Shown piece by piece: positions 1 to 64,000 of a DNA stretch of 64,000 nt; position 1 is the first letter of the stretch; every line of letters starts with the position of its first letter. The stretch comes from Chrysomallon squamiferum. Taxonomy: Eukaryota > Animalia > Mollusca. The position numbers and the translations under genes are program-made. Location of the stretch: assembly GCA_012295275.1 (NCBI GenBank), contig CM022677.1, positions 5,456,001 through 5,520,000 of the forward strand. Reading direction: 5' to 3'. The notes beneath the pieces were generated by a model. The model had not been told where the DNA came from. It did not search any database and worked only from the letters and a program-made list of their open reading frames with translations.

Positions 1-87
1 AACATCCCATCACAACGATAGATTGATCGTAAATAATCAATAAATTATATATATATATAATATTTATAACGTATATGACGTCACATA

Positions 88-393
88 TCTTCAAAATAAA
101 AAATCAAGACGTGATAGATTTCAACTAAACTCTTGTTTACTGTTAAAAAAACAAAGTTCCACTATTAGCTGGCTTTCTAGCTTTTGGCTTTTTGACCATA
201 ATGCGCTTTTAACCCGAAGGTGATCCGTAGGGTTCAGGCTTCGCCCGAAGGAACGTTATCACCTTCGGGTTAAAAGTACATTATGGTCAAAAAGCCAAAA
301 GCTAGAAAGCCAGCTAATAGTGGAACTTTGTTTTTTTAACAGTAAACAAGAGTTAGGTAGAAATCTATCAGGTCATGATTTTTTCTTTGAAGA
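88..393. repeat. Long palindrome 1 (parvovirus-like terminal hairpin)
   Basis: Arms 128-224 and 258-354 are 97-nt reverse complements with 2 mismatches. The 33-nt spacer is 225-257 (ccgtagggttcaggcttcgcccgaaggaacgtt). Imperfect pairing extends to about 88-393. Confidence 0.9.
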
Positions 394-396
394 GAT

Positions 397-439
397 GTCT
401 ATATATGTCACGTGATATTGTCATGTGACATATATAGAC
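397..439. repeat. Small secondary hairpin
   Basis: gtctatatatgtcac ... gtgacatatatagac are perfect 15-nt inverted arms around a 13-nt spacer. Confidence 0.75.
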
Positions 440-520
440 TATAATAATAGTATTGCGATTAATTATTACTTCAGTCGTCTTCACGTCGTTGTATGTGATA
501 GATGTTCACAGCGTTAGGTA

Positions 521-846
521 TTGATCGAATACGCTTTCGATGCTTCTGGTGAACTTGCTACATCTGCTATAATAGATTCGACTGCACCAGCTATTACAGA
601 AATAATAGGAGCTGACAGTTTGTTATTGGAACCAGCTACAGCTATAGGACAGAGTATAGTGGAGTCGTCTGTTGAAGGTATTTCTACATATACTAAAAAC
701 AAGAGACATTAGATCAATTTGTCGACTTTGTTACACCGGATATAAAGGATATAGACGCTGACGTTTCTCCATCGGAACGACAGCAATTAGAGCAGGAAGA
801 GGACGAATACGTAACTTACGTATATAGGAATAGTCCGGTTTCATGA
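521..846 (+). pseudogene. Small viral-like ORF upstream of the capsid, apparently frameshifted
   Basis: ORF 521-712 continues after a 1-nt shift as DQFVDFVTPDIKDIDADVSPSERQQLEQEEDEYVTYVYRNSPVS*. Its TGA overlaps the capsid ATG (ATGA, 843-846). Confidence 0.4.
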
Positions 847-2987
847 ATAAAGGAAAACGTCTTCTGAATAAAAAGGAAGTGACGAGACTTTGGGCTATAG
901 CTAAATCCAAAGCATTTTCGATATTATCGGATTTCAATGTCCCATTTGAAGAACGACAAACCAGGTGGCTACAGATCAGACGTCAGTATCCAAATCTACA
1001 AATTCCTAATCAAAATTTCTATCAGGCAATACAGAATCTTAGGGAGAACTATAACGCTGCTGAAGATTCGGACGAAGACGACCCTTTCAGCACCCCTTTA
1101 TACCCAGACGACGACATCAACAACAACCAACAACCAGCAGCAGGGAGAGATATTGAACGATCCGGAAATCAAGATACTAAACCAGCTATGAAACGACAAA
1201 CAAGCGAACCAGCCGGTGGAAGTAATTCTAAAGTTGCTAATAATAACAAGCAACTGTCTCACAGGATATCGCAAGATGTCATAGAACAGTCTAATTCTAA
1301 AGGAACCTATCTTCAGCCTAACGAATCGGTGATGGAACCCGATTCGATTATGAACGAAAAGGTAACAGATACAGGAGGAAGTGAGGCTGTCGAAGGTGCT
1401 CCGATCGCTTCGGCTACAGGTAATAATGTTTTGTACCAAGGATTTGGAGGATGTACTAAAGGAGCTGATCCCCGATATATAACGATAAAAAAGACATTTA
1501 AACGAACATTTACGAGTACCATTAATTTTACTAAAACCAGAAAGGCTATTATGAAAATATTAGATAATGATACGGATGATGTAAATTGGAAAAAAGCTAT
1601 AGGTGATCCTAATGTTTGTGAATTAACGTTTAATCACGGTGGTCATATTACACCCTATTGGTATAAACAGGCCAGCACCAGACCAGATGACTGGAATTTA
1701 CCCGATGATTTTGTTGGATATAAAATAAAACGATTTGGTTTCAATATAAACAATATGATTATACATGTATTAAATAATAATAAATCAGATCCGAATGAGG
1801 TACCAGTAATGGCACCTCCAAATTCACGTGTGTGGACGTTCACCGATATCTATAATGATTATGGTCCACCGGAGAAGAATTTAAACCTATCTCACAACCA
1901 TTATTTTAGAGATGAGGAATGTATGGATAGTACTAGTCTTAGGAGTATACCAGTTCAACCCGATCGTAAACTGTATCTGCCCAGTGACGTAGGAATGCAA
2001 TTATTAAACCACGCTTGGAATGGTGACGGAATAACATACACAGCCGAATCACCTAATTATATTTACGATATGAAAAAACACGATGGCTACAGAGAAACAG
2101 TCATAAGTGCTGGTGGTTTCGCTTTAGATTATACGTGTAAGGATTCACCGGTAGTGTTATTTCCATCTGAATCGTCTCAGACACTCAGTTGTACTGAAAT
2201 GTCTGGAATGTTCAAGAAAAATCACTATCAATGTTCAAACGAAAACAAAGGTAATTTGGAAGTATGGCCAACACATGACATTATAGTGACTAATACAACT
2301 ACACATCCTATGGGAACAGCAATAGCAACGTATTTTAATCATCAGTACAGAAAGGTTCACTATACGGCCTGTTTTCAAAATAATCCAGCTAAACTGCTCG
2401 GTGCTCCATCCCTTGTAGATGACGGTGGTACGAAACTTAGCAAGACAGGTGTAATGGCCAACGATGCCAATAATCCCATAGTAGATACGTGCAAAGATGG
2501 CACGCATAGACGAACGTTCCAATGCAACCGACCGCCCATTTTTTTAATCGGTTTATATCCTGATATAGAAAAAACAAGTGGTGGGGCTACACTGTTTTTT
2601 AATTATCATGCGAATATACAAATAACCTATTATAGCGAAGTAGAGTTTGTAGTGAGAACCGGAATGTGTCCAAAATACATACCCATAGGCTTGGACGGAT
2701 GTCCTGGTCCAATGCAAGGACTCACGTTCAAAGCTAACGATACGAAGCCAATGGGAAATAAAGACAATATCAAACATACCGAACAAGATCAATTTTTAGG
2801 TGAGAGTGCAAAAGAATATAAAGAACGAATTGAAAAAACCTGGAAAATGAGAACATTTGCTCCAATTTGGGATAACTGGAACAAACGTAAAGCTAGACGT
2901 AGACAATTGTGGCCTATTCACGGTGCATATGGAGATAGAAGTGTTCCGATAATGGCTAATGCTTTCGATTGGTCTTATCCTATATAA
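843..2987 (+). CDS. Parvovirus/densovirus-like capsid protein (VP), intact 714 aa, endogenous viral element
   Basis: Long intronless ORF. A disordered Gly/Ser-rich N-region is followed by YITIKKTFKRTF, then HITPYWYKQASTRPDDW..GYKIKRFGFNINNM (resembles the parvoviral TPW..SP.DW..F.L.NI core) and RPPIFLIGLYP..YHANIQITYYSEVEF (densovirus-like C-terminal strands). It is adjacent to an SF3 helicase and hairpins. AATAAA lies at 2992-2997. Confidence 0.85.
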   Translation: MNKGKRLLNKKEVTRLWAIAKSKAFSILSDFNVPFEERQTRWLQIRRQYPNLQIPNQNFYQAIQNLRENYNAAEDSDEDDPFSTPLYPDDDINNNQQPAAGRDIERSGNQDTKPAMKRQTSEPAGGSNSKVANNNKQLSHRISQDVIEQSNSKGTYLQPNESVMEPDSIMNEKVTDTGGSEAVEGAPIASATGNNVLYQGFGGCTKGADPRYITIKKTFKRTFTSTINFTKTRKAIMKILDNDTDDVNWKKAIGDPNVCELTFNHGGHITPYWYKQASTRPDDWNLPDDFVGYKIKRFGFNINNMIIHVLNNNKSDPNEVPVMAPPNSRVWTFTDIYNDYGPPEKNLNLSHNHYFRDEECMDSTSLRSIPVQPDRKLYLPSDVGMQLLNHAWNGDGITYTAESPNYIYDMKKHDGYRETVISAGGFALDYTCKDSPVVLFPSESSQTLSCTEMSGMFKKNHYQCSNENKGNLEVWPTHDIIVTNTTTHPMGTAIATYFNHQYRKVHYTACFQNNPAKLLGAPSLVDDGGTKLSKTGVMANDANNPIVDTCKDGTHRRTFQCNRPPIFLIGLYPDIEKTSGGATLFFNYHANIQITYYSEVEFVVRTGMCPKYIPIGLDGCPGPMQGLTFKANDTKPMGNKDNIKHTEQDQFLGESAKEYKERIEKTWKMRTFAPIWDNWNKRKARRRQLWPIHGAYGDRSVPIMANAFDWSYPI

Positions 2988-2999
2988 AACAAATAAAAC

Positions 3000-3039
<40 letters not shown>

Positions 3040-3137
3040 TTTAATAATAATATTTTGGTAACAATATGTCTAAAACTATTTCCTATTAACGGTGTATGAA
3101 TACAGTGAACAGTCTTAGTAAACGTTTACATTCATTT

Positions 3138-3232
3138 TGTCACGTACACATGTATGACGTTATGTTATGACGTCATGTTTAAATGGTTATAAATAAAACG
3201 TTCGTTTTGAAATTTTGTCACTCGTTAGTTGT
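3138..3232 (+). promoter_or_regulatory. Putative viral NS promoter (ACGT half-sites, CRE, TATA)
   Basis: Clustered ACGT motifs, TGACGTCA at 3168-3175, TATAAATA at 3188-3195 and Inr-like TCACTC/TTAGTT about 30 nt downstream, immediately 5' of the NS1 remnant. Confidence 0.5.
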
Positions 3233-3276
3233 TATTTCAACATTGACAAATAATATATATATATATATATATATAT

Positions 3277-4432
3277 AATCATACCTCGGGTGATAAACTG
3301 TTCAAAGCAGCTCGTTCGAAATACTTAGAAGAACAATCAGACAAAAGTGCATATGATCAGATCTGTGATTTAAACGATGCCATAGATCATTATATGACTC
3401 CAGAACACAGTTTGAAAATGTTTAACAGCTGGTGTATTGAACAAGAAATACCTGAACGATGGTTATTCTGTTTAATAGTCGGTTTGCTTAAAGGAAAAGG
3501 AAAGAAAAAAGTTGGCATATATTTCCAAGGAGAATCGGATTCGGGAAAAACAATGGTAACAAGTTCGATATTTGAATATTTACCATGTGCTGGAAAGATT
3601 GCCAAAGATAACTTTCCATGGCAGATGCTTGGAAACAAGAAAGTAGTGTTAGGTGAGGAAATATCTATTAACCAAACAAACATTGACAAGTATAAAGATT
3701 TACTGAGTGGAAGCAAAGCGACCCGCAAGAGAAAAGGAACTACGCCATGTTATTGTAGAGCAAATATCTGCATGTTAAATTCCAACAATACGTTCGGAGA
3801 TGGTTTGACAACGTCACAAATAAGTATCATGAAAACACGGTTGTACCTGGTACAGAAGTCAAAAAAAAAGTGATGTATTAAAACATTCGTATAATTTAAT
3901 GCATCCAAAGTTATTTACAATTGCACGTGAACCATATGAAGAGGAAATCAACATAGCGTTAGAAAACGATAGAGACTATTTTACTAATAAAGGAAATAAC
4001 AACATCAATGATAACACATTCGATGGTCGAAACAGTTTCTTTCATGACAATTTCGATGATAGTCAGCCAGTGCTAACAACACAGGAGCCAATATGTAATG
4101 ACATGCATGACGATAACATACAATACACCACTATATCTAGTGACGAAGAGGAGGAGTCGGAAACTAAGTCATACAATCCATCACAGGATCTGTTCATTAC
4201 ATCACAAAATGGTAAACAAACACAAGGTACTAAGAGACCACGTGAGGAGCAGGACGATCTAGACCAAAATTACATAACGGTCGGTTATGAACCGAGTGAA
4301 CCAGAACAAAAACGATTTAAATACTATATTCCAGAATCACAGCCATTCGAAGCAATGTTTACACAGACAATACTGGAAACACAAATGGATGCATTCAATA
4401 AGATGAAAGCAGAAAATGAATATGAACAGTAA
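3277..4432 (+). pseudogene. NS1: Parvoviral NS1/Rep remnant (SF3 helicase plus acidic C-terminus), 5'-truncated and frameshifted
   Basis: Walker A GIYFQGESDSGKT, Walker B VVLGEE, B' KDLLSG..RKRKG, motif C MLNSN and Arg-finger region KTRL. The frame is open from the (TA)n at ~3277, breaks at the A-run 3861-3869 and resumes in ORF 3899-4432. No HUH nuclease domain is visible. AATAAA lies at 4501-4506. Confidence 0.88.
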
Positions 4433-4607
4433 ACTTTTCAATGTTACGTCATTAATTAATATAGTTATATTCAAAACTATACTTATGTATTACAGTTTAA
4501 AATAAATAAAATAAATATATTATTGTTATTATTAAATCTTGTTATTATTTTAACAATATTTAAACTATAATACTCTTCAAAAAGAAACAAATAGTTGGAA
4601 GGAAAAT

Positions 4608-4857
4608 CTGATAGATTTCTACCTAACTCTTGTTAACTGTTAAAAAAACAAAGTTCCTCATTAGCTGGCTTTTTAGCTTTTTGGCTTTTTGACCATAATG
4701 CACTTTTAGCCCGAAGGTGATAACGTTCCTTCGGGCGAAGCCTGAACCCTACGGATCATAAGCTAAAAGTGCATTATGGTCAAAAAGCCAAAAAGCTAAA
4801 AACCCAGCTAATGAGGAACTTTGTTTTTTTAACAGTAAACAAGAGTTAGGTAGAAAT
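4608..4857. repeat. Long palindrome 2 (same family as palindrome 1, loop inverted)
   Basis: Arms ~4615-4721 and 4755-4857. Spacer 4722-4754 (aacgttccttcgggcgaagcctgaaccctacgg) is the exact reverse complement of spacer 225-257. Confidence 0.9.
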
Positions 4858-4858
4858 A

Positions 4859-5140
4859 ATGGATCAACATATAGAGATCAACAACGAAACGATGAATTAC
4901 TATGCAGTAATCATAGGTCCCAAGGACTATGATCTCGTCCATCCACAGTATCTTACAGCAAGAGCCCTTGCTAAAGACAAAGATGGCAAGTACGTAAAAA
5001 ACTTCATCAAAAGCTATATGATGGACCGTCAAGGTATGCTAGACAAAACAGCCGACCACTGGTCAACTCCACACACAGAATATCTACAAAAGGGTCATCA
5101 CAGAAATAAAAGAAGTGACAAGACTTTGGGCAATAGCTAA
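4859..5140 (+). CDS. Unassigned ORF inside the viral element (93 aa)
   Basis: ATG-initiated, non-repetitive ORF between hairpin 2 and capsid copy 2. It is not similar by eye to the region upstream of capsid copy 1. Confidence 0.3.
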   Translation: MDQHIEINNETMNYYAVIIGPKDYDLVHPQYLTARALAKDKDGKYVKNFIKSYMMDRQGMLDKTADHWSTPHTEYLQKGHHRNKRSDKTLGNS

Positions 5141-6889
5141 ATCTAAAGCATTATCTATATTAGCTGATTTAAATGTGACGGTTGATCAACGCCAAGATAG
5201 GTGGTTACAAATACGACGTCAGTATCCAAATTTACAAATACCTAATCAAAGTTTCTATAAGGCAATACAAGATCTTCGGGAAAACAATAACAAATTTGAG
5301 CATTCGGACGAAGAGGACCCTTTCGATACGCCTTTATACCCAGAAGACGAACCAATACAAATTACAACAAGATCAGAATCAAAATAAACAATGAAGAGAC
5401 AAACAAGTGAACCAGCAGGTGGATCAAGTTCCAAAGTGCCTAACAATAATCAGTTATCTGATAGAATATCGCAAGATGTACTAGAACAATCTAATTCTAA
5501 AGGAACATACCTTCAACTTCATGAATCTGTAATGGAACCTGATTCTGTTATGAATGAAGAAGTTACTGATACAGGTGGAAGCGAAGCTGTTGAAGGTGCT
5601 CCTATGGCTTCAGCTACAGGTAACAACGTTTTGTATCAAGGATTTGGAGGAACCACTAAAGGAGCTAATCCTAGATATATAACTATTAAAAAAACATTCA
5701 AACGAAAATTTACTAGTGTTATAAATTTTACTAAGACTAGGAAAGCTACAATGAAAGTATTAGATAATGGAACAGAAAATACTAATTGGAAAAAAGCTAT
5801 AGGTGATCCTAATGTTTGTGAATTAACATTTAATCATGGAGGACATATTATACCATATTGGTATAAGCAAGCTAGCACTAAACCTGATCACTGGAATTGA
5901 CCAGATGAATTTGTTGGATATAAAATTAAAAAATTTGGATTTAATATAAATAATATGATAATACATGTTTTAAATAATACTAAATCAGATCCAAATGAAG
6001 TACCAGTGATGGCACCTCCAAACGCACGAGTTTGGACATTTACAGATATTTACAATGATTATGGATTACCGGAAAGAAATTTAAAGTTGTCACATAATAA
6101 TAATTTTTTAGATGACGAATGTATGGATAACACATCTCAAAGAAGCATACCGGTTCAACCAGATCGTAAACTATATGTACCTATGATATAGGTATGCAAT
6201 TGTTAAATAATGCTTGGAATGGTAATGGTATATTGTATCAAGCAGAAACACCTAATTACATATATGATATGAAGAAACATGATGGATATAGAGAAACGGT
6301 TATTAGTGCAGGTGGATTTGGATTAGATTATACATGTAAAGATTCCCCACTTGTTATATTTCCAGGAGAATCCAGTCATACTTTAAATTTTACTCAAATG
6401 ACAGGAAATATTAGGAAAGATAGATATCAATGTAGCAATGAAAATAAAGACAATTTAGAAGTGTGGCCAACACATGAAATTACAGTAACTAATGTATCAA
6501 CACATCCTATGGCAACTGCAATAACCACATATTTTAATCATCATTATACAGCTTGTTACCAGAACAATGCATCTAAAGTTTTGGGTGCTCCATCAATGGT
6601 AGATGATGGAGGTACTAAAATGGCTAAAACTGGTGTAATGTCAAATGATGCAGATTATCCGAACATTAATACATATATAGATGGATCGCATAGAAGAACG
6701 TTTCAATGTAATAGACCTCCAATATTCCTAATTGGTTTATATCCAGATGTGGAAAAAACTACTAATGGAGCTACATTATTTTTTAATTATCATACAAATA
6801 TACAAATTACGTACTACAGCGAAGTTGAATTTTTGGTCAGAACCGGTGTGTGTCCTAAGTATATACCAATAGGTTTAGGTGGATGTTAA
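5105..6889 (+). pseudogene. Second, diverged parvovirus-like capsid gene (pseudogenised, 3'-truncated)
   Basis: Colinear with 843-2987. Lesions: in-frame stops at 5385-5387 and 5898-5900, a frameshift near 6185, a 5-codon deletion (QYRKV), and truncation after PIGLGGC. Confidence 0.9.
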
Positions 6890-6916
6890 AGTACATTTGG
6901 TCAAAAAGCCAAAAGC
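6885..6916. repeat. Fragment of hairpin arm at the virus-host junction
   Basis: gttaaagtacatttggtcaaaaagccaaaagc matches 269-302 with two 1-nt deletions. Confidence 0.8.
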
Positions 6917-7139
6917 CAGTCTGTTCAACTCTGTTAGTTAAATAGGTCAACTGATTCCATTTTATGTTTTAACGATGTTTTATAGGGTACATTTTTACCA
7001 GAACTCTTGGTATTTATTTATTTTAAGTTTTGATTAGATTATTAAGTACAGTATTCTTTCAAAACTAAATTATTTAAAAATATAAAATTAAATTTAAAAA
7101 AATATTATCTCCCTTAAACCAAAATCATTTTAAAAAAGT

Positions 7140-7666
7140 AACTTCTTTTTTCACAGACTTGTCTGTACTTGGTGCTGTGTCTGGTCCAAACATTGTGTAT
7201 ACTGAATATATCTGATCACATCTTTCATGAACAACATTGTAACTTTGAATCTAAATTCAGTAACACAATATTATACATTTTTCAATAAGAACAGTCCATG
7301 ATTCAAACAAGTAATGTTTTTAAAATGTTATTTTATCCAGTTATTCAGTTCTTTATATTTACCGTGGAGATGTTTTTTACTTCTGTTTACTTAGATCAGT
7401 AAAGTCAGAAAACCTGAAGAACTTGGAGGCAAACTTGTCAAGTCATTTAGATTCAGTGGACATCAGTTCTTGTAAATAGCTTTCTGTAAGGACTGAAATA
7501 AAAAATATTACATTCAAACATTTTAACAAGACCCACTATAATTTTATATTTTATCATTTGAATCTAAAGTAATGTTTTCAACCAATAATAAGTACAGTTA
7601 ATTTAACTGAAATAAAATAAAGTTTAATTATATTTATTTAAACAGTCTTGTTGGACCTCTATTTTT

Positions 7667-7698
<32 letters not shown>

Positions 7699-9650
7699 TC
7701 GTTCTTAAAGCAGTAACTTCCATTTTACAAGTAAGATCAGTAATATTTATCTGTTAATTTTTGAAGATACATTTTCTAAAGTACATTCCTTTTCTCCCAA
7801 CTGCTGTATCAATGTCACGTTTTGTCTTTTTCTTTGCATCTACAGATACCATTAGTTTAAAAAAGAAAATTATATATAATAATAATATTAAAATATTCTC
7901 ATATGGCATTAAATGATTTATATTTTACAGTTTATAAAATCTAGTTGTAAACTGAATTACCTGTCCATTATACTCAGCATCTGATTTCAAACAATTGAAC
8001 TCATCTGAGTTTCCGAGTTTGTACAAATTTATTTTAACGCCACGAACTGGAGAAGTGATTGTTCTTCACTGAATTGTACTACAAGCCTGGTCAACTGGTC
8101 ATCCTTGGCCTGATAGAACTTTTTCTGGTCAGCAAGGGCTTGTTTATCCTGTAAAAATAATAAACAAAACTTATCACTGATAAATAAAATTGATTTACTT
8201 AACACATTAACAATAACATTTATCATAGGATAACAAATTATTATTTAAAAGTTACCTGAAGTATTAAAAATTACAAATGATTTAGTCGTAATAAATACAT
8301 TTTACATCTTATATCATGATTAAGATATCTCTTGAAAATTATCTGCTAGTCTTTTTTTTAAAATACAGTAGTTTATAATTTTTAGTGTTCATAATCAGCA
8401 AGTTTCTTCAGTTTTGTGTCAAACTTTATAATTAACAAGATTGTTCACCATAAATAAACAAAATAATATTTTGGATGTCTTTTTTTCTTGGATTTTAATA
8501 ATAAAGAGTTCACTTTGCTTTTATCTTTTTTTTTTTTTTTTTTTTTTAATTTCAAAAACATAGGATGTTGTATATAAGATTTTTGTTAATAATAACTTTT
8601 CTGTTTTACTTATTTTCTTATGTAATATTAGTTTAATTATATCTTTGAAACCTATAAAACCCAGCAGTTTCAAACCTTTGATCTGTAGAGAACATTCTGC
8701 CCAGACAACATGGAGATAATGTGCGAATTCTGTCACGTGAACTGACATGATCAACATTGTGGACAACATGGACTGCAGTGGAAGTTCAGTCATCTTAAAT
8801 ATAACACAGAAGTACATGAATTATTAAAACTTATAACATACATATAAATGATTAATAGTTTGTTAAATTGTTAATTTATCAGTATTTAAATTGATAAATG
8901 TTTTAATTACAACTAGTTTTAATACATAAGAATCTGAAATGATCCCAGAGCTCACTCTATCCTTGAAACATTAGCGTTTCCCATTCCACACTGAGCTCCA
9001 TTAATAATTTATCTTGTATTGTGTCTGTGCCGGGTCTTAAACCACCATTAATTTCTACAGATTTTGGAATAATGTTTTAAATAAATAAACAGTTTGATAA
9101 ATTGTTAAATTCTAAATGAAAATTAAGATAATGTGATATCAGGTTTTAATTTTTGGTCTTTTTTTTAAACATTTACAGTGTTTGAAGTTAAATTCTGTTA
9201 ATTTACATATAATAAAAATAATAATCAATAAATAATTAGTAAAATAATAGGTCTGTTTCAATAGCAGTTATATCGAGGAGAAACGTGATTTATGAATTTT
9301 TTTTAGCTGCTTTTCCTAATTATTTTCTTTCCTTATTTTATTTTCTAGTCAAATTGGTTATCAAGTATTTTATTTCACAGTGGTTAATCACTGGAATAAC
9401 GTTAGAGAGAAAACTGTAAACTATGAATTAAACTGACTGCTGTGTTTTCTGTATGATTATCAAACACTTCTCACTAGTCGATGTGTAAGTCAGTGTATGA
9501 AGTGTATGAAGTGTGGGTAGTCACAGAATCAAATCACATCAGTGCTTCCATCAGACTGTTTCTGGCTCCATTATAAAAGAAAGTGAAATGTGTCTTCTTG
9601 TCCATGTGTGCACACGTAATTAAACATTTCAGATAGAAAATCCTTGAATC
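7140..9650 (-). pseudogene. Series of decayed exon-like segments of unidentified host gene(s)
   Basis: Higher-complexity blocks, mostly bounded by AG/GT on the minus strand (~9400-9650, 8930-9058, 8652-8793, 7961-8149, 7363-7493, 7142-7250), with stops in the likely frames. Confidence 0.35.
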
Positions 9651-9829
9651 TAGAAAACACAACAGATTTAGATAATTAAACCATTCAACACAATCTGCAA
9701 ATATTTCTGTTTTTCAGGTAAAAGGATATTTTCTAAGTCATTCTAAGACAGTATTTATTAATTATAATTGTATTTATGTTTGTAGAGAGGAAGGAATGTG
9801 ATGATATTTCTTCTAGATAAGATGAACAG

Positions 9830-10235
9830 CAAACTTGCCAAGTTGGGTGCTTTACTTTTCTGTAAAGTACTTTGTTATCAAGAAATAATTTGTCCCACTG
9901 CCAGATTAGTGTGAAGAAACCTGATTCTTCTAATCTTCTCTCAGCTCTGCATGGTAGCCATGTAATACAGAAATCTCCTTATTAACTTGTCTTTTGCCTG
10001 CATTACTGCTAGTTCTTCTAAAGCTGGGAGATGATGTTGTGGCTTCCATAGTTTCATTAAATTGTTCCACTGTTACAGTTTACTGTATGACTTTTCTTCC
10101 ACCACCTTTTATAACTTTTCTCAGTGTCTGTGGAACTTCTGTATCTAGCAGTATCTCTAAAGCAGCTTCCACTGAAGTAGATGTCATTCTGTGAAATTTC
10201 TTCCTGGACAGACCATCAGCATTCTTATTGTGTTG
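9830..10235 (-). mobile_element. Ty3/gypsy LTR-retrotransposon pol relic (RNase H end / pre-integrase linker)
   Basis: The minus strand reads NKNADGLSR ... ELAVMQAKDKLIRRFLYY ... QWDKLFLDNKVLYRKV, with stops and frameshifts. Confidence 0.75.
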
Positions 10236-11148
10236 AATGATATTTCACATAAAAATCAAATTCTACCAACAATATTTGGATGATATCACTCACTGCTAAA
10301 ATATATATTTGTTTACGTTACTATTAATTAATTAATGATTGTAATAAGTGAGGAAATGTATGAATTTAAAATATGAGGCAAAAGGCAGAATGTTACTGGG
10401 TCTTTTTTTAATTTTTCCTCATGTTTCTGTTTCACTTATACATTAACTGTAGTCTTTAATATTCAGTTATTTTATTATTAATAATAAGACTATACAGAAA
10501 CGCGTGAAGTTCTAGATGAATATTTATTATTGTATTGATGTTACTGAAAATTAACTGTGACTTTGTTTTATGACCGCAGTAACATGACATTCCGCGACAC
10601 AATTTACATCTCTCCCTACATGAAATCACATGATTAACCTAAAATTCAAATTTATCAAATTATGTAATTAAGTATATATCATTAATTTCTTTTAAACTCT
10701 GAGAAAAATAAGTTAATAATCTAGAATGAAATCCATATTTATTCAATAATATAACCTATAATCTCTAACTAATATAATTTTAAAATGCCATATAAATAAT
10801 ACAGATGTGATAAAACTAGGGTTTTATTTTGTTATCGATTGGGTAACATTATCAGTGTAAACAGCGATATATTTTAGTTAAATGTGGTTTTATAAAAGTT
10901 CATGATTTCTCATGTAATTATATTATAAATAAATCAATTTATTATTATTATTACCATTATTATCTACTTTTAAAAAAAAGTTTTTATCTCGACAGAAACA
11001 ATACACTAAGAATAAATCTGATTTCTCTGATAATTTTACGAGGCCTAATACAAAAATTCGAAGTAATTTTTATATCCGCACTCAGAACAGTTCTAATGAA
11101 ACTAAGAGAATAGCGTCAAACATATATAGGAAGCTTCCGCTTTTACAG

Positions 11149-11192
<44 letters not shown>

Positions 11193-14100
11193 ATTAAAGT
11201 GTTATTATTACTGTTGTTATTTAGCTGTTGACAAATATGGTGTCTGCTTCACCGACTCATTGATACTTACTGGTGGAGTGGTTATTTTAATATCTAATAA
11301 TAATAAGCTATAATAAGAAATGTAAAATATATTACACTATACAACTTGCGCTGGTGTACACCTTGTAATGAATGTAATGAAAAAAATAAAATTCGCATAA
11401 TAAAATGACATGTTCACCTTCTTTTTCTCAGCTAATCAGTACAAACTGTCGTGATTCCAGGGAATTAACTTTGATATTTTTCAGTATAACCTGATATAAA
11501 TATACGATAATTAATCAAATATGAGATTAACATTTCTCAACATAATTAACCTTCAAACTGTAAATATCACTGCTCATAATTAATTTTCATCTTTTTTTTA
11601 CAGGTAATTAAACCGCTTATTTTCATAACGCCATGTAGAATTATCATTTATAACTGTCAGTAATATCTAATACATTAACTGTGGTTATCAATATTTTCTG
11701 TAGTGTGCATAATATTTAAGTTCCACGTACAGTAAAATTACACCTTTCTATTATATGATTTCGAATTAGCAAAGTAAAATATCACGTTACTTTTATTAAA
11801 AAGGACACTTCAAAGCGGTATTTGAAGTTAGTTGCACAATGTTCTCGATATATTTTTGACGTCACATACAAAGATACTATTATTTCAAAAAATTACAACA
11901 CGGAAGTTCCCTCTATATTTTTGAATGTTCACAGTGAAATCATACCTGTAATTTTCAGTGTTTTCTAGTATAACTAACTGAATATCATCTCATTCACGAA
12001 GGATAGTTGAGAAATTTAGAAATAAAGAGGCCTTCCAAATTCCTAATTGCTCTGTTACTAACAAAATCAGGATTAGTTTTTAGCTGCACCTCAAATGATA
12101 ATTAAATAGCTGAGGTTTCTCTGTTAAATATTAGCAAATAATTTATTATATATGAAGTGATATTCATCTTGATATTTCCAGTTGAGAAGTACAATGAATA
12201 TTCAGGAATAAAATCTCGCAACCAGATAAAAATGTTAATTCATTGGCAACTGTGATATTAATGTGATATTTCTCAACGTAATTTATGTTGTCTTTACTAT
12301 ATCATGTCAGAATAATTTGTTACTCAGCAAAAGTAACGTAGTGTTTTTGTTAAGACATATCTAAAATCGAAAACACTCTCTCAGTTGAAGTATATCAAAT
12401 TTGCTTAATAAAAGTTAATATCAAATTTAAATGGAAGTTTTATTTGATTAATCTAAAATTCATCAACATTTAACTTTTTTCTAAACTGAGAAATAATGGT
12501 AGCTAGTCTGGACGGATATTCATAGTTATTAAAAAATCGGCGGCATTATCTTACACGGTTGGTATCACCGCTACTCTCTAACTATGAATGTTCTGTGTAA
12601 CACAATGTAACTAAAATCACATGTAAACTACTACACAAACAGTGCACACGTTTTTAAAATTTATGTTTGTAACTCAGTGGTAAAATTATCAGTGTAAAAT
12701 AGCCTTACCCTTAAGTAAAACTGACAGCTTATTTTTACTTGTTTATAATTATGTAATGTGTGTATAATTTTGTCCTGTAAATAGCTGTATCCTTAATTAA
12801 AAATATCTTATTTTTACTTTTTTTAAATTATGTGATGTTATATGATTTGTAGTGTAAACTGAGCTCGTTTTACAAAATAAACGTGTTAGCTTTGTATTCA
12901 TAATCGAATAGCATTTAAGTTTTCTTCTGTTTTCTTTTAAATAATAATAATAATAATAATAAAATTAAAATAAACTGAAAGTACGCTCAAAATACAGGTA
13001 TTCTCTATAATCTATGTTCTTATTCGAAATTATCCATTTAATATGTAGTATAATATCAACCTTTTTCATTTTATACCTATCTATCTATCTTTCTATCTAT
13101 CTACATCCATATCTATCTTCCTATTAATCTATAATCTCTTGTTTGGTCTAGCTATCCGTTGAACAAAAATGCATCAAATCATCTCTGATTCCTTTCCCTG
13201 CATCCAAAATGTCCGTCAGTTTACAGCTAAATGTAATTCATCCTGGTCTGTGTATCTGTGTGTGTCTCTGTGTTTGTTGAACATCAATCTTACCTTTCAG
13301 CACCTTCTTTTGTACACTGTAATAAAATTAAGAAGTAATTTCAATGCCCAACCCCAGCACGATTTGTAGACGTAAGAGATTATTGTAAAGAGACGGACAG
13401 GACGTCTCTCGGTGGCCTTGAACAACGTAGACCTTCCCGTTGTAACTAAACATAGATTACTGGTGACAAATGAAAACAGCTACTGAAATAATTCAAATAA
13501 AATTAACTCATCACTTTTCCATTTCTCAACCCTTTCTTAGCTTTCTTTACATTTGTTGTCAAACATTTAAACTTCTGTTCATGTTATAGCATGTGAATTA
13601 CAAATTTTCGTGCATTAAAAATAAATACATTAAACATAAGAAAGATTGGAAGGTGTTCACTTCCAAGACAAAATAAAAACTAAAAGGTAGATCATTAACA
13701 TCCTCATAAAAATGTTTTAGACAGTCTACATGATTTATTTTAATAATTAATATAATAATAATAGTAATGTAATAATATAATAACACTACTAATAATAATG
13801 ATGACGATGATGATGATGATGATAAATGAATACATTAATTAATTAATAATGTTCATCTATATTGCCTATATTACCACTAGAAGAATTATTGTACATTAAA
13901 CTGATTTGACATACAGATATTATGATCATGAGCTGTGTATATATACATAAATCTTTCTTAAAACAGTCTTTGTATATGACTGTGCGTGTGCGTGCAAAAC
14001 ATTGGCGGTAGTTAGAAATGTGGGAATTATAGGCCTACCGTTGTGTTTGATCTTTTTTCAAGATAGATATGAGATATGTCTAGTCGACATATTTATATTT

Positions 14101-14664
14101 CCCGTCGATCTTGTACGTCAGTGGAATTCTTTTGTTGAAAATTGTTTCGTCATTTTTACACTGAAGTCAATGGCTGAAAAACGCAATCGTTTTGAAGAAA
14201 ACTATAGCTTATTTTAATAGGTTTTTTTTATCAAAAGAATTTCATTGCTTTGCAAGCAACGAAAATTAGGAAAAACGGAAAACAATACAAGAGACAATGC
14301 AGGTACCTGCTTGTGAACGTGAAGTGTGATTTATTTATTTTTGGTTTACTTCTTTCTTTGTTTCTTGTTTTTTTTTTTTTTTTTTTGCTAGATGTTTCTA
14401 CTTTTTTTCTATTTAACTAATCAAATCTAATCAAAACTAATCAAATCTATCAATTTATGAACATTAATATAGGCATCGAAATCAATCTAGTCAGCCACAC
14501 TCTTTTTTCTCTTAAGTACATATCTTTTTTACTTTCCTGTTTGTTGTATTTAGTTTCACATGTTTTTATTTAACATTTCAGCACACCAGGAGAAGTCGCC
14601 CTTCATTTGATTAGTTTCACTTTGATACTGATAATAGAACTGATAGAACAGGTTCAAACATTGA

Positions 14665-14700
<36 letters not shown>

Positions 14701-14779
14701 TTGTTTTAAGAGAAATAAATGTTGTACCATTTTCTTGTAGTGTGAACTGTAAGCTTTGTGATTTTATTGGGTGCATAAA

Positions 14780-15262
14780 TATAAATAAATAAAAAAGAAG
14801 AAGAAAGAAAAAGTAGGGGGAAAAAAACCAACACCGTTTATTTTGAAGTTTTCGTCAATGATTGGCTAAAAAAAAGCAACAAATAATAATAATAATAAAA
14901 AAGAACCACATCGAGTATATTTTAATAAAAGTTGTTATGTTCTTTTATTTTATTTATTTATTTTCAACCCTTTTTATTTCTTTTTTTTAGGATTGTATTT
15001 TCGGAAAAATGCGGGATGATTGTTGAGACTTGACGGATTTAATTTTTTATTTGACGTTCGAAGAATCTTCTACAGAATTGGTGTAATCGCATTATCATGC
15101 AACAAAAAAGTTGCTTAAAGTATTTCATTTTGTGAAGCAGACAGGTAGTACTATTTATTATTATAGTTGTTAATGAGTTTGGATTTTTTTGGTTTTATTT
15201 AAGTATAATTTAAACGTCACAGCCACCTGATGGTAGCCATCTTATTCGGAAATAATATATAT

Positions 15263-15293
<31 letters not shown>

Positions 15294-15990
15294 TTATTAT
15301 TATTATTTTTTTATTTTTTTTTTTTATTAGGGAATAATATTTATTTATTTATTATTTATTTTATTGATTTTAATATTTTTTATCAATTTATTTATTTATT
15401 TATTTTTTTTTTTTCTAATGTAAACAGCATAAAGAAGAATTGTTTAGTCCTAATTTTGTTTTACCAATCACTGTATGATATATCAGGGGCAAATTTTGTG
15501 TGACCAGTAATTAAATTTGTTTTAAAATAAATTGACGTGTAGCACACACCAAACAAAGTAAACACCACACAACAACTATGTGTCAACACACAGAGAATTT
15601 GTATTTATTTATTTAGTATTATTATTATTTATTTATTTATTATTAATTTATATTATTATTATTTTTTTTTTTTTTTAAATATTCTAATAAAACTATTAAA
15701 ATAAAATATACTAATTTTGTTTGACAGGTTGTTTTCTGTCAGTTTATTTAAGATTTATTTTTTTAAAGATTTATGTTAAATTGCTGACTCCTCTATCCAT
15801 TAAATGATTTTTTTTATAACCATATTAAAGTTTATAATAGGTGGGGCCCTAAATGCTTTCATATTATTAAAGCTAAATAACTGTATAGCTCTATGTTAAC
15901 ATTAAAAACTAATAAACTATAAAGATGAATAATAATTTAAGAAAAATATGACCAGGTTATTTCATATGAATTATTTGTTATAATAATATT

Positions 15991-16027
<37 letters not shown>

Positions 16028-16566
16028 TAATTTGTAATCATAATCACAAAAGATATTAATATAATCTCCATGCAAAAAACACTACTAAAATGATTCTTTT
16101 CTGAAGTAGGTGTCTTATGCAGATAATATGACTAATACTAAGACATCCAAAACTATTTACATCTGTATCTACAGATAATGTACCTGGTTGACAATAATTG
16201 CTTCAACACACCTATATGTATTACAAAATGTTCAACTCATACAGTATAAACCTGTGAATGTATAAGGTATTTATTATTATTATTCATTTGCTTTTTCATA
16301 TCATTACTAATATTTATTTATTTTTGATGTTTTCCAGGACAAAGGAAGGAACGGGCTAGTCCTGTACCTGATTCAGATTGGTACCAGTGCACTGAGGTCC
16401 CTGTCCCCTACTTCATCATCACAAAAATGCAGGCCATTTTCCAGAGAACGGATACAAGAGACTATTGATAATGTGAATCAACAGTCTGGTGTCAAGTGAT
16501 GTGTCAGGCCTGGGTTAGAATGTTTTCAGAAACCTCTCAACAGTGGCAGGGTATGTTTTATTAGTT

Positions 16567-16626
<60 letters not shown>

Positions 16627-17393
16627 CATGTGAGAGACAGAAATATTGCATAATAATAAGCAAAACAAAAAATGCATTTATCAGACAAATGGTGATTGAA
16701 ATTTCTAAAAACTTTTTTTACCACTGATGTTAAATATTTTATGTACGTCATTGCATTAACATAGATTTCACACATACCTGTTCAGTTGCTGTCTAGAAAG
16801 GGAAATTACGGAGAAGGATGTATCAGCTGTACAGACACTGCATACTGCACAATTCCAAGTTGTAAGTTTTTATCTTATTTCTACTTCTTAGGAAGTAAAA
16901 TAAGTTTTATAGTAATAACTCTTTACTGATTGTAAAATAGCATAATAATAATCATTTATTTGCTATTGTTTTGTTACTTTTTAAAATTATTATCATATAT
17001 ATCAAAGTATATCAAAAATATCCCATACCTCTTTGTGTCTGAATAATCCAGTAACTGGTACCAGTAGAATTTATTTGTTTCTAACACTTTATTAATTTCA
17101 TTATTTATTTTTGTTTCTATTTATTATTTGCATTATTTCATTTGTACTTTTATTTTCAGTATGCACATACAGCTCTAATTGATGTGCAGATGCTGTCTAG
17201 TGAAGTTGTTTCAGTAGAAGGTGCTGTCCAGCACTGAGGATAAAGTTTGTACTGCTGCCACTGGAAAAGAGAAAAAATACTGAATTTGAGTTTCTTTTCT
17301 TATTATTCTAAACCTAATGAAGTTTAATTTGATTTAATGTAGGAAGTTGCATTTTGTAACAGATGTTAGAATCTTGTATGCATTTTATATCAT

Positions 17394-17482
<89 letters not shown>

Positions 17483-17540
17483 GTTCCATTCATATAAACC
17501 TGATTATTTTGTTGTAAATTTCTATATTTTAAAATAAAAG
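14780..17540 (+). repeat. Segmental duplicate A1 (direct paralog of ~34960-37940)
   Basis: Shared strings in the same order, e.g. aatcgcattatcatgcaacaaaaaagttgct, ggggcaaattttgtgtgaccagtaatt and gtagaaggtgctgtccagcactgaggataaag. Confidence 0.85.
16338..16551 (+). pseudogene. Internally deleted copy of the CAMSAP/patronin-like exon
   Basis: Matches 36820-37029. The CC1-coding part present in the other copy is missing. Confidence 0.5.
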
Positions 17541-19243
17541 AAGAAGAAGTATAATAGTTTATGAGTATTTTAAAATGTTTGACTTTCCTGTTACCAGATG
17601 GAACTGCCAGCCTTCACACAGTCTCACTGTTCCTGTGATGACAGACACACTAAAATACATTGGAGATGGATGTACTGTAGCTGTTGTCTATAGTTTCTAT
17701 TGTCTGCAGTGTCTCAGTTTTCATGGTTTGTAAATAAAATAATGAATCAGGTGGTCATTTTAAATTATATGAATCTAGATAACTAGTTAATCAAAAGAAT
17801 TCATATTATAATATTATGTCTGGTTTTCTTTTTTGGTTTTGAATATGATAAATAAATGTATGTAAATATTTTGTTCTCTCTCTCTCTCTCTCTCTCTTGT
17901 AGAAGTAGTAGTAGTAGTAGAACTACTAATAGTAGTTGTATTTAGAGAACTTGTTATGATAAATGTAACAAGAAAAGTAGGTTAACAGCATTGATAGTAG
18001 TCGTCGTTGTTCTTGCAGTAGTAATTATAATAATATTAGTATACAGAAATACAGACAAAAAATATCACTTTTATTATTAATGGATAGTAATTTTAGTAAT
18101 AGGAGTATTATTTCAATAACAGTAACCCCAGTTGAATAAGGAATAATAGTAAATATTAGTTGTAGTAATGATGATAATAAAGTTAGTACAGAAGTGTTGC
18201 AGTAAATGTAGTAGTAGCAGAATTTTGTTTATATTTTATACCTATTTTATATATTTATTTATTTATTTACTCAAACCCAGCAATGTGACTCTGACTCAGA
18301 GTTGTTGAAAGTTCTGCTGATGAAGAGCTCAATTTTGGTTACTGGACATTGAAGCCGAGCATGTCAACAATTCTTAAGTTGGAGAGTCTTCCACCAGGTC
18401 AAAAATCTCAACATCAGATATCAGGAGAAAAAACTTGAAAAACTTGAACATGCTAAAACCAGGCAAAGAAAAACATTAAAATGAAACACTTGACAGACGA
18501 CTGTGATGGCTGTGTGTGACAGTGGCAAAGACAAAAGCCTGGAAGTTGAGCAGCAGGTGACTTAGTTTACTTCCATTAGCATTGTTTTTTTATAGACATA
18601 TTTGTCATCACTCTAACTAAAATAGTTATATTTAATTTTTAATTTTATTTATATTTAATATTTAAATATTTATTTTTTAAAATACTGGCATTTAAAACAT
18701 CTCTGCATGTTTATCATAACATTTAAATTAATAGTATCCATTAGCTATACATGTGACTTTCATTTTATTGAAGAATCTAACTAGCAGAAGTAATTAGTGC
18801 AGATTTGGGATTAAATGTCTTTCTTTAATTTTTATTTATGAATTTGTTTCTGTTTATGAGAAATAATGCTTGCCAAAACAGTCTGCTAGATCATTGTAGA
18901 AGTTCAAGATGAAAGAGGAAATAAAAGAGAGAAATGTACTCAGTGAATACAGATAGAACAAACTGTAAGCTGGAAACCATTTTGAGTTTCTTAATTGTGG
19001 CTAATCCACCTTTACTTAGAAAATTGCTAAAATGTCATCTTGTTTTGCAACTTTAATTGTGCAAGCTGAAAATTAATCTCTTTCTGGTTTTGCAGGTGAT
19101 TATGAGAAGATGACAAATTCTACTGATACTGTTACTAGCCAGTCAGAGGAATTCAATAAAACTGTTCTGAAGTAAGTAGTATTGATATGTTTTATGATAA
19201 TAAATAACAGTGATGTGTTTAAGTACTTATGTACACATGAATG

Positions 19244-19505
19244 CAGGGCTCAAAATGGCCAGTCACCAAATGCTACCAAAATTTCTTTCTTTCTCTTGAT
19301 AAAGTAGAATTTCAGTATAACATATGTTGGTATATTTGCATAAGTGACTGCTCAAAACATATTTTTTACCTTACTTCAAAAATTAATGATCAAGTAAGTA
19401 CATGTTTTCATACATTTAAAAGCAGAAACATGAATATTTTTTGTTTGGGCTACTAAAAAACAAATTAGGGTCACTGAATTTATTTCAGATGAGTTTCGAG
19501 CCTTG
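19244..19505. mobile_element. Putative hAT-like MITE
   Basis: Imperfect terminal inverted repeats cagggctcaaaa / tttcgagccttg. No clear TSD. Confidence 0.45.
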
Positions 19506-19960
19506 TTTGTATTTATGTATTTCTTACATTACAGTGTCTTTGTGTATGTGTGTGTGTGTGTTTGTTTCAATGTGGTATTAAATGCTTTGTTTTGGTTAGA
19601 GTCATCAGTGTAATAATGTCAGCACTGTGTGTACTAAATCCCACTATACAGGTTTAAGCAAACAACAGTTTAAAACATGTATAATTACATGTAACATGAC
19701 ATGATACCATCAGTCCTAGTTTTCAGTTATGTCTATTGAAATCATGTAGAGTTTTTGCATGTATGTGCATTTTATTTATACTGACGTTTTATATTATGCT
19801 GAGGTTTCCTTATTTCAGTCATTGCAGACATTAGTTAAATTAGTTCAGGAAACACCTTTTGTGTTGCATCCATCATTTTCCTTAACTAGCAAAATATCAG
19901 CAATATCCAGATTTGTTTTCCCATTAGGACAGCTGTCTCAAATGTATATTTTTATTTCAG

Positions 19961-21738
19961 TTCACCAACTTATCAGATGAAGAAATTGAAGTAAATAAAT
20001 TTCTAATCTGCTTTTATTTAGAATTTTACTTAAAGATGTGATTTATTTGTTATTTTAGATTAATGATTTATGTCTTGAGATCTTTCAATGTGATAAACAA
20101 TACTTATGTGAAAAACGGTTATTAACTCAATTAGAGTAGGTTCTTTGTTTTGGACAGGGTGTATGATTTTAGTTTTTATTAAATGCAGTAATAATTCTTC
20201 TTTTTCCTCATTTATGTTTAACTTACTATATTAGACAATCTTCACTCAGTTTAGTCAGAAAATAAAATAAGAAACTTATGAAAAGTTGATGTTTTCCTAT
20301 TTAAAAATCCATATTATAGATACAAATGTTAAAAAAATCAATCAAACAAACACACACACATACATACACACAAAAAATATATATTGTATGCCATATCCTC
20401 AGTCTTTCAGGAATTTTATGTTTCCTATTGACAAAATGATGACAGAACTAATGAAATGTCTGCTTATTATTTTATTAACATACTTTATTATTTTCAGTGT
20501 AATGTCACTTGAATGTTCTTACATTAACGTTTGATTGAATTTATATATTACAGTTTATTTTTGGTATTTTAACTAGACTAAGTTCCTGACCTTCAAGATG
20601 GACAAATTAACTCAAGAGCAGAGAAAAGAGAGTCAAGAAAGGTCGTGGAACATTCCTGAAAAGAACATAGACCATGAACTACATGACTTAAGGAATGATG
20701 TTGAGGTATGTGTGAAATCAGTTCATAAAGAAAAACAGATTTATGTTAATTTTGTTGAAGATGTTTCTGAATCTAAAATTCTACATTACCTTTAATTATG
20801 TGAATCAAATTCATCTTTATTTTAGACATGTTTTTATCTCTTTAGATTATTTTTCAGTAAATAATTTGAATTGATAACTTCATCATTAAATCTCACTAGA
20901 ATACAAAACAAAGTATTTAAAAAAGGTTATGTTTCAATTTTTAGTTTACTATAATTATATTGATTCATGCAGACTTAATTAATTGAATTGTTTTATAACA
21001 AGGAAATGTCATTATTTACTGAATGACGTTCAGATCTTTCACCATGTATTTATAGGAACTGAAGAAACCAATATACTAAACTGTGGATTTAAACTGTTTA
21101 TTTTCAGAAGTTAAATCAGCTTGTTAAGGATAGAAATATTCAAGAAATTGTTGATCAATACAAACTCAGATTGACATTTTGGAACAAAGAGCAGCTCGAG
21201 TCTCTAGTAGAGTTGAAGTATTTGGTGCTGTCCAGCAGGTATTTAAATACATTATTCATTTTATTTCAGTTTTAAATATTTCTTCAGTCTTTCACAAAAT
21301 TCTATGCAAAATATTTTTCTTACACTGAATTAAGCAACTTACATAAAAATGTAATATATTTGTTTTTGTAAAATCATGAAAATGATTAGCAATTATTGTA
21401 TACTGATGCTTTGTCTGCACATGATATATCATTTATTGAAAGAATCCGACTAATTATTTGTTCAGTTATAAAGACACCTACCTGCCTGTCTGATTTTAAG
21501 ATTCTTTTTACTTTACTCTAACTTTTTTACTTTATTTTATTTATTTATTTGTATTTATTTATTTATAAAAGGAGCAATAAGTAATAACCAGATAATTCTA
21601 CAAGTAAAATCAGTACAAATACAATTGTGTGTTTTTGTAGGAGATGAGACTCAGTTGTACAATGGAGGTAATGGTTACTCATGTTGGGAACATTAAACAA
21701 TCACACAAAAAATATCAGACAGAACTTGAAGAGAACAA
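19961..21738 (+). pseudogene. LRMP: LRMP/IRAG (MRVI1/Jaw1 coiled-coil domain)-like pseudogene, copy 1
   Basis: AG/GT exons 19961-19990, 20577-20705, 21108-21238 and 21641-21738 read LSDEEIE-TKFL..FKMDKLTQEQRKESQERSWNIPEKNIDHEL..ILEQRAARVSSRVEVFGAVQQ-EMRLSCTMEVMVTHVGNIKQSHKKYQTELEE. This matches the remembered LRMP pattern FKCD.[52 protein letters not shown]. The third exon is 131 nt, i.e. frameshifted. Possible further exons lie at ~18280-19170. Confidence 0.82.
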
Positions 21739-22266
21739 GTGAGTTGACACTGTCTTTTCTCTTTAATTGACAAAGATGATAATGATATTTGTATAAAAAT
21801 TCAGGTAAAAAATAATCAGAATGTAATATTTTTGTCAGAAGCTAATGTTAACTATTATCTCATTACTTGGATTTTTTATTTTATTTATTAGCCCTAATCA
21901 TATAAACATTGATGAAAAAGACTGTTAATTCAGATATCTTGTAAGAAAAAATAATGTAAATTATATGTTTCTGAATTGAAAGCTCTTAAGAATTTATTCA
22001 TGTCTTTGTTGTCACTGATGTACTTAATTAAGGACGGCATTGTGTTGGCTTTTTTGTTGTTGTTGTTTTTATTATTATTATGATTATTATTATTATTATT
22101 ATTATTTCTTTTTCTTTTATTTTCTTACATTTCCCTTTCTCTGTATTTTCTTTTTTATCTTCTCGAGTCTTCCATGTCCTTGCTACTGCTGCTGCTGTAG
22201 GTGCTGCTGCTGTTGTTGTTGTTGTTGTTGTTGTTGTTATTCTTTTTATTTTTATTATTAACAGAT

Positions 22267-22440
22267 ATGGCAACAGCTTCAGATTCTGATGATATTCTTT
22301 CGTGTTGACTTTGTATGGAAATTTTTGACAAGCTGTGATTTCTGTATTGAGGACACTTGTTCTGCACCAAATGTCTGCAGGGCTACATAAACCACACTTA
22401 GATAACTTCGAGATAAAACTGCTCTTGTCCTGTTTTCATT
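22267..22440 (+). pseudogene. TRIM-type N-terminal RING (C3HC4) pseudo-exon
   Basis: After an acceptor it reads MATASDSDDILSC*LCMEIFDKL*FLY*GHLFCTKCLQGYINHT*ITSR*NCSCPV: RING spacing with 5 stops. Confidence 0.8.
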
Positions 22441-22911
22441 CTGGTGTCAAGTGCAGACAAATGTAAAATTGGTGTTAGTGATTATAACAATTACTGTGTA
22501 AAATGTTTTTGTTTAGAAAGAAACTCACTGATAAAAAGATAGGAAACTTCCTCTCCACCATGTGTTAATATGGTAAAGCACTTTTACCTTGGGTGTGTGT
22601 TTTGTGTGTCAGTGTGTGTGCATGTGTTTTGTGGATGTGTTTATTATTTGCTTGGGTTTTTTTAAATTTTATTACCTAGGTGAACATTTTTATAATACTT
22701 TATTCATGTGAGACAGTTATATAGTTTTTTAACTTAAATAATATGGAGAAATTATTTAGTGTTGATTGCAGACTTGAATATATGCATAAAAAGTCATTTT
22801 ACATTAAAAACATGTCAAAATTTAAAGTATTTTAAAATAAATAGCATATAAAAAAAACAATTCATGAACAGTCAAATTTCCATCACTCGCTCAGTGACTG
22901 AAAAAAAAACC

Positions 22912-23165
22912 CAAGTATTATAATATCACATTTTAGATTTTATATTCTTTTAGTTCTGTTTTCAACAATAACATTTTGAATTAATCATGTAAAACAGGTA
23001 TTTAATTTAAGTTTTCATGAATGTCCTGATATAAAAATATCAAGTATTATAATATCACATTTTAGATGTTATATTCTTTCAGTTCTCTTTTTAACAATAA
23101 CATTTTGAATTAGTATTGTAGTACAGGTAAATGATATAAGTTTTCATGAATGACCTGATATAAAA
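22912..23165. repeat. Tandem duplication, ~129 bp x2
   Basis: caagtattataatatcacattttagat... starts at 22912 and 23041. Confidence 0.8.
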
Positions 23166-25065
23166 ACCACAGTCTGTAATACTAGAAACGAGGCACTGCC
23201 TTCAACAAACAGACTCACTCATAGAATAGTACACACCACAGTCTGTGATATACTGGACACGGTGCACTGCCTTCAACAAACAGACTCACTCATAGAATAG
23301 TACACACCACAGTCTGTAATACTAGAAACGAGGCACTGCCTTCAACAAACAGACTCACTCATAGAATAGTACACTAGAAACGAGGCACTGCCTTCAACAA
23401 ACAGACTCACTCATAGAATAGTACACACCACAGTCTGTAATACTAGAAATGAGGCACTGCCTTCAACAAACAGACTCACTGATAGAATAGTACACACCAC
23501 AGTCTGTGATACTAGAAACGAGGCACTGCCTTCAACAAACAGACTCACTCATAGAATAGTACATTCCACACACTGTAATATACTATACACGGTGCACTGC
23601 CTTGATCGGACACACTGACAGGATAGTACATACCACAGTCTGTAATATACGAGACCCGAAGAATTGCCTTGATCAGACTCACTGACAGGATAGTACATAG
23701 CACAGTCTGTAAACAGTACCCTACCTTGAACAGACTCACTGAGAGGGTAGTACATACCACAGTCTGTAATATACTGGAGAAGATGCTCTGCCGTGAACAA
23801 ACAGACTCACTGACAGCATAGTACATACCATAGTCTATAATATACTAGACCCGATGCACTGCCTTGAACACACAGACACTGACAGGATAGTACATACCAC
23901 AGACTGTAATAAACTAGATACATGCATTGCCTTGAACAAAGAGACTCTCTGACAGGGTAGTACATACCACTGGCTGTAATATACTAGATACACTGCACTG
24001 CCTTGAACAGACTCAGTGAGAGGGTAGTACATACCACAGTTTGTAATATACTAGACACGATCCACTACCTTGAACAAACAGACTTACTAAATTGGTAGTA
24101 CATACCACAGTCTGTAATATACTGGAGAAGATGTACTGTCTTGAACAAACAGACTCACTGACTGGATAGTACGTACCATACTCTGTAATACACTACACGC
24201 GATGGACTGCCTTGAACAAACAGACTCACTGATTGGGTGGTACATACTACATTCTGTAATAGAGATGACACACTGCCTGGAACAAACAGGCTCTCTGACA
24301 AGGTAGTACATACCACTGTCTGTAATATAGACACGATCCACTACCTTGAACAAACAGACTCACTGACAAGATAGTACATACCACAGTGTGTAATATACTA
24401 GATACAGTGCACTGCCTTGAACAAACAGACTCCAGACAGGATAGTACATACCACAGTCTGTACTAGATACAGTGCACTGCCTTGAACATACCACTGACAG
24501 GATAGTACATACCAGAGTCTGTAATATACTAGATACAGTGCACTCCCTTGAACAGACTCACTGTCAGGATAGTAAATATCACAGTTAATATATTACATAA
24601 AGTGCTCTGCCTTAAACAAAGAGACTCATTCACAGAGTAGTACATATTGCAGACTGCGATATACTAGACATGATGCTCTGCCTTGAACAGGCAGACTAAC
24701 TGACAGGATAGTACATATCTGTAATATACTGGACAAGAATCACTGCCTTGAACAGACAGAGTCACTGACACGATACTACATACCACAGTCTACTAGACAC
24801 GAAGAACTGCCTTTAACAAACAGACTCACTCACAGGATTGTACATACCACAGTTTGTAATATTCTACATAAAGTGCACTGCCTTCAACAAACAATAATTG
24901 ACAGAATAGTATATACCACAGTCTGTAATATACTAAACACGATGCATTGCCTTGAACAAACAGACTCGCTGACAGGTTAGTACATTCCACACTCTGTAAT
25001 ATACTATACACGGTGCACTGCCTTGATCGGACTTACTGACAGGGTAGTACATAGTACAGTCTGTT
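23166..25065. repeat. Minisatellite, ~69-71 bp unit, about 27 copies
   Basis: Unit is approximately ccacagtctgtaatatactagacacgatgcactgccttgaacaaacagactcactgacaggatagtacata. Confidence 0.92.
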
Positions 25066-25311
25066 ATGTGAAAATTTCTATATTTAATTTATTATGATTA
25101 GAGAAAGAGAGATTTGCATTTCACTATGACTGTAAGTTTGTATGGTTTCATAAAAATGTCATTTCACTGTAAAAATGTAGTATAAAAATTTCAAATACAT
25201 GTAACTACTGTTTTTCAGCCTTTTCATACTGACACGTTATTTAAATTTCACAAATATAATGATTTCTAGAGCGTAAAATTGTTAATTTTGTGTTGAGAGA
25301 AGAGAGCGAGT

Positions 25312-25391
<80 letters not shown>

Positions 25392-25879
25392 CGAACGAGC
25401 GAGACAGAGGATCAGAGGGAGGCAGACAGAGACAGAGAGAGAGAAAGAGTGTAACCATTAACCAAATACAAACCATTAACAAAATACAAACCATTAACAA
25501 AATACAAACCATTAACAAAATAGTAACCATTAACAAATACTAACCATTACTAACATCCCCTACGTGCACTGAACCTCACCGTGGTGTAGGGGGGGCAACA
25601 TTTCCAAAGGGAATGGCTAATTAGTACTTTATATTATATTAATTGGTTAGATAGATAGATAGATAGATAGATAGATTATGATAGATATACGTACATACAG
25701 AGATAGTTACTGTAGATAGATATGACATGTAAATATCTCCTTCTGGCTTTCTTTCTCTCTCTCTCTCACTCTCCGGATTACTCTAATCAGATGGATTATT
25801 TTATTTTACCAGATATTATGTGATAATTAAGTATTATAGGTTCTGTGATTAATGTGCTCTTTAACGGAAAATATTATAC

Positions 25880-26572
25880 ACACTTTTTGGCCCCCATATT
25901 TGGTGATGAAATCAATAGTTTTGGCATTGATGTAGTCTATTCTGAGTTTTATTTAAGTTTTTTGAAACAGTTGAAAGTCCACGGTCCATCTGGCGGGCAC
26001 GTTGTGAAACTTCAAATAAAATCAAAAGGATGAGGTTTGCCGAGGCACTGACAGAAGAAGAAAGTGTCAAGAGGTATGAAGAAGAGTTGGCGGAGGAGAA
26101 GAAGAAGGAAGAAGAAAAGGCAAAGAAAGCAAATGTTTTAGAGGCAAAATTACAACAACAAAAATAGAAGATACCAAAGTCAAAACGGTAGTTCAGTTTG
26201 AATGCTACAGCAGAACCGTGGATGCAGCCAAAGAAAACGTTGATGGTAATGAGCCTGAACTTGAAGACAGAGATGTAGTACATACACAAGAAAAATGTGA
26301 ACTCTGTGGCAGAGTTGATTGTGGAATGAATTCTGACGAGTTCATAGGATGTGACGGCTATTGTCTTGATTCTTGCACAAATCTCGAAATCCCAGCTGGT
26401 GCAGAATTTTAAAGATATTGTATTCTTGTGTGATATTTGTCAACGAATTTAGTTTATTGAAGTTTTGAATTTGACTTGTATTGTGATGAGGACTAATTAT
26501 TATTTGTAGTAAGCAATAATCAACAAATTTGAGGACCAAACTACTCATGAATGTGGGGCCAGAATTACTATT
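25880..26572 (+). mobile_element. Relic of a pogo/Fot1-like (Tc1-mariner) transposase C-terminus with PHD-like finger
   Basis: AEALTEEESVKRYEEELAEEKKKEEEK (charged helix), then an acidic linker, then CELCG...EFIGCDG. Short inverted motifs tttggcccc (~25886) and ggggccaga (~26554) flank it. Confidence 0.5.
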
Positions 26573-27949
26573 TTATTTATCATTTTAAGTAGGATTATTG
26601 CAATTAGTGTTATTGTTTTTACCGTTAATGTCGTTATGTCAGTATTACAGTCGTCATTATAAAGAAAGAAACAATTATCAACAAATAAACAGAGACACAG
26701 ACACACACACATAGAAAAGAAATAGTTTGGTATATGTGTTTGCGTTAGAGGATAGTTATATACGTAAGTTCATATCAGAGAGACGGTGTTTATGTATATA
26801 TATACTACGTTATGTTAAATAATAGATAGATACATTGATGGACATAGAGATAGATAGACATTTTATAATATATAGGCAAATGAACTTGTAAGAACTTTTT
26901 TGTACATGCATTATTATATAATATCACATTAACCTCGCTTTTCGCAACTTTTCTTTTATTGGTCATTTTAATTATTCAGTTCAGTTTTGGGTTTTTCTAT
27001 CTGTCTGTGTGTCTGTATGTCTGTCTATGGATTTCTCTCTATATATGTCTGTCTGTCTCACTCTCCATCTATCTGTCTGTCTATCTGTCTATCCACCTAC
27101 CTATCTACCTCTCAGATTACAGTGATAGAGCAGGTGTCGCTGTAATTAAAACTTCAGTAAAAGAAATGATAAACACTGCAGAAAATATTGATAATAAAGC
27201 AGCGATGATATTTTATCTCAGTGGGAGAGGTTCTGTCTATGCCTAAAATACTGAAGGATCTTAGTAAATGTTAATAAATTTATATATTTGTCCCTGTAAA
27301 CGGCAACTGAAATGTCCTTTGTATTGCAGTAATGAAACAAAAAAAAATGTTCTTATTATAATGATTAACGCTGTTTACCACTTATAATGGAACTGAACAA
27401 CAATATTTATAGTTTATTTGCTTCAACCAGACCTGTTTATACTAATACATTTAAATTCAGCGAAAGAACCGTAATATTTTACTTTTATATATAGCTTATA
27501 TATAGATTATAGGGGAGATAATAGAATATCACTTTCTACAGTTAATTAAGAATTAATCTGTAATAGCGCAGTATATTTACAGAACTTGTGTTATAATAAA
27601 CAAGATTCATCTCGCGCATCCTCGCCTTTTCACTTTACTTTTAATAAAAAAAACGTCTATTAATGTTTCTCTATATTCTACACTTTTCTAGTATTTAAGA
27701 AAGATGCACTTGCAAATATCAATAACATGGTGAAGTTAATTCATCTTAATCTAGCCTCTCACCTCTCAACTGCAATTCTGGTATCTTAATAATAAAAAAG
27801 TGACTGATAAACGTGGATTCATTATTCAACTTGTTAGATACGTTTTACCTGTTAATGAAAAATTAAGCTGAATATTTATTTATTTATTTATATAAAATTA
27901 TCTAATATTGTTAATTAAAAAAAACAATACCTCTATTTTTCAATACATA

Positions 27950-28664
27950 ATATTACCGCTACGCCTCTGTTTACAACATAAAACATGTAACATAAATAGT
28001 GATGGCGGTACTGATTGGATCTTATTTTCATAACGCCGTGTAAAATTACTCCTGCTTAGCTGTTCTGTGAAACAAGTTCTGTTAATAAAATATCACATTA
28101 GTATGGAAGCGTTCTCGATATTCACATATAATTCTACTGTTGTTTATAAAGATAAGCTAATCTGGAACCACACCTGTAAAATCACACCTGTAATGTTTAC
28201 TATAATGCTACAGTATAAACATAAAACAACAACGACAGCAGCAATAGTAATCCCAATCTACATTTCTGAATGTATACAGTATTTCCACAGTAAAAATCAC
28301 AGTGTTTACTATAGTGCTACAGTATAAACATTAAAAAAAACACCAAAAATATCATACAACAACGACAACAACAACAACAGCAATAGTAATATAAAGAAAA
28401 GAAAATTTTAATCTTTATTCGATTTCTTTACTTCTCAATATCCATAACACTTCAAACGTTAACATCATCGCTCCAGTCTGGATGTCAATGTATTTTATGA
28501 CGTAGCTATAGCTTCACACAGACAAGTAACCTGGAGATATCCACTTTTCAATCCTTTTTATTGAGAAACAAAACATGATGTTGTATTTTTTTATTTATTT
28601 ATATTTTTGTTTACATAAAAATAAAAAGGTGAAAAGGAGCCGGATATTTATTTGAGAAGCTCAA

Positions 28665-28701
<37 letters not shown>

Positions 28702-29110
28702 TTATGGCTTACATTTATTGTAAGGTATTATGTAGGTATGAAAATATAAAATGTCACATTTTTCTACAGTTAAAACTAAATCTCTGAAACTGCGAATTGA
28801 AAAAAAAACACCCATAAAATGCTGCAGGGAAATACAGAGTTATGTACCCTTTTTTGAACAGTAGCTGACGAGTTGATACTTGGCTTATATTCGACTCGAA
28901 TAATTTAGAAACTGAGAAATATAGCGAGCTAGATTTCCAGATTCAGGCTTTTAATACATACTATTACCACTATGCCTCTGTTAACGTAACATAAAACATG
29001 TAACATAAATAGTGATGGCGGTTCTTATTTTCATAACGCCGTGTAAAATTACACCTACTTAGCTTTTCAGTGAAACATGTGTTAATAGTAAAATCACACC
29101 AGTAATGTTT
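27950..29110. repeat. Local direct duplication of a dispersed repeat (27950-28110 vs 28962-29110)
   Basis: aacataaaacatgtaacataaatagtgatggcggt..cttattttcataacgccgtgtaaaattac occurs twice. A related cttattttcataacgcc occurs at ~11616. Confidence 0.65.
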
Positions 29111-30394
29111 AGGATCGAATACTGTTTTTTCGTGGGGTGTTTTCGTGTTGTTGTTTTTTCTCTTCCTGACAGAAGTGGTAATAGAAGAAAGTATCATTTT
29201 TAAATTCCTTAAATTCATTTTTAAAGCGTTGGGTATATTTTACAAATATACTTTTTCTAAGCTGGTGTCAGTGAGGTGGAGAAAGATGAAGGTGAATTTC
29301 ATTAATACACCACAGATTGTGCTTTTAATTAGTGTTCTGGTAATTAATATTTATTAAGTATATTTTAAGAAATGTTGTACTTTTCGTCCTGTACAACGGC
29401 AAGTGTTTTGTGAAGAAACGTTTGGGTGAAACTTGTGAAGACAAGTCGGGCTGTGCAGACGTGTAGCTGACTGTCTGGATAACACGTGTTTCATCAAAAA
29501 AAAAAAAAAATCTTTTTGCCAGTTTTTTCTTCCAAAATCAGTGTCGAGTCATGATAAAATTCGTATTGGAGTAATTACTGAAACACGAAATTTTGACGTT
29601 TAATGTATTTTTCTAGATATAATTTGTGACACTGGACAGAGTTTATGTTCTATAAACAAATAAGATTTCAGATCTCCATGAATAAACTGAGGTTCAGTCA
29701 AAAATATCATGATATAGTATAAAAAACAATCATTTTATTTCCTTTCTGACTTTTTTCTTTTTCCCTTGTTTCAGTAGTCTTTCTTAATTATTATTTTATT
29801 TATCATTTTAATTAGTATTATTGTAGTTTTTGTTGTGTTTACAAAAATAATTAAATAAATCAGTTCAGACTGATATTTTAAAAGTTTCTGGTGAGATTTT
29901 ATTGATAACCGAAGAAACATTAAGATGTACTTGATAGTAAAGATATTGTTATATTTTAATCGGATGAAACAAACAATATATTTCTTCTAGCTAACTAAAA
30001 ATATCCTCGTATCTCATAAAACACCAGTTCAGGAGGACAGGCATGTTTTCTATGATGTAACTTACTAACTTTGTAAGATTTCTCCTAGTAGAATAAAATG
30101 TAACTAAGTGAAATTATCGGTATTTTTTTTATATTCATTTCAAAATGTTCACCTTTTCCTCTATTTTTTATTTAACATTATCTTTTTTTTTTATTTAACC
30201 TTTTTATTTTCATAAATGATAGAAAATTAATTGCAAAAGTAATTTAAAATAATTAAATTTAAAATGAACATATGACATTGAAACTAGTTTTATAGGAGAT
30301 ACACAGAAAGTATATAAACTGTTAGGGAGATGTACATAAAGAAATTGTTGAAGTTGTATAGAATGTATGGATTGGTAGAGAAACAGATGAACAG

Positions 30395-30438
<44 letters not shown>

Positions 30439-30900
30439 AAGGAAATTTGTGTTTTGTATTTTTCCAGAGGGCATGGTAGGAGAAATTGTTGCAGACATAG
30501 AGAGACAGATGTGAATGTGAAAGGATGAGTTGGTACGTACATGTTATCTGTGAGAAAGAGTTAATGTTTTTGTTGTCAAATAACTGCTGTATGTGAAAGA
30601 CAGTGGCCTTGTAAATACAAGTTCCAAGTGTTTTGTTTGTTGTTATCTTTCACAAAAAACACAGAAAAATGATATAAAAATAGAGATAAAAAACAGAATT
30701 ATTAATTGGATTATTTTAATGATTTATTATTATATTATTGTCCCGATTTTAAATTGTATTAACATTGAAAGATACTTGAAAATAGCTGAAATTAATAAGA
30801 TTAAAAAAATAATTTTAGCACTATTAAAACCAAGTATTTTTTAAAACAGATTTGCAGTAATTTTTATTTTAAAGAAAATGAAAATGAAATTATCTATGTC

Positions 30901-30934
<34 letters not shown>

Positions 30935-31369
30935 TTTAAAAGATTTAAAATTTAATTTGCTTGATTATGGCTTCATTATGACAGTCTGTGACATCAAATA
31001 AAAGTGAAATGGGTTCATGATAAAAAATCTTAAAGACATATGTCACATTAATTCATTATTATAATGCATTGTTAGAAAAGCTCGAGATTTATAGTGTATA
31101 TAGAAAAATTCATTGTTTTTACTCAAGGGACAAATCGAAAAAAAAAGTTTTCTGCAAAATAGGAATTTTACAGTAATTAATTAAGAAATAATAACAAACA
31201 AACCAGCTTTAATTTTCATTCTGGTTGGAAACATATTAAATACAAAATTGTACTTAATTTTTTAAAGAGATTAATATTATTTTCTTTTATTTATTTATTT
31301 TTTTTTTTTTTTTTTTTAAAGATTCCTTATTGAAATAATTCTAAAATGGGAAAGGCAAATTATAAAAAC

Positions 31370-31980
31370 TGGCAGAAATGTCTAAACAAAAATAACTGAA
31401 TATTTAAGTTTTATTATCTAGACAGGTTTTTAAGTAATTTCAACTTGAAGATCATCATGTTTCTTCTAATTAAAAATAGCAAAGTCATGGTTAATGCAAT
31501 CAAAAGTTCAATTTAATTAACAGTTTACATTAAAAATATATTATTATTATTATTTTTTTTATTAAAAAATTCAAATTACCTCTAATTAGTAAAGCTTCAA
31601 TTATATTTACACTAATTACCCACAACAAACCCTTGATTTAGCCCTGTTTTAAATACTATAAAGAAAAACAAATTATTTGGGGGTTTTTTACGCAAAAAGT
31701 TATAATTACCCCTAATTACATAATATTCAATTATATTTACATTAATTACCCCTAAACCGTTGATCTCCCCTGATTTAAATAATATAAAGAAAAAATGGAT
31801 TTTGTTTTTATAAAAAATTCTAGATTTCATTTTTTTTTTATAAAAAATCTAATTACCCCTAATTAAACAATTTTAGAAATATGTACACAATGATTACATA
31901 ATTTTAAATATATTTAAACTAATTTTTTACCCCTGCAAAACCTTGAATTTCCCCTGAATTAAATAATATAAAAATAAGAT
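31370..31980 (+). repeat. AT-rich aattacccc repeat (about 3 tandem units), inverted relative to 37920-38135
   Basis: The caattatatttaca..attaccc..aaacccttga units match the reverse complement of tcaagggtttgctggggtaatcaatgtaaatataattg at ~37954-37991. Confidence 0.7.
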
Positions 31981-32029
31981 CATTATAAAAATTAACACCT
32001 CTATGCACTATCACATTAATTTTAGCTTA

Positions 32030-33232
32030 TTTAGAATAACCAAGCACACATCAGTGATACAAACAGTGCAAGCTGCTATGAAGTACAATGTGTACACTGG
32101 ATGTTCTGATCACATTGACAATGCAGTCTCTTGGAGATCACTGAGTTACAAATTACATTTCAGACAGATTTTCTCTTGAAAGTGTTGCGATTTCTCTGGA
32201 CAGGGAAGACTGTGATGTAATAGCATTCTGGTGCTTTAGTTAACCTTTTCTGAAAATGTGTCTTACAACATTTTCAACTGAAGTGCTGGCTGAGGCAGCT
32301 TGAATCTGTTGCCTAGGATCCTACAACAAAATATAATATTCATTAATAAACTAAACATAAAATAAAGTGCAAGCAGTAGTTTTGTTGTCAGTTCTAACTG
32401 CATTTCACTGTCTTAGCAAGAACATTTTTAGTCCACATTTTTGTTTCTTCCATACAATTTTAATAATAAAAATATTTTATTAAATGTTTTTATATTCTTA
32501 ATTTGAATCAGTTTATTATTTTTTTTAACTTTGATATAAAAGGATAAAAATAGCAATAAATACCTTTAGCCCTACCACATAAAGTATTAAATGTATTTCA
32601 GATTAGAGTCAGATATTAGTAACATCGAATTACATATTTATACAACTGTTCTGTTCACTACTCTATTAGGCTGACATGCAAATTATTACAAGGTTTGTTG
32701 TTGCATGAACCATTATTACATTGATTTGACTACTATCTAAACTAAATGACATTTACAATATCAAGATCCTTTATGAAACATTTATATAAAATTATCAATA
32801 CTATTCTGTACATTAAAATAAATTGTTGATTAAATTCATTCTTAATGAAATGAGCTATAAAACACAAAAGTGAATGAATAAAACATACCTTTAGAGCAGC
32901 ATTCAATCCACACATAGACATGGATCTTTTAGAACCTGGAGCAAAAAAATCAAAATAAACAGTTGCAAAAAAACCCCAAAACACCACAAATTTAAGAAAA
33001 AAAATACTGCAACTTTCACCTTTTAAATTGTTTAAAGTTAAGTAACTAATACAAAATTGCATTTTACTTTACAATCATATTTAATAATTAATTGTCAGTT
33101 ATTAAATTTGTAAAATTCATAGATTGTTGACTAAGAATTGCTAATAACATTACCTATTTCTGTAAAATTGCTGCCAAAAGGCTTTTCCACTGAAATTTAC
33201 TGTTTCCTGAAATTAAATAATTATTGTGAATG

Positions 33233-33284
<52 letters not shown>

Positions 33285-34313
33285 CAACAACAAAAAGCCC
33301 CAAACACAATGTCATCCTTAATTAAGTACATGAATGACAACAAAGATATGAATAAATTCTTAAGATCTTTCAATTCACCTCAATTTCTATATAAATATCA
33401 TTATCATCTTTGTCAGTTAAACAGGTGAACGGAAAAAGAAATGACAGTGTAAATGCATCAACTCACTGTTTGATCTTTCTTATGTGATCAACACTAACGT
33501 TCTCAACATGAGTTACTTCCATTGTACAACTGAGTCTCATCTCCTACAAAAACACACAATTATATTTGAACTGATTATACTTGTTATTAATTATTACTAC
33601 TTTTATATATAAATAAACAAAAAATAAACAAATATAAAAATAAGTAAAATGAAGTAAGAAGACAGCAGAAAGATAGAGAAAATATTTTGCATAGAATTTT
33701 GTGAAAGACTGATGAATTATTTAAAACTGAAATAAAATGGAAAAGTTTACAATGAATAATGTATTTAAATACCTGCTGAACAGCACCAAATACTTCAACT
33801 CTACTGGAGACTCAAGCTGCTCTTTGTTCCAAAATGTCAATCAGAGTTTGTTTTTTAGAAACAATTTTTAGAATTGTTTTTCCTTAACAAGCTGATTTAA
33901 CTTCTAAATCCACAGTTTAGTATATTGGTTTCTTCATTTGCTATAAATATATGTGATTAAAGATCTGAAGTCATTCAGTAAATACTGACATTTCCTAGTT
34001 CTTTGTCCACATTGTTTTCAGCAATGTTCCTTGCCCTTTCTTGAATCTCATTTCTTTGCTCTTGAGTTAACTTGTCCACCTTGAAGGCCAGTAATAGACT
34101 TAGGAACTCAGTCTGTTTAAGATACCAAAAATAAACCGTAATATATATATATACACACAATCAAAAGCTAATGTAAAAACATTCAAGTGATATTACACTG
34201 AAAATAATAATGTATGTTTATAAAACAATGAGCATAATTTTATTAGTTCTGACATCATTTTGTCAATAGGAAACATAAAATTCCTGATAGACTGAGGATA
34301 TAGCTTAACATAT

Positions 34314-34357
<44 letters not shown>

Positions 34358-34756
34358 TGAATGAGTGTGTATGTTGTTTGATTTATAGCATATCTATCTA
34401 AAAAATGACTTTTTGAAATAGGAAAATATCAGGCCTCTATCTGTTTTCATAAGCTTGTTATTTTATTTTCAGACTAAACTCAACTAGTATAATAAGTTAA
34501 ACCTAAATGTGGAAAAAGAAGAATTATTACTGTATTTAATAAAATCAAAAAGCATACACCCTGTCCAAAACAAAGAACCTACTCTAACTGAATAAAAAAT
34601 CTTGTTTCACATAAGTATTGTTTATCACATTGAAACATCACAAAGATATATCATTAATCTAAAATCACAAATAAATTACATCTTTAAGTAAAATTCTCAA
34701 TAAATGCAGAATAAAAATTTAGTTACTTTGATTTCTTCATCTGAAAGTTTGCGCAA
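32030..34756 (-). pseudogene. LRMP: LRMP/IRAG-like pseudogene, copy 2 (inverted)
   Basis: Exons 34756-34727 (LRKLSDEEIK), 34112-~33993 (TEFLSLLLAFKVDKLTQEQRNEIQERARNIAENNVDKEL), 33903-33773 (contains stops) and 33543-33466. Phase-compatible downstream exons lie at ~33207-33154 and 32936-32890 (GSKRSMSMCG). Introns are also similar to 19780-22050. Confidence 0.82.
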
Positions 34757-34959
34757 CTGAAATAAAAATATACTGTTGAGACAGCTGTCCTAATGGGGAA
34801 ACAAATCTGGATATTGCTGATATTTTGCTAGTTAAGGAAAATGATGGATGCAACACGAACTGCTGAACATAAAATGTGTTTCCTGAACTAATTTAACTAA
34901 TGTCTGCAATGACTGAAATAAGAAAACCTCAGCATAATATAAAATGTCAGTATAAGTAT

Positions 34960-35452
34960 TAATATAAATTATAAGAAGAAAGAAAAAGTAGGTAAAAAAA
35001 AATAACAACACCGTTTATTTGAAGTTTACGGTGAACGATTGGCTAATAATAAAAATAAAATAAAATAAAATAAATAAATAAAAGAAGAACCACATTGATT
35101 TATAATTAGTACGTATATTTTAATTAATTATTTTATTTTAATTGTTTTGAACATTAATTTAATATATTTTTTTTAATTTTTTTTTTTTTTTATAGTATCT
35201 TATTTGCGGACAAATGCGGGATGATTTCGGTCTTTGCGGATTTACTTTCTTGTTCATAGAATATAATACAGAATTGGGATAATCGCATTATCATGCAACA
35301 AAAAAGTTGCTTAATGTATTTCATTTTGTGAAGGAGACAGGTATTACTATTTATTATTATAGTTGTTAATATGTTTGGATATTTTTCGATTTATTTAATT
35401 ATAATTTAAAAGTCATACACGGGATGGCAGCCATCTTATTTTGGAATAATAT

Positions 35453-35487
<35 letters not shown>

Positions 35488-35757
35488 TTTTCTTTTTTTT
35501 TGTGTGTGTGTGCAAATAACGACACTCGATTAGTAATAAAATTCACCAGTGGTTGTACTAATCTGAACAGCATAAACAACGTCATATAAATAAGAAATCA
35601 TGTTTAGTCTTTAATTTTTTTTTACCAATCATATATGATATATCGGGGGCAAATTTTGTGTGACCAGTAATTGAAGTTGTCTTAAACTAAATTGACTTGT
35701 GTAGCACACATCACAGGACAACTATGTGTCGACTGTCAAAGGATTTATTTATTTATT

Positions 35758-35809
<52 letters not shown>

Positions 35810-36092
35810 TTTTGAAATAAACTAATAACACTATTTTTAAAATACGCTAATTTTGTTTCACATGTTGTTTTCTGTCAGTTTTTTTTAATGATTTTTCTTT
35901 TTAAAATCATGTTAAATTCATGCTCAATACATTATTTAATTGATTTTTTAAAACATTAAAGGTTATAATGGGTGGGGCCATAAACGGTTTCATTATTTAA
36001 GCTAAATACCTGTATAGCTCAGTGTTAACTCTAAAAACAAATAAAGATAAATACAAATTTAAGATAATACATTTATTTATTATAATAATATT

Positions 36093-36125
<33 letters not shown>

Positions 36126-37126
36126 AAAAATTTGTTATCCTCAGTGGTAACTGTTCTTTGTTTCCATTCTTTTTCTTAATTGTCAATTTTAATTTATTTA
36201 CATTTTGTTTTGTTTTGTTCTACTTCCTTCTTTTTTATCTTCTTATTATTAGTACTACTTTTTGTTAGTATCATGTTTTATTTTTATTATTATTTTTTTA
36301 ATCTTTATTATTATTATTCATTTTCTTTTTCTTATCATTACTAATATTTGTTTATTTGGGATGTTTTCCAGGACATATGGAGAAAATGGTCCAAATGAAT
36401 TTAAAGAATTTTCTATGAAAAATCAGATGTTAATGTTTATAAATTTCTCATCCAGCTACACATCCATTGACCAGAACCACACTGTAGAGTGCAAGTGCTG
36501 CTAGAATGCTATAATATGGATACAACGATGGTTTACATTCAGCATAGACAGGAACAAGAAGGAAAGGGCAGAGTGCCATTGAAGTCTGCAGTCTGCGCTG
36601 GCAAACAAAACACCGTGGCAGATGACTGCAATGGCTCAGCATGACGGTGGCAATGACAACAGCCAGGAAGTTGAGCTTGCCACTCTGAGAATGAAGCTGG
36701 ATGAGAAGATAAAGAAAAGAGAGAGAAGAAAACAGAGGCTGTAGCTGCAGCAGAACAAGATGAGACTCAGGAAGGCAGCATTCATGAGAGTGATGTCTAG
36801 ACATATTGACAATTCGAAAGACCGAGCTAGTCCTTTACGTGATTCAGACAACAGAGTGGGACCAATGCACACAGGTCCGTGTCCCCTACCTCATCATCAC
36901 AAAAATCAAGGCCATTTCCCAGAGAAGGGATGCTAGAGACTTTTGATAATGTGAGACAACAGTCTGGCGTCAAGTGATCTGTCAGGCCTGTGTTAAAATG
37001 TTTTCAGAAACTTCTCAACAGTGGCAGGGTATGTTTTATTAGTTTATATATGTGTATGTGTGTCTGTGTGTCTGTGTGTGTGTGTGTTTGGGTCTGTGTG
37101 TGTGTGTGTGTGTGTGTCTGTGTCTC

Positions 37127-37184
<58 letters not shown>

Positions 37185-37940
37185 ATCAATAAAAAAAGGT
37201 ATTATGTTCATGTTGGAATTTCTAAAAGCTTTATTTACCATTCACATTACATATTTTATATAGGTCATTGCAGTATTATTCAGGTGCTATTTAGAAAGGA
37301 AATTTACTTTATGGAGAAGGATGAATCAGCTGTACAGACACTGCAGACTGCACAATTCCAAGTTGTAAATTCTTATCTTAGTTTTATTCCTTAGTGAGTA
37401 AAATAAGTTTTATAGTAACAACTCTTTACTGATTGTAAAATAGCATAATAATAATAATCATTTGTTTCATTAAATTATTACCATTATCATTATAATGATT
37501 ATACAAAGTATATCAAAATAACCAACACCCCTTTGTGTCTGAATAATCCAGTAACTGGTACCAGTACAATTTATATTTTAATAATATCATATTTATTTAT
37601 AACACTTTATTATTTTTATTGTCAGAATGCACATACAGCTCTAATTGATGCGCTGATGTTTGCTAGTGAAGTTGTTTCAGTAGAAGGTGCTGTCCAGCAC
37701 TGAGGATAAAGTTTGTACTGCTGCCACTGGAAAAGAGAAAAAAAACAAAACTGAACAGGTGAATTTGAGTTTGTTTTCTTATGTATTTCTCATGCACATA
37801 CATTAGAATTTTGTATCATACACTGCATTTTAATTATCTCTCTCTCCGAAACATACACACAACACATACAGCCACACACACAACAGTTCCATTCATATAA
37901 TACTGGTAATTTTGTTGTAAATTTCTATAATTTAAAATTA
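34960..37940 (+). repeat. Segmental duplicate A2 (direct paralog of ~14780-17540)
   Basis: Colinear similarity begins at taaa..ataa.aagaagaa(g)aaagaaaaagtagg and ends at ttttgttgtaaatttctata. Confidence 0.85.
36372..37029 (+). pseudogene. CAMSAP: CAMSAP/patronin-like exon with coiled-coil 1 (CC1), decayed
   Basis: ALANKTPWQ...SQEVELATLRMKLDEKIKKRERRKQRL*LQQNKMRLRKAAFMRVM resembles CAMSAP CC1 (ELVQL.MQLEEKRRAIEAQKKKME...QRLKLGKAAFLHVV). Contains in-frame stops and has AG/GT boundaries. Confidence 0.7.
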
Positions 37941-38189
37941 AATCAGCTGGAATTCAAGGGTTTGCTGGGGTAATCAATGTAAATATAATTGAAAATTATG
38001 TAATTAGGGGCAATTAGAATTTTTCAGGCAAAGACATTGTCTTTTTTTTTTTAAATTTTTGTTTAAATGCAGGAAAAGGTGATGATTTTGAAACGAATAT
38101 AAAATATTATTTTTGCTGATTCTACATTTTGCCATATAAACTGCGCTGCAGGATAAGATAAATGTTTCTTTACTTTTCTTTTATTTTTA

Positions 38190-39230
38190 GTCACTCACTG
38201 GTGGATGAATATTACCATAATGTGGACACGTTACTCTGCTAAAACTGCATAGCAGACAGATCTGAGTACGTTGTTGTAAAACATTACTTGAAACCATTTA
38301 TAATTTTTTATTTTAATATTTATTTCCATATTCAATGCATTAGAGGTGGTATAAAAAAATTAGATAAAAATTAGTTATTTACCTAAAATGCCTCATAGGT
38401 CAGTGCTGAAGATTCAGAGGAGAATTTACAATTTGTAAGATTTCAGCTTTGAGAAATATTAGTGGTATTTGTATTATTATTATTATTACATTTTCATGTT
38501 ATATTTGTATTGCTTAACTTTAAAATATTTTGATCTAATCAATGCATTAGAAAATCTTTCATAAAGAAATATTTTCACTTATCTTTATGAATTTAGATTA
38601 TAAAAAACACATTTTTTAAGTTGACCAGAATTTTAAATTTACAGTTTGTATTGATCCTGTTTTTTTAGAGATCTAAATTTATATTTAAATTATTTGTTAT
38701 TAATTATTAAACCTATTATAATAAGACTGATGATGTTTATTTATAATATTTTCTTTCTAACATTACAAACACAATGGAAAAATACTTTTAAATAATTATT
38801 CTATTAAATTTTATTATTGTATCTACAGGAAAGACATTATTCTGGAATCAGCTTAAGTTACAAGAATATGGAGAAGACTATAAGGGTTGCTTCAAACAGT
38901 TGAGATATCTACTGATATAGACCAAGTTTCCAGACAGAGAAGTTGTTGACAATTTATGTCAGGGTTGATTGATTGTTCTCCAGTAGTTAACAGTGGATGA
39001 TTCTTGATTATTATGGAAAAAAAAACTTCCACTATAATGACTGAGGACACTGCAAAAACTCTGTGTGTTTCTACTTTACAAATTATAGAAGAAATGAAAA
39101 GATGTGGAGCAATGATATTTACAGATAGACAACAAGCAGGTTCCAGCTTAAAGTTGTTTTCATAAAGAATATTCAAAGTTAACTTGAGAGCTACCATTTG
39201 AAGAAATGGAAAGATGATTGACAGAGATAG
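38190..39230 (+). pseudogene. Unidentified decayed exon-like segments
   Basis: Acceptor-bounded blocks at ~38191-38270 and ~38829-39230 (ETLFWNQLKLQEYGEDYKGCFKQLRYLLI*TKFPDREVVDNLCQG...), with multiple stops. Confidence 0.3.
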
Positions 39231-41690
39231 TATGTGTGTGAGTGTGTTTGTGAGTGTATCAGCACTAGTGATAATTTCTACTCTGATAATAGTGATGATT
39301 GGTTCTGTGATAATACTAGGTGTGTGTGTGAGTGTACCAGATATAGTGATAACTGCTACTCTGATAATAGTAATTGTGTGTATGTTTGTGTGTGTGTGTG
39401 TGTGTGTGTCAGAAATAGTCATAATAGTGTCTGTGTTTCAGCACAAGTGATAATTACTACTCTGATAATAGTGTATGTGTGTGTGTGTATCTGTTTGAGT
39501 ATCGGCAATAGTGATAATTGCTACTCTGATAGTTTGTGTGTGTGTATCAGCAATAGTTGTAACTGCTTCTTTGATAATAGTATGTGTGTGTATTTGTATG
39601 TATGTGTGTATCAGCAGTAGTTACAATTGCTAACTCTGATAACAGTATGTGTGTCATAATTGCTACTCTGATAATAGTTTGTGTGTCAGTGTAACTACTG
39701 TTATAATTGTGTGTGTGTCAGGAATAGTACAACTGCTACTCTGATACTACTGTGTGTATGTAAGGGTAACTGTGTGCGTCTGTGTGTCTGTTACAGTGAT
39801 AATTGCTACTGATAATAGTATGTGTGTGTGAGTGTATGAGCAATAGTGATAATTGCTAGTCTGATATTGGTATGTGTTTGTGTTTGAGTGTATCAGCAAT
39901 AGTGATAACTGCTACTCTGATAATACTGTCTGTGTGAGTGGTATCAGCAATGGTGTTAATCTGATAATAGTATGTGTTTGTGTATGCATATTTGTATGTA
40001 TGTTAGTATGAGCAAGAGTTAACTACTCTGATAATAGTAACAGTGTTCGTGTCAGTGTATCAGCAATAGTGATAATTGCTACTCTGATAATAGTGTGTGC
40101 ATGTGAGTGTATCAGCAATAGTGATAATTGCTTCTCTGATAATAGTGTGTATGTGTGTGCCTGTGTGTTTGTCAGTTTATCAGCAATAATGATATTTGCT
40201 CCTCTGATAATAGTATTAGTGTGTGTATCAGCAATATTGGTAATTGCTTCTCTGATAATAGCATGTGTGTTTGTGTGTATGTTTCTGTGTGTGTATTAGC
40301 AATAGAGATTACTAATCTGATAATAATGTGTGTTTGTCTGTGTGTATCAGCAATAGTGACTATTGCTACTCAGATAATTGTCTGTGTCAGTGTACCAGCA
40401 ATAGTGATAATTACTTCTGAGATAATAGTATGTGTGTGTAACAGCATAGTGTGTGTATGTGTGTGAGTGTATCAGCCATACTGATAACTGCTACTCTGAT
40501 AATAGTATCTGTGTGTGTGTGTCTGTGTCAGCAATATTGAAAATTGCAACTCTGATAGTATGTGTGTATGAGTGAGTGTTTGAGCAATACTGATAACTGC
40601 TAGTCTGATAATAGTGTGTGCAATAGTGATAATTGCTACTCTGATGATAGTATGTGTATGTCAGTGTATGATAATAGTATGTGTGTGTGTTTGTGAGTGT
40701 ATGAGCAATAGTGATACTTGCTTGTGATAATAGTGTGTTTGTGTGAGTATATCAGATATAGTTATAACTGCTTTTCTGTTCATATTGCGTGTGTATCAGC
40801 AATACTGATAACTGTCTCTCTGATAATAGTATGTATGTGTGTGAGTGTATCAGCAATAGTGACAATTGCTACTCTGATAATAGCATGTGTGAGTGTATCG
40901 GCATTAGTGACAATTACTACTCTGATAATAGTACATGTGTATGTGTGAATGTATCAGCAATAGTGATAATTGCTTCTCTGATAATAGCAGGTGTGTTTGT
41001 GTGTATGTGTATGTGTGTCTATAAGCAATAGAGATAACTACTACTCTGATAATAATGTGTGTGTGTGTGTGTGTATCTGCAATAGTGACCATTGCTACTT
41101 AGATAATAGTGTGTGTGTGTGTGTCTATGAGCAATAGTGATAATTGCTTCTCTGATAATAGCATGTGTGTATGTGGCTGTGTGTGTATCAGCAATAATAT
41201 TTGCTAATCTAATAATAGTATGTGTATATATCCGCAACAGAGATAACTACTAATAATACTATGAGTGTGTGTGTGTGTGTGTGAGAATCAGCAATAGTGA
41301 TAATTTCTACTCTGATAGTGTCTGTGTATAAGCAATAGTTTTAATTGCATCAGAACTAGTGATAACTTCTATGCAGATAGTAGTGTGTATGTGTGTGGTT
41401 CTGTGTATGTATGTGTATCAGTAATAGTGATAATAGTGTGTGTGTGTGTCAACAATAGTGTAATTGCTACTCTGATAATGGTGTGTGTTTGTGACTGTGT
41501 CAGCAATACTGACTATTGCTACTCAAATAATTGTCTGTGTCAGTGTGATAATTACTTCTGAGATAATAGTATGTGTGTGAGTGTATCGGCCATACTGATA
41601 ACTGCTACTCTGATAATAGTGTGTGTGTGTATCAGCAATAGTTATAATTGCTACTATTAAGATAACAGTGTGTGTGTTTGTGTGTGTATT
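39230..41690. repeat. Compound minisatellite, ~45-60 bp units with (GT)n spacers
   Basis: Core tatcagcaatagtgataattgctactctgataatagt is repeated dozens of times, separated by variable GT tracts. Confidence 0.92.
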
Positions 41691-43272
41691 AAGAAATATT
41701 TGGTTATCAATTTATATGTTTAAATGTTTTGTACAAAATACTCAGGCCAGTTTTATTTAAATTTAAGATTGAAACTGATGGTGTCTTTAGTCGTTCTATT
41801 ATACCACAAAGGGACATGTCTGAGTTAAAGAGCTTGAGTGGAAACTCATTAGGTAACAAATTATTTTTGTATTTTTCAGTAAAAAATTATTTTTTAATAC
41901 AGAATATTAAAACAGAAGCTTGCAAATATTTGAGATTTATTATGTTTATTTTTGTTACATACACAGGAGGAAAAATAACACTTGCTAATAGCTTCTTGTA
42001 TTTTATAGTAGTAAACAGTTGTGTTATTATTTTTGTCAGAGATGTGATTAGCACCAAAAACATCGGCAGCAATAGCTGTAATAGTAGCAATAGCATTAGC
42101 AGTAGTAATTATAACAGCTACTACTGTATCAAAGAAACCCAACTAGAAACAGTAGTAGTAGTAGTAATAATAGTAATAATAATAATAATAATAGCTAACC
42201 TTGTAGGATAGTGATAATAAAAGCTAATGTAGTAGTGTGGTAAAGGAGTTATCATAACTGTAGTTGCAGTAGGTAGCAGTAATACTAATAATAGCAGCTA
42301 TGTAGTTTTAATAGAGGTTCAGTAGGAACAGTAGTTGTAGTTGCAATAGTCGTATGACTTTTTAAATGCTCTATTCCACATTTTTTGATACACAGGAATA
42401 GTATAATTGCTAGATCAGTTTTTAATACTAGCTCCTGTTAAAAAAAAAAAAAAAATATTATTTGATGTACTAATTTAAAACAGGTGATAAATTAGTAACA
42501 GCTGTAGTTAAATTATATTTTCTTTTTACAATATTTTTGTTATTTTTAATTAATTAATTTTTATATTTGTTACAATTTTGCTGTTGAATTTGATTTTTTA
42601 ATTCATTGTTACTGTTACTTGGTAAATAAAAAAGAGATATAAAATTGTTTTCAGGGTGTTAATTATTATTGATTTTGTTTTTAATTTGGATGGGCAATTG
42701 TATTTGCTTTCTTTATTTATTTCATATGTTTTAACAATATAACTAAAGTTTTATCAAAAGAGAGTTATTTCCCTTATGTTATGAAAATTATTATCCATGG
42801 TCAGTTGCTTATAATAGCATAAATTAATAATAATAATAATAATAATAAACTAACAAATGGATAAATAAATAATTGGGGTATTCATTCACACAAAACAGGA
42901 CAAATTACAAAATAAAATGAAATGATTTGTATACTTTGTGAAGGCAATAATTGTATAAAATTGGGTCTAAGAATATTTTGAATTTTAACTCAATTCTCAA
43001 CATATAAATAATAGTTGCTGGAAAAATTATACTTATTCTTAAATATTACTCAAAAGGAAACAAAGGAATATATATATAGAAGTAAATACAAATTTTCAAG
43101 TTAACGAAATGATAAGGAATAATAGTGAATGAAATAGTAAATTTTTCAAATTAAAATAAATTTTAAATGGAATAAAAAGTGTTGTTAACAAATATTTATT
43201 TCATGGAAGACTCAACAATTATAACAATAATAATCTATTTAAATATGTACAGAATTACAAATTTAAAACTAT

Positions 43273-43305
<33 letters not shown>

Positions 43306-44396
43306 GAGCATGTGCATGCTTGTGCACATTTGTGTATGTGTGTATGTGCATTTGTGTTTCTGACTAAACAAGAACAAACTTACACTAATATTCACAAAAA
43401 CACACAAACAAAAACATATATTAATTTCTACATAGTTTATATTTATTAGTATATAACATCTAATGTCTTGTATATCAATTAATTAGAAAATTCGATTAAA
43501 CTATTACAAGCAAATCAAGCAATGTTAATGTAAATTCAAAAGTAATAATAATTGTGTAAATTATCAGTTTATGTCTATTTGAATAAAAATTGGATGCTTT
43601 ATTTTTTCTTAAAGTTTAATAAATAATAAAATAATATTAAAAGTGATATATAAATTACAATAATGACAATAATAAATTAATAATAAATTTATAAATAAAC
43701 GAATAAAAAAGAAATAATAAAATTACAATAATGACAATGACAGAAATAACTAATTAATAATACATTTTTATTAAGGATGCTATTAATATTAAAGGGAACT
43801 AAACTACAAATGCTATATATCTACAATAATTACTACAAAATGCATTTCTAAAAATGCACTAAATGATAATAAAATCTAATGAGACAAGTTAAATTCGTTT
43901 TTATTTTATGTATTTATTTTTCATTAAGTGATGCTGAAGATGCATAAAACATAAGAAATATGGAAATGGAGGTCGTACCCACGACACTCCCCGATTTTCT
44001 AGTTTCACTGTAAATTATATTCCTGTACTAGAACTAACTCGCAATAGCTCAATGGAAATCTTCTTTAGAACATTTTAATAAATTTATAAATTTCACACTA
44101 GTGTACACGTGTAAAATAGACTTACTGGTACAAACAGTGTCTTCAGATGGATAAAAAAATAAACGAATATGCATAACCTCATTTTCTGCCGATAACTCGA
44201 ATAACGCAGGAGTACTTATCCTTTTGTTACTAGCAGTAGAGTAAAAAGTAACGTGTGATTTATTTTAATAAGAAACTAAAGATAGAATGTATATGTAAAA
44301 AAAAAAAAAAAAAAAAAAAAACAAAAACAAAAATACTGCAATAAAAAATAAAATAAAAATAGAAATAGTTCTAACAACAAAAACTATAATTTCAGA

Positions 44397-44853
44397 AAGT
44401 TACTCTGGAGAAACATCATGTCGAGAACCAGGGTCATCAACATCTAGGAAACGGAAAGCAGAGGATGATGAATGCCCGGAGAAGTCTCCAAAAGTTCGAA
44501 AGTCTTCCGAAAGTGACTCAGGAGAAACAACACGTGGAGAAAGACAAAGAACATCAACATCATCATCAACCACCACTGCTGAAGCAACACAACAGTCTGA
44601 AACTTCAAAATGTGACTCTGGAGAAACATCACAGAGCAGAAAAACCAGGGACATCAACATCAGCATCAACCACCACTGCTGAATAAATACAACAGTCTGA
44701 AACTTCAAAAGGTGACTCTGGAGAAACATAACGTGGAGAAAGACCAAGGACATCAACATCAGCATCAACCACCACTGCTGAATCAATACAACAGTCTGAA
44801 ACTTCAAAATGTGACTCTGGAGAAACATCACAAGGAGAAATACCAGGGACATC
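44397..44853 (+). repeat. ~99-bp tandem repeat, possibly a Ser/Thr-rich coding exon remnant
   Basis: tgactctggagaaaca recurs at ~44613, 44713 and 44812. One frame reads RKRKAEDD..KSPKVRK then DSGETTRGERQRTSTSSSTTTAEATQQSETSKC. It follows a tttcag acceptor and runs into the gap. Confidence 0.6.
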
Positions 44854-45053
44854 NNNNNNNNNNNNNNNNNNNNNNNNNNNNNNNNNNNNNNNNNNNNNNN
44901 NNNNNNNNNNNNNNNNNNNNNNNNNNNNNNNNNNNNNNNNNNNNNNNNNNNNNNNNNNNNNNNNNNNNNNNNNNNNNNNNNNNNNNNNNNNNNNNNNNNN
45001 NNNNNNNNNNNNNNNNNNNNNNNNNNNNNNNNNNNNNNNNNNNNNNNNNNNNN
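44854..45053. other. Assembly gap (200 N)
   Basis: Run of N characters. Confidence 1.
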
Positions 45054-46512
45054 TACAAATACAAAATACATACAAATAATACACACACAGATACATATAC
45101 ATGCTACATACCAATACATACAACAAACAGGGACAGATACACACATAGATACGTACATACAAATACATACAAATAATACACACACAGATACATATACATG
45201 CTACATACCAATACATACAACAAACAGGGACAGATACACATAGATACGTACAAATACATACAAAAATAATACACACACAGATACATATATACATGCTACA
45301 TACCAATACATACAACAAACAGGGACAGATACACATATATACGTACATACAAATAATACACACACAGATACATATACATGCTACACCAATACAAACAAAC
45401 AGGGACAGATACACATAGATACGTACATACAAATACATACAAATAATACACACACAGATACATATACATGCTACATACCAATACATACAACAAACAGGGA
45501 CAGATACAGATACGTACATACAAATAATACACACACAGATACATATACATGCTACATACAAAAACAGGGACAGATACACATAGATACGTACATACAAATA
45601 CAACAAATAATACACACACAGATACATATACATGCTACATACCAATACATACAACAAACAGGGACAGATACACATACGATACAAATACATACAAATACAT
45701 ATAAATAATACACACACAGATACATAGATACATACACAACAAACAGGGACAGATACACATAGATACGTACATACAACATAATACACACAATACATATACA
45801 TACAAACAAACAGGGACAGATACACATAGATACGTACATACAAATACATACAAATAATACACACACAGATACATATACATGCTACATACCAATACATACA
45901 ACAAACAGGGACAGATACAGATACACATAGATACAAATACATACAAATAATACACACACAGATACATATACATGCTACATACCAATACATACAACAAACA
46001 GGGACAGATACACATAGATACGTACAAACAAATAATACACACACAGATACATATACATGCTAATACATACAACAAACAGGGACAGATACACATATATACG
46101 TACATACAAATACAAATAATACACATGCTAGATACAAAACAGGGACAGATACACATAGATACGTACATACAAATACATACAAATAATACACACACAGATA
46201 CATATACATGCTACATACCAATACATACAACAAACAGGGACAGATACACATAGATACGTACATACAAATACAGATACAAATAATACACACACAGATACAT
46301 ATACATGCTACATACCAATACATACAACAAACAGGGACAGATACACATAGATACGTACATACAAATACATACAAAAACAGGGACAGATACACATAGATAC
46401 AAACACAGATACATATATACATATACATGCTACATACCAATACATACAACAAACAGGGACAGATACACATAGATACGTACATACAAATACATACAAAATA
46501 ATACAAACACAG
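45054..46512. repeat. CA-rich minisatellite, ~85-95 bp unit
   Basis: Repeats of aataatacacacacagatacatatacatgctacataccaatacatacaacaaacagggacagatacacatagatacgtacatacaaat. Confidence 0.92.
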
Positions 46513-46517
46513 ACTTG

Positions 46518-46581
<64 letters not shown>

Positions 46582-46990
46582 ATAATAATAATAATAATAA
46601 TAGACAAAAACAACAAATACCAGAAACAACTTCAGTAGCAACACTGACAGTAACAGTGACTGAAAAGACCAAATGCACAATAACAACATTATGATTAACA
46701 GTACAGACGTAAACAATAATATTAACCGAAATGATAAAAGTAACAGTTACCCTAAACACAGCAAAATGAGAACAACCACAACAATATTAACAGACCACCG
46801 GATGATAATTATGACAATTTACTAATAACAATCATAGTGATATGAGCAGAACACTGACAGCAACGACATCAACAACCACAACAATATAGGAGTAACAGCT
46901 ACACCAAGCATATTCAAAGAAAATGAGAACCACAATATTAATATCAAAACAAAGGTAACAACAGCGATATCAATACAAATAAAGGTTATG

Positions 46991-47021
<31 letters not shown>

Positions 47022-47349
47022 TGTCAATTGGGAAATGACATATATTAATAATAAAGACAAGAAAGACAGTGACAGCAATTTTCTCTTTACACTCATGAAC
47101 TTTATCAATTAAATTTTTGGAAATGAAAGCTTTTTGAATTTTTATCCTAACATCCATCATAAACCTGTTCAAGTTTTACATGAAAAATCTCTCAAGATAA
47201 ATAGATAATTAAATTTAATGTGAACAATAACCATAGTCCTGAAAGTAATACAACACTAAACCTGATCCTAGTGATAATCCTAACAGCAAATGTAATCTGA
47301 CTAATCTCTTCTCAGAACAGAACTTGTCAGCCACACACACTCAGAACAG

Positions 47350-47660
47350 CACTTTTCAAGTGACACTATTCCAGACTAAAGCTATAACCATACACTTTTC
47401 AAGTGACACTATCCCAGACTAAAGCTGTGACCATACACTTTTCAAGTGACACTATTCCAGACTAAAGCTATAACCATACACTTTTCAAGTGACACTATTC
47501 CAGACTAAAGCTATAACCATAAACTTTTCAAGTGACACTATCCCAGACTAAAGCTATAACCATAAACTTTTCAAGTGACACTATTCCAGACTAAAGTTAT
47601 GACCCATACACTTTTCAAGTGACACTATTCCAGACTAAAACTGTGACCCATACACTTTCA
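47350..47660. repeat. Minisatellite, 43 bp x ~7
   Basis: Unit cacttttcaagtgacactattccagactaaagctataaccata. Confidence 0.92.
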
Positions 47661-49122
47661 GTCAATAAAACTGGAGGATATAGTATCAGTTTAAAAACAA
47701 CCAATGTAGTAAATGAACAGTGAGAAAAAGTGTTATTGTCTCAAATAAAATTTCTATATCAGTACAAAGTAACAAAACTAACATTTGAAACTCCAAGATA
47801 AAAAATGTTAAATATAAACATATCAATGATATCATACATTAATAAATTAAAAGCATTAATTACATAGCTATATTCAGTTTATAGGTGATCTGCATGCAAA
47901 TGAAACATACTCAGACATAATTTTAGAGAAAACAAAAATGAGATGAAAAACAAAAACAAATAAAATTACAATAAACAATAGTACAAATTTAATAATTTAT
48001 TTCAAATATTTGTATATTTAAAGAGGCGTTTACTTTGTAACACACGATTTATTACAATGATGATGATGTTTTTAATTATTATTATTATTGTGTAAAATAA
48101 ATTAAGTAAATTATATTATATTTACTCATTAATTCTCTATCATTACAAATAAAATTACTTTAAATTTGACTTTATTCTGATCAAATAAAATGTTAATAAC
48201 CAAAGATAAAACGAACCACTCCCCAGTAAAATGCATCCTGTTTAACATTATTTAAATACTAACAGCCTACATTAAGAGAAATACCAAGTTTAATATACTA
48301 AATGAATCTGTAAAATAAATAAATGAGAAAACAACTAAGAATATTAACTGAAATGAGTAATAAACAATCTCACTGATTTATCTGATTAATAACAACATTT
48401 ACAGTGAATATTACACATTACTGACATAGCATTTTATTTTGTTTATTTAAATGTATCTTTTGTGCTGAATATTAATTTCTAAAACATCATGAAAATTAAA
48501 TATTCGTTCAGTTAAATGTGCCATTCCTTTATTGTTGTTTTTCTGATAACAACGAGTGTAAATTAAATATTCGTTCAGTTAAATGTGCCATTCCTTTATT
48601 GTTGTTTTTCTGATAACAATGAGTGTAAATTAAATTGAGAAAAACAGTTTCTAACTTGATCTAAACATTTATCAATTTTTAGATGACAACATTTAGAATA
48701 CTTCAAATTTAAATTGTATCATATATATTTAGTATTTCTTTAACATTACATATAATAATAAGTTTACTTTAAATTAATTTAATTGTGAAGAATTAAAATG
48801 TTAATAACGAAGGATGCATCCTGTTTAATATTAAGTAATTTCAGTATCAACAGGCTGTTGTAATCTTAATCTTAGTAATTATATTTTTAGTCATTTTTCA
48901 GTTTAACAAACATTTGGAACTATGAAAGAAAACCTTTCAGAAATAAACAGGTGTCCAGAACAATCATCTTTTCTGTTCAGAACTTTTAGTTTTTCTTTCT
49001 TACTGACAGGATGAACTGTCGTGTACACAAGCTGGACCCTAGAACTGCTCATCTTCCCGAAACTTTCATCTGAAAATAAAATCAAATTACAAATGTTACT
49101 GGTTTCATTTATCAATGCTTCT

Positions 49123-49164
<42 letters not shown>

Positions 49165-49604
49165 GTTGTTCATTTTATTTTATTTACTTTATATATGTTA
49201 CAGGAAATATTATAATTTATTTAAAGAATTTTAAAAATATATATTCTGATTATACATATTCCTGTAACATATAAACTAAATAAATCAAGAGCAAAGTTTA
49301 ACAACAATTGAAGCATAGCTAGACTTTAATTATTAAATATTTAACATTTATTAGAATTCATATCTTTTTCTTCCTATTTTTTATGTTTTTCAAGTTGATA
49401 TTTTAAAACAAACTATCTATAAAGATATGCTTTGGTTTGCTTTATTTTTTATTATCTGTTGTTGTTGGGCTTTTATTTTTTAGTTACCTTTCAACAAATT
49501 TTGATAATACAGGAACTCATGCATAGTATTAATCGTTCTAAACAACATCTTTGTATTACAAATGAGGCTTTATTGGCTAAAATAGCATGTCACGTGATAC
49601 TAAC

Positions 49605-50279
49605 CTAACAGGATCCTTCAAGTTCCAAGACTGCTTCGAAAAGTGTTACTGCATTTGGAAAATCAGAACCATCTTTTCTTTTCCGATTATCAATGGACTT
49701 TTGAATAAGTTCAATAGAATATCCCATTTCCAAAACTGCCTGGATCGCTGGGCTGTAGACATAATTACTACTCGAGCTGTCACCACTTGTTGCTTGAGTC
49801 ACAACGCTATTCACAGATTTTACAAAACAGCTGTTGTCGGCTTTATTGCGGCTCTATTCAACAATATTCGTTTTATTTTTCGAGTCCTTCTTTAATTCCT
49901 CAACTTCAACCATTTTCCTTATTTCATCAACGTCCAGTTTGTCAGCGAATTCACAGTTCTTAGCCCATTCTTTGTGAACAACTGGCGGAAAATCATCGTC
50001 ATCCCAGTCACGCAAAGTTAGTCCACAATGAAAACATCTTGCGCGATCCGCCGATCCTATGTAGAAAAATCCACAGTGAGCCAAAACACTGGGCTTCTGC
50101 AAGGGTGATAAGAGCGGCCATCCAACGAAGCTTTCCAACCTTTTTTCATAGATCTCGTACTCCCTGTATTTTGGAATACTACCAGAACTACTAGTACTAC
50201 TAATGCCTTTGTAATTTTTGAACGTCTCCCAACTTATGTTTGAATTCACTGGAACTGAATCTGTCTGAATATCAGACAT
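49605..50279 (-). pseudogene. Inhibitor-of-apoptosis (IAP/BIRC) gene exon: one BIR plus UBA, interrupted by an in-frame TAG
   Basis: YEKRLESFVGWP..LAHCGFFYIGSADRARCFHCGLTLRDWDDDDFPPVVHKEWAKNCEF fits C-x2-C-x16-H-x6-C. After the TAG at 49856-49854 the same frame gives SPAIQAVLEMGYSIELIQKSI..FPNAVTLFEAVL (IAP-type UBA). A possible next exon lies at ~49069-48952. Confidence 0.9.
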
Positions 50280-50337
50280 TTTGATAAATTCGAGCAACTG
50301 ATTAGCGAGTATAAATGGCGTCGTCTATACTTTAGAA

Positions 50338-50418
50338 GAACCAATCAGAGTACAGATAATAAACATCTACAGGTAACAACAATGGTCAGCCGGTTCTAAA
50401 AATAAATCGGGGAATTCC
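50338..50418 (-). promoter_or_regulatory. CCAAT box and NF-kB site upstream of the IAP
   Basis: gaaCCAATcag at 50338-50348. GGGGAATTCC at 50409-50418 fits GGGRNWYYCC and lies about 130 nt upstream of the ATG at 50279. Confidence 0.55.
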
Positions 50419-50911
50419 GTATTATGTTACTATAATTAAACCAACTTTTGTTTCAACATTATTAATATACAGAAAAAAAAAAATAAATAAATAAATAAAA
50501 AAAAAAATAAAAAAAAATAATAATAATAAAGTTAATAATAATAATAATTTAGTTTTTAATTTTAATTTTAATTTTTAAAAGATCTTATTGTTCTTATTAT
50601 ATTTTTATTTATTTATCGCTTTTTATTTTTACACAGAACATAGACCTACAGAAAAACGTTTCTATACCGCGTTAATTTTTATTGATTATTATCAATATTT
50701 TGTTTTATTTTATTTTATTTTTTTATTTATTTTACCACATTTTTAATCTTGATGTATTGGTTCAATTCTATAAAATATTGTCTGATCAAGAGACCGATTG
50801 TATAAAACTCTAATCTCGGTTATTTTTAAAACACGATAATAATTGTTCCGTGAATGTGGCTGGTATCACGTTTGTAGTTTGATTTCCTCAGCAACTGTCA
50901 CCCTGAACTGT

Positions 50912-51975
50912 TTACCATACTGAATAGCGATTTCATTAGCTTTGTAAAGAAAATAACTAATCATTATATATATATATTACCATACTGAATAGCGATTTCA
51001 TTAGCTTTGTAAAGAAAATAACTAATCATTATATATATATTACCATACTGAATAGTGATTTCATTAGCTTTGTAAAGAAAATAACTAATCATTATATATA
51101 TATTACCATACTGAATAGTGATTTCATTAGCTTTGTAAAGAAAATTACTAATCATTATATATATATATATATATATACCATACTGAATAGCGATTTCATT
51201 AGCTTTGTAAAGAAAATAACTAATCATTATATATATATTACCATACTGAATAGCGATTTCATTAGCTTTGTAAAGAAAATTACTAATCATTATATATATA
51301 TTACCATACTGAATAGCGATTTCATTAGCTTTGTAAAGAAAATAACTAATCATTATATATATATTACCATACTGAATAGTGATTTCATTAGCTTTGTAAA
51401 GAAAATTACTAATCATTATATATATATTACCATACTGAATAGTGATTTCATTAGCTTTGTAAAGAAAATTACTAATCATTATATATATATTACCATACTG
51501 AATAGCGATTTCATTAGCTTTGTAAAGAAAATAACTAATCATTATATATATATATTTCATTAGCTTTGTAAAGAAAATAACTAATCATTATACTGATATA
51601 TTACCATACTGAATAGTGATTTCATTAGCTTTGTAAAGAAAATTACTAATCATTATATATATATATATATATACCATACTGAATAGCGATTTCATTAGCT
51701 TTGTAAAGAAAATAACTAATCATTATATATATATTACCATACTGAATAGCGATTTCATTAGCTTTGTAAAGAAAATTACTAATCATTATATATATATATT
51801 ACCATACTGAATAGATTTCATAGATTTGTAAAGAAAATAACTAATCATTATATATATATAGATAGAATAGTGATTTCATTAGCTTTGTAAAGAAAATTAC
51901 TAATCATTATATATATATTACCATATTGAATAGCTATTTCATTATTTTTGTAAAGAAAAATTAAATCATTAATAT
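50912..51975. repeat. Minisatellite, ~63 bp unit, about 16 copies
   Basis: Unit ttaccatactgaatagcgatttcattagctttgtaaagaaaataactaatcat(ta)n. Confidence 0.93.
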
Positions 51976-52055
51976 ATCATGGGAATAGAATTTCATTAGA
52001 TGGATAGATAGATTATTAATCATTATGGGAAGAATTTTATATATACATATATATG

Positions 52056-52087
<32 letters not shown>

Positions 52088-52129
52088 GCAAATCATTTTC
52101 GAGGATGCTTCAACATGAATACAGTAGAA

Positions 52130-52167
<38 letters not shown>

Positions 52168-53083
52168 TGGTGCCATTTTTATTAAAATTAATTTTACAGA
52201 AATAAGTTACTGAGGATAATATGTAAGTATATTTTGTTAATATATTATCAGATTTAAAATTAAAATAGCATTGTTCCACAAGCATGTTTTTTAACAGAAA
52301 CGCTTCTGATCAAGAAATAAAAAGAAGAGGACTGGCGCACGCATTTGCGTATATCCCTGTGTACTTGTGTGTGTTGGTGTGTCTTTGTATATATCAGTTT
52401 GTGTTTGTGTGTCGGTGTGTGTTTTTGTGTGCCGGTGTGTCATTGTGTGCGAGCGTGTGGGAGCGTGTTACTCTTAAAACAAAACAAAATCGTTGCAAAA
52501 TATAATTACTCGTATAAGAACTGTGTTTATTGTCAAACTCTAATCACAACAGTAGACAATACATTTGACAGAAACAACGAAAGTCCGCTGACTGGTCGCA
52601 GAATGTGACAGGGAGATCATCTGACAAAATGGAGGCAAAATGTATCGATAGATTCAACTTTCTAGTGATCTGTTTCAGACATAGTGATAATTACCAACTG
52701 TTGTGCAAAACTAATATTTTGGCAAAGAGTGACGACCGATAAATTAAAAAATCTGAATAATTTGACGATACACTCAATGACCCAGTGACCGAACTTTCTT
52801 ACACTGATATTCTTAAAATGATAAAACAAAGCAGATTTTTGCAACCGATGTTAAATAAGGAGGCCATGACAGAGAAGTTTGTTTTAGAGAGAAACACGAA
52901 AATAAAAAGTAGAGAAAAAAAAATATATATTCGTCGATGACAGACTGTTTCTCAGATAGACGCTTAACAATAATTTTAGAAGTAAAATATATCCTAATTT
53001 TCTTTGTATAAGCCGACACTGTCTAAAATGACATCTACGGCTGGTCCGAAATGTGTTCGCTTTTGACAGAGTCCACGATATAA

Positions 53084-53116
<33 letters not shown>

Positions 53117-53137
53117 TGTCCATCGATCGATCGATCG

Positions 53138-53240
<103 letters not shown>

Positions 53241-53857
53241 CACTGTGTCCTTTTAGGAAGCGAAGACAAGTATTCACTCTTTTTTTTCAATTCTATTATA
53301 ATATTTTTCATGTTTTAAATGAAATTTCAGTTCATGTCAGTAAATCATATCTAACCCAAATCATAACCTAATTTTAAAATAAAATAAAATAAAATAAAAA
53401 TATTATAACTGTTACGTTAATACTTAAATTAAGTTTTATTTTACCAAAATATCAGTTTGTCGTACTGTTTAGAAGAGGTTAGGATTAGGGTTAAAGGCAG
53501 CATTAGGGTCATATTTAGCTTTGCGTTTAGCTTTAATGTTATGCATTTTCGTTACGAGTAGGTTTAGAACTGGTGTTAGATATTTAGTTATCTGTTTACC
53601 TCAATAAGGATATAAAACTTGTACAATTTTATAACGAGTTTTAGGATAAAGATTAAAAAAGATTATATTTGAAGAGACTAACTCGGAAAGGATATAACGA
53701 GTGTTAGGATGTGTATATCCCCAGCCTTCCCTACATACATGTTGCTAAGCAAGTTGGTGGAAATGTACTTCGCACACACAGAGATAGCCACGTCGGTTCC
53801 TCTGGACGTCAGTTGATTCGGTTAGAGTCACCGACTTCAAAAACGTGAAATCGTGAC

Positions 53858-54040
53858 GCGCTCGATACAAGATTAGAAGTAAAGTTGTTTTAACAGTGCC
53901 TGGGCAGCGTGGCGCTCGATACAAGATCAGAAGTAAAGTTGTTTTAACAATGCCTGGGCAGCGTGGCGCTCGATACAAGATTAAAAAGTTGTTTTAACAA
54001 TGCACTGGAGCAGCGTCCGGTCAGCTTGTTTTAACAATGC
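53858..54040. repeat. Tandem repeat, ~54 bp x3
   Basis: Unit gcgctcgatacaagattagaagtaaagttgttttaacagtgcctgggcagcgtg. Confidence 0.85.
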
Positions 54041-54929
54041 ACGTCTGCAACCACGTCACGTGTTATTTTATAGCAAGACAAATATTAATAGTATTTTAAT
54101 GTGAGTTATTTGATGACAGTTGTACGAAATACACTAACAAGATGATAACAAGGTTTCTAGCAGCACAGACTATGGAAGTAGTAAAAACAATATTTCTGTA
54201 CTTCACTGTAAATCAACTGATAAACTAGTAGTGACATTGTTTCATTCACTAAGTTTATGAATTTGTATGGACAATGTTTCTAGTTCCACGCGCTAAGTAA
54301 GTAGTGAGAATGTTTCTAGTGTAAACGCTTAGTTGATAAACTAGTACTGACAATATTTTTAGCAGTAGCACACACTAAGTTACTTGATGAGTAAGTAATG
54401 AAAATGTTTGTAATAAGAAACAGTAAGTAAATTGATAAACTAATAGTGACAAAGTTTCTAGTACATACTTGGTCAGTAGATAGCTGAACACTTATAATTA
54501 GTTGTGACACAAGAAGACTGAAAGGAAGAAGTAACAACACATTTTTTAACATTACAATCAGATTTATTTACTAACATACACTGTGACATACAACATTGTG
54601 AACCTTAAGATTACAATGAACTGAACTTTATTTTAACAAAATATGTTAATTTTCAATTATTTTATGTGGATAATTTTTGTTTTTTTCTCTCTCTCTCTTT
54701 TTATTTAATATTATTAAAATGAATTTACTTTTAATCTATTTTACCCTTTACAGAAATATCATGCAGTAACCGAGGATAATATGTAAGTAATCCTTTCAAT
54801 TTTGTTAATTTATTCGACAAGCATGTTTTTCCGAAACGCTTCTAAAAAAAATAAAATATTGTTTTAAAAAAAAAATAATAATAATAATAATAATTTACAG
54901 GAAGAGGAAGCGCGCGTGTCTACGTGTAT

Positions 54930-56775
54930 CAGTGTTTGTCTGTTTGTGTGTTGGTGTGTGTCTGGTTGTGTGTTGGTGTGTGTCTGTCTGTGTGTTGGTT
55001 GTGTTTGCTTGTGTGATGGTGTGTGCTTGTTTGTTTGTGTGTTGGTGTGTGTTTGTGTGTCGGTGTGTGTTTGTTTGTTTGTGTGTGTGTGTTTTGTGTG
55101 TTGGTGTGTGTGTTTGTACATATATATGTATTTGAGTGTTGGTGTGACACATATACATATATATCATACACACAGACATACAGATACACACAGACACACA
55201 TATACATCATACACACAGACATACAGATACACACACAGACACATATACATCATACACACAGACATACAGATACACACAGACACATATACATCATACACAC
55301 AGACATACAGATACACACACAGACACATATACATCATACACACAGACATACAGATACACACACACACACACATATACATCATACACACACAGACATACAT
55401 ACACACACAGACACATATACATCATACACACAGACATACAGACACACACACACACACATATATACACACAGATACAGATACACACACACACACACACACA
55501 CATACATCATACACACAGACATACAGATACACACACAGACACATATACACCATACACAGAGACATACAGATACACACAGACACATATACATCATACACAC
55601 AGACATACAGATACACACAGACACATATACATCATACACACATGCATACAGATACACACAGACACATATACACACAGACACATATATATTATACACACAC
55701 AGACACATATACATCATACACATAGCCATACAGATACACACAAACACATATACATCATACACACAGACATACAGATACACACAGACACATATACATCATA
55801 CACACATACATACAGATACACACAGACACATATACACACAGACACATATATATTATACACACACACACACACATATACATCATACATACAGATACACACA
55901 CAGACACATATACATCATACACACAGACATACAGATACACACACAGACACATATACATCATACACAAAGACATACAGATACACACAGACACATATACACA
56001 CAGACACATATACACAGATACAGATACACACACATACACATTATACATCATACACACAGACATACAGATACATACACAGACACATATACATCATACACAC
56101 AGACATACAGATACACAGACACATATACAGATACATTATACACACATGCATACAGATACACACACAGACACATATACATCATACACACAGACATACAGAT
56201 ACACACACAGACACATATACATCATACACACAGACATACAGATACACACACAGACACATATATATCATACACACAGACATACAGATACACACAGAAACAC
56301 ATATACATCATACACACAGACATACAGATACACACACAGACACATATACATCATACACACAGACATACAGATACACACACAGACACATATACATCATACA
56401 CACAGATATACAGATACACACACAGACACATTATACATCATACACACAGACATACAGATACACACACAGACACATTATACAGCATACACACAGACATACA
56501 GATACACAGACACATATACATCATACACACAGACATACACATACACACAGACATACAGATACACACACAGGCAAATATACATCATACACACAGACATACA
56601 CATACACACAGACATACACATACACACAGACATACAGATACACACACAGGCAAATATACATCATACACACAGACATACAGATACACACACAGACACATAT
56701 ACATCACACACACAGACATACAGATACACACACAAACACATATACACCATACACACAGACATACAGATATACACG
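54930..56775. repeat. GT-rich tract followed by a CA-rich ~40-bp minisatellite
   Basis: Degenerate (GT)n at 54930-55145, then cacatatacatcatacacacagacatacagatacacacacaga units. Confidence 0.92.
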
Positions 56776-57261
56776 GAAAAGCCTTCTGTTATTAAACTAA
56801 AGAGAATAATCATTTTACTTCTTTTTTTCTTCTTTTGGAAGGTAATTTTCCTTTCTCTATAACTTAAACTACAAGAAAAAAGAATCTGAATGTCTAATAT
56901 TAACATCTCCCTGTTATAACTAATTTTCTAACAACAGAGCCACGTGTCAGTGGTTTAATAAGAGTACAGACCTGATAACACAATTTAATATTTCTCTTTG
57001 CAACAATCCGCTGATCGCGTGACTAACACAGATAAAATACTTCTTAAAATAAATCTTCTTTAATCTGTCCTGGCATTCAAGGTAACACAGGGTTCAATTT
57101 AAAATATTTGAAATACAATTTAATAATAACAAGAACAACAACAACAATAATAATAATAAATATAAATAAATAATACAACTACAAATACCATTACTAGTGC
57201 TACTGTTACTACAGTTGTTGATAATACTTCAGCTGGCAACACTAGCACTAAAGCTATGATT

Positions 57262-57905
57262 AATACTACAACGACAACGATTATTATAACAGTTGTCTAT
57301 ATTACACCAGCTGCTGCTACTACCACTACTACTACTACAACTATTAGTATTCTTACTACTTCTTTAATTACTACTATTACTACTACCATTAATACGACTA
57401 CTATAACTACTACTATTACTACTACTACTACTACGACTACTATAACTACTACTATTACTACTACCACTACGACTACTACTACTACTACTACTACTACTAT
57501 AACTACTACTATTCCTACTACCACTACGACTACTATAACTACTACTATTCCTACTACTACGACTACTATAACTACTACTATTCCTACTACTACTACTACT
57601 ACTACTATAACTACTACTATTACTACTACCACTAATAACTACTACTATAACTACTACTATTCCTACTACTACTTACTACTACTACTACTATTACTATACC
57701 TACTACTACTACTACTACTATTACTACTATATACTACTACTATTACTATTATAACTACTACTATTACTACTACTATTAATACTACCATTATTACGACTAC
57801 TATAACTACTACTATTACTACTACGACGACTACTATAACTACTACTATTAATACTACCATTATTACGACTACTACTATAACTACTACTATTACAGCTACT
57901 ACTGG
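57262..57905. repeat. Degenerate (ACT)n trinucleotide array
   Basis: ACT/ATT/ATA triplets. Confidence 0.9.
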
Positions 57906-58251
57906 TGTTACTTGTTCCACTGCTAAATTGTTCTGTAAATTCTAATTTCATTGTGATAACATTTTCCATCGTCTAAAATTGCCAAAGTCATTTCTTTAAT
58001 CTAATAACAAAAATTTGCTTTGGAATTAACTATATTATATATTTTAAATTCGAAAACAGTTTGAAATATTTCTTATATATGTTAAATTTGTGTATAATTA
58101 ACTTACTAAAACACGAGTGAGCGAAACGAGATCTACTAATCTGCTTTGTCAAGACTAAAGTTCACTGCGTTGTCTCAGCTTTCTTCCCTGGAGATAAACA
58201 AATTTACTTTAGTACAAAGTCAACTTTATACAGAGAGATAAATTATACCAG

Positions 58252-58318
<67 letters not shown>

Positions 58319-58541
58319 TCTAAACAATCGCTCTAACGTTTAAAGATTATATATATATATTTCGTAAGGTAAATTAGAATGATATGCTATCAGACAACGT
58401 TTTTTTGGTTTATTATTATTATATATATATTTTTTTTTTTTTTTTTTTTTTTTAGATCGCGTCAAACTAGTGTGTTCGTAATTATTATCATACATATATC
58501 CTGAAAGGGATTTACTTTACAGAACATATGTGTGTGTGTTC

Positions 58542-58697
<156 letters not shown>

Positions 58698-59336
58698 TGA
58701 ACAAACCGTTATCTCTTTCCCCTCTTCCAGAATCTCTGCTGAGCTTGTTATTGAAACACGTGTTAGTGATAACACACATACTAATCTGCTTTGTCAAGAC
58801 TAAAGTTTACTTAGTTCTCTGAAATTTATTACTAGAGATAAAGTACAAAGTCAGCCCAATAAGAGAGAGAGAGAGAGAGAGATGGTACCTGTTTTTAATA
58901 ACACACTTATATGCCAGCATACGAAATAAATAAATAAACAAATAAGTAAACAGAAAATAAAATAATAAACAAATAAACAAACAAATAAATGGTAAAAAGA
59001 TTTTAAAAATAAGTAAGTAAATATATTAATAAACAACAAGCAAGCAAAAAGATGACAAAATAAAAACAAATACACAAATAAGCAAGCAAATAAATAAATA
59101 AATAAATAAATAACAAGAACAATAATGAAAACAGTAACAAAGCAGAAGTAATTACTGAAGAAGGAAAAACAGTAATATTACTTTTATTATATTTCTAAAT
59201 AAAAAGAAACAGCAGAGCGAAAAATAATAAAAGTAGTGAATCACTGAGCTGTTAACTAACCGCCTCATTAAACTCACTCCACAACTTCAGTCAAAATATA
59301 TAAACCTGTTAAGATAAAAAAAAAAAATAATAATAA

Positions 59337-59370
<34 letters not shown>

Positions 59371-60497
59371 TCATCTCGATGTTCACTTCATAAAATTAAT
59401 TGGAACCTGGAAGAAAACCATTTTAAGTAGGTCAAATGACTAAAAAGGAAAATCTACCTTAATAACCTTAATACTAATTTGTACACTAAAATTTGATATG
59501 GGGGTTGTTTAATCTATAGTCCAAAGAGAAGTAAATTTATACATACACGAACGGATTAAAAAATGCATAAGAATAACTTGTATTATAGAAACAATTTGTA
59601 TTATAGAAACAATTTGTATTATAGACGCTATTTATACCTCTTATAATAAGTGTGAAGCATATTTTAGTTACTTGTTCTACTCGTAGATGTCAGTAAGGCA
59701 TGTACGAATTGTAGGTAAGCCTATGTCACACATTATACGCGCTTTGCTAAATGTACTAACGAGCTATCAGGTGGTCAAATTTGAGACAAACAACTCAGTT
59801 GAATCATGGTTGCCAGCTTACAATTTGCATTTGTTACTGAAAATGATATTCATGGCACTCTATGAAATTGTGCTCGAATGCTGAATTAAAAATAAACTAA
59901 ACTTAATATCTCAGTAACTAATTTTCAAACTTTGATTTATTTTTGCTTGAAGTGTAGATTAGCTCAGTCAGAGATAATACCTACAATGGCCAGATGATGA
60001 GTAACGTTTGATTGCAGTCAAGTCACAGCAAGTATAAAGCTAAGAAAACTATTTTGTGTTTCTCTTATCACTTATCACACCTGTGGCTTCAGTTGTCTTT
60101 TGTTTGATGATTTCAGACAGTTTATTACACGTAATTAGTACCTGCAACACCTTTCTGGTGTGCGCTCCAACCTTTAGCTGGAGTTTGTGTATTGCAAGGA
60201 TTATTGTTAAATATCAGGCCTGTTCCTAAAATAGCACAACACGTGTGAAATTTAAACAATTACTGAGATCAATAGAATTAAAGGTTGAATATCGATATTA
60301 TCTGTATCCAACCTTGTTAAGTCATTGGTGATAATTACTGTGAGAAATCATTAACGTGATAAGTGTTTTCACATAGATGGGTATCATTAATAATAATATA
60401 AAACTAAAGATAAACTGAACAGATTTGTTATTTCAGAAGAGTGTAACAAACTGATATCCCTTCTTATGACTCAGTACCTATGATCTAGCTCTCATGT

Positions 60498-60564
<67 letters not shown>

Positions 60565-60726
60565 AAGATTGTTTTAAAACATAATGAAGTAAACCCAGCA
60601 AAAATAAACCGAATTGGTCAACATTTAGAGAATAATGGGTGCTAATTTGGCGTTTGATCTACAACTTACAGGAAACGAGACGAGACGAAGGCAGTTGCAG
60701 TTTTACGAAGAAATGTGCTTGTAAAT

Positions 60727-61161
60727 CAGGGTGCGCAACCTGCGGCCGTGGAAACGATGTCACCTCATCACATTTAACGTATCAGCATAAACACTCGTAC
60801 AACATGAACTTCCTATCACTGTCAGATGCCGTACACAAAATGTCGCCTAGTATTCATTTTTACATCCGATAGTTTTGAACTTGTTATTTAATAAAAGCAA
60901 TAAGTAATATTCATAACGGTTTTATTGTTTGCTTTAATGGGAAACAACAGGAATGAAGTCAGTTTGTCTGGAAACATGTAAACGCACCCATTATTTACAT
61001 GCAGCATTTTAAGTCACAGAGGTTCACTGTTAGAAAATTATACAAAATCATACATGTTAGATTTTCAGAGTTTACGTAATCACAGTGAAATGTCTGCGGC
61101 CCTAGTGTCAGTGAAGTTAAAGCGCTGCGGTCTATAAAATCAGAAAGTTTGTGCGCCCCTG
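60727..61161. mobile_element. Putative hAT (Charlie-like) MITE
   Basis: Left end cagggtgcgcaacctgcggcc; right end agtttgtgcgcccctg (reverse complement caggggcgcacaaact); internal tgcggccc motif. TSD not evident. Confidence 0.5.
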
Positions 61162-61166
61162 TAATG

Positions 61167-61333
61167 TAGATGTGTAGAAAATGTTGCACTATGTCGTCGT
61201 TGTGGTGTAGATGATGTAGAAAATGTTGCACTATGTTGTCGTTGTGGTGTAGATGTGTAGAAAATGTTACACTATGTCGTCGTTGTGGTGTAGATGATGT
61301 AGAAAATGTTGCACTATGTCGTCGTTGTGGTGG
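61167..61333. repeat. Tandem repeat, ~41 bp x4
   Basis: Unit tagatgtgtagaaaatgttgcactatgtcgtcgttgtggtg. Confidence 0.88.
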
Positions 61334-62024
61334 AGAAATGAAGGAAGATGAAGACAAGTGAAGATCTTTCTAGCAGATGTTCGCTCAGTTCATCAACACA
61401 GTTATTCAGATTTGTATACTTTTTAGCCCTTGTTCCTATAAATTATGAATATATAATATTAGGATTTTGCTTTTCCATTTAAGCCGTGACAATAATAAAA
61501 AAACCAAGAATAAACAAAATAATAATTAAAATAACCGCGTAGACCACACACCAAAGTGGTACCGAATAATGTTAGTTCAGTCTCTGTGCTATAAACACTT
61601 CATTTTTTTTTTTTAAATCTTCCATAATAAATTAATGTGTTTGTAAATATCTTCTATTTCGTGCAAGTAAATTACACACACTGGGAAACCTCCACGGACT
61701 TAAGCTGAAGTTGAAATTAAAGAAACAAATTCATGGATATAAAATGAAGGGATTCATAATAGAATACTATTAAGTTTTCACAGATGTTGATACGAGAGTA
61801 AAGTCTCAAACAGACGCTCTAACTATTTCACAGAATTAAGCTGAAATTATAGAAATAAAATTATCTCTGCAGGTTATGTTTCATGTGGGAGTAAAATTAA
61901 AACGTCATAGATTTCATGATTAGGAAATGAAGTTCGTTTAATTAAAACATTCATAAATATATACATTTTTTTAGAGATGTTATTCTGATGTCAGAAACTT
62001 GATAAAATTTATAAAATGAAATGA

Positions 62025-62057
<33 letters not shown>

Positions 62058-62085
62058 TTTTTTTTTTTTTTGAATCAAAGTAAAA

Positions 62086-62140
<55 letters not shown>

Positions 62141-62682
62141 ATACATCACTTGTACCAGACATATTTCTTTAACATAGAACAAAATTAATAAAAACTAGAA
62201 AATGTGTATCCTTTGATGCATTTCTTATATTTCATTTTAAACGTTATTCATTTATTTTCTTTCTGTTACTAGTTATTTTATTTGATTTTACTTAATAATA
62301 ATAGTAATAATAAAAAAGTAGATTGTACTACTACAGTTAGTCTCGTCTGCCTTTCACTTTCAGCCTCAGATCATCAAAATAAAAACTTTAACTAGACTTG
62401 AACCGGGTTACTTACTACTAAATAAATTTAATTATTAATGCTCATGCAATAAATTAATACAAAAAAATATTCACCCAAAAATATAACTGATAAAGGAAAA
62501 AAGAAAACTGAAATACCTTTTTGTGTTATAACGTAATATTAATTACAAATTGACATGATCAAGTCTAGCATTAGATTTAATTATTTATCTGGAAAAACAC
62601 TTCATATAAAACTTGACAAAGTGCATAATAAATGTTAATGATGTTATTGTGCCGGTTTGTCTTTTCATTATTGTGATTATTA

Positions 62683-62734
<52 letters not shown>

Positions 62735-63301
62735 GTAAAATGGAGCAGACATTACTGAAGTTTGTCTTGCTTCACTTGACTTCATTTTCTCACAGCTTTC
62801 TGATGTCAACTTTTCTGAACAGACAAAGCACACAAAACTGGTGTCTAAGAAAACTGTCATTTTTGACCCAATTCAAAGGTAAATATAATTAAGTTGTAAA
62901 AAGTGCACGTTTAAAAGTTTGACCTCAGTGATTGGTAACAGAAATTAATTCTTCCTAGCTGAAGAACACAAGTTAATCAGTTAAACCACTGAGTGTATTC
63001 TTCAGTTTTGATATTTATTTACTTTTTATTTTTAAACACTTTGCTTGAACTATTTACCTTTTAAATTGAGAACTATTAATTAATTGAAATGGTTATATTT
63101 TTGTGTTGCAAGTGTTTTAATTTCAAGTATTTACTTCATCTTTCTGTTTAAATTTTTAAAATTAGTTTTTATTTCAGTTGTAGTTTTATACATTTTAATC
63201 TCAGTAATTAAACTATTTTGGGGAGATGATTTATTTTACATCGTTATTTTTATTTGTTTTTCAAGACAAATTATCTGTTGTGCAGAATCATACCTGTAAT
63301 T

Positions 63302-63484
63302 CATGTCATTACCCAGTCACTGGAATAAAACCTGAGTGTGATCTCTGGTTCAGGTCTTTTAGCTTACACATTTGTCTATTTATAGTTACATGTCAGTACC
63401 CAGTCACTGGAATAGAACCTGAGTGTGATCTCTGGTTCAGGTATTTTAGCTTACACATTTGTCTATTTATAGTTACATGTCAGT
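63302..63484. repeat. Tandem duplication, 87 bp x2
   Basis: catgtca.tacccagtcactggaata... starts at 63302 and 63389, with a partial third start at 63476. Confidence 0.88.
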
Positions 63485-64000
63485 GCTTTGTCACACGTGT
63501 TTCACAAACAGTGTGTGCTTTCAGTTTATGAGATTGTACACTTTGTATATTTTTCAGTTTTGGCCTTAGATTTATTTATTTCTTTTTGACTAAAAAATCT
63601 GTATTAATTATATGTAAATAAACTGCCTTTAAATGCTAATTTAAGTTTTTAATTAAATATCTGTTTAACTATCTATAATACCCTTTTATGGTAAAATAAG
63701 CAATGTCAAACTGTTAATCGTAGTTTTTTAATTTTAGAGGTAATTAAGTTATGGCAAGTTTTTTGTAATAAACAGTTTTAAAATTTGGCAGTCAAGTCAA
63801 TTTTCTCTCACTCTTTGACTCTGCTGATTTCATTGACATCTGCAGGAATCTAATATTACACAGGCAGCAAGCAAAACTCAGCATTTTGACAAGCGAGCAT
63901 TTGTACAACCAGGCAGTTTCCTTTGAAAAAAACCACACAGGATAAGGGAGATAACCATGCAAACTTTGGCCTTGCTTTGGATATAGTAAGATACTTTTCT

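What the first reader, a model, noticed from the sequence alone, without database searches (positions are those of the whole stretch)
88..4857. Near-complete endogenous parvo-like genome with both hairpins and a capsid-before-NS1 gene order
Seen: hairpin -> VP(+) -> polyA -> promoter -> NS1(+) -> polyA -> hairpin. The inward-facing arms match each other as inverted repeats beyond the core (ctgatagatttctacctaactc at 4608 is the reverse complement of 350-371; ctcttcaaa at 4573 mirrors 386-394). Known: Parvoviridae are NS-then-VP monosense or ambisense, and a head-to-tail NS-VP concatemer would put the hairpin after VP, not after NS. Endogenous parvoviral elements seldom keep their termini. Inference: this is a new lineage with reversed monosense order, fused segments of a segmented virus, or a hairpin-bounded mobile element carrying cap and rep.
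Basis: partly seen in the sequence, partly recalled or inferred. Interest (0 to 1): 0.9.

Follow-up and report, generated by a model that had tools for sequence, protein, structure and literature searches.

The report
Fossil capsid-first parvovirus with hairpin ends
An animal genome carries a broken, likely multi-copy fossil of an unclassified parvovirus, with both hairpin ends and an intact capsid gene placed in front of a truncated replication gene, an order that is likely the virus's own and the reverse of textbook parvoviruses.

Summary
Real, but less intact than described. Two matching ~250-300-nt hairpins in inverted-repeat geometry flank an intact 714-aa ORF whose model matches parvovirus capsids, and an NS1 gene on the same strand downstream. 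NS1 is only its C-terminal (SF3 helicase) half, with a frame change and no HUH nuclease; its first ~85 codons lie beyond hairpin 2, fused to a second, broken, 77%-identical capsid copy. So this is a dead, rearranged array of integrated virus genomes. Locus-identical contigs occur in 4 of 4 runs laid (3 studies); the hairpin-capsid and NS1-hairpin joints are bridged, the capsid-NS1 joint is not. The capsid family has 58 unannotated relatives; 12 of 16 Logan clusters checked lie on 5.8-7.5 kb contigs, arguing against a segmented virus. One relative (QKE54994) most likely belongs to a 7.2-kb bird-cloaca genome for which Shan et al. 2022 noted a structural ORF upstream of NS; that link is by accession arithmetic only. 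Verdict: endogenous member of an unclassified parvovirus lineage whose capsid-first order is probably native (~0.6), mentioned in passing in print, here with termini and a host genome.

The parts
1..93 (-). Start of a second, diverged 5'-type end reading leftward out of hairpin 1 (head-to-head), with CRE-like plus TATA-like motif at 61-83; runs off the window
   Evidence: (similar to the right flank beyond the ITR, 1 of 500 shuffles as good)
83..398 (.). Hairpin 1: extended palindromic terminus, ~130-bp stem with small branched tip
390..500 (+). Likely capsid promoter region directly inside the ITR (E-box-like and TATA-like motifs; function inferred)
   Evidence: bridged to hairpin and capsid ORF by single contigs in X2, X3, X5
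500..845 (+). Remnant of a small upstream ORF (open 518-712; broken by a frame change and a stop); no family hit
   Evidence: other copies keep parts of it behind the hairpin (joints 376>627, 699>761)
843..2987 (+). Intact 714-aa capsid gene: conserved three-helix N-terminal domain, disordered linker, jelly-roll core; no PLA2 motif
2992..3052 (+). AATAAA signal and (TAA)n tract after the capsid stop
3155..3254 (+). Internal promoter-like region and leader, likely the native NS1 promoter
   Evidence: its last 7 letters equal those at the start codon of the displaced NS1 N-terminal piece; 0 of 44 other AT runs are preceded by the same 5 letters
3253..3277 (.). (AT)n run at the break where about 1 kb of NS1 is missing
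3280..4432 (+). C-terminal half of NS1 (SF3 helicase plus acidic tail), frame change at 3863-3882, no HUH domain
   Evidence: (PF01057, E 3.2e-8)
4501..4515 (+). Three overlapping AATAAA signals after the NS stop
4573..4857 (.). 3'-type inner ITR and hairpin 2 (loop is the reverse complement of hairpin 1's), cut in its outer arm
   Evidence: bridged to NS by single contigs in 4 of 4 runs
4859..5107 (+). Displaced N-terminal piece of NS1 (about 85 codons, with a frame change near its end)
   Evidence: 52% identity to P0018/P0019 N-termini, E 4e-18 and 2e-20
5105..6886 (+). Second capsid copy from a different strain, 77% nucleotide identity, 5' and 3' truncated, two stops and a frame change
6888..6919 (+). 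Hairpin-arm fragment at the junction with AT-rich host DNA

Best explanation
The locus holds two matching terminal hairpins, an intact parvovirus-fold capsid gene and a broken NS1 gene behind it on the same strand, and is likely a germ-line fossil of a single-segment parvovirus whose own order was hairpin, capsid, NS1, hairpin. The virus would have replicated by rolling-hairpin synthesis (hairpins prime, NS1 nicks and unwinds; established for Parvoviridae, inferred here), with the end promoter driving the capsid and an internal promoter driving NS1, the reverse of other monosense parvoviruses (inferred). Replicative-form DNA of at least two strains was captured as a concatemer, with breaks inside hairpins and at microhomologies (inferred from the junctions); NS1 lost its nuclease domain, so this copy cannot replicate on its own (shown: domain absent; inferred: inactivity).
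For: Capsid fold: all listed top PDB and BFVD matches are parvovirus or densovirus proteins, best 9nek E 2.6e-10 (atlas 0.94 to parvoviral capsid clusters). NS1: PF01057 E 3.2e-8; full-length relatives at 56-71% identity carry HUH and YxxYL motifs. Order needs no extra event: each gene has its own promoter-like and poly(A) motifs, and the two ends differ as a 5'-type (promoter follows) and a 3'-type (poly(A) precedes, 12-nt longer inner spacer) end. The leader after the capsid gene ends in the same 7 letters that carry the start codon of the displaced NS1 piece (0 of 44 other AT runs are preceded by those 5 letters; post hoc). Hairpin-capsid joint bridged in 3 of 4 runs' listed contigs, NS-hairpin joint in 4 of 4, 0-3 differences. 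12 of 16 Logan capsid clusters looked up lie on contigs of 5.8-7.5 kb. Relative QKE54994 most likely is the middle ORF of MT138329 (7244 nt), described as having the structural ORF upstream of NS. Capsid copies differ at 170 codons synonymously against 86 by amino acid, 208 third- against 42 second-position changes: they diverged as functional genes.
Against: No relative's DNA was seen, so gene order and strand in any free virus of this family are not shown. The QKE54994-MT138329 link rests on accession arithmetic, the figure was not seen, and Shan's 'structural ORF' may be another ORF than this capsid. The window capsid is only 27% identical to QKE54994 and sits on a side branch (quick tree). 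The capsid-NS1 stretch crosses two microsatellites and no listed contig bridges them. The locus is demonstrably rearranged (displaced NS1 start, fused second capsid), so a local inversion is not far-fetched. The motif pair in front of NS1 also stands directly inside the ITR on the left of hairpin 1, as an ambisense or segmented virus would have it. 4 of 16 Logan clusters have only 2.8-3.7 kb contigs, and the NS relative P0017 lies on 2601 nt.
Confidence: 0.62

Rival explanations
1. The virus had an ordinary ambisense (or NS-first) layout, and one inversion or shuffle of the NS cassette during or after integration made the present order.
For: Locus is rearranged at three other joints. A promoter with the same two motifs as the NS promoter points leftward out of hairpin 1, as at a head-to-tail joint of an ambisense genome. 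Capsid-NS joint unbridged.
Against: The left flank resembles the capsid-side end (1 of 500 shuffles) and not the NS promoter region (64 of 500) or the inner end of hairpin 2. Hairpin 2's inner end is a distinct type preceded by poly(A) signals. A published statement of structural-before-NS order exists for genomes of the size of the relatives' contigs.
Confidence: 0.2
2. A bipartite virus like Acheta domesticus segmented densovirus, whose capsid and NS segments share termini and were fused on integration.
For: Shared termini that diverge inward on the two sides of hairpin 1; precedent with identical corresponding termini (PMC10267136); NS relative alone on a 2601-nt contig; summed depth of capsid-like contigs far above NS-like ones.
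Against: No hairpin remnant between capsid and NS, so two termini would have to be lost cleanly; 12 of 16 capsid clusters on 5.8-7.5 kb contigs, about twice a segment's size.
Confidence: 0.09
3. A hairpin-bounded mobile element family carrying cap and rep that multiplies in the germ line, with non-autonomous hairpin-only derivatives.
For: Summed depth at hairpins 13- to over 100-fold the locus's own contigs, above capsid and far above NS (not a copy number); clusters of intact and broken copies on long contigs in other assemblies; purifying selection between copies.
Against: Rep here is broken; joints fall inside hairpins, not at their ends; the closest family members lie on virus-sized contigs and one is filed as Parvoviridae sp.; CpG is undepleted in copy 1 (o/e 1.02 against 0.40 in the flank), as for recently arrived viral DNA.
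Confidence: 0.05
4. Assembly misjoin at the (TAA)n or (AT)n tract that brought a capsid piece and an NS piece from two loci together.
For: No listed contig crosses either tract.
Against: All pieces have the same single-locus depth in four runs; tracts are only 25 and about 60 nt; the leader left of the AT run matches the NS1 start context regardless of what lies right of it.
Confidence: 0.04

Closest known systems
Bar-headed-goose cloacal parvo-like genomes MT138329 and MT138334 (Shan et al. 2022, PMC9001828)
   Same: Structural ORF stated to lie upstream of NS; QKE54994, a member of this capsid family (E 6.9e-53 to the profile, 27% identity to the window), most likely comes from MT138329; sizes 7244 and 7497 nt match the longest contigs of relatives (7179-7535).
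   Different: About 7.3 kb with a third large ORF, against roughly 5.5-6 kb estimated for the window element with only a small upstream ORF remnant; no host, termini or capsid identification given in the passages seen; link inferred, not shown.
Monosense Parvoviridae (Parvovirinae, Hamaparvovirinae/Hamavirinae; best structural match Syngnathus scovelli chapparvovirus capsid 9nek)
   Same: Jelly-roll capsid fold, HUH-SF3 NS1 in relatives, hairpin termini, two cassettes on one strand.
   Different: Order reversed (review PMC11357303: NS always on the left); capsid has no sequence hit in Pfam or PDB, a long N-terminal extension with a conserved three-helix domain and no PLA2.
Acheta domesticus segmented densovirus (PMC10267136)
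   Same: Separate VP and NS cassettes with shared terminal hairpins.
   Different: Its termini do not form ITRs and segments are 3.3 kb; here ends are inverted repeats and relatives lie mostly on 5.8-7.5 kb contigs.
Swazi bat megaparvovirus 1 lineage and its beetle EVEs (PMC13426907)
   Same: Large, likely homotelomeric genomes outside the subfamilies, with extra ORFs upstream of NS1 and complete endogenous copies.
   Different: There the true capsid (504-577 aa, hamavirus-like, no N-terminal extension) follows NS1; here a 714-aa capsid precedes it. Sequence relation not tested.

Membership tests
Parvoviridae (origin of the element) | NS1 with SF3 helicase domain | tested here: met
   PF01057 33.3 bits against cut-off 20; Walker motifs align with B19 NS1 and AAV Rep40
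Parvoviridae (origin of the element) | NS1 with HUH endonuclease | tested here: inconclusive
   Absent from this copy; HUH and YxxYL motifs present in close full-length relatives P0017, P0018, P0019 by motif only, no profile hit for that domain
Parvoviridae (origin of the element) | Single jelly-roll capsid protein of parvoviral fold | tested here: met
   AlphaFold2 core pLDDT 80-95 in most blocks; Foldseek best hits parvovirus capsids, E 2.6e-10, TM 0.52 by target length
Parvoviridae (origin of the element) | Palindromic hairpin termini at both ends | tested here: met
Parvoviridae (origin of the element) | Linear ssDNA packaged in T=1 particles | not testable with these tools
   No particle or strand data; contigs cannot show it
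Parvoviridae (origin of the element) | SF3 phylogeny placing it in the family or a subfamily | not tested
   No reference NS1 set was available from the tools; atlas features of relative P0017 are nearest to parvoviral NS1 clusters (0.97)
Canonical monosense parvoviruses | NS cassette left, VP cassette right | tested here: not met
   Order at the locus is capsid then NS
Ambisense densoviruses | NS and VP on opposite strands, usually PLA2 in VP1 | tested here: not met
   Same strand at the locus; no HDxxY motif in the capsid; 1 of 38 family members scanned has a PLA2 domain (P0053)
Bipartite parvoviruses (AdSDV type) | VP and NS on separate ~3 kb segments, each with two termini | tested here: inconclusive
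   No terminus between the genes; 12 of 16 relatives on 5.8-7.5 kb contigs, contents not seen
Endogenous viral element | Embedded in host DNA and shared by individuals | tested here: met
   Right side continues into AT- and microsatellite-rich DNA; locus-identical contigs in 4 of 4 runs from 3 studies, one possibly the source; left host junction lies outside the window

The most novel reading that the evidence does not exclude
This is the first host-anchored, termini-bearing representative of an unrecognised subfamily-level parvovirus lineage (at least 50 capsid clusters, genomes of about 5.5-7.5 kb) in which capsid-before-NS1 order is the rule, the capsid starts with a conserved three-helix domain of no known fold in place of PLA2, and hairpin-ended genomes have entered invertebrate germ lines repeatedly and in many copies.
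Probability: 0.5. Interest if true: 0.8.

Novelty: new variant of a known kind. Interest (0 to 1): 0.62.

Why it matters
Reviews state that NS always occupies the left end of parvovirus genomes. A lineage with the capsid under the terminal promoter and NS1 under an internal one would need another way to time early and late expression, and would widen the family's definition. The locus identifies as a capsid a protein family that databases leave unnamed, gives it hairpin sequences that metagenomic contigs usually lack, and ties it to an animal germ line. The claim is cheap to settle from public contigs.

Tried and rejected
No whole genome is held, so copies could not be mapped. All 8 viral-contig scans, 2 metagenome-contig scans and 1 genome-contig scan gave no usable locus; one search reported one relative but returned no locus; L001 is a 20-residue chance match inside a transposase ORF. 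MT138334 is not in the annotated collections. No RNA holder listed. Pfam and PDB sequence searches do not recognise the capsid, singly or as a 33-row profile. A suspected shared motif between capsid and NS 3' regions was not significant (43 and 188 of 500 shuffles). The small upstream ORF does not match the PLA2-bearing relative. The N-terminal three-helix domain has no PDB match at E <= 0.001; VIA-align was busy. The sigma-70 scan is irrelevant to a eukaryotic promoter. The NS N-terminal piece had no cover in X2 and its two joints are not among the listed bridged ones. Earlier findings: nothing on this sequence or genome; two unrelated notes. No SF3 tree was built for want of reference sequences. 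Host DNA beyond 6960 was not checked against runs.
Full report
1. What is in the sequence. Two long palindromes are real: arms 94-224/258-388 (94% complementary) and 4615-4710/4762-4857 (98%); folding z-scores are -31 and -27, with 0 of 100 shuffles as stable in each case. The loop of hairpin 2 is the exact reverse complement of that of hairpin 1, the geometry of inverted terminal repeats. Between them lie, on the + strand, a broken small ORF (about 500-845), an open 714-codon ORF (843-2987), AATAAA and a (TAA)n tract, a promoter-like stretch, an (AT)n run, an NS piece (3280-4432) and three AATAAA signals. The CRE-like plus TATA-like motif pair occurs twice in 64 kb, at 3168-3195 (+) and 61-83 (-), and never in 100 shuffles, but I chose the pattern after seeing it.

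2. The first ORF is a capsid. It has no Pfam or PDB sequence hit. A profile search of 1.84 billion representatives gave 58 relatives at E <= 0.001, 35 at 1e-30; of 38 scanned in Pfam only P0053 had a hit, an N-terminal PLA2. An AlphaFold2 model from a 33-row alignment (mean pLDDT 60.7; core blocks mostly 80-95; 338 residues under 50) matched parvovirus capsids in all listed top PDB rows, best 9nek, E 2.6e-10, and parvoviral proteins in BFVD; the atlas placed it nearest to parvoviral capsid clusters at 0.94. There is no PLA2 motif; a conserved three-helix N-terminal domain has no known match.

3. NS1 is not near-complete. The piece holds an SF3 helicase (PF01057, E 3.2e-8) and is 56-71% identical to five longer proteins. 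Aligned to them it starts at residue 329 of the 680-aa P0017 and changes frame at 3863-3882. The relatives carry HUH and YxxYL motifs; that region has no trace in the window (best E 0.66). The first 85 or so codons of an NS1 lie just outside hairpin 2 (4859-5107; E 2e-20 to P0019), fused to a second capsid copy (5105-6886, 77% nucleotide identity, broken) that ends in a hairpin fragment (6888-6919) before host-like DNA. The two capsid copies differ mostly at third positions (208 against 68 and 42; 170 synonymous-only against 86 amino-acid-changing codons), so they come from two functional strains, not from decay of one duplicate. Left of hairpin 1 a further promoter-bearing end reads leftward; it resembles the capsid-side end (1 of 500 shuffles) more than the NS promoter region (64 of 500). 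The locus is a rearranged concatemer.

4. It is endogenous and mostly assembly-proof. Seven runs of one organism from three studies hold 76-96% of the sampled words. I laid 4 of the 10 listed runs on 1-6960. Contigs with 0-5 differences tile most of the element at one depth level per run. Single contigs join hairpin 1 to the capsid ORF in X2, X3 and X5, and the NS piece to hairpin 2 in all four. No listed contig crosses the two microsatellites between capsid and NS, nor the joints at 4858 and 5105 (only part of the contig table was shown). Many diverged contigs stack on the hairpins and the capsid, few on NS; high-depth contigs also run from the hairpin into the small ORF (joints 376>627 and 699>761), so hairpin-then-capsid-cassette recurs in other copies. 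The host is not identified; 28% GC, dense microsatellites and a BIR-domain frame suggest an invertebrate (inference).

5. Is the order native? For: no terminus lies between the genes, each has its own promoter-like and poly(A) motifs, and the two ends are of two types. The leader after the capsid gene ends in the same seven letters that carry the start codon of the displaced NS1 piece; none of 44 other AT runs in the window is preceded by those five letters (post hoc, suggestive). I looked up 19 of the 58 capsid hits; 16 are Logan clusters, and 12 of these reach 5805-7535 nt, four only 2840-3738 nt: whole-genome size, not segment size. One hit is QKE54994.1, 'hypothetical protein, Parvoviridae sp.'. 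Shan et al. [quoted passage not shown] QKE54986 goes with the sequence whose best genome hit is MT138323, and QKE54992 is a bar-headed goose parvovirus capsid; counting two proteins per record and skipping the two records that the supplement lists apart puts QKE54994 in the middle of MT138329's three ORFs. That would place this capsid ahead of NS in a free genome. It is arithmetic, not a look-up. Against: no relative's DNA was seen; the window capsid is 27% identical to QKE54994 and on a side branch of a quick tree; the locus is rearranged elsewhere; and the motif pair of the NS promoter also stands inside the ITR left of hairpin 1, as in an ambisense or segmented virus.

6. How it likely works. 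Shown: anatomy, capsid fold, helicase, loss of the nuclease domain, presence in several individuals. From established parvovirus biology (reviews seen): hairpins prime replication, NS1 nicks and unwinds. Inferred: a homotelomeric, single-segment virus of about 5.5-6 kb with the capsid under the terminal promoter and NS1 under an internal one; capture of replicative-form concatemers of two or more strains by end-joining at hairpins and short homologies; this copy is inert for replication, though its capsid frame is open and expression is untested. Odds: native capsid-first order 0.62, local rearrangement 0.20, fused segments 0.09, mobile element 0.05, misjoin 0.04. That it derives from a parvovirus-like virus I hold at above 0.95.

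7. Comparison and novelty. It works like a parvovirus and meets the testable family features, but fits neither the NS-first monosense nor the ambisense plan; subfamily placement was not tested. Searches for a description of capsid-first order or of these accessions found only Shan et al. (one search found no paper naming QKE54994); the library lacks most subscription journals. Papers seen: PMC9001828 passages and supplement rows, not Fig. 7D; PMC11357303 abstract and sections 1.1.1 and 6; PMC13426907 abstract, Introduction, section 3.3 and a blank search of two supplement files; PMC10267136 passages; PMC9896142 abstract and Results; PMC11768072 and PMC9695665 the passages; PMC5013282 passages; PMC13055364 abstract. 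Figures and unheld supplements of the first and third may bear on gene order. Motif names (CRE, E-box, TATA, HUH) are recalled labels.

Noticed in passing
window 843-1073 (+): The capsid family starts with a conserved, confidently predicted three-helix domain (W-x-x-A-K motif; mean pLDDT 83) that has no PDB match at E <= 0.001; it stands where other parvoviruses have PLA2, and in P0053 follows a PLA2 domain.
   Followed up: partly
window 233-464 and 4641-4872: Summed contig depth at the hairpins is 13- to over 100-fold that of the locus's own contigs, more than capsid and far more than NS bins; hairpin-rich derivatives may be abundant in this genome (depth is not a copy number).
   Followed up: no
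proteins P0001-P0021 (ENA contigs of 8418, 60905, 297455, 452437, 559615 nt): The nearest relatives occur as several intact and broken capsid and NS copies on contigs of equal lengths, which looks like similar endogenous clusters in other assemblies.
   Followed up: partly
window 843-2987 against 5105-6886: Copy 1 has 38.6% GC and CpG o/e 1.02, copy 2 32.6% and 0.57, the flank 27.7% and 0.40: the two strains differ in composition or age.
   Followed up: no
window 49857-50324 (-): Uninterrupted open frame with one BIR (inhibitor of apoptosis) domain, PF00653 E 9.9e-18.
   Followed up: partly
window 23166-25064, 39233-41677, 45059-46513, 50912-51977, 55147-56773: Large minisatellite arrays (periods about 69, 52-56, 97, 63 and 43 nt) that drive strong local skews.
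   Followed up: no
window 500-845 (+): Broken small ORF ahead of the capsid gene, rich in Ala/Ile/Ser/Thr then acidic; kept in other copies; may be a minor capsid exon or accessory gene.
   Followed up: partly

Follow-up and report, generated by a model that had tools for sequence, protein, structure and literature searches.

In the 64-kb stretch of Chrysomallon squamiferum DNA analysed here (the window), we identified a ~7-kb endogenous cluster of pieces of a divergent parvovirus-like virus, in which two large palindromes, H1 and H2, are very probably viral telomeres, and in which a capsid-like gene and NS1 lie between them on the same strand, as assembled with the capsid-like gene first. We consider that this capsid-first arrangement is, with a probability of roughly 0.55, the gene order of the virus itself. 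The source of the cluster is likely an unclassified parvovirus-like virus, present as integrated DNA, and the stretch 112–4857 likely represents one near-complete genome with H1 and H2 as left and right telomeres, composed, as assembled, of hairpin, promoter, small ORF, capsid-like gene, polyA, P2, NS1 (preceded by a gap), polyA and hairpin (Table 1). H1 loop to H2 loop amounts to 4497 nt, to which ~980 nt (~327 missing NS1 codons) are added on the assumption that H1–H2 is one unit; the resulting size, ~5.5–5.7 kb once the NS1 gap is counted, is thus inside the 3.9–6.3 kb range given for parvovirus genomes (PMC12297876) and agrees with a genome-size criterion of ~4–6 kb. After H2 the order is NS1 5' fragment, VP2 and an arm remnant, that is NS then VP; this remnant is the final viral piece, past which host-like DNA begins. 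Two capsid variants with dS ~1.4 sit in one locus.

Table 1. Features of the viral cluster (positions in the window; strand as +, − or. for none)
Feature	Positions	Strand	Details
Mirrored diverged 'head'	1–111	−	CRE-like TGACGTCA at 76–83, minus-strand TATA at 68, 5'-UTR-like stretch; points out of the window
Palindrome H1	112–370	.	113-bp arms (112–224/258–370), 33-nt loop
Candidate promoter P1	371–517	+	ACGT 410, TATA-like 439, Inr-like TCAGT 471; degenerate inner terminal repeat
Degenerate small acidic ORF, two frames	518–846	+	518–709 and 697–846; no Pfam match
Capsid-like gene copy 1 (VP1)	843–2987	+	uninterrupted frame of 714 codons; PLA2 motif absent
VP tail	2988–3085	+	AATAAA at 2992, then (AAT)n run
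Candidate NS promoter P2	3086–3252	+	five ACGT, CRE 3168, TATA 3188, Inr-like 3225/3232
(TA)n run	3253–3279	.	break where ~327 NS1 codons are missing
NS1 3' part	3280–4432	+	SF3 helicase with Walker motifs A (3529), B (3643) and C (3772); acidic tail; frameshift near 3870; without HUH nuclease
NS tail	4433–4608	+	AATAAA signals 4501–4515; degenerate inner-repeat motif runs into H2
Palindrome H2	4609–4857	.	in opposite orientation to H1; arms of 96 bp flank an asymmetric core of 51 nt; right arm truncated at 4857
NS1 5' fragment, first ~82 codons	4859–5104	+	starts 2 nt past the cut H2 arm
Capsid-like gene copy 2 (VP2)	5105–6886	+	77% nt identity to copy 1; 3' end missing
Third hairpin arm remnant, H1 type	6888–6919	+	94% over 33 nt versus 273–305

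The earlier note had described the two loops as exact reverse complements, and this holds: 225–257 matches 4722–4754, within a longer exact reverse-complement match of 49 nt (221–269 and 4710–4758), and in direct, same-strand comparison the loops are identical at only 12 of 33 positions. The dimensions then given, a 230-nt palindrome and a 33-nt arm spacing in H2, have to be corrected, as H1 spans 259 nt with 113-bp arms, its mirror symmetry continuing, weaker, out to ~83/398, and the long arms of H2 are 51 nt apart, its 33-nt loop being closed by only 4 bp beside an asymmetric bubble in a predicted branched fold. The left and right arms of H1 are identical to the left arm of H2 in 92 of 101 and 94 of 101 columns, respectively. 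Thirteen arm columns are variable (one end-trimming column being left out of this count): six, representing four events, are common to both arms of one palindrome and different in the other, seven concern a single arm, and none follows a left-versus-right pattern. The four events, each present in the two arms of a palindrome, form the pattern that fold-back copying would leave. The H1 arms also carry A4-5GC-type repeats, candidate NS1 binding sites.

GAA mini-hairpin motifs, another element of that description, are present in both loops, but on the H1 plus strand the 9-nt motif shows a TTC loop, with the GAA form on the minus strand. GCGAAGC occurs at 238–244 (minus), at 4735–4741 (plus) and at 5581 inside capsid copy 2 (three sites versus 0.6 expected), and all five CCGAAGG sites of the 64-kb window fall within H1/H2 (0.48 expected). 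Folding as single-stranded DNA gave hairpins for both cores (z −8.3 to −10.3), but the isolated 33-nt loops folded no better than shuffles (z +0.9 and −0.6). The inverted loops do not demonstrate flip/flop: with H1 marking a head and H2 a tail, near-identical inverted terminal repeats already give reverse-complementary loops without a flip/flop event. No strand change was seen among the 15 of 23 joints listed, in unitigs that cannot span the stem and with one head and one tail only. Nor do both hairpins directly precede a capsid gene, since H2 lies after the NS1 3' end and before the NS1 5' fragment, and this NS1 N-terminus (4859–5104) separates it from the capsid copy starting at ~5105.

The reading of the hairpins as replication telomeres or origins is, apart from flip/flop, supported by their anatomy, namely the mirrored differences, the confinement of the hairpins to the cluster, the lack of a target-site duplication, the position at cassette ends, which suggests genome termini, and the adjoining NS1 SF3 helicase. 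The alternative already raised, a host non-autonomous element (MITE/Crypton-like, with a GGCGAAGCC centre) inserted three times in a viral EVE, is very improbable. Palindromic repeats with a 9-nt GGCGAAGCC centre do occur in marine invertebrate genomes, Crypton-type elements may be devoid of target-site duplications, and arm contigs are very deep, their summed depth, which is not a copy number, being 49–377x that of the locus's own contigs and 1.4–8.3x that of the VP variants. However, two hairpins with two arms each per viral genome predict an arm/VP ratio of ~4, and the hairpin flanks have a degenerate inner repeat in common rather than random host DNA. Within the window, arm 14-mers are found only at H1, H2 and 6898–6916, so that all three copies are inside 7 kb of viral DNA; no comparable inverted repeat was found in the 57 kb of host DNA (7000–64000), and no target-site duplication of 2–12 nt at four boundary pairs. 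Together with the mirrored arm differences, these absences make viral telomeres likely and a host MITE unlikely. An Rfam search gave no match. Seven further loci resembling the arms match over at most 20–24 nt, outside palindromes and without NS1/VP homology, and were treated as chance.

The NS1 gene is broken at this locus. Its helicase is recognized by PF01057 above cut-off (E 3e-8), with NS1/Rep helicases as best PDB matches, and its 3' part is 68–70% identical to relatives over ~200 aa, with a C-terminal part of 190 codons versus 189 in the relatives. The HUH nuclease region is absent from the window; in four of five relatives an HUH-type motif was detected by pattern, with no profile match. 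The 5' fragment is 47–54% identical to the N-termini of P0025, P0019 and P0020 (E to 4e-27). VP1 is likely a capsid gene, and its product may be a jelly-roll protein: its first matches in an atlas comparison were parvovirus VP clusters (0.94 and 0.91, low recognition), and nine of the top ten rows in a fold search of the capsid model were parvovirus-type capsids (E 1.5e-5; model pLDDT 26, TM 0.18), the two structure models having pLDDT of only 27 and 26. The capsid-like protein gave no Pfam or PDB sequence match. VP2 is interrupted by stops at 5385–5387 and 5898–5900 and by a frameshift near 6183, and the two capsid copies diverged under purifying selection (dN/dS 0.08, dS ~1.4 over 569 codons). 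Diverged capsid copies are multi-copy and differ between runs.

Relatives were retrieved from ENA (P0001–P0004, P0006–P0028) and Logan (P0005), and as a gene model of the sea slug Plakobranchus ocellatus, PoB_004494800 (P0029). Those from ENA and Logan have an NS1 with HUH and Walker motifs and a VP (690 aa) 52–57% identical to VP1, and in ENA single contigs (8.4–452 kb) contain several diverged NS and VP copies, which recalls the cluster described here; P0029, in contrast, is only 29–35% identical and is modelled as NS then VP. No related DNA was found in viral, metagenome and genome contig collections, and no named virus is among the protein matches.

Segment 1–111, a candidate promoter, aligns to the reverse complement of 371–500 with a score reached by none of 300 shuffles, the distal 45 nt of this alignment being equalled or beaten in 24 of 1864 host windows. 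Because the left flank mirrors the right-hand promoter, H1 is read as a head-to-head junction, a product of hairpin replication in the account of PMC1131931, and the possibility that H1 and H2 are both tail-to-head (double-D) junctions was rejected for H1. The head-to-head joint and the inverted cores speak against a circular (CRESS-like) genome. Contigs bridge the link from the arm (from 335) to P1 in three of four runs (X2, X3 and X5), and that from the NS tail to the arm in all four. P2, whose TATA overlaps an AATAAA, is similar to the sequence preceding NS1 in P0021 (nine of 509 host windows reach that score, and it is not the top match window-wide), a weak sequence indication of an NS promoter; extending the comparison to P0025 yielded nothing. 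Shuffles reaching the score for the 11 region pairs numbered 78, 19, 0, 190, 13, 272, 39, 2, 66, 40 and 5 of 300, and only the 0 is relied on. A homology between VP and NS tails was discarded (272 of 300 shuffles score as well). The similarity of P2 to the NS tail (2 of 300), both AT-rich, is unexplained, and a sigma-70 promoter scan is irrelevant for an animal host.

Several features argue for the capsid-first order. VP1 reads without interruption from an ATG of its own, which overlaps the stop of the small ORF coupled to it (ATGA at 843–846); NS1 ends at the length of its relatives, with polyA signals and then H2 behind it; and the VP stop is followed by polyA and then by promoter motifs, with no hairpin or inner-repeat remnant found between VP polyA and P2. 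In two other contigs a single unitig carries the VP 3' end ahead of P2 or NS1 (joining 2940 to 3127 in X1, and 2947 to 3381 in X5 with a depth of 77 versus ~26), both joints being single contigs with unknown intervening letters, one with only 22 nt on the short side. By hand count, this order needs four deletions, two segments five and the normal order ~7. Against it, the VP-to-P2 and P2-to-NS links cross (AAT)n and (TA)n with no bridging contig among the 32 of 880 pieces listed, an X1 joint that leads from 4975 back to 3166 agrees with no reading considered here, the pieces past H2 likewise run NS then VP, and P0029 has NS1 before VP, although a hairpin could lie concealed in an intron. VP before NS may reflect post-integration scrambling, as parvoviral EVEs can be strongly jumbled (PMC8982415), and, since H1 and H2 differ, the H1–H2 unit may be chimeric, stemming from two variants.

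In the preferred reading, each genome end would have folded back and been copied arm from arm in rolling-hairpin replication, keeping the palindrome self-consistent, with NS1 nicking beside the stem and the GAA mini-hairpins stiffening the single-stranded apex. Recombination, in common arms, between two diverged virus variants would have produced H1 as a head-to-head bridge. H2 would represent the tail end, beyond which deletions would have brought together the NS1 start, the capsid gene of the second variant and the third arm remnant.

It is possible, though doubtful, that the telomeres belong to a virus with the normal NS-then-VP order and that the locus is a jumbled EVE, deletions having placed hairpins after NS and before VP. 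The P0029 model, the microsatellites at key junctions and the segment from H2 through NS 5' and VP2 to the arm remnant, resembling a normal genome with internal deletions, agree with this, as does the shrimp IHHNV EVE, described as jumbled with terminal pieces repeated (PMC8982415). Yet a whole cassette would have been cleanly removed twice with VP and its coupled upstream ORF left intact, and with NS still ending in its natural stop and followed by polyA and the inner repeat motif, and the second promoter between VP and NS would be unexplained. A bipartite parvovirus appears unlikely; its VP and NS segments, each bearing hairpins that are near-identical (H1 type and H2 type), would have integrated together, one hairpin between them being lost. 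This reading would account for VP and NS each having a promoter and polyA, for the type-specific mirrored differences of H1 and H2, for a relative's 680-aa NS1 on a 2601-nt contig and for high-depth variant contigs over VP and arms but none over NS at 88% likeness, and the Acheta domesticus segmented densovirus (AdSDV) offers a precedent (PMC10267136). However, the interval between VP polyA and P2 is without a hairpin or inner-repeat remnant, two other contigs join the VP end to P2/NS, other variants may just have an NS that is less than 88% alike, and short contigs break at hairpins anyway. We give little credence to an ambisense, densovirus-like genome with H1 as natural end-to-end junction, promoters on both sides and an NS cassette inverted after integration: promoter motifs do face outward on both sides of H1, and 1–111 and P2 have the CRE and TATA context in common (5 of 300 shuffles), but 1–111 is closer to P1 than to P2 (0 versus 5 of 300; UTR score 26 versus 18), NS and VP are on one strand in P0029, and the inversion would need a breakpoint located precisely where the polyA region gives way to the inner repeat.

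Homotelomeric parvoviruses such as Bemisia tabaci ambidensovirus (BtaDV) and AAV likewise end in long palindromes that have an asymmetric core, are near-identical at the two ends and lie beside NS1 (SF3) and capsid genes; BtaDV is described with 207-nt ITRs and a 55-nt flip-flop core, partly retained in one EVE (PMC12297876), and AAV with head-to-head dimers (PMC1131931). Unlike in these viruses, here the ends are 92–94% alike, not identical, and, as assembled, VP precedes NS on one strand. AdSDV, according to the cited account, has self-contained NS and VP cassettes with terminal hairpins in common, but termini that form no ITRs, a VP of 378 aa and a PLA2 ORF (PMC10267136), whereas here VP has 714 aa without a PLA2 motif and the cassettes are contiguous. 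IHHNV EVEs of Penaeus monodon are similarly described as kilobase clusters in which viral pieces are repeated or deleted and terminal palindromes sit at the joints, but as 97–99% copies of one virus (PMC8982415), whereas here two variants and full 250-nt palindromes are kept.

The mirror-image loops and GAA mini-hairpins are expected parvovirus telomere anatomy, preserved unusually well, in a locus that marks a lineage without a named close relative. According to reviews, all parvoviruses have NS on the left and VP on the right, an order from which this locus departs as assembled, so that a capsid-first monosense genome would, if true, be a new layout. The intact termini, promoters and head-to-head joint of diverged variants offer a rare view of parvoviral DNA integration and accumulation, and depth differences between runs make persistence, as array or episome, directly testable. 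Tentatively, this could be an undescribed marine-invertebrate parvovirus lineage, capsid-first, persisting as a multi-copy family of variable copy number (arrays or episomes), whose new variants would recombine into resident copies with the common hairpin as landing site and which would be partly mobile-element-like.

Exact reverse complementarity links the 33-nt loops of the two palindromes, H1 and H2, as the earlier note had described, and the exact match between them reaches 49 nt. When folded as single-stranded DNA, the cores of both palindromes form hairpins far above shuffled sequences (z -8.3 to -10.3), but the bare 33-nt loops do not exceed shuffles. The folding model is blind to the extra stability of GAA mini-hairpins. 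GCGAAGC, documented as an extra-stable mini-hairpin (PMC13037366), lies on the minus strand in H1 and on the plus strand in H2, and CCGAAGG, a mini-hairpin present in a plasmid priming signal (PMC13037366), has all five of its sites in the 64 kb inside the two palindromes; any role of these mini-hairpins in H1 and H2 is putative.

Features of the parvovirus-like cluster (window positions)
Feature	Position	Description
Palindrome H1	112-370	113-bp arms; loop 225-257 at centre
Capsid-like gene (VP), copy 1	843-2987	Intact ORF, 714 codons
NS1 3' part, SF3 helicase of parvovirus type and tail	3280-4432	PF01057; Walker motifs
Palindrome H2	4609-4857	96-bp arms, 51 nt apart; loop 4722-4754 at centre
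NS1 N-terminal fragment	4859-5104	First ~82 residues
Capsid-like gene (VP), copy 2	5105-6886	77% DNA identity to copy 1; two stops, one frameshift
Third arm remnant	6888-6919	Last piece of viral cluster

The loop symmetry had been attributed to flip/flop inversion or to inverted terminal repeats (ITRs), and each hairpin had been said to precede a capsid gene. The right side of H1 leads to promoter motifs and then to a capsid-like gene, as expected for a genome head, and the left side of H2 is preceded by the NS1 stop and polyA signals, as in a tail, an arrangement bridged by contigs in four of four runs; to the right of H2, the sequence encodes the start of NS1 and not a capsid gene. Since the ends of a genome with ITRs, such as those described for BtaDV (PMC12297876), are reverse complements by construction, no inversion is needed to explain the two loops. 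Flip/flop would appear as both loop orientations at one type of end, across a stem that contigs cannot span, and there is no strand change at any of the contig joints listed (15 of 23), so that flip/flop is not demonstrated here. Loose ends at 260, 345, 6884-6885 and 6918-6920 in sequencing runs X1-X3 indicate that further hairpin variants exist, with H1-type and H2-type sequence both seen beside the stem. At the NS1-start joint (4854-4858), the same 4 nt (AAAT) occur in the truncated H2 arm and where the leader of P2, a candidate promoter, ends, a microhomology that could be chance in AT-rich DNA.

We consider the palindromes to be viral telomeres (probability about 0.9). In the alignment of the four arms, with one end-trimming column dropped, six of the 13 variable columns (four events) are common to both arms of one palindrome and different in the other, seven are restricted to a single arm and none follows left versus right. 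Because the differences are mirrored in both its arms, each palindrome seems to have been corrected against itself, which matches fold-back copying, although host gene conversion could also produce it. Within the window, the arm sequence was found only at H1, H2 and the arm remnant; no target-site duplication was found at the palindromes, and what flanks them is not random host DNA but a degenerate inner repeat common to both. These observations support the telomere reading, and they leave a host MITE, the alternative raised in the earlier note, very improbable, since the 57 kb of host DNA contain no comparable inverted repeat. The arm contigs are 49-377 times as deep as the contigs of the locus itself, and the variant capsid contigs are also deep (summed, 13-54 times); the ratio of arm to VP summed depth, which is not copy number, is 1.4-8.3, two hairpins per genome predicting about 4. 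An unrelated repeat (L002 1179-1233, L005 2465-2519, L001 1458-1512) has a 24-nt match to the A-rich arm repeats; GCGAAGC lies some 22 nt upstream of the match, no palindrome surrounds it, and the match is probably chance.

Sequence searches of Pfam and PDB found no match for the product of VP copy 1. We named it capsid-like because language-model features place parvovirus capsids first (0.94, low recognition), a fold search retrieved parvovirus-type capsids in nine of the top 10 rows, albeit from a poor model (pLDDT 26, TM 0.18), and a Plakobranchus gene model carries a homologue fused downstream of NS1 (E 4e-24); the relative P0007 scores 0.91 against parvovirus capsids with the language model. 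Between the two copies, dN/dS is 0.08 and dS about 1.4, which means that their divergence took place between functioning viral genes and not between duplicates in the host. The observed/expected CpG ratio is 1.02 in copy 1, 0.57 in copy 2 (5115-6886), 0.90 in NS and 0.46 in host DNA; the differing depletion of the two copies hints that two variants arrived at different times, and copy 2 could have inserted earlier or come from a differently methylated lineage. Variant capsid contigs (5160-5920, 787-995), about 88-94% alike, occur in runs X1, X2, X3 and X5 at 2.6x, 15-24x, 5-14x and 3-13x the depth of the locus's own, respectively, and many of their variant letters are common to runs of three studies, which points to a multi-copy family that differs from sample to sample (depth is not copy number) and may exist as arrays or free DNA.

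The NS1 3' part carries a frameshift near 3870 and, compared with P0025, a full-length relative, is missing some 327 codons at its N-terminal end; with its NS1 gene broken, the locus cannot replicate by itself. The locus was found in seven runs of three studies (word share 0.69 or more), with near-identical contigs over 1 kb in all four runs compared in detail, and is therefore likely a germline insertion, the contig join to host DNA not being among the bridged pieces listed. The host DNA is microsatellite-rich (29% GC), with an assembly gap of 200 N (44854-45053) amid long simple-repeat tracts and an exon encoding a BIR (inhibitor of apoptosis) domain (49857-50324, minus strand, E 1e-17).

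From H1 to H2, the assembled order is candidate promoter P1, a small degenerate ORF with its stop overlapping the start of VP, VP, polyA, the promoter-like P2, a (TA)n break, the NS1 3' part and polyA, that is, capsid first and NS second on the same strand. The loop-to-loop length is 4497 nt; adding the missing NS1 codons brings it to about 5.5 kb, and counting both palindromes in full, to about 5.7 kb. P2 is similar to what lies upstream of NS1 in one relative; 9 of 509 host windows score at least as high, and window-wide the likeness is not significant. For the parvovirus initiation factor, the two ACGT motifs of a pair are 5 nt apart. Paired ACGT motifs, known to be bound by this factor (title cited in PMC1185569), occur at 69-81 (spacing 5) and 3142-3173, near the termini and P2, where ACGT density is 15-25 per kb, against 1.7 in host DNA and 3.5-6 in coding parts. 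When the promoter region on the right of H1 is reverse-complemented, positions 1-111 align to it at 87 of 107 letters, with many gaps; 0 of 300 shuffles reached the score, the best result among the 11 pairs tested. This mirrored sequence makes H1 a likely head-to-head joint, of a kind that hairpin replication is known to produce (PMC1131931), here between two heads that have diverged, which suggests that variants recombined within the arms they share.

We slightly favour capsid-first as the virus's own order, and two other contigs place the VP 3' end before P2 or NS1. Against it, both central junctions cross microsatellites that stay unbridged in the 32 pieces listed (of 880), and one contig joint (4975 back to 3166) has no explanation. 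NS also precedes VP in the sea-slug model and in the pieces after H2, and jumbled parvoviral EVEs are on record (PMC8982415). We regard a scrambled locus of a virus of normal order (NS then VP) as unlikely, a two-segment virus as slightly less likely still, and an ambisense genome with an inversion as hardly credible. Among known exceptions to the normal order, AdSDV, described as bipartite with non-ITR termini (PMC10267136), differs from this locus, as does SwaBA-MePV-1, where extra cassettes lie upstream yet NS1 then VP is kept (PMC13426907).

Beyond the palindromes, mirrored differences, gene pieces and selection between capsid copies observed here, rolling-hairpin steps established for parvoviruses may be proposed. 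The 3' hairpin would prime synthesis; NS1 would bind the stem repeats and nick, candidate sites being the A4-5GC units at 289-311 and 4782-4805; and the hairpin would then be copied, arm from arm. Ends left unresolved or recombined would give head-to-head joints, and the germline may have captured linear duplex or concatemer DNA, with later deletions.

The hairpin ends would work like a homotelomeric parvovirus terminus, and helicase, hairpins and size agree with Parvoviridae. The NS-left/VP-right order, stated as general for parvoviruses (PMC11357303, PMC12297876), is not that of the assembled locus, and the HUH domain and capsid fold are putative; we therefore use the term parvovirus-like and do not assign it to that family. 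The related sequences are ENA and Logan proteins without names, together with the sea-slug gene model; ENA contigs of 8.4, 61 and 297 kb each carry several diverged NS and VP copies together, and one of 452 kb carries VP pieces only. The largely open-access literature covered on reversed order and mollusc parvoviral EVEs does not describe this lineage or layout, although supplementary EVE catalogues may list the sequences. Loop symmetry and mini-hairpins are anatomy that one would expect; what makes the locus interesting is that an unnamed lineage likely has a capsid-first layout and persists in multiple copies.
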